From the NCBI GenBank assembly GCA_002269645.1, contig NIVC01000299.1, positions 248,001-312,000 of the forward strand: DNA of 64,000 nucleotides, in the 5' to 3' direction. Below, piece after piece: positions 1 to 64,000 of this stretch. This DNA is from Macrostomum lignano. Lineage: Eukaryota. The notes below the pieces were generated by a model. It saw nothing but the letters and a program-made list of their open reading frames with translations. It made no database searches and was not told the DNA's origin. How positions within the stretch are numbered: position 1 is the first letter of the stretch; every line of letters starts with the position of its first letter. Made by a program: the position numbers and the translations under genes.

Positions 1-249
1 TAAATAGACACGCTGAGCAGACTCGAGGAAGCAACCGTTTGCTGCCTCTCGGTTTTCGATAAGCAAATTTAGTTCGTTCTAAATATTGAAATCGCTTAAA
101 GACTTAATCATTTCTTAGAGTATAAGAACCCCAATTGGGAGTATCAGAAACCGCTACAAGCGAGAAACCGCCTCAGGGCAGTAAATTGTAAATTCGCCTC
201 AGGGCAGGAGAACCGCCTCATAACGAGAGAAGATCGCCTTCCGGCAGAG

Positions 250-2720
250 AAAGAGCATAAGCTGTGACCCTCTGATCCAGGGAACGCCCAGGACTGAGAG
301 AATAATATTAGGGGAAGCATAGGAATAGAATAGACAGTGCTATTAGACCGCTCAGGCTAGAAAGTACAATAGAAGTACATACGCTACCAATAGAAGTACA
401 TACGCTACCGATAGAAGTACATGCGCTACCAGTAGAAAGACAATTAATAACCAGTAGAATTATTAAGGAGAAATAGCTTTATTACAACTTTGGGTGGCAT
501 TTAGGATTCTCAGTGCACAGGGAAGAGCACTGTGACAACTTGATAACAGCAGTGGGATATTATTAAGAGGGAAGCAAACCCCCTGTAACAACTTTGGTGG
601 CAGCTAGTAAGGCTAGCAAAAGGAATAATTAAGAGCCCTACGACATTAGCAAAGCCAAAAGAGTGGCCTTGTCTTATAAGAAAATAGGTCAAATGTTAAT
701 GTTGAAAGATATTGTCTTATTCTACTAGGCATATTTAAAAAATCTAGCTCTAGATACTTTTCTAAGAACCTTCATAGTGTTTTAGCTTTTTGCCAAAAGG
801 GATTCATTGATATTAATCTTACAATTTTTCCAGTGCGTTTGACTTGAAGGTTGTCCTTTTTATATTTGAACTATTTATCTAATCTCCTAAGTAAAGTTAT
901 ACTAATTTAGAAGCAATTATCACTTTCTAGGAACTTTATTTCTAAAAACAGGCAAAAATTATATTTTTGTTTTAATTTGTGAAATATTCTCAAATAGGGC
1001 CTATTCTATGTTTGTTATAAATATACACAATCAAGGCTGTATAAATAAGAGCAAAGTTGGAGCCATAGTCAGGAAGGTGGCAGAGTGTGCGCCGGAACAA
1101 ATTTTGGCCTCTCCCAAAATTGTGCGCCGTGCGCCGACACAAAAACCCTCGTGTGCGCCGTTGTGCGCCCGCCACTACCTGCCTTGCGACAATAAAAGAC
1201 CTTTTTTTACAACATAGCAACAATTTTTGTGCGCCAATATACGGGACGGTTACGGGCTATCTATATTATATTATGAGAAATTGAGATCGTTAAACCGAAA
1301 ATAGAAATTTAAAAAATTTTTAATTAAATTTCTAATTTTTAAAACAAAACAAACATAAAAAGTAAGCAAATGGCAAAAACAAAGGTAAAAAGGAAAAGGA
1401 AAATATTTTATTTTATTTTTTTTTTGGTAGAATGCAGTGTTACATTAGATAGAACAGTGAATAGTGTACTGTAACAAGTAACGACTTACATCGTTACATG
1501 GGATCGCCACAAGGGTAACGCTGCATGCGCCGGTGTCCTCTGGTGTGCGCCGTTGTGCGCCGCTGTGCGCCAGTGCGCCGCTGTGCGCTGTTGTGGCGCG
1601 CCGCTGTGCGCCGTTGTGCGCCGTTGTGTGCCCAAAAAGGGCTTGTGTGCGCCGGAATTTTCCGACCAAACTGCCACCTTCCTGACTGTGGAGTTGGAGG
1701 TAGGATAGGAAGACCAACCCATGCACTTGTATAATACCTGTGCTCACTTGTTTGATAGAATATAAACAAATTTAGTTCTCAGATTGTTGTTCATTTCTAA
1801 GAGAATTGTGAAGAAGGTTGAAAGTTGCAATTAGGATTCATGCAAAGAGTAGTACTAACAGTAATCGCTGTGACCCTCTAATCTCGGTAATGCCCAGACT
1901 GGAGAGAGAAAATACATATATTAGTAAGACTGCTTAGGCCATAAACTAAGACTATTTAACCCATTTACTAAGAATGCTACCAGACCATATACTAAGAATG
2001 CTACCAGAACACTACAAGAATGCTACCCAGAAATATATGAGATTCAAAGAAACAGTTAAAACATTAAGGCAAGATTAAAGTGTCAATAGTAGAAATTTAA
2101 TGGAGAGAAAGTAAGCCCTATGACAACTTTGGTGGCTTAACAATGGGATTTTATATCGTACATGAACACCCCTAGCACACTAATTGATTATATATTTAGA
2201 CTCAAATATTTATATTTGAATTAAGGATTTACATTAAATGATTTTATGCAAATTGTTCAAATATTCTTATTATGGCCATACTAGTGTGTGCGGCAGTGAG
2301 CCCCCTTATTTATATACTTAGAATATACTTTTGTCATAGGTGATATAGGTGATATTTCTTCTTACTCTACATATTTCAATCCCACCATTAAGCCACCAAG
2401 TTGTAACAGGCATTTTGGCTCTCTTTATAAATCCCACTGCTGCAACCAAGTTGTCGCAGGTCTACTTCTATCTTGCCACCAAAGTTGTCTCTCTATTAAA
2501 TTTCTATTGCTGACAATAAGGTTATGCTTGGTTTGTATTAGTTTTCTAACTGTTTCGTAGAATCCCATTTAAGAGGTTTCTGGTAGCGTTTAAGGTATTA
2601 GTTTGGTAGTGTCTAATATGTTAGTCTGGTAGTGTCTAGTGTATGGCCTGAGTAGTCTACTGGTACTTTTACTGTTCTTCCAGTCTCTAGGGCGTCACCT
2701 AGATCAAAGGGTCACGGCTC
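250..2720. repeat. Three diverged copies of a ~350-bp AT-rich dispersed repeat (about 250-620 +, 1865-2150 +, 2375-2720 -)
   Basis: Shared motifs ctgtgaccctct.atc, gctacca and acaactttggtggc recur in the same order. The third copy is inverted. Boundaries are approximate. Confidence 0.5.
1063..1691. mobile_element. Non-autonomous DNA transposon (MITE-like) with ~21-bp TIRs and subterminal tgtgcgccg repeats
   Basis: ccatagtcaggaaggtggcag (1063-1083) matches the reverse complement of ctgccaccttcctgactgtgg (1671-1691) at 20/21. Many tgcgccg repeats lie near both ends. Possible 2-bp AG TSD. No transposase ORF. Confidence 0.6.
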
Positions 2721-3572
2721 TTCTTTCTCTGGAATTCCTTTGTATATTTCCCTAATCCTTTCTCTTAGTAAGTTTCTGAGCACTTCAACTTTTAGTTAGT
2801 TTTTTAAATAACTAACTTGGTAAGAATTTCAAGTTTTAAATCTGAGAATATTACTATGAATTCAGCAAATGAACAAGCTAAGCACCAGTTGGTTTATTTG
2901 GGAGCAAATTGGCTTGTATATATAGGGTCTTGGAGGCTACATTTATAACAAATTATATTTATTGTCAATATTTCGCATAGTAAAACAAAATGCTAAATTA
3001 TTCCTAGTTTTGTGCACAGATTCAACATGGCTAATAATTGACTATTTTACTTGTATAAATCGCAATAATAACTACACTACTATTATAGATATTTATTTTA
3101 GGCACATAAAAATACAAAAAGAAAAGCTTAAATAGGAGTACAGGTTAGCACACTTATTTCAATAGAAACCTCTTAAATATCAATGAGATAACCTAGATAA
3201 AAGAGCATAATATTGATTAGGTAAAGATTTGACTTGAAAAAGTAACTTTATTATTCTAACACTGTGCCATTTCTTATGGATACTACTATGTGCAGGATTC
3301 AGTATAGATTTCTTGCATTAAAAGACAAAACTATCCTGCAGAAATATAGGTCACAGATCTTATACATATTGGACAAAGGACAGTTTTTAGAAATAGACCA
3401 TTTTAGCATAAGAATGATATCCAGTTGTTTTCATTCAAAAACCTCATACCATAAGGTGCACCAAATCTTTAATAGTTGCTTGTGGTTTTAATAAATTGAT
3501 GAAAAAGTAACTAGAAGATTTACAATCTGCCAACATTGCTACTACTGCTAAAATGATTTATTTAGGCTTTAT

Positions 3573-3695
3573 TAAAAGTGAAAATCAACATAGATTATAT
3601 TCTTTCAACGCATTTCAGGGGTCCAACTAGGGTCATCTTCAGGTCTGAACCAAAATGCGTCGAAAGAATATAATGTATGTTGATTTTCACTTTTA
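3573..3695. repeat. Hairpin / short inverted repeat with ~43-bp arms
   Basis: taaaagtgaaaatcaacatagattatattctttcaacgcattt (3573-3615) pairs with aaatgcgtcgaaagaatataatgtatgttgattttcactttta (3653-3695) with 2 mismatches. Confidence 0.8.
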
Positions 3696-4365
3696 TTTTT
3701 CTTCATTAAAAGTGGCTTTTCCATTATCCACTGGGAAGCAGAGCTGGAGAAGCTGTGGCTGGGTCTAGACTAGCAATGAGTGCTGCTTCATTTTAAATAG
3801 GTTGGCAGTGCACTCTATCTCACATTGTTGCTTGAATGCCTTTAGCCAAATATGGATGGCCTATTATGTGTGCTTTACAATCTTTACTTTCTTAAGCTCA
3901 CTGCTCAATCTGTTGCTGCAGGCTGTCGTAATTATTCTCTTGTCTTGGTGTGCCATGTCCTAGCTGATGTTGTCCTTGTAGAAGCTCATCAGGTGGATCT
4001 TTAGACATGTTGCTTCCCGCATCTTGCCTTGGTATCAACTAACAGAAGTTATTGGTTGCTGCTGCTGTGACAGCTTCTGCTGACTCAGTAGACTACTTAT
4101 TGCAATGCCATTCCCCAGCCTATACACCAGGATGCCAAAGTTAAAGTTCATGCATCATGACACATGCTATGATATAAAATATCCGAGTTTGCCAGTTGCA
4201 GCTTTTTCAAAATCAACACTATATTCTATTAAATATTTGATATTCTATAAATACATGGTTAAAAATTGATAAGCCACTAGATTGAACTTTTAAATAGAAA
4301 TGACTTTGTTTATATTGTTACAAAAACTTTACTAATGCCATCTGCAGAGCGACTGTCTCAAGGTG

Positions 4366-4686
4366 ATGGAGTCGGCAAGCAGACAGCAAGCGCTGGCCTC
4401 TCTAGCCAGCATTGAGGAACCCATGGACCTCATTCGCGTGTCCTTAGACGAAATTGTTCACGTGAAGATGCGCAACGAACGGGAGCTGAGAGGCCGGCTG
4501 CACGCTTTCGACTCGCATCTCAACATGGTGCTCGGCGACGTTGAAGAGACTGTCACCACGCTGGAGATTGACGAGGAGACCTACGAGGAGGTGTACAAAG
4601 CCACGAAGCGGACGGTGCCGATGCTCTTCGTTCGAGGCGACGGAGTCATTCTGGTGTCGCCTATTGGGTCAAGTCAGGCCGCCTGA
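4366..4686 (+). CDS. LSM3: U6 snRNA-associated Sm-like protein LSm3 (intronless, 106 aa)
   Basis: [48 protein letters not shown]...[14 protein letters not shown] contains Sm1 and Sm2 motifs with LSm3-specific sequence. ATG at 4366 (the ORF track starts at an upstream GTG). AATAAA at 4961. Confidence 0.95.
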
Positions 4687-4960
4687 GGAGCTGAGAGTCT
4701 CGCAGTGCTGAACTGACTGCTAAAATAGCAAAAGTTGCAGTAGGATAGATCAGTTTTGTTCATTTTTTCTACGCAAAATCCTTAATCGTGGGTAAACTCG
4801 CATGATTTCAATTATATAGCTATGGTTCTTAGAAGCCACTGAAAATTCAAGCGTTTTCACAGTGAAATTATCATTCTGCGTTTAGTACCAGCAGTAATAT
4901 ATGCGTATACTACTACTATCAATGTTTTTAGTGATTTTGTAAGACGATTATTAACTAAAT

Positions 4961-4970
4961 AATAAATAAA
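4961..4970 (+). terminator. Polyadenylation signal (AATAAA, overlapping copies) for LSm3
   Basis: aataaataaa about 275 nt after the LSm3 stop codon. Confidence 0.5.
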
Positions 4971-5529
4971 CTGATGTCCCCGTGGCCTGTCTCTGTGTCT
5001 ATATTTTGTGCATGAGCAGTTTTACACTGAACAAATTTTTGTGCTCTTTTTATGCTTGCTTTTTTTTAATACGGAAAGAAGTCCATGCATTCTTGAAGAA
5101 TCGAATGGGGGGATTCTTGAGCCGACAAGCCAGTTGAGACTCTTGAGTTGGGAGTTTTTCAACTCAATAATTGCAATTGAGCTGATCAATTGGCAATGGC
5201 CATACATATTAGCAATGGACGCTCAGGGAGCTCCCAAGTCGCCTATCGCCTGCACCTGGCCTCTTCTCCGGCCCTCCGTTCCTATTGTTGTTGCTGCTGG
5301 CCCAATGCTGGTAGACTGGCTGGCTGTGCGCAGCCTTGGAGCAATGGAAGCTCAGCAACCCTGCTACAGAGCCACCGCAATATGCGGATATAAGCCTGGC
5401 GCTGCGGTTGTGCAAACCGAGGGTGGCACGGACTAGTAACTGAATCTTGAGGTCTCTTACGTTGCTTCGCGCTGCTTAGTGTGTTTGAAGCGCGAGCCGC
5501 TTCGGCGAAGGAAGATCTTGTTTTGGATT

Positions 5530-33680
<28,151 letters not shown>

Positions 33681-34589
33681 GGCTGCTGAAGGCCGGGACA
33701 CGGGAAATTCGGATGGGTGGGGCAGGCGAATCGATCCAAGGACTGCTGGAGCACTGGACTGGAATCCGAAACCACTTGACTCTTAGTTTGGGGCCACTGA
33801 ACAAGAAACTCAGAGCCGCTGTGCACCAAATTGAAATCCTTCGGTCTCCTGGATGCTTTCCAATGCCAAGACTTTGGGGTGCGAGTGTTTCTCTTCCAGT
33901 CCAGGTATCTGGTGGTCCCTGGCCAATTTTCGTAGCCAATTTGGCGACCTTTCTGACTTTCGCGCAGATCGGGGTTGTTTTTTTAGTATTAAAAAGTGTG
34001 AACTTTTACAAGACGGTGCAGAGAGAATGTGTTCCTTAATATTTAACCACTTACAGGGTTTTTGTATTCAATAAACTGTCCATTGAATTGTTAATTAACC
34101 TCTCCAGACGTTATATATTTATTTTGTCTGAAAATTTGCTCTTATTTTGGTGCTCTTTATTCGAAACCAATTCGGCCGGCACACACGGCCGAACTTTCGG
34201 CCAGCCCACGCATTTTTCAGGAAAAAAAAACAATTTTAATCCGCGTGTCGTTGACGGTTTTTGCCTCGCCGTCACCGACACGGCTGTCAGCGGGGCCGGC
34301 GGGCGAAGTGAATTATTGATGACGCGGCGTGTGACAGAAACCCAGCGTCGATCTTTGCTCGACAGTTTTTGGTTGCCTTTCAGCGGGACTTTTCGGCTAA
34401 CAAAATTAGCCAGCAGCTGGGTTGAAGGGGAGAACCGCGTTCAACATTTCGCGTTATGATAATTCGCGCTCAGAATTTAGAGTGAACGGAATTGCGGCGG
34501 CTCTGAACTCCAAGTTTAAAATGTCGCTTACTGAAGGGTGACTTCACCCTGGCGGCAGCACTGAACTGGGAGATCCGCATCACACCCAT

Positions 34590-35030
34590 CAAGAGGCCGG
34601 GCGTCCATCCAAGAGACAGTGGTGCGCTGCATCAAGAGACATTGGCGTCCACCGAGAGACAGGGGAGTCCATCGAGATACAGGGTCGTCCATAAAGAGAC
34701 AGTGGCGTCCATCAAGAGACAGGGTCGTTCGTCAAAAGACAGTGTTGTCCATCAAGAGATATTGGCGTCCACCGAAAGACAGGGGAGCCCATCAAGAGAC
34801 AGGCGTCCATCAAGATACAGTGTCGTCCATTAAGATACAGGGTCGCCCATCAAGAGACAGTGGCGTCCACCGAGAGACAGAAGAGCCCATCAAGAGACAG
34901 GCGTCCATCAAGATACAGTGTCGTCCATTAAGATACAGGGTCGCCCATCAAGAGACAGTGGCGTCCACCGAAAGACAGGGGAGCCCATCAAGAGACAGTG
35001 GCGTCCATCAAGAGACAAAGGCGGTCACCA
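34590..35030. repeat. Degenerate ~22-bp repeat (gtccatcaagagacag variants)
   Basis: Direct observation. Confidence 0.8.
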
Positions 35031-35874
35031 AGACACCCAATATTGGCAATCAATCAATATACCAATATACCCCCTTCAATACACGAGCTGGAACGCCTAG
35101 GTGCTATGCACTTTGATGTCACAGCTCGTTTCATCTCACTGCAGCCAATCAATATTTGGGTATTCGAGGTATCTCCTGCGTACGACACCTCTGCCTGCAA
35201 GTCGGGTGGCAACTCTACCGGATCGTATCGCCTTTTATCCTCTACCCATTCCACTCCATCTAGCTGAATTTCTGCACTTAGAGATGAAACGATAATTCAC
35301 GGCTACATTATCGCGAGTTGCCCTGCCGTATGGAGGGATGGCATGCTGTAAATGAGCTGCTCTATTCCACAATTCATCTGTTGCATCTCTATCCACTAGC
35401 TGCATCGTTTTGCGTGCATACTTAGCGATGGGCTGGTCGGGAATTCTTATCTGACGAGCCCGATAATGAGCCCGAGATGTGTGGGGCGTTTAGGCTGTAG
35501 CAAATGGCACCGGATTGACACCCGATATCCATTTGTGCTCAGCCATAATAATTTGAGCCACACGCGCGCCATTGTGCGTCGTTCTTCGCGAAAAATCAAG
35601 CTATAATGGCTGAATTCCTAAAGCTCCTGATGCTACCAACCTTAGTTTGCAGTGCGACTTTGAACAAATCAAGGCGACCGTTGATACGGCAAACCTCTGA
35701 AACGGATACGTAGGCAGGCACACGCTTACACAGCTCACACTGCAGTCCTGACTGCTTCATCCTCACGCATGTACACATTGCGCCTTGAAGGTTGGCTCTC
35801 GCCTGATCAATTGCGTAACAAGCTCCAGGCTAATTTTCCTGCACGAGCCCAAAATTAATGTTCTTTGACGTCAT

Positions 35875-36815
35875 AGTCAGATGTGTCAGTGTCAGATGTG
35901 TCAGAGCCAGATATGTCAGAGCCAGATGTGTCAGTGTCAGATGTGTGTCAGTGTCAGATGTGTCAGAGCCAGATATGTCAGAGCCAGATGTGTCAGAGCC
36001 AGATGTGTCAGAGCCAGATGTGTCAGAGCCAGATGTGTCAGAGTCAGATGTGTCAGAGCCAGATGTGTCAGAGCCAGATGTGTCAGAGCCAGATATGTCA
36101 GAGTCAGATGTGTCAGAGCCAGATGTGTCAGAGTCAGAGCCACTTTGCCCCCGCTCGCAACCTTTATACGTCCTCTGAAAGATAAAGAGTGGGATCAGGT
36201 ATGCTCGTAATCCGTTGCGCACTAAGCGATTTTCATTTAGCATTCATGTCAGTCAAGAGTCAGATTGTCAGAGCCAGATCTGTCAAGAGTCAGATTGTCA
36301 GAGCCAGATCTGTCAAGAGTCAGATTGTCAGAGCCAGATCTGTCAAGAGTCAGATTGTCAGAGCCAGATCTGTCAAGAGTCAGATTGTCAGAGCCAGATC
36401 TGTCAAGAGTCAGATTGTCAGAGCCAGATCTGTCAAGAGTCAGATTGTCAGAGCCAGATCTGTCAAGAGTCAGATTGTCAGAGCCAGATCTGTCAAGAGT
36501 CAGATTGTCAGAGCCAGATCTGTCAAGAGTCAGATTGTCAGAGCCAGATCTGTCAAGAGTCAGATTGTCAGAGCCAGATCTGTCAAGAGTCAGATTGTCA
36601 GAGCCAGATCTGTCAAGAGTCAGATTGTCAGAGCCAGATCTGTCAAGAGTCAGATTGTCAGAGCCAGATCTGTCAAGAGTCAGATTGTCAGAGCCAGATC
36701 TGTCAAGAGTCAGATTGTCAGAGCCAGATCTGTCAAGAGTCAGATTGTCAGAGCCAGATCTGTCAAGAGTCAGATTGTCAGAGCCAGATCTGTCAAGAGT
36801 CAGATTGTCAGAGTC
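35875..36815. repeat. 15-bp (gtcagagccagatgt) and derived 30-bp (gtcaagagtcagattgtcagagccagatct) minisatellite blocks
   Basis: 35875-36140 is the 15-mer and 36250-36812 the 30-mer. Each block is followed by similar unique sequence (aacctt..gtcctctgaaag..aagcgattttcatttagc). Confidence 0.95.
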
Positions 36816-37298
36816 AACCTTTGTGGGTCCTCTGAAAGCTAAAGTTACTTGCACCAAGCGATTTTCATTTAGCCTCCCATTGTTCCTTTCTAAATAGTAA
36901 ATATGAACAACAATAAAACGCGACAGAAAGACAGTTTGCGGGCATATTGCCATCAGTCTGCTGGCTAGAATCACTCGCCAAAGAGATTTATTGATTACTT
37001 AGTTGCGGTGTATTAGATATTTATGCGATCGAGGACAGAGCATTTTTGGGACGTTTCGAACCACGAACTGATTAGTACAACAAGCAATTGGAATCAGTAA
37101 AGAGCGTCTGTGCTTCGGATAGTCCCAGTAGACAATCTCGCTACCGTAAGCCGCCTGCCTCTTCTTGCCGCCACTTTGATTGGTTTTTTTTCACGGGAGG
37201 GTCTTTGCAATGCGGGACTGGGATAACTTTGGGCTTGGTGCGGAGGAACTCTCGGGAATGACGTTGCAGGGCTTCAACTCGTTTGTTACAGGCCGGAT

Positions 37299-37838
37299 CT
37301 AGTCCGACTCGTCATCGATGGCGTCCATCGAGCCTCGCTTGCCTCCAAGCCTGGGGCTCTTGTAATAGGCCTTCTTGCCGAGACGAGGGCTGACGTACCA
37401 GGCCTTCTTGCCGAGACGAGGGCTGACGTACCAGGCCTTCTTGCCGAGACGAGGGCTGACGTACCAGGCCTTCTTGCCGAGACGAGGGCTGACGTACCAG
37501 GCCTTCTTGCCGAGGCGTGGGCTGACGTACCAGGCCTTCTTGCCGAGGCGTGGGCTGACGTACCAGGCCTTCTTGCCGAGGCGTGGGCTGACGTACCAGG
37601 CCTTCTTGCCGAGGCGTGGGCTGACGTACCAGGCCTTCTTGCCGAGACGAGGGCTGACGTACCAAGCCTTCTTTCCCAGCCTAGGACTGGCATAGTAGGC
37701 CCTCTTGTCGTCGCTGCTGTCAGCTGCTACACTTTTCTTGCTAGCATGACTGTCGTCATGCTCTTCTGCAGTTGCCATGACAACCAGAGCAGCCACGGCT
37801 AGAGCGGCAATGACGCTGCCTGTTCCGCAGAAACGCAT
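37299..37838 (-). CDS. PRXamide / pyrokinin-like neuropeptide precursor (179 aa): AYYASPRLa x1, AWYVSPRLa x9, AYYKSPRL(G)a x1
   Basis: Signal peptide MRFCGTGSVIAALAVAALVVMATA, acidic spacer, then peptides bounded by KR/KK, each ending in G (amide donor), and an acidic C-terminal tail. Single coding exon. Confidence 0.93.
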   Translation of the reverse strand: MRFCGTGSVIAALAVAALVVMATAEEHDDSHASKKSVAADSSDDKRAYYASPRLGKKAWYVSPRLGKKAWYVSPRLGKKAWYVSPRLGKKAWYVSPRLGKKAWYVSPRLGKKAWYVSPRLGKKAWYVSPRLGKKAWYVSPRLGKKAWYVSPRLGKKAYYKSPRLGGKRGSMDAIDDESD

Positions 37839-38680
37839 CGCTGGTCTTCGTAGAATGAACGAGGTTGCTTTTTATTGTTCTGTAAAGGCAGCTTTGAATC
37901 AGAGCTCTTTGTACAACCGAGCGCAGTAACTGAGTCGAAGCAAAAGTCGTGGCTCTGCAAGTTATACCCCTCTATATTCTCCCCAAGAACGAATGAGGAT
38001 ACAGAATGCCTCTGCTTCCATTGGTTTCTCAGTTTAAACGCTGCAGACGGAATGTCCACGCCAATCAGAGCTGGACTGACGGTCTCTCCGCTCACACAAT
38101 TAGCAGAAGACTCGAACATACAAATGGCAATTGCTGGTGATTTTAGAGGAAAATTTATGCAGGAAATTGAAACCATCAGCTAAAAGCTGGCTCATATTAC
38201 AGCTAGTGGCTTCGAGGGGTCAACGATAGGCCAGTCAATGTACAGCTGCAAGGAGTTTTCTTAGAAACAAAACGCCCAGCCCAATTTCTAGCAGTCCTTG
38301 AGTGCATCACGCTAGCAGTCTTCTTTACGAGCGTAGTCTGCTATCAGCGTGTTAGCTGTTGAAATAGCTTTCAATTCCTTCTGCTTCATTATCCGGTGCT
38401 CATTTTGTTAACCCCGAATTCGTTGCTACGGACACAAAATGTTCTGCTCAGGACTGTATTTACCTGACAGACATCCGCAGCTTCAAAAGCACCTAAGAGC
38501 TACTTTAAAAATCACCGTGAAAGCGACTATAAGACTGGGACTTATTGTAATCATAATGATTGCTGCAGGGACTGCACGTACACGCGAAATCGTCCCACAT
38601 CCAGCGCAGTGAGGCAATTGTGCTGACTTCTGAGCACTTGCAATTGCGCAGGTACTGTGTGAGCAGGCACGCACTCGTGC

Positions 38681-39018
38681 CATTTTTTTATGAGAGGCAG
38701 GGGCTGTGCGCACCCTGGCGCACTTTAAGCGACATTGTCACACAACCGAGACCATTGCAAGAGGCATTACTGCCCATTCCGCCGACTCCCCTGAGCAGGC
38801 ACACAAGCGCGCGGATACGTACGCAGTCACACAGGACTTTATATGTTGTTAGGCATGTAGACTTCACTGTGCCTTGGTGTGGTTGGGTCTCAAGGCCGCT
38901 AACTGCACAAGCAGAGCCAAGCTGAGAATCCAATTTAGCCCCAAATCAATGCGACTGCACTTGGAATCGAGCCTGGGCCGCTGGCAAATCCGAGCGCTGC
39001 GCAGACCGCTGGGCTACG
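38681..39018 (-). mobile_element. tRNA-derived SINE, second copy
   Basis: Same body as 29708-30067. Head gccgtagcccagcgg ... ggctcgattcc. Poly(T) at 38683-38689. TSD gcactcgtgc (38671-38680) / gcactcgcgc (39019-39028). Confidence 0.8.
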
Positions 39019-39935
39019 GCACTCGCGCTCACACAAAATGCGTCCTAGATCTGTTGAGCATTTTTAGCATTCTTTCATAGAAGTACTTTAGACAAACTAA
39101 AGTACAAGCAAAGCGAATCCGTTGCCGAAAATTGTCTGCTGGAAAATGAAAGGCTGCAGTAATTGAAAACGATCGATTGTCAATCGCACTGCTTCACAGG
39201 TGAGGATTGGAAATGACGCTGTGAGTCAATATTAAAAATAGTCTGCTCCAGAGATGTGGCGTGAAGCTCCAGTGCCAGCTGCTTTCATCTGCATGCATGG
39301 AAATAACTGGTTGAGCACTTGACTCACTAACGAATTTTACAGGGCATTGGGAACCTTTTGTAGAATAGTGTTAGGGAAGGCAACGTGAGCAGACGTCTGG
39401 AGACTGACCCGAACTCCAGCTGCAGCACCCATGCCCTGAGTCCTCTCTAAGATCAAGAACTCTACCTACCAATGTGGTCTCTAGCTTGGATGAGTTGAAA
39501 TTTTAAAATTGCTTTTCTATTTTTGTGACAAGTTTCCCCAGGAGAGGGCCGGCTTCAGTGATGAACTTCTCCCTAACTACTGCTGAAAACCAAACTGGAA
39601 GAAATTCTTTAGAATCGCAAATTTATTCTGCAACTTCATCATTTCACGTATTGCAAATATTTCTGCTTCGTGAATTAAATAGAAGAGCCTCTCCTCCAAA
39701 ACACGGACTACTTATAGCAGTATTGATAGATCCTTTGTCTTATTTTTCCCATTACTTAACTTTTGCATAACAAATGCAGTTTTCAGGGCGTTTGCAACTT
39801 AAAATAGAGGCTGGAGTCATGAACTTTAGTATCAAAATACAAAAGCAACTTCTAGTGGTCCTTGCAAATAATAATATTTTGAAGTTTATTCGGATTCTTG
39901 TGGATATAATTACGCCCTAAGAAGGTCCATGTAAA

Positions 39936-39975
39936 GTGAGTGAGTGAGTGAGTTAGTTTTTAGTTAGTTAGTTAA

Positions 39976-40070
<95 letters not shown>

Positions 40071-40071
40071 A

Positions 40072-40102
<31 letters not shown>

Positions 40103-40121
40103 ATTAATTAGTTAGTTAGTC

Positions 40122-40169
<48 letters not shown>

Positions 40170-40170
40170 C

Positions 40171-40206
<36 letters not shown>

Positions 40207-40219
40207 ATTAGTTAGTTAA

Positions 40220-40250
<31 letters not shown>

Positions 40251-40269
40251 ATTAATTAGTTAGTTAGTC

Positions 40270-40342
<73 letters not shown>

Positions 40343-40351
40343 ATTAATTAA

Positions 40352-40394
<43 letters not shown>

Positions 40395-40399
40395 ATTAA

Positions 40400-40458
<59 letters not shown>

Positions 40459-40459
40459 A

Positions 40460-40510
<51 letters not shown>

Positions 40511-40529
40511 ATTAATTAGTTAGTTAGTC

Positions 40530-40566
<37 letters not shown>

Positions 40567-40571
40567 ATTAA

Positions 40572-40634
<63 letters not shown>

Positions 40635-40643
40635 ATTAATTAA

Positions 40644-40698
<55 letters not shown>

Positions 40699-40703
40699 AT
40701 AAA

Positions 40704-40763
<60 letters not shown>

Positions 40764-40764
40764 C

Positions 40765-40815
<51 letters not shown>

Positions 40816-40816
40816 C

Positions 40817-40851
<35 letters not shown>

Positions 40852-40852
40852 C

Positions 40853-40895
<43 letters not shown>

Positions 40896-40905
40896 CTACT
40901 TAGTT
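39936..40905. repeat. (TTAG)n microsatellite, ~950 bp, preceded by (GAGT)4
   Basis: Direct observation. Confidence 0.97.
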
Positions 40906-41256
40906 TTAGTTTTTTGAGAGTTATCTTCATTATGAACTTTTCCCTCTATTTGCGCTTGTAATATTCTTTCATGCTACTCCTCGCATTCCGTGAGTAGCTT
41001 ATAAGGACATGCTTTTTTGCGAATGAATTGTTTACACAAAGAAAAATTTCGTAGAAAAGAGGGATATTTTAGCCAGGGCAGTCAATTAATAGCTGGTAAT
41101 TAATTTTGTTAAAATCGAGTATTTTCTCTGTTGATTATGCCTTTGATATACTTTTCTTGACCGCTTTATTAAAAATTTGTAAACAAAAATCTGGAAAAAT
41201 AATTTTCAGTAATCTGGGGAGAGCCTTGCATTGGGATTTTGTAGAATTAATCGGTG

Positions 41257-41429
41257 TTATAATAATCTCCTTTGCCTGCCGATTTGCGCTGGTCGGAGCT
41301 CAGATCGGATTGGCAGGTAGGACACTCGGCAGAATTTGCAGCACCAATTGTAAACAATGTCGTCGCTCCTTGTGAGACACCTCAGCTGGCTTAGCGACCT
41401 CTGGCGCTTGCTGGCCAGCGGCTGGGTAG
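41257..41429 (-). pseudogene. Insulin-like peptide copy 2, A-chain exon (damaged)
   Basis: ttttccag|ct, phase 1. TQPLASKRQRSLSQLRCLTRSDDIVYNWCCKFCRVSYLPIRSELR...: homologous to ILP1 exon 3, but the first CCC Cys is W and QQFCAL is deleted with a frameshift (ancestral stop at 41300-41302). Confidence 0.75.
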
Positions 41430-41539
41430 CTGGAAAATATTAGACTGATGAATTTAAATATGTCAATGACTACCAGAGGTTGATGGGCGAGGATTTTAGG
41501 TAAAAGAAGCCCCAAGCTCCCTTCCAGTTCAGATGGGCT

Positions 41540-43045
41540 GCAGGGTCCATGGTTCAGTTGGCTCCAAGCTCCCTTCCAATCCAGATAGGCTGCAGGGTCC
41601 ATGGTTCAGTTGGCTCCAAGCTCCCTTCCAATCCAGATAGGCTGCAGGATCCATGGTTCAGTTGGCTCCAAGCTCCCTTCCAGTCCAGATAGGCTGCAGG
41701 GTCCATGGTTCAGTTGGCTCCAAGCTCCCTTCCAATCCAGATAGGCTGCAGGGTCCATGGTTCAGTTGGCTCCAAGCTCCCTTCCAATCCAGATAGGCTG
41801 CAGGGTCCATGGTTCAGTTGGCTCCAAGCTCCCTTCCAGTCCAGATAGGCTGCAGGGTCCATGGTTCAGTAAGCTCGAAGCTCCCTTCCAGTCCAGGTGG
41901 GCTTCAGGGTCCATGGTTCAGTTGGCTCCAAGCTCCCTTCCAGTCCAGGTGGGCTGCAGGTCCATGGTACAGTTGGCTCCAAGCTTCCTTCCAGTCCAGG
42001 TGGGCTTCAGGGTCCATGGTTCAGTAAGCTCCAAGCTCCCTTCCAGTCCAGGTGGGCTGCAGGGTCCATGGTTCAGTAAGCTCCAAGCTCCCTTCCAGTC
42101 CAGGTGGGCTGCAGGTCCATGGTTCAGTTGGCTCCAAGCTTCCTTCCAGTCCAGGTGGGCTGCAGGGTCCATGGTTCAGTAAGCTCCAAGCTCCCTTCCA
42201 GTCCAGGTGAACTGCAGGTCCATGGTTCAGTTGGCTCGAAGCTCCCTTCCAGTCCAGGTGGGCTGCAGGGTCCATGGTTCAGTAAGCTCCAAGCTCCCTT
42301 CCAGTCCAGGTGGGCTGCAGGGTCCATGGTTCAGTTGGCTCGAAGCTCCCTTCCAGTCCAGGTGGGCTGCAGGGTCCATGGTTCAGTAAGCTCCAAGCTC
42401 CCTTCCAGTCCAGGTGGGCTGCAGGTCCATGGTTCAGTTGGCTCCAAGCTTCCTTCCAGTCCAGGTGGGCTGCAGGGTCCTTGGTTCAGTAAGCTCCAAG
42501 CTCCCTTCCAGTCCAGGTGGGCTGCAGGGTCCATGGTTCAGTTGGCTCGAAGCTCCCTTCCAGTCCAGGTGGGCTGCAGGGTCCATGGTTCAGTAAGCTC
42601 CAAGCTCCCTTCCAGTCCAGGTGGGCTGCAGGGTCCATGGTTCAGTAAGCTCGAAGCTCCCTTCCAGTCCAGGTGGGCTGCAGGGTCCATGGTTCAGTAA
42701 GCTCCAAGCTCCCTTCCAGTCCAGGTGGGCTGCAGGGTCCATGGTTCAGTTGGCTCCAAGCTCCCTTCCAGTCCAGGTGGGCTGCAGGGTCCATGGTTCA
42801 GTTGGCTCCAAGCTCCCTTCCAGTCCAGGTGAACTGCAGGTCCATGGTTCAGTAAGCTCCAAGCTCCCTTCCAGTCCAGATAGGCTGCAGGGTCCATGGT
42901 TCAGTAGCCTCCAAGCTCTCTACCAGTCCAGATAGTCTGCGGAGTCTATGATTTAGTAAACTCGAAGCTCCCTTCCAGTCCAGGAGGGCTGCAGGGTCCA
43001 TGGTTCAGTAGCTCTTAACTGATCCCTTCCAGTCCAGGTCGGCTG
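41540..43045. repeat. 51/52-bp minisatellite (ggttcagttggctccaagctcccttccagtccaggtgggctgcagggtccat) filling the ILP2 intron
   Basis: About 29 copies. Confidence 0.97.
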
Positions 43046-43066
43046 CAGGGTCCATGGCTAACTCAC

Positions 43067-43199
43067 TCAGCCGCCGCAACGCCGTCCCTCGCTTGTCTTC
43101 GTACAGGCCGGCGGTGCTGTCGTAGACGCCGCCCCAGTCGGCGCAGGCGGCGGTCACCTCCTCGATCAGGCGGAGGCCGCACTCGGTCAGCCAGCGGGC
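43067..43199 (-). CDS. Insulin-like peptide copy 2, B-chain exon
   Basis: ctcgcag|ARWLTECGLRLIEEVTAACADWGGVYDSTAGLYEDKRGTALRRL a|gtgagt. C-x11-C B-chain motif and the same 0/1 phases as ILP1 exon 2. Confidence 0.8.
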
Positions 43200-43208
43200 C
43201 TGCGAGTA

Positions 43209-43630
43209 TGTGTGACTCAGCAGCCATAGCATGTGTGACTCAGCAGCCATAGCATGTGTGACTCAGCAGCCATAGCATGTGTGACTCAGCAGCCATAGCA
43301 TGTGTGACTCAGCAGCCATAGCATGTGTGACTCAGCAGCCATAGCATGTGTGACTCAGCAGCCATAGCATGTGTGACTCAGCAGCCATAGCATGTGTGAC
43401 TCAGCAGCCATAGCATGTGTGACTCAGCAGCCATAGCATGTGTGACTCAGCAGCCATAGCATGTGTGACTCAGCAGCCATAGCATGTGTGACTCAGCAGC
43501 CATAGCATGTGTGACTCAGCAGCCATAGCATGTGTGACTCAGCAGCCATAGCATGTGTGACTCAGCAGCCATAGCATGTGTGACTCAGCAGCCATAGCAT
43601 GTGTGACTCAGCAGCCATAGCATGTGACTC
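43209..43630. repeat. 23-bp minisatellite (catgtgtgactcagcagccatag) x18
   Basis: Direct observation. Each unit contains GTGACTCAGCA. Confidence 0.97.
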
Positions 43631-43867
43631 ACAGGATCGCTAGCCGATTGGCTGTCTCGACTGATTGGCTGGCCTCAGAACCCGCGCGAGTTTGCAATTT
43701 TACGCAATAAGCTCACAATGCCGCATCTTCCGAACTTCTGAAGTTTCTCAACTATAGTTTATGGCGAAACCCCATTTTTAGTATATGGATTTGCGAAATC
43801 TGTTTTAAAATCTTAAGTCTGTATTTAGAGCGTTGTAATCTATCTGAAGTAATATACTAGATTTGTG

Positions 43868-44417
43868 CAGCCCATTTGGGCTTACGCGCACCTCCATTAG
43901 CAACTGCTTTGGAGGAGTAAGATCAGTCACTATGACCCTATGCTAGGCTGATGAACGAATGCCATTGGCTTGTGATCGAAGCGCTCGACATAAATGAACA
44001 CCCAAATGACATTGTAAGGTTGTAAGATTGTTGAATATAAAAGAAAAGATGGTTAACAGCATCCATCGGCGCGTTGAAACCACTGCCGGCAGAGGTCGCC
44101 TACGAAAGGGTGGCAATCGCCAAGGCAAGTTGGTCGAGAGCCTCAGCCCCAGGTCGAACCCTTTGGTGACGGAGCAGAAAATGCAGCAAAGTTGAAGGAA
44201 CAGTTCTGATTGGTTATCAGATTTTGACTATCAGAAGAGCTCTGGAAAAGGCACTGAAAATTGTTGGTAGAGACGCTGACAGTTTGCCGAATGACTGACG
44301 AGGGTTTGGACCAAATTAAGTGCCGCTGTGCCAGCCTTGCTACCATAGACAAAAGCTCCACTGCACTGGCAAGCGTGTCTTGGATTGAATTAAATGCATG
44401 TAAGCCCAAATGGCCTG
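43868..44417. mobile_element. ~550-bp element with ~20-bp TIRs (cag.ccatttgggcttac) between ILP1 and ILP2
   Basis: cagcccatttgggcttac at 43868 versus gtaagcccaaatggcctg ending at 44417. The internal sequence is homologous to 27400-28480. Confidence 0.6.
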
Positions 44418-44696
44418 AAAAGGCCATATTTAATTTTACAGATTTTTCCCAACGAGCTTGTGAAACATCCTTCGACGAAACGCTACGCGCAGATGCAGTG
44501 GGAAACACAGAGCTAAAATGTCCGTACGCCAAAAGAGCCATGATTTTGAGAGTTATTTGGGAAACTTTTTGGTCGCAGAACTCTCTGCGTTCGATTTTAA
44601 TGAATTTTTATTCATGTTAATATCGTATTGGTGGCAAGTTTGTCAAATTCATTCGAGCTTTGTCACTCCGGATCAGAGAGGCAGCTCAACTCGGAC

Positions 44697-45336
44697 TCAG
44701 ACGGGCTCAGGCAGGGCGCAGAACTGCTGCAGGTAGGAGACGCGGCACCAGCGGCAGCAGCACTGGTTCACCACGTCATTGCTCTTGTTGAGCCGGCAGC
44801 CAAGGTCGAAGATGCTCGGCACGCTGCTCCTCTTGCTGGCGGCGACGCCTGCGGGCAGCGAGACGGGGCGAGTTTGCAACGGGTTTGCTGCTGGGGATTC
44901 CCTATTGGGAAGAGAGAGGAGAAAATGCACTGGGCAAGTTTGAAACGGGTTTGCTGCTGGGGATTCCCTATTGGGAAGAGAGAGGAGAAAATGCACTGGG
45001 CAAGTTTGCAGCAAGACACGCACGGTCCAGCAGTGCCGCGGTGGCCAGTCTCTGCCGGCGCCGGCTCACGAGCTGCCCGTAGATGCCGCTGGTGCTGTCG
45101 TAGACCCCGCCGCGGTCAGCGCAGGCGTTCCGGAGCTCCTGCACCAGACGCTCGCCGCACTCGTTGATTGACTCATTCTGCGAATCAGGTTGCGAGGCCG
45201 GTTGGCGAGTGGCTGCACGGAGGCGAGTCCTGGCATGGGAGATTCAGGAGAGAGAGGGACTTACCGGATCCTTGTAGGCCGCGCAGGAGGCGGTGAGGCA
45301 GGCAAAAGCCAGGGCGGTCAGCGCGAAGGCGTTCAT
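44697..45336 (-). CDS. Insulin-like peptide precursor (ILP1), 3 exons, 125 aa, 8 Cys in the mature chains
   Basis: complement(join(44697-44848, 45024-45177, 45265-45336)): MNAFALTALAFACLTASCAAYKDP|NESINECGERLVQELRNACADRGGVYDSTSGIYGQLVSRRRQRLATAALLD|RVAASKRSSVPSIFDLGCRLNKSNDVVNQCCCRWCRVSYLQQFCALPEPV*. B chain C-x11-C, A chain CC-x3-C-x8-C, basic cleavage sites, GT-AG introns in phases 0 and 1. Confidence 0.9.
44875..45005. repeat. 63-bp tandem duplication in ILP1 intron 2
   Basis: gggtttgctgctggggattccctattgggaagagagaggagaaaatgcactgggcaagtt x2. Confidence 0.9.
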
Positions 45337-45421
45337 GTTGGTTTTGTCTCAGGCAACTGCGCGGTTGCTCTCACGGGGCCGGTGTCTCTGGATGCTGTCC
45401 GGGACAGCTCAAGCCATCCCG

Positions 45422-45430
45422 CTATTTATG
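45422..45430 (-). promoter_or_regulatory. TATA-like box (CATAAATAG) upstream of ILP1
   Basis: About 90 nt upstream of the ILP1 ATG on the minus strand. Confidence 0.35.
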
Positions 45431-46089
45431 CTTTCGGGGCTGCGGCCTCATTGGCCCCCGCCCCAGCTTCCGGCGCCGCTTTGGCGCTCGACTTTCAAAA
45501 GAGTCCCCCACGAAAAAGAGGAGATTTTGCCGCGTTTTTGCCGACTCAGTGGCTGCCGGATTTGCTCAATCAATTATTTCGCTCTGCTAGTGCAGTAATT
45601 GAATGTAAACAGCAAATTCTGTTTAAATACAGTGCATGTATGAAGCCTCGGGACTAAAAATAGTCAGTGAGTTTGGCCGCGGTGCCTCCATGTGGATCAG
45701 CTCTATGCAGATGCAGACGCTAATCCTCACCCTATGTGTCAGTCTCCCGCTGACTCAATCTTAATCTCAAAAACCTCAAAAACAGGGGAGTGGCATGCCT
45801 TATAGGGGAGAAGAACTGGCTTTAAATCCCCTTAATGCATAGATTAGAGACTACGCAAATCCCAATGACATTCAAGCGGCACCCGGTAGGGTAACACTCA
45901 GTTCTCTGTAGAGTACTCAGAGCTGCCATATCAGAGTCTCAGAGGCCCTCAGATCACGCCGCAAAGAACACCCCCCGCATAAAAAACAAAAGAAGGAAGC
46001 CATCAAGACGCGCCGGTGTCCATCAATAAACAGTGATGCTTACCAAGACACAATGGCGCCCACGATGAGACAGAGGCGGCACTTTCTAG

Positions 46090-46735
46090 GAAACAGGGAC
46101 AGGGGCGCCATCCCAGAGACAGTGGCGCCACCCCAGAAACAGGGGCGCCACCCCAGAGACAGAGGCGGCACCCAAGAGAAAGGGGCGCCACCCAAGAGAC
46201 AGGGGCGCCACCCCAGAAACAGGGGCGCTACCCCAGAGACAGAGGCGGCACCCCAGAGACAGAGGCGGCACCCAAGAGAAAGGGGCGCCACCCAAGAGAC
46301 AGGGGCGCCACCCCAGAAACAGGGGCGCTACCCCAGAGACAGAGGCGGCACCCCAGAGACATGGGCGGCACCCCAGAGACAGGGGCGGCACCCAAGAGAC
46401 AGAGGCGCCACCCCAGAGACAGGGGCGCCACCCCAGAAACAGGGGCGCTACCCCAGAGACAGAGGCGGCACCCAAGAGACAGGGGCGCCACCCAAGAGAC
46501 AGGAGCGCCACCCAAGAGACAGAGGCGCCACCCAAGAGACAGGGGCGCCACCCAAGAGACAGGGGCGGCACCCCAGAGACAGGGCGCCACAGAGACAGGG
46601 GCGCCACCAGAGACAGGGCGCCACCCAAGAACAGGCGCCACCCAAGAGACAGGGGCGCCACCCAAGAGACAGGGGCGCCACCCAAGAGACAGGGGCGGCA
46701 CCCAAGAGACAGGGGCTCTACCCCAGAGACAGAGG
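46090..46735. repeat. 20-bp GC-rich minisatellite (cacccaagagacaggggcgc)
   Basis: Direct observation. Confidence 0.95.
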
Positions 46736-47364
46736 CGCCAGCCAATTGACAGGAGCGCAATAAACAGGGAAGCGCCAGACAGAAGTGCCCTCGCCAAAAA
46801 GACAGAGGCCTCCACCCAAGAGGCAGGGGCGCCACCAAGCCTCAACATCTGTAGAGTAAATGCCTAAGCGCGATAAATTTAATGAATGAAAAAGCATTCA
46901 TTGTTTTTAATTTTTGCTTTATTGAAAGTAAAATGCGGCGGGGGTTTTCCGCTGCCAACCAGCCGGCCGCCCCTGCAGAAGTTATCCTGCAGGACTTCAA
47001 CTGTCACACCGGGCCAATTCTGTTTGCCAAACCGCCCACGCATTCATCTGCCCGACTGTGCCCGCCTAGCAACAGAAAGAGCTCGGGGATCTCAGGTATC
47101 AAAGACTGCAGAAGTAGGCCTGCTTTTTTCGCGCCAATTTTCAAGCTGTGAATCTGCAAAACTTACTGGCGCTTTTTTGCGCCGCTTTCGCTTTGAGTCT
47201 CGCCTGACGGAACCCGACGCTTCCTGGCTATAAAGCGATTCTTTGTTGCAAAAAAGCGAAAATGAAAGTCGCTTCATGCCCGTGAAAAGTCCTTTTGCCT
47301 TTTGCTGTTTGCCTCAATGTGTTCTAGTTAATGTCCAAGTATATCTCTGTGTCTGTCTCGGAGC

Positions 47365-49810
47365 ATGTTTCAGTGTCTGTCTCAGTGTCTGTTTCAGTGT
47401 CTGTCTCAGTGTCTGTCTCAGTGTCTGTCTCAGTGCCTGTCTCAGTGTCTGTCTCAGTGCCTGTCTTAGTATCAGTCTCAGTGTCTGTCTCAGTATCAGT
47501 CTCAGTGTGTGTCTCAGTATCAGTCTCAGTGTGTGTCTCAGTATCAGTCTCAGTGTGTGTCTCAGTATCAGTCTCAGTGTCTGTCTCAGTGTCTGTCTCA
47601 GTGTCTGTCTCAGTGTCTGTCTCAGTGTCTGCCTCAGTGTCTGCCTCAGTGTCTGTCTCAGTGCCTGTCTCAGTGTCTGCCTCAGTGTCTGTCTCAGTGT
47701 CTGTCTCAGTGCCTGTCTCAGTGTCTGTCTCAGTGTCTGTCTCAGTGCCTGTCTCAGTGTCTGCCTCAGTGTCTGTCTCAGTGTCTGTCTCAGTGCCTGT
47801 CTCAGTGTCTGCCTCAGTGTCTGTCTCAGAATCAGTCTCAGTGTCTGCCTCAGTATCTGTCTCAGTGTCTGTCTCAGTATCAGTCTCAGTGTCTGTCTCA
47901 GTGTCTGTCTCAGTGTCTGTCTCAGTGTCTGTCTCAGTATCAGTCTCAGTGTGTGTCTCAGTGTCTGTCTCAGTGTCTGTCTCAGTGCCTGTCTCAGTGT
48001 CTGCCTCAGTGTCTGTCTCAGTGTCTGTCTCAGTGCCTGTCTCAGTGTCTGCCTCAGTGTCTGTCTCAGAATCAGTCTCAGTGTCTGCCTCAGTATCTGT
48101 CTCAGTGTCTGTCTCAGTGTCTGTCTCAGTGCCTGTCTTAGTATCAGTCTCAGTGTCTGTCTCAGTATCAGTCTCAGTGTGTGTCTCAGTATCAGTCTCA
48201 GTGTGTGTCTCAGTATCAGTCTCAGTGTGTGTCTCAGTATCAGTCTCAGTGTCTGTCTCAGTGTCTGTCTCAGTGTCTGTCTCAGTGTCTGTCTCAGTGT
48301 CTGCCTCAGTGTCTGCCTCAGTGTCTGTCTCAGTGCCTGTCTCAGTGTCTGCCTCAGTGTCTGTCTCAGTGTCTGTCTCAGTGCCTGTCTCAGTGTCTGT
48401 CTCAGTGTCTGTCTCAGTGCCTGTCTCAGTGTCTGCCTCAGTGTCTGTCTCAGTGTCTGTCTCAGTGCCTGTCTCAGTGTCTGCCTCAGTGTCTGTCTCA
48501 GAATCAGTCTCAGTGTCTGCCTCAGTATCTGTCTCAGTGTCTGTCTCAGTATCAGTCTCAGTGTCTGTCTCAGTGTCTGTCTCAGTGTCTGTCTCAGTGT
48601 CTGTCTCAGTATCAGTCTCAGTGTGTGTCTCAGTGTCTGTCTCAGTGTCTGTCTCAGTGCCTGTCTCAGTGTCTGCCTCAGTGTCTGTCTCAGTGTCTGT
48701 CTCAGTGCCTGTCTCAGTGTCTGCCTCAGTGTCTGTCTCAGAATCAGTCTCAGTGTCTGCCTCAGTATCTGTCTCAGTGTCTGTCTCAGTGTCTGTCTCA
48801 GTGCCTGTCTTAGTATCAGTCTCAGTGTCTGTCTCAGTATCAGTCTCAGTGTGTGTCTCAGTATCAGTCTCAGTGTGTGTCTCAGTATCAGTCTCAGTGT
48901 GTGTCTCAGTATCAGTCTCAGTGTCTGTCTCAGTGTCTGTCTCAGTGTCTGTCTCAGTGTCTGTCTCAGTGTCTGCCTCAGTGTCTGCCTCAGTGTCTGT
49001 CTCAGTGCCTGTCTCAGTGTCTGCCTCAGTGTCTGTCTCAGTGTCTGTCTCAGTGCCTGTCTCAGTGTCTGTCTCAGTGTCTGTCTCAGTGCCTGTCTCA
49101 GTGTCTGCCTCAGTGTCTGTCTCAGTGTCTGTCTCAGTGCCTGTCTCAGTGTCTGCCTCAGTGTCTGTCTCAGAATCAGTCTCAGTGTCTGCCTCAGTAT
49201 CTGTCTCAGTGTCTGTCTCAGTATCAGTCTCAGTGTCTGTCTCAGTGTCTGTCTCAGTGTCTGTCTCAGTGTCTGTCTCAGTATCAGTCTCAGTGTGTGT
49301 CTCAGTGTCTGTCTCAGTGTCTGTCTCAGTGCCTGTCTCAGTGTCTGCCTCAGTGTCTGTCTCAGTGTCTGTCTCAGTGCCTGTCTCAGTGTCTGCCTCA
49401 GTGTCTGTCTCAGAATCAGTCTCAGTGTCTGCCTCAGTATCTGTCTCAGTGTCTGTCTCAGTATCAGTCTCAGTGTCTGTCTCAGTGTCTGTCTCAGTGT
49501 CTGTCTCAGTGTCTGTCTCAGTGTCTGTCTCAGTGTCTGTCTCAGTATCAGTCTCAGTGTGTGTCTCAGTGTCTGTCTCAGTGTGTCTCAGTGCCTGTCT
49601 TAGTATCTGTCTCAGTATCAGTCTCAGTGTCTGCCTCAGTGTCTGCCTCAGTGTCTGTCTCCGTGCCTGTCTCAGTGTCTGTCTCAGTGTCTGTCTCAGT
49701 GTGTCTCAGTGTCTGTCTCAGTGTCTGTCTCAGTGTCTGTCTCAGTGTCTGTCTCAGTGTCTGTCTCAGTGCCTGTCTCAGTGTCTGTCTCAGTGTCTGT
49801 CTCAGTGTCT
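47365..49810. repeat. 12-bp satellite (gtctgtctcagt variants) organised as a 672-bp higher-order repeat
   Basis: The variant pattern repeats exactly at 47509, 48181 and 48853. Confidence 0.95.
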
Positions 49811-49889
49811 TAGCGCCTGTCTGTCTTACCTGTCTTGGATTTGCTAGGGTCTTTCTTTGTGACTTTATGACTTGTCTCATCTCTCCAGG

Positions 49890-49997
49890 ATGACGGAGTG
49901 GCGCAAGAATCATAAACTTATTTTGGAGCACCAGAGTAAGGAGAAGGCGGCATCTCACATGTCTCCAAAGTCACTCAAGCTGAAAATCCGTCAGCAG
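49890..49997 (+). CDS. Putative orphan coding exon (MTEWRKNHKLILEHQSKEKAASHMSPKSLKLKIRQQ)
   Basis: Acceptor ctctccag|gATG, open frame, donor cag|gtgagc. No recognisable domain. Confidence 0.35.
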
Positions 49998-50271
49998 GTG
50001 AGCAACGCTGCTTTTGCCAGCAATTCTCGGTCCTGAGCAGTCACGCAAGGCTGTTGATCAGCGCTCAGATTGCGCTGCTGCGTCAGTGAAGCTGCAGCTG
50101 CTTCGACTCAATTTCTTTGATGCTTTTAAGAAACTTGAAGATTTTGCTCACGCGATTTCCTGTGCCATCGAATTCCAGGTTTGACCTGATAGCTGAAGCC
50201 TCGGGGATGTCAGCAACTCCGGTTCGAGCTGACAACAGCAGAGCTGTCTCACAGGATTCTAGGAAAGAGCA

Positions 50272-51352
50272 TTTGGGTCAGAGAGGATTGTGGGTCAGAC
50301 GATTGTGGGTCAGAGAAGATTGTGGATCAGAAAGTATTGTGGGTCAGAAAGTATTGTGGGTCAGAGAGGATTGTGGGTCAGACGATTGTGGGTCAGAGAA
50401 GATTGTGGATCAGAAAGTATTGTGGGTCAGAAAGTATTGTGGGTCAGAGAGGATTGTGGGTCAGACGATTGTGGGTCAGAGAAGATTGTGGATCAGAAAG
50501 TATTGTGGGTCAGAAAGTATTGTGGGTCAGAGAGTATTGTGGGTCAGAGAGGATTGTGGGTCAGAGAGGATTGTGGGTCAGAGAAGATTGTGGATCAGAA
50601 AGTATTGTGGGTCAGAAAGTATTGTGGGTCAGAGACTATTGTGGGTCAGAGAGGATTGTGGGTCAGAGAGGATTGTGGGTCAGAGAAGATTGTGGATCAG
50701 AAAGTATTGTGGGTCAGAAAGAATTGTGGGTCAGAGAGTATTGTGGGTCAGAGAGGATTGTAGGTCAGTGAGGTTTGTGGGTCAGAGAGGATTGTGGGTC
50801 AGAGAGGATTGTGGGTCAGAGAGGATTGTGGGTCAGAGAGGATTGTGGGTCAGAGAGGATTGTGGGTCAGAGAGGATTGTGGGTCAGAGAGGATTGTGGG
50901 TCAGAGAGGATTGTGGGTCAGAGAGGATTGTGGGTCAGAGAGGATTGTGGGTCAGAGAGGATTGTGGGTCAGAGAGGATTGTGGGTCAGAGAGGATTGTG
51001 GGTCAGAGAGGATTGTGGGTCAGAGAGGATTGTGGGTCAGAGAGGATTGTGGGTCAGAGAGGATTGTGGGTCAGAGAGGATTGTGGGTCAGAGAGGATTG
51101 TGGGTCAGAGAGGATTGTGGGTCAGAGAGGATTGTGGGTCAGAGAGGATTGTGGGTCAGAGATGATTGTGGGTCAGAGAGGATTGTGGGTCAGAGAGGAT
51201 TGTGGGTCAGAGAGGATTGTGGGTCAGAGAGGATTGTGGGTCAGAGAGGATTGTGGGTCAGAGAGGATTGTGGGTCAGAGAGGATTGTGGGTCAGAGAGG
51301 ATTGTGGGTCAGAGAGGATTGTGGGTCAGAGAGGATTGTGGGTCAGAGAGGA
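50272..51352. repeat. 17-bp minisatellite (gggtcagagaggattgt)
   Basis: Variant-rich 5' third, homogeneous 3' part. Confidence 0.97.
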
Positions 51353-51704
51353 TTTTTCGGGCAAATGACAGTGTGTCAGAAATTAATAAGATAAATCAAT
51401 GCCTGAAGGAATGTTTTCAGGAAAAAATTAAAAACTAAAATTGATTTGAATTAATATTAAATAAGCACAATGTAACTGAACTGAATTATCGCAGGAATAC
51501 ATTGAAAAAAGTTTATCAAAGCATCGACTGACGAATTGATTTTGCAAAATGTTCTGCTTAGGCAGTTGGTTTTGATTGGTAAAAGTTGGAAAATTAGATT
51601 TGGTTTGATAAGGAAGGGATTGATTAGGAACTCTAGCGATTAGGTGAACCGAAAAATACATTTTATCTAAAATCTAAAAGTTAGAAGATCCAGGAGATCA
51701 AAAT

Positions 51705-51845
51705 GATCCAGGAGATCTAGGAGATCTAGAAAATCTAGGAGATCAAAATGAACCAGGAGATCTAGGAGATCTAGGAGGTCTAGGAGATCTAGGAGATCTA
51801 GGAGATCTAGGAGATCTAGGAGATCTAGGAGATCTAGGAGATTTT
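51705..51845. repeat. 9-bp repeat (aggagatct)
   Basis: Direct observation. Confidence 0.85.
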
Positions 51846-52014
51846 GGAGATTTGGTGCTCTAGGAAAACTATGAAATCTATGATGTCTAGAAATTTAAGT
51901 TTCATAACGCACAGCCTCATCAAGCCGTCCGGCAGGACTCGAACCTGCCGCTTCCTGTCCACCTTTTGGCCCAGGATGAACAGGACTCCTGGTTCACGCC
52001 GGGGCTGTACACCG

Positions 52015-52061
52015 TCAGGACGGCCGGCTGCTGATGTTGCACACACTCGAGTAGCAGCAGG
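52015..52061 (-). CDS. Putative terminal exon (A)CCYSSVCNISSRPS*, resembling the CC-x4-CN end of Ly6/uPAR three-finger domains
   Basis: Strong acceptor ctgtcctcttcgccag|cc, phase 1. Upstream exons were not identified. Confidence 0.3.
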
Positions 52062-52077
52062 CTGGCGAAGAGGACAG

Positions 52078-52078
52078 A

Positions 52079-52135
<57 letters not shown>

Positions 52136-52790
52136 AAGACACTAAGACAGAAAGACACTAAGACACTAAGACACTAAGACACTAAGACACTAAGACACTA
52201 AGACACTAAGAAACTAAGACACTAAGACACTAAGACAATAAGACACTATGACACTAAGACACTAAGACACTAAGACACTATGACACTAAGACACTAAGAC
52301 ACTAAGACACTAAGACACTAAGACACTAAGACACTAAGACACTAAGACACTAAGACAATAAGACACTAAGACACTAAGACACTATGACACTAAGACACTA
52401 TGACACTAAGACACTAAGACACTAAGACACTAAGACACTAAGACACTAAGACACTAAGACACTAAGACACTAAGACACTAAGACACTAAGACAGTAAGAC
52501 ACTAAGACACTAAGACACTAAGACAATAAGACACTAAGACACTAAGACACTATGACACTAAGACACTAAAACACTAAGACACTAAGACAATAAGACACTA
52601 AGACACTAAGACACTAAGACACTAAGACACTAAGACACTAAGACACTAAGACACTAAGACACTAAGACACTAAGACACTAAGACACTAAGACACTAAGAC
52701 GCTAAGACACTAAGACACTAAGACACTAAGACACTAAGACACTAAGACACTAAGACACTAAGACACTAAGACAATAAGACACTAAGACAC
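52078..52790. repeat. (GACA)n followed by 8-bp (gacactaa)n
   Basis: Direct observation. Confidence 0.97.
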
Positions 52791-53384
52791 TGTGAGAGAG
52801 GGTGTCATTGCAGAGAGGTTTTTTAAAAAGGATTCAAAGACAAAGGTTTCTGTGATTCAAAACATTAATCAAACTCGCGTCGCGACCTCGGCATCTGTTA
52901 TGACACCAGCAGGAGCTGCAGTGGTAGCGCACTGAAGTGCAGAATGTTGCACTTTCATTGCACCAACCAACCAGAAATTGTTTAGTTAAGAACAAGCAGG
53001 TGCTCCAGCACCGTCAGCAAGTGCTGCAGAAATTGAAGTAGGAGTCGGTGGGGCTCGTGAAATATGAGGGCTAGCAAACATTCCCAATCTCCATCTGCCA
53101 CAAATGACACTACCTGAGAGCTTCAGCTGCTTTCCTTGGCTGCTGCAGAACCGAACAAACTCTAAGAAGTGTTGACAGGGCAAACAGACAGACGATGCCA
53201 ACCCGTTTTACATTTTTTGGTAGTGGAAATTTTTTAACGTTTCTACTTAGCATAATGCACTACTGAAAGTAGATAAGTTTGCATTTGTCACGTTTAAAAT
53301 CGTTTGAATGATGCTCGTAGATCATCAGCTACGAGATGCTCGTAGCTGAAGTTAAATCTAAGGGGATGGAGAATGAGAACTTTA

Positions 53385-54002
53385 GGGTAGACAGCGGATC
53401 GTCAGGGTAGACAGCGGATCGTCAGCGTAGACAGCGGATTGTCAGGGTAGACAGCAGATCGTCAGGGTAGATAGCGGATTGTCAGGGTAGACAGCGGATT
53501 GTCAGGGTAGACAGCGGATCGTCAGGGTAGACGGCGGATTGTCAGGGTAGACAGCAGATCGTCAGGGTAGACAGCGGATCGTCAGGGTAGACAGCGGATC
53601 GTCAGGGTAGATAGCGGATTGTCAGGGTAGACAGCGGATCGTCAGGGTAGACGGCGGATTGTCAGGGTAGACAGCAGATCGTCAGGGTAGACAGCGGATC
53701 GTCAGGGTAGACAGCGGATCGTCAGGGTAGATAGCGGATTGTCAGGGTAGACAGCGGATCGTCAGGGTAGACGGCGGATTGTCAGGGTAGACAGCAGATC
53801 GTCAGGGTAGACAGCAGATTGTCAGGGTAGACAGCGGATCGTCAGGGTAGACAGCGGATCGTCAGGGTAGACAGCGGATCGTCAGGGTAGACGGCGGATT
53901 GTCAGGGTAGACAGCAGATCGTCAGGGTAGACGGCGGATTGTCAGGGTAGACAGCAGATCGTCAGGGTAGACAGCAGATTGTCAGGGTAGACAGCAGATT
54001 GT
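53385..54002. repeat. 20-bp minisatellite (gtcagggtagacagcggatc)
   Basis: About 31 copies. Confidence 0.97.
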
Positions 54003-54532
54003 CTGTCTCACCTGGTTCTTACCTGGTTCCTGGTTCTTCATCTGTAACCAGGAAAATTAGAAAACCGAAAAGATACCCCATTCAAAACTGTTTGCAGATT
54101 TTAAGTACAATTGGTGGCTTTGAGAGTCACAATAAAATAAAATAAAAATACTTAAATATTTTAGCCATGAAAGTAAAAAATTCTTTTTTCATTGCATTAA
54201 AAACAGTCTTTGCACTCAAAAAATCACGTAAAGGTGAAATATTCAGAAAATGCCACTTGAAATATTAGTGTTAAAATATGTATTAATAAATTTTGAGTTT
54301 TTGTTACTTTTTAATTATTTTTAGATTGCAATGAATAAGCGATTTTCCTAAAACTAATAATTGACGAAAATCAGGCGTTTAGAGAATAATGATAATGATA
54401 ATAATGTACACACACATAATCACACATGCATGTACACATTCTACGCATAACATATTCGTAATTTCTGCTACTACTGCCAATGCATTGAAAGCTTTTGTCA
54501 GCAATCTTTACTGGCAATACAGTCTGCATGGC

Positions 54533-54570
<38 letters not shown>

Positions 54571-55264
54571 GTAAACTGAAACTTGATCCGCGGCCTCAAT
54601 CTCCTTGTTGCAAACACTCCGGATATACAGCATATCGATTGAGGCTAATGTGAGACAGACCTTAGCAAGCGATTGCGCATGCGGGCTGCTTGGTCATTTC
54701 CTCTCACAACCAGACCGGAAAGGCAGGACTGATTGAGAAGTCGATTTATTATTAATCAATCATAATTTTGCTCTCAACTCTCTGAGAAGATTTTCTCTTC
54801 AAGTCGTTCCTGTACTTCTACACGGTTCGGCCAGGCTGCTCAGCTGACCTGCGTTCAAGCCTGCAACTTTTGGCACGCGATCGGTCGCTCCACCTGTCAG
54901 TAATTGATGGAGACAAGCAAGCAGCGGATTCCCTCTCCGCTCTGCAGCGTCCGTCAGCCTCAGCGCTTGCGTGTGGGGGAGCCTACGGGGTCTTCACTGT
55001 TCCAGCGTTCGGTGCTGCCTTCAGGCCTCACATCAATTGCTGGGGAGGCTGCACGACTAAATGCAGCTGCCTAGCAACCAGCTGCTGTAGGCAAACTCTC
55101 GCCATTGGATTTCTGCAGATGCAAATGCATGCGCTGTGCCGCGGGAGGGGGGCTGAGCGCCACGATCCCTGGCTCGAATACGTGCGAATTCGTTTTTGAG
55201 GCTGGTGTGCCCGAAAATTGGCTCAGGGGGTTGTGGTTCACAGCCATGAGGACCAGCCTCCAAG

Positions 55265-55812
55265 GCAGAGTGACAGAGTGACAGCGTAACAGTGACAGAG
55301 TGATAATGTAACAGTGACAGAGTGATAGTGTGACAGTGACAGAGTGATAGCGTAACAGTGTCAGAGTGACAGAGTGACACAGTGACAGAGTGACAGAGTG
55401 ATAGCGTAACGTGTCAGAGTGACAGAGTGACAGAGTGACACAGTGACAGAGTGACAGAGTGACAGAGTAACAGAGTGACAGAGTAAAGCTGTGACAGTAA
55501 CAGAGTGACAGAGTAACACAGTGGCAGAGTGGCAGAGAGATAGACTGACAGAGTGACAGGGACAAAATGACAGAGTGACAGAGTGATAGTGTGACAGGGT
55601 GACTGACTGACAGAGTAAAAATGTTACAGAATGACAAAGTGATGGTGTGACACTGACAGAGTGAAGCTGTGATAGAGTGAAAGAGTGACAGAGTAACAGA
55701 GTGACAGAGTAAAGCTGTGACAGAGTGACAGAGGGATAGAGTGACAGAGTGACAGAGTGACAGAGTGACAGAGTGACAGAGTGACAGAGTGACAGAGTGA
55801 CAGAGTGACAGA
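55265..55812. repeat. 8-bp degenerate repeat (gacagagt)
   Basis: Direct observation. Confidence 0.9.
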
Positions 55813-56595
55813 GGTCGCTGCCTCAGTGAAGTGAAGAAGTCCCGAGCCCCAGTGAAGAGCCCGATGAATCAGAGGAGGTGAGAGGCTCAGAGTCTCAGTC
55901 TCAGCATCCCGAGTCCTGTTTGCTCAGCGGTCTGCAATCACAAAAGCCTCAACTCGCCGCGGGATGAGGCAGAAGAGCGGTGAGTTGGAGAGGGGGAGAA
56001 CTTGCGCTAAGGAGACTCCGAGCGAGCCCGAGTGCGCAGCCGAGGAGGCGGGGCTTGTAAAAGAGGAAAGCAAGAAAAAGCGAGGCAGAGGATGAAAGCA
56101 GGTGGAACGAGTCGCATGCACCTGCGGCCGAGGCTGGACGGGAGAATTATCCCCACAGCCTCGATGGGAAACCGATCTGCCTACTTCGCTTTGCCTTCCG
56201 CATTCGTGGGGCCGGGAAGGAGGGCGATAGGGAGGGGAGAGCCGTGACCGACCGGCCTGGGGACCTCGGACGGTTCGGGTGGCATTCGAATCCCACTGCT
56301 GGGGGGATGAAGCATTCTCTCTCGAGTCTCCAAGGCCCGACTTTCTGTCGCTTTTTTCTTTCGATGCGTCGCCGCGGTTTCCCACCCTCACCCCCCCCCC
56401 TGACCGGCCGGCGCCCCGCTGGCTGCCTATTTACCTGGGATTTTGCGAGGGGGGGTTAATCCGGGCAAATTGGATGAAAATGGCTCAATTAATTTCGGCA
56501 TTTCACCGGGCAGATCGGGGGAGAAAACCATTCGGAATTCATCGGCTAAATCGAGCGATGAAGACAAAAGTCCTTGTGGGCCGAAACCAGAGAGA

Positions 56596-58440
<1,845 letters not shown>

Positions 58441-58869
58441 AGCTGGCCAGTCGTGTGCAGACGGGCTGCACAAGTTTGGCAAATCAATGGAAAGATGAAG
58501 CAAGTCGCAGAGAGTGAATGAGTTCATGGAAAACTAGTTATTCTACAATTTGATGCAGCGCAGAGGCTGCGTGCCCGAGATAGAAGGGATTGGGGATCTC
58601 GGACAGGGTGGGGGCAGGGGAGCCGAGCAGTCCCGGCCAACTGGCTCGCGGGGGCGATTTTCGCACGGGTCGCTCTGAGTGGCGGGCGCGAGTGGCCGCA
58701 TGCAGTGTGAATTAAAGCTTTGGAGGGCCGGCCAGTCACCCAGCCAGCTCCGGCGATTCCCTTCAGTCCTGCCCTGCTGGCCAAGGTGAGTCAAGGTGAG
58801 CGCCTGATTTTGAATTCCTGCAGTAGTGCGTTACATTTCCTTTCATTTGTGGCTGCTGGAGTGGCAATT

Positions 58870-59585
58870 TGGAGAGGGAGGGGGAGAGAGAGAGGTAGAC
58901 TTAGAGGGAGAGGGAGAGTGAGAGAGAGGTAGACTTAGAGGGAGAGGGAGAGTGAGAGAGAGGTAGACTTAGAGGGAGAGTGAGAGTGAGAGAGAGAGAT
59001 AGACTTAGAGGGAGAGGGAGAGTGAGAGTGAGAGAGAGAGATAGACTTAGAGGGAGAGTGAGAGTGAGAGAGAATGAGAATGAGAGAGAGGGGAGGGGAA
59101 GAGAGAGTGAGAGTGAGAGTGAGAGAGTGTGTGTGTGAGAATGAGAATGAGAAATGGAGTGAGATTGAGAGTGAGAGCGAGAGTGAAAGAGAGGGAGAGC
59201 GAGAGTGAAAGAGAGGGAGAGCGAAAGTGAAAGTCAGAGTGAGAGTGAGAGAGGGAGGGACGCGAGAGAGAGGGAGAGTGAGACGGAGGCTCCAGAGAGA
59301 GGGAGAGGGAGAGTGAGACGGAGGCTCCAGAGAGAGGGAGAGGGAGAGTGAGACGGAGGCTCCAGAGAGAAAGAGAGGGAGAGTGAGACGGAGGCTCCAG
59401 AGAGAAAGAGAGGGAGAGTGAGACGGAGGCTCCAGAGAGAAAGAGAGGGAGAGTGAGACGGAGGCTCCAGAGAGAAAGAGAGGGAGAGTGAGACGGAGGC
59501 TCCAGAGAGAGGGAGAGGGAGAGTGAGACGGAGGCTCCAGAGAGGGGGAGAGGGAGAGTGAGACGGAGGTTCCAGACAGAGGGGG
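58870..59585. repeat. GA-rich repeats including a ~35-bp unit (gagtgagacggaggctccagagagaaagagaggga)
   Basis: Direct observation. Confidence 0.9.
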
Positions 59586-60224
59586 CAGAGAGAGAGTCCG
59601 ATAGAGCCAATGGGTCACTGTGAGAAGCAAGGATTGACTGACAGTCGGAGAAGCAGAAGGCAGGAAATGCAGCACAGAAAATGGGGATTTACAGACAGCC
59701 CAAGGAGCCCATGAGCGATTCAGCCGCCAGCCGTCAGTCAGTCTCAGGGACCGCTGAGATGCGGGATGTGAGGCTCAAAACGCTGTCCAGTTAGGCAGAA
59801 GTCGAGGGATTTCGCTGAGTCGCAAAGAGCTGCTCGGGCGACGGAGTGCGAAAAAACTTGCCAACTTAGGTCAGTAAAAGCAGTCGAGAGCCAAGAAGTC
59901 GACAAAGCCACTCGCTCGGATGCAGAAAGACACAGGAGGACAGACAGTAGCGAGCGAAAAGCAGAAATGTCAGAAGACAGAGAAACGCGGTCCTCGGCGC
60001 AGTCTTGGGAAGCCTATCAAATTGCCTTCTGAGCTCCCACCCGCATGCTCAAAAGCTCCTCATCCTTTGATGTCGAAGTGAAGCTGGGGGGTTAGTTGAG
60101 ACTCAAGGGAAGAAGAGTTCATGCGCTGTGGCGCCTTTGAACTTTGGCTGCGGGCCACCCTGGGACGGCTTTCCGGAGGAGCTGGGGGGAGAGAATGCAG
60201 AGTGGAGACGGGGGATGGGAGGGG

Positions 60225-60580
60225 GAAAAGAAGAAGGGTAGATAGAAGAGGGGGAGATAGAAGAGGGGAGATAGAAGAGGGGGAGATAGAAGAGGGGAGA
60301 TAGAAAATTGTCCCGGGATAGGAGAGGGAATTGGATACCCGTAGAAGACTTTTAAATGGGAGAGAGAGAGGGAGTAGGGGAGAGTGAGACGGGAGAGGGA
60401 GAGGGAGAGGGGAGAGTGAGACGGGAGAGGGAGAGGGGAGAGGGGAGAGGGAGAGGGAGAGGGAGAGGGAGAGGGGAGAGTGAGACGGGAGAGGGAGAGG
60501 GAGAGGGAGAGTGAGACGGGAGAGGGAGAGGGAGAGGGGAGAGTGAGACGGGAGAGGGAGAGGGAGAGGGAGAGGGAAAC
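60225..60580. repeat. Purine-rich (gggaga)n / gagtgagacgg tract
   Basis: Direct observation. Confidence 0.85.
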
Positions 60581-60864
60581 ATGATCGGAGAGAAAGACAG
60601 GAAAGGGGGGAGCCAAATACCAGATGATGAGGGATGAGAGGGGTGAGAAGGAGAGTGAGAGTTAGCAACCAAGTCAGAGGTTCAGACAGCCCAGAGAGGC
60701 CGCGGTTCCCACGCCCGCGATTCAGCCCTCAATCTCCGTACCTCATCTCCGGGAATGAATTGCCGAGTTGGACTCCCTCCAAGTCCTCTCTGGCCCCGCG
60801 GGCCAGACAGCATGCAATTATCCCCCGCTAATTCGGACAGCCACCCCCCTCCTCCTCCGCCAGG

Positions 60865-60919
60865 ATGCTGCGAAGCCTCATCTCGATCGGCCTGCTTCTC
60901 CTGCTGCTGGGCGCCCCAG
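60865..60919 (+). CDS. Signal-peptide exon of an unidentified secreted or membrane protein (MLRSLISIGLLLLLLGAP)
   Basis: Acceptor cctccgccag|gATG, textbook hydrophobic core, donor ccag|gtaagc (phase 1). Downstream exons were not identified with confidence. Confidence 0.55.
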
Positions 60920-61169
60920 GTAAGCAACCCGGACTTCGGGGCCAGTCGCTGCCGGAATCTGGCAATTTCTGGGACTCGAACTGCCGGCACCTCATCTCAT
61001 CTATCCATCTTCCCCTCCGATCCTGATGACAGAGCGGCTTGCTTTTTTGCCTTCTTTTGCATGCAGTGCTTCTTTTGCCATTTCTGGTTGCTTCGTGTAC
61101 CTGTAAATTCTTGTCTCACATGGCATTCAAATAGCATAATCTCCCTGCTTTGGTCCTATCTATCCCCAG

Positions 61170-61680
61170 TCTCATTCATCTATCCTCAGTCTCACTTCAC
61201 CTATCCCTAATCTCACTTCACCTATCCCTAATCTCACTTCATCTATCCCTAATCTCACTTCACCTATCCCTAATCTCACTTAATCTATCCCTGATCTCAC
61301 TTAATCTATCCCTGATCTCACTTTATCTATCCCTGATCTCACTTCATCTATCCCTGATCTCACTTCATCTATCCCTGATCTCACTTCATCTATCCCTGGT
61401 CTCACTTCATCTATCCCTGGTCTCACTTCATCTATCCCCAATCTCACTTCATCTACCCCTGATCTCACTTCATCTATCCCCAATCTCACTTCATCTATCC
61501 CTGATCTCACTTCATCTATCCCCAATCTCACTTCATCTATCCCCAATCTCACTTCATCTATCCCTGATCTCACTTCATCTATCCCCAATCTCACTTCATC
61601 TATCCCTGATCTCACTTCATCTATCCCCAATCTCACTTCATCTATCCCCAATCTCACTTCATCTATCCCTGATCTCACTC
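61170..61680. repeat. 21-bp minisatellite (ctcacttcatctatccctgat)
   Basis: About 24 copies. Confidence 0.95.
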
Positions 61681-62402
61681 TCCAAATTTCCCCTTCCCCG
61701 CACAGAAAGGCGTCCAGAATCCCGTCAGCCCGCATGACCGCAGCCTCCTGAATTATTGACTCCGCATCCCGGAGCCGGAGTCAGTTGCCCGCTTCCGCAT
61801 GCAACACCCAATCCAGCCAAGTCAATGACACTCAAAACAGCCCATTGCCTCAGTGCAAACTGGGAATAAATGCTTGTGGGTTTATCCTATGCCTAGCAGT
61901 GATCGTGGAAGCTATCTTTAAAAATTCCCCAGTTTGGGGAGTTTCCCCCCCCCCCCAGCTTCTCCCTCATCACGCGGCCCCGCAGTCTCCAGCGCAACGA
62001 GAGCTCTGTCACTTTCTCGGATGAAGAGAGGCCTCCCAGCCTCACCCGCTGTCCCTCCCCTCCGATGAGCGAAGCTGCAGTTTTCCCTCTGTTAAGTCGC
62101 AGCCTCTCCAAGCGGCTTCTTCATCAGGGGGAGGCAGCTGGGGCAGCGGAGCGGAGCCAACCCGGCGGTGAAATCGGATTAAAAATAAGCAAATTGAGTG
62201 GGCGACTGCCCCCCCCCAGCCTCACGGGTAGGTAGCGGCTGAAACTCGCCTCATAATTCCACCGTCCCACCCCCTGCCACCAGGCTTGCAGTGCAACTTC
62301 AAATCGATGCCCGTCTTGCTTTGCCCCGGGCTCCCACAGCTGCTCTTCTCAAACTTATATTTCAGCTAACATTCCTGCCCGCCAACTCCCACAGTCGACC
62401 CC

Positions 62403-63075
62403 TCCAGTCTACTCTTCCAGTCTACTCCTCCAGTCTACTCTTCCAGTCTACTCCTCCAGTCTACTCTTCCAGTCTACTCCTCCAGTCTACTCCTCCAGTC
62501 TACTCCTCCAGTCTACTCTTCCAGTCTACTCCTCCAGTCTACTCCTCCAGTCTACTCCTCCAGTCTACTCCTCCAGTCTACTCTTCCAGTCTACTCCTCC
62601 AGTCTACTCCTCCAGTCTACTCCTCCAGTCTACTCCTCCAGTCTACTCCTCCAGTCTACTCCTCAAGTCTACTCCTCCAGTCTACTCCTCCAGTCTACTC
62701 CTCAAGTCTACTCCTCCAGTCTACTCCTCCAGTCTACTCCTCCAGTCTACTCCTCCAGTCTACTCCTCCAGTCTACTCCTCCAGTCTACTCCTCCAGTCT
62801 ACTCCTCCAATCTACTCTTCCAGTCTACTCCTCCAGTCTACTCCTCCAGTCTACTCCTCCAGTCTACTCCTCCAGTCTACTCCTCCAATCTACTCTTCCA
62901 GTCTACTCCTCCAGTCTACTCCTCCAGTCTACTCCTCCAGTCTACTCCTCCAGTCTACTTCTCCCAGTCTACTCCTCCAGTCTACTTCTCTAGTCTACTT
63001 CTCTAGTCCACTTCTCTAGTCTACTTCTGTAGTCCACTTCTCGATCTCTAGTCTACTTCCCCAGTCTACTTCTCC
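62403..63075. repeat. 13-bp minisatellite (ccagtctactcct)
   Basis: Direct observation. Confidence 0.95.
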
Positions 63076-64000
63076 CGTTTGCATTAGCCTAGGTCTCCTA
63101 TTCGCAATTCTCACTCTGACAAGCTGAGCACAGAATCACTGATGCTTCTATCTTCTCAAATTCTAGCACAGCCGTCCCCTAATTCTCTTCCTCCCGCGTC
63201 TCCAGCGTCTCAGCTTGTCAAACTTTTTATCAAAATTACCAAACAAGACAGAGGCAATGACGGCATCAAGCCTGTCAATATATCCTCCCCATTTTGGGAA
63301 AATTATCCCACGGATAACAATAGGGGAGAAAACGTTCTGGTTGCTAAAATTAGCTCGCCTCCGACCTGATGCTTTTTGAAACTTATTGGCATTGACCTGC
63401 GTACTTGAAGCTCTACTAAAAGTAGAAAGTTAGAAATTTTATCTACAAATTTAGTATGTTCCCAGAAAATTGAGCATTGAAGTGAATTTCTTTCTCGCTT
63501 CAATCAGACTCGGTGGCTGCAGCAGGCGCCATCCATCAAGCACTGTTTAACTGCTTATGCAGCATCGGCTGCGGATCTCCAGTTTATGGATTTATTGTGC
63601 ATGCACTGGGGAGCAGAGATGCGGAAGCTGAGGGGGCAGCGGAGGGCAATCCGGACTCGGGGATTAATCAGACAGACAAACAGGCCAGAGCTGCAGTGCG
63701 AACATTCCCAAGAGCAAATATGAGCAGTGCAAGCATGCGTATTGATTACCGATAGGCTTGGTGGACCCCCCGGCCTCCTCCAGCTGTTGCCCCCAGCCCA
63801 AGCCTAATCCCCACGGGGGTGGGAGAAAAGTCCAGGCAGGCAGTTTCAAATCCCGCAAAATTTGCCTTGCAACCGCGGGCTCAACATCCTCAGCTCTGCC
63901 CAGTCTCTCCGCTTACTCACAGCTCCTCTCCTCAGGTGCGCTGAGGCGGGCAGCGATGGGGATGGAAAATGCCGCGAAAGAGAAGCACAGAAGAAGTTCC

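What the first reader, a model, noticed from the sequence alone, without database searches (positions are those of the whole stretch)
41257..45336. Tandem ILP pair in which the second copy may borrow the first copy's signal-peptide exon
Seen: a second B-chain exon (43067-43199, LTECGLRLIEEVTAACADWGGVYDST versus INECGERLVQELRNACADRGGVYDST) and a second A-chain exon (41257-41429) lie downstream of ILP1 on the same strand with identical intron phases (0, then 1). I found no signal-peptide exon between 43200 and 44696. That interval holds only a 23-bp satellite, a short donor-terminated segment ending in ...SASDP|gtgagt at 43633 (echoing ILP1's KDP|gtaagt), and a TIR element. Because ILP1 exon 1 ends in phase 0, it could splice directly to the ILP2 B exon. 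Inference: either one locus makes two different insulins by alternative B/A cassette choice, or ILP2 lost its first exon to the transposon insertion.
Basis: partly seen in the sequence, partly recalled or inferred. Interest (0 to 1): 0.7.

Follow-up and report, generated by a model that had tools for sequence, protein, structure and literature searches.

The report
Decaying second insulin-like gene copy
Beside an intact insulin-like hormone gene of the flatworm Macrostomum lignano lies a second copy with no leader exon and a frame-breaking deletion that removes an essential cysteine, so it is most likely a recently dead duplicate, not a gene that borrows its neighbour's first exon.

Summary
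The window is Macrostomum lignano scaffold NIVC01000299.1. ILP1 (minus strand, 3 exons) is the annotated Mlig006842 insulin-like peptide. No signal-peptide exon lies between the genes.

- An arginine kept in all four aligned relatives is Trp in the B chain.
- CysA6 is Trp.
- An 11-bp deletion at 41316/41315 shifts the frame and removes CysA20.

A second genomic copy (L003) keeps those 11 bp. In the old frame it reads VSYLHNLC, like ILP1's VSYLQQFC, but it carries a different 2-bp frameshift. ILP1's coding sequence in the same copies shows only point changes and no indels.

ILP2 fails the flatworm signature CCCX2CX8C and the Pfam Insulin threshold, and NCBI annotates no protein for it. A paralogous cluster holds three tandem ILP genes, each with its own signal exon and CCAAT–TATA promoter. 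ILP2 keeps two CCAAT boxes, and then the 23-bp satellite begins where TATA, start site and exon 1 would lie.

The "SASDP|gtgagt" echo is no better than chance.

Verdict: a recently inactivated tandem duplicate. Exon borrowing is unsupported but cannot be excluded for the ancestral gene without RNA data.

The parts
45423..45454 (-). ILP1 core promoter: CCAAT box (45454-45450) and ATAAATA TATA-like box (45429-45423), 118 and 93 nt before the ATG
   Evidence: The same CCAAT...TATA pairing sits upstream of the three ILP genes of locus L004.
45265..45336 (-). ILP1 exon 1: MNAFALTALAFACLTASCAAYKDP (signal peptide), GTAAGT donor, phase 0
   Evidence: Hydrophobic core score 2.24. 100% identical to PAA85949.
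45024..45177 (-). ILP1 exon 2: B chain and C-peptide start, ends in phase 1
   Evidence: Pfam Insulin 26.4 bits, cut-off 23.
44697..44848 (-). ILP1 exon 3: C-peptide end, KR site, A chain GCRLNKSNDVVNQCCCRWCRVSYLQQFCALPEPV, stop
   Evidence: Fits the flatworm signature CCCX2CX8C (PMC5391603).
44607..44612 (-). AATAAA poly(A) signal of ILP1, 85 nt after its stop codon
43862..44428 (-). Non-autonomous TIR transposon between ILP1 and ILP2. Holds a hydrophobic ORF piece (44062-44000) with a poor GTTCAT donor.
   Evidence: TIR core at 44413-44400 and 43872-43885; 83-86% identical relative at 27391-28563..
43647..43668 (-). Two CCAAT boxes (CAGCCAATCAG, CAGCCAATCGG): probable remnant of ILP2's own promoter. 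No TATA follows, because the satellite starts 14 bp downstream.
   Evidence: inference from the promoter layout of four intact family members
43208..43633 (-). 23-bp satellite (GCTGCTGAGTCACACATGCTATG, 18 perfect units plus a degenerate first unit that holds the 'gtgagt'). Ends 8 bp before the B-exon acceptor, where TATA, start site, exon 1 and intron 1 would be expected.
   Evidence: Array length differs between genomic copies.
43067..43199 (-). ILP2 B-chain exon: ARWLTECGLRLIEEVTAACADWGGVYDSTAGLYEDKRGTALRRL, phase 0 in and phase 1 out. The Arg kept in all four aligned relatives is Trp (codon 43136-43134).
   Evidence: GC3 0.955. Identical in all four assembled copies.
41512..43057 (-). 52-bp satellite (29.8 units) filling most of the ILP2 intron
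41257..41429 (-). ILP2 A-chain exon, damaged: CysA6 is Trp (TGG, 41346-41344), and an 11-bp deletion between 41316 and 41315 shifts the frame and removes CysA20. The present reading ...WCCKFCRVSYLPIRSELRPAQIGRQRRLL ends at TAA.
   Evidence: Copy L003 keeps the 11 bp (old frame VSYLHNLC) but lacks GA (41327-41326).
41165..41170 (-). AATAAA poly(A) signal retained downstream of ILP2

Best explanation
ILP2 is an unprocessed, tandemly duplicated paralogue of the Macrostomum lignano insulin-like peptide gene ILP1 (Mlig006842). It was functional for most of its history and has recently been inactivated.

Shown:
- It keeps the family's exon structure: a phase 0 acceptor, a phase 1 donor and acceptor, and a poly(A) signal.
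- It keeps strong codon bias in the B exon.
- It has lost three positions that are identical in all four aligned relatives: the B-chain Arg, CysA6 and CysA20.
- CysA20 was lost through an 11-bp frameshifting deletion.
- A sister genomic copy carries a different frameshift in the same exon.
- No leader exon exists between the two genes.

Inferred:
- ILP2 once had its own promoter and signal-peptide exon, like every other ILP gene of this species examined here.
- Two CCAAT boxes survive from that promoter.
- The TATA box, start site, exon 1 and nearly all of intron 1 were lost where the young 23-bp satellite now lies.
- Whatever RNA is still made from the exons cannot give a secreted, correctly disulfide-bonded insulin-like peptide.
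For: (1) Coding lesions.
- The family alignment shows ILP2 differing at the Arg and at two Cys that are identical in ILP1, two other M. lignano ILPs and a Fasciola ILP.
- The flatworm A-chain signature is CCCX2CX8C (PMC5391603). ILP2 reads WCCX2CX8S.
- Pfam Insulin scores 15.6 bits for ILP2, below the cut-off of 23. ILP1 scores 26.4.

(2) Copy comparison.
- The window, L001 and L002 lack 11 bp (TGCACAACTTG) that L003 keeps.
- With those 11 bp the old frame reads CRVSYLHNLC, with Cys exactly 8 residues after the previous Cys, as in the other family members compared.
- L003 instead lacks 2 bp upstream, which is a second, independent frameshift.
- In the same copies the 378-nt ILP1 coding sequence shows four point differences: one changes residue 3 of the signal peptide, at least two are synonymous, and there are no indels.

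(3) No leader.
- A scan of all ATG-to-GT phase-0 segments, tblastn with five family signal exons, and hydrophobicity scores find nothing comparable. Candidates score 0.96-1.14 against 2.2-3.6 for real family signal peptides.
- The one hydrophobic piece lies inside the transposon and has a GTTCAT donor.

(4) Family norm.
- Locus L004 holds three tandem ILP genes. Each has its own Met-plus-signal exon, and each has a CCAAT (or inverted ATTGG) box about 25-40 bp before a TATA-like box.
- ILP2 keeps CCAAT boxes, but the satellite begins 14 bp later.

(5) Annotation.
- No protein in NCBI's transcriptome-based annotation covers ILP2 in any of the three loci.

(6) Recency.
- B-exon GC3 is 0.955, against 0.31-0.41 GC in the flanks.
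- Relative-rate counts against the two M. lignano outgroups are not significant: 11 vs 7 and 5 vs 7.
Against: - No RNA data could be consulted, so lack of expression is not shown.
- The missing NCBI annotation could also mean only that no ATG-started ORF was found.
- B-exon codon bias, intact splice sites and a poly(A) signal would also fit a gene that is still in use.
- The window allele has an even number of cysteines (6), so a non-canonical peptide cannot be excluded on sequence alone.
- The 2-bp gap in L003 could be an assembly error. That copy would then keep a full-length A chain with 7 Cys.
- Pairwise dN/dS between ILP1 and ILP2 is 0.53, which decides nothing.
- The CCAAT pair could be chance: about 0.4 CCAAT or ATTGG are expected in 228 bp.
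Confidence: 0.7

Rival explanations
1. Shared leader exon. Transcription from the ILP1 promoter reads through the ILP1 poly(A) site. Exon 1 (donor after 45265) splices either to ILP1 exon 2 or to the ILP2 B exon (43199), so one signal peptide serves two hormone cassettes, as in calcitonin/CGRP-type alternative 3' exon choice.
For: - Both junctions are phase 0, and the B exon has a normal AG acceptor.
- No other leader exon lies between the genes.
- ILP2 stayed open, with conserved motifs and high GC3, for a long time after the duplication, so it needed some signal peptide.
- M. lignano makes polycistronic pre-mRNAs (PMC8629364).
Against: - The phase match is the ancestral family structure: L004 gene c also has a phase 0 junction after its signal exon.
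- The ILP2 cassette is now broken.
- All three genes of the paralogous tandem cluster have their own leader exons and promoters.
- CCAAT boxes lie upstream of ILP2.
- Neither chimeric UniProt model uses an exon 1 to B junction. Both run through ILP1 exons 2-3 by cryptic sites, as ab initio predictions do.
- The polypyrimidine and branch region of the acceptor has been replaced by the satellite.
Confidence: 0.08
2. ILP2 is still a working gene with its own unrecognised 5' exon. Candidates are the transposon-derived MLLTIFSFIFNNLTTLQCHLG piece at 44062-44000, or an exon outside the interval. It would make a divergent 6-Cys peptide with a new C-terminus.
For: - The transposon-internal ORF piece has a signal-like hydrophobic core (2.59) and ends in phase 0 at a GT.
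- The window allele has an even number of Cys.
- Splice sites and a poly(A) signal are intact.
Against: - The donor GTTCAT is poor, and the piece is ordinary transposon sequence whose ATG is not kept in the other copy.
- The cysteine at the A20 position, which pairs with B19 in canonical insulins (general knowledge), is lost. It is kept in all four aligned relatives.
- Two genomic copies carry different frameshifts.
- No annotated protein covers it.
Confidence: 0.08
3. ILP2 is the downstream gene of an SL-resolved operon. The 35-nt spliced leader, which ends in ATG, is trans-spliced to the B-exon acceptor and supplies the start codon in frame.
For: - The SL sequence ends in ATG (PMC8629364).
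- The acceptor is phase 0, so SL-ATG|GCC CGC TGG would read MARWLTECG...
- The ILP1-ILP2 distance without repeats is about 510 bp (1497 - 567 - 419). That is under the 1-kb operon criterion of that paper.
Against: - The product would have no signal peptide (hydrophobic score 1.05), so it could not be a secreted hormone.
- The A chain is broken regardless.
- No SL read data were available.
Confidence: 0.04
4. The lesions are assembly artefacts of the PacBio-based Mlig_3_7 assembly, and ILP2 is intact in the animal.
For: - Mlig_3_7 is a long-read assembly with redundant copies (PMC8629364).
- The older ML2 models of this locus are full of frameshifts (P0002, P0003, P0007).
Against: - The 11-bp gap is present in three independently assembled copies on two scaffolds. 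It is not a homopolymer error.
- The TGG codons are identical in all copies.
- The ILP1 coding sequence in the same copies has no indels.
- Even with both indels undone, the gene lacks CysA6 and a leader exon.
Confidence: 0.05

Closest known systems
Flatworm insulin-like peptides (Schistosoma SjILP/SmILP, Fasciola gigantica ILP WUG45439, M. lignano Mlig006842, Mlig027486/029872, Mlig020476)
   Same: - B chain C-X11-C and a GG(V/I)Y motif.
- Dibasic sites around a C-peptide.
- A chain with an extra upstream Cys and CCCX2CX8C (alignment).
- ILP1 fits completely.
- The ILP2 B exon and the first two thirds of its A exon are clearly homologous.
   Different: - ILP2 reads WCCX2C, and after the deletion no Cys remains at the A20 position.
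- It has no signal peptide.
- It falls below the Pfam Insulin threshold.
- Schistosome ILP genes have two exons, while the M. lignano genes here have three.
Tandem ILP cluster of M. lignano on NIVC01001059.1 (locus L004)
   Same: Several ILP paralogues lie head to tail on one strand within a few kb. Gene c, the only one checked, has the same phase 0 junction after its signal exon.
   Different: There each gene has its own Met-plus-signal exon, its own CCAAT/TATA promoter and an annotated protein. In the window the second gene has neither a leader exon nor an annotated product.
Unprocessed (duplicated) pseudogenes
   Same: - A tandem copy with introns.
- Frame-disrupting indels that differ between alleles or copies.
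- Loss of residues that the other family members keep.
- Loss of the promoter core and first exon.
   Different: Decay is very recent: the ORF is still open to a nearby stop, B-exon GC3 is 0.955, and the splice and poly(A) signals are intact. Expression status is unknown.
Calcitonin/CGRP (CALCA)-type alternative 3' hormone cassettes (from general knowledge)
   Different: No junction evidence exists here. The two cassettes are whole-gene paralogues, the second is damaged, and a promoter remnant lies between them.
SL trans-spliced operons of M. lignano (PMC8629364)
   Same: Same-strand neighbours lie less than 1 kb apart once repeats are subtracted. The SL ends in ATG and would be in frame with the B exon.
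   Different: An SL-initiated product would lack a signal peptide. No SL evidence was available.

Membership tests
Insulin/IGF/relaxin superfamily (Pfam PF00049) | Whole-protein score at or above the Pfam gathering cut-off (23 bits) | tested here: not met
   ILP2 conceptual product scores 15.6 bits (E = 0.034). ILP1 scores 26.4 bits and passes.
Insulin/IGF/relaxin superfamily (Pfam PF00049) | B chain with two Cys spaced C-X11-C | tested here: met
   ILP2 has ECGLRLIEEVTAAC, the same spacing as ILP1.
Insulin/IGF/relaxin superfamily (Pfam PF00049) | A chain CC-X3-C-X8-C (A6, A7, A11, A20) | tested here: not met
   ILP2 has W at A6 (TGG 41346-41344) and no Cys at A20 after the 11-bp deletion.
Insulin/IGF/relaxin superfamily (Pfam PF00049) | N-terminal signal peptide | tested here: not met
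   No Met-initiated hydrophobic exon with a usable phase-0 donor lies in 43200-44696. No similarity to five family signal exons was found.
Flatworm ILP subfamily | A-chain signature CCCX2CX8C (PMC5391603) plus an upstream extra Cys | tested here: not met
   ILP1 has C-X11-CCC-RW-C-X8-C and fits. ILP2 has C-X11-WCC-KF-C-X8-S and does not.
Unprocessed pseudogene | Clear homology to a functional paralogue, with introns retained | tested here: met
   tblastn E = 2e-10 and 8e-6 against ILP1. Intron positions and phases are the same.
Unprocessed pseudogene | Frame-disrupting mutation relative to the ancestral reading frame | tested here: met
   An 11-bp deletion in the window, L001 and L002, and an independent 2-bp deletion in L003. 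The ancestral frame is recovered as VSYLHNLC.
Unprocessed pseudogene | Relaxed selection compared with the functional copy | tested here: inconclusive
   - dN/dS is 0.53 pairwise.
- Relative-rate counts are 11:7 and 5:7 (not significant) and 12:3 (p = 0.035), depending on the outgroup.
- Between genomic copies, indels occur only in ILP2, not in ILP1.
Unprocessed pseudogene | No (or only non-productive) expression | not testable with these tools
The only indirect evidence is that no annotated protein exists.
   No transcript data. No database protein contains the junction ...AAYKDP|ARWLTE.
   The ILP2 cassette lacks two canonical Cys and is frameshifted.
SL-resolved operon | Same-strand neighbour less than 1 kb away after subtracting repeats, and an SL-accepting 3' splice site | tested here: inconclusive
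   The distance criterion is met: about 510 bp (criterion from PMC8629364). SL usage is not testable, and an SL-ATG product would have no signal peptide.

The most novel reading that the evidence does not exclude
Until its recent inactivation, the ILP2 B/A cassette was expressed by splicing from ILP1's exon 1. It may still be expressed this way in a haplotype whose A exon is intact, if the 2-bp gap in L003 is an assembly error. One promoter and one signal-peptide exon would then have served two alternative insulin-like hormones, in a calcitonin/CGRP-like arrangement not described for the insulin family.
Probability: 0.06. Interest if true: 0.65.

Novelty: new member of a known kind. Interest (0 to 1): 0.2.

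Why it matters
Little beyond correct annotation.

- The Mlig006842 locus holds one working ILP gene and one unannotated, recently decayed paralogue.
- Two UniProt models of this locus (A0A1I8F3V9 and A0A1I8INL0) are chimeras that should not be used as ILP sequences.
- For work on insulin signalling in this regeneration model, ILP2 should not be counted as a ligand without RNA or peptide evidence.
- The pair is a small, clean example of very recent pseudogenisation. Different frameshifts sit in near-identical genomic copies, in a genome with redundant, recently duplicated regions.
- A satellite array occupies the place of a promoter core and first exon.

Tried and rejected
- **ILP2 conceptual protein against 5.8 billion clusters:** no hit at E <= 10. 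It did not even find the chimeric model that contains the B exon, so the word index limits this negative.
- **P0003:** not on record.
- **Literature:** no paper mentions Mlig006842. No paper on M. lignano ILPs turned up.
- **Homology between the ILP1 promoter, exon 1 and intron 1 and the 228 bp upstream of the satellite:** none above shuffles. The 'KDP/SASDP' echo is rejected.
- **Mini-exon 'via 43633':** a 12-codon piece CAG|CCA...CCT|GT is formally possible. It has no pyrimidine tract and no support, so I dropped it.
- **Read-through start inside the satellite (MAAESHMLWLLSHTYSQ-ARW..., ORF 43250-43005):** in frame but not signal-like (0.96).
- **ORFs of 132 aa (44541-44143) and 119 aa (opposite strand):** no Pfam match. 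The first runs from unique DNA into the transposon, so I treat it as chance.
- **The repeat finder:** did not report the TIR. A direct pattern search did.
- **dN/dS and relative-rate tests:** do not discriminate.
- **First relative-rate count:** inflated by the frameshifted tail. I redid it without the tail.

Full report
**Where the window comes from.** ILP1's product matches Macrostomum lignano proteins. Locus L002, from scaffold NIVC01000299.1 of assembly GCA_002269645.1 (Mlig_3_7), is 100% identical to the window over every segment compared. The organism is a free-living flatworm with SL trans-splicing and operons. Its 35-nt spliced leader ends in ATG (PMC8629364).

**The observation.**
- On the minus strand, ILP1 has three exons: 45336-45265, 45177-45024 and 44848-44697. 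Together they encode a 125-aa precursor.
- This precursor is identical to PAA85949/PAA85986, annotated Mlig006842 g1 and g3.
- It passes the Pfam Insulin threshold with 26.4 bits against a cut-off of 23.
- It fits the flatworm A-chain signature CCCX2CX8C (PMC5391603).
They have AG acceptors and a GTGAGT donor, and the same phases as ILP1, 0 and then 1.
- Within the window they are the only other ILP-like sequences, with tblastn E = 2e-10 and 8e-6.
- The 23-bp satellite (43208-43626, 18.2 perfect units), the 52-bp satellite in the ILP2 intron (41512-43057) and a TIR element (about 44428-43862) are all real. The TIR element has a longer relative at 27391-28563.

Conceptual ILP2 reads ...LRCLTRSDDIVYNWCCKFCRVSYLPIRSELRPAQIGRQRRLL*. 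I aligned it with ILP1, two other M. lignano ILP families (Mlig027486/029872 and Mlig020476) and a Fasciola ILP. ILP2 alone differs at four columns where the other four sequences are identical:
- the B-chain Arg, which is Trp;
- the first Cys of CCC (A6), which is Trp;
- the last Cys (A20), which is Ser;
- a Glu in the C-terminal tail, which lies inside the frameshifted part.

ILP2 scores 15.6 bits against Pfam Insulin, below the threshold.

**How CysA20 was lost.**
- Mlig_3_7 holds two more copies of the locus, both on NIVC01000300.1: L001 and L003.
- A three-way alignment of the A exon shows that the window and L001 (and L002) lack 11 bp, TGCACAACTTG, between 41316 and 41315. L003 has them.
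- The missing block is flanked by TGC on both sides, as expected for a slippage deletion.
- With those 11 bp, the frame continuous with ...CKFCR reads VSYLHNLCQSDL.... This restores a Cys exactly eight residues after the preceding Cys, as in VSYLQQFC, LSYLYGFC, QSYLERFC, VRYLSGYC, LSYLELYC and LSYMQLYC of the relatives. The 11-bp form is therefore ancestral, and the window allele is a frameshift deletion.
- L003 lacks GA (41327-41326 in window terms) just upstream, so its frame is broken too, by an independent event.
- In the same copies the 378-nt ILP1 coding sequence differs only by four point changes, with no indels. One changes residue 3 of the signal peptide, and at least two are synonymous.

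**The leader exon.**
- I enumerated every ATG-started open segment in 44696-43200 that ends at a GT in phase 0.
- I searched the interval with the signal exons of five family members.
- I compared hydrophobic cores. Family signal peptides score 2.2-3.6 on an 8-residue Kyte-Doolittle window.
- The in-frame satellite read-through start (MAAESHMLWLLSHTYSQ-ARW...) scores 0.96. An SL-supplied ATG gives 1.05. The 44541 ORF gives 1.14.
- Only MLLTIFSFIFNNLTTLQCHLG (44062-44000) is hydrophobic (2.59). It lies inside the transposon, ends at a poor GTTCAT donor, and its ATG is absent from the element's other copy.
- The 'SASDP|gtgagt' segment is a 14-codon run with no ATG behind a TGA. Its resemblance to ILP1's exon 1 end scores no better than 197 of 300 shuffles. 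Its GT lies in the degenerate first satellite unit.

**What the family normally does.**
- A paralogous locus, L004 on NIVC01001059.1, carries three ILP genes in tandem on one strand. Each is annotated and each has its own Met-plus-signal exon.
- In gene c the junction after the signal exon is phase 0. The phase match that suggested exon borrowing is therefore simply the ancestral structure.
- Upstream of those three genes and of ILP1, a CCAAT (or inverted ATTGG) box lies about 25-40 bp before a TATA-like box.
- Upstream of ILP2 there are two CCAAT boxes (43668-43664 and 43651-43647). The satellite starts 14 bp later and runs to 8 bp before the B-exon acceptor.
- I infer that ILP2 once had its own promoter and exon 1, and that the TATA box, start site, exon 1 and intron 1 were lost where the array now lies.
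- The array is perfectly homogeneous, and its length differs between copies, so it is young and dynamic.

**Timing.**
- ILP1 and ILP2 are each other's closest relatives: 47% identical, against 36-40% to Mlig029872.
- Pairwise dS is 0.58 and dN 0.31.
- By rough reasoning, the ILP2 reading frame would not have stayed open over that divergence without selection.
- B-exon GC3 is 0.955, while the flanks are 31-41% GC.
- Relative-rate counts against the two M. lignano outgroups are balanced: 11:7 and 5:7. Against Fasciola the count is 12:3, p = 0.035.
- ILP2 was therefore a working gene for most of its history, and its decay is recent. This fits frameshifts that differ between copies about 1-6% apart.

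**Database models.** NCBI's transcriptome-based annotation has no protein for ILP2 at any of the three loci. Two UniProt entries from the older ML2 assembly contain ILP2 exon pieces:
- A0A1I8F3V9 (P0003) runs from frameshifted ILP1 through transposon sequence into the B exon.
- A0A1I8INL0 (P0005) reads ILP1 to ...PEPV, jumps into the middle of the B exon, takes part of the A exon, and continues into the next genes.

Both avoid stop codons through cryptic sites, as ab initio predictions do. Neither uses an exon 1 to B junction.

**Verdict.**
- The headline interpretation, a borrowed signal exon, is not supported.
- The fallback, a lost first exon, fits, but with the satellite rather than the transposon as the likely site of loss. 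The coding exons are damaged too.
- I put 0.7 on a recently inactivated tandem duplicate.
- Smaller weights go to exon sharing (0.08), an unrecognised own leader with a non-canonical product (0.08), assembly artefact (0.05) and an SL operon (0.04).
- No RNA data could be reached.

Noticed in passing
window 37838-37299 (minus strand): A 179-aa ORF with a strong signal peptide (MRFCGTGSVIAALAVAALVVMATA). It holds about ten tandem AWYVSPRLGKK units, flanked by AYYASPRLGKK and AYYKSPRLGGKR. This is a neuropeptide precursor that would yield xYxSPRL-amide peptides. It matches Pfam PBAN (pyrokinin family) at 41.5 bits against a cut-off of 22.7. It lies 3.4 kb downstream of ILP2 on the same strand.
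   Followed up: partly
L002 17644-18051 (window 37693-37286) and L001 17594-18133: In L002 the called gene over the neuropeptide locus is a 135-aa ORF in a different frame (MPVLGWERRLGTSALVSARRPGTS...) from the 179-aa PRL-amide precursor frame. In L001 the gene span equals the 540-nt ORF but the product is listed as 124 aa. The annotated products of this gene look unreliable.
   Followed up: no
L004 3163-11538 (NIVC01001059.1): Three tandem ILP genes (136, 161 and 171 aa products) lie on one strand next to a P-type cation ATPase gene. The middle gene has a variant A-chain pattern, CC-T-C-X2-C-X8-C.
   Followed up: partly
window 27391-28563 (+) and 44428-43862: Two members of one TIR transposon family (83-86% identical; TIR core CCATTTGGGCTTAC). 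The longer copy carries an internal tandem array that reads as repeated NKHQFGPTSINLVQQASIWS in ORF listings.
   Followed up: partly
window 43208-43633: Each unit of the 23-bp satellite contains TGAGTCA, the AP-1/TRE consensus (from memory). That gives about 18 perfect copies directly upstream of the ILP2 B exon.
   Followed up: no
UniProt A0A1I8F3V9, A0A1I8INL0, A0A1I8FJR3, A0A1I8FP83 (P0003, P0005, P0002, P0007): Gene models of this locus from the older M. lignano assembly are frameshifted or chimeric. A0A1I8INL0 fuses ILP1, parts of ILP2, the signal peptide of the PRL-amide precursor and further downstream ORFs into 681 aa.
   Followed up: yes
L003 17068-20572: The third copy of the locus is collinear with the window only down to window position ~38836, then diverges. 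The PRL-amide precursor gene is not found within its 20.5 kb. This is a structural difference between copies.
   Followed up: no
window 39935-40905, 46094-46758, 47344-49810, 44866-45008: The locus is packed with tandem repeats: (AGTT)243, a 20-bp array, a 12-bp array of about 206 units, and a 66-bp duplication in ILP1 intron 2 that is absent from copies L001 and L003.
   Followed up: no
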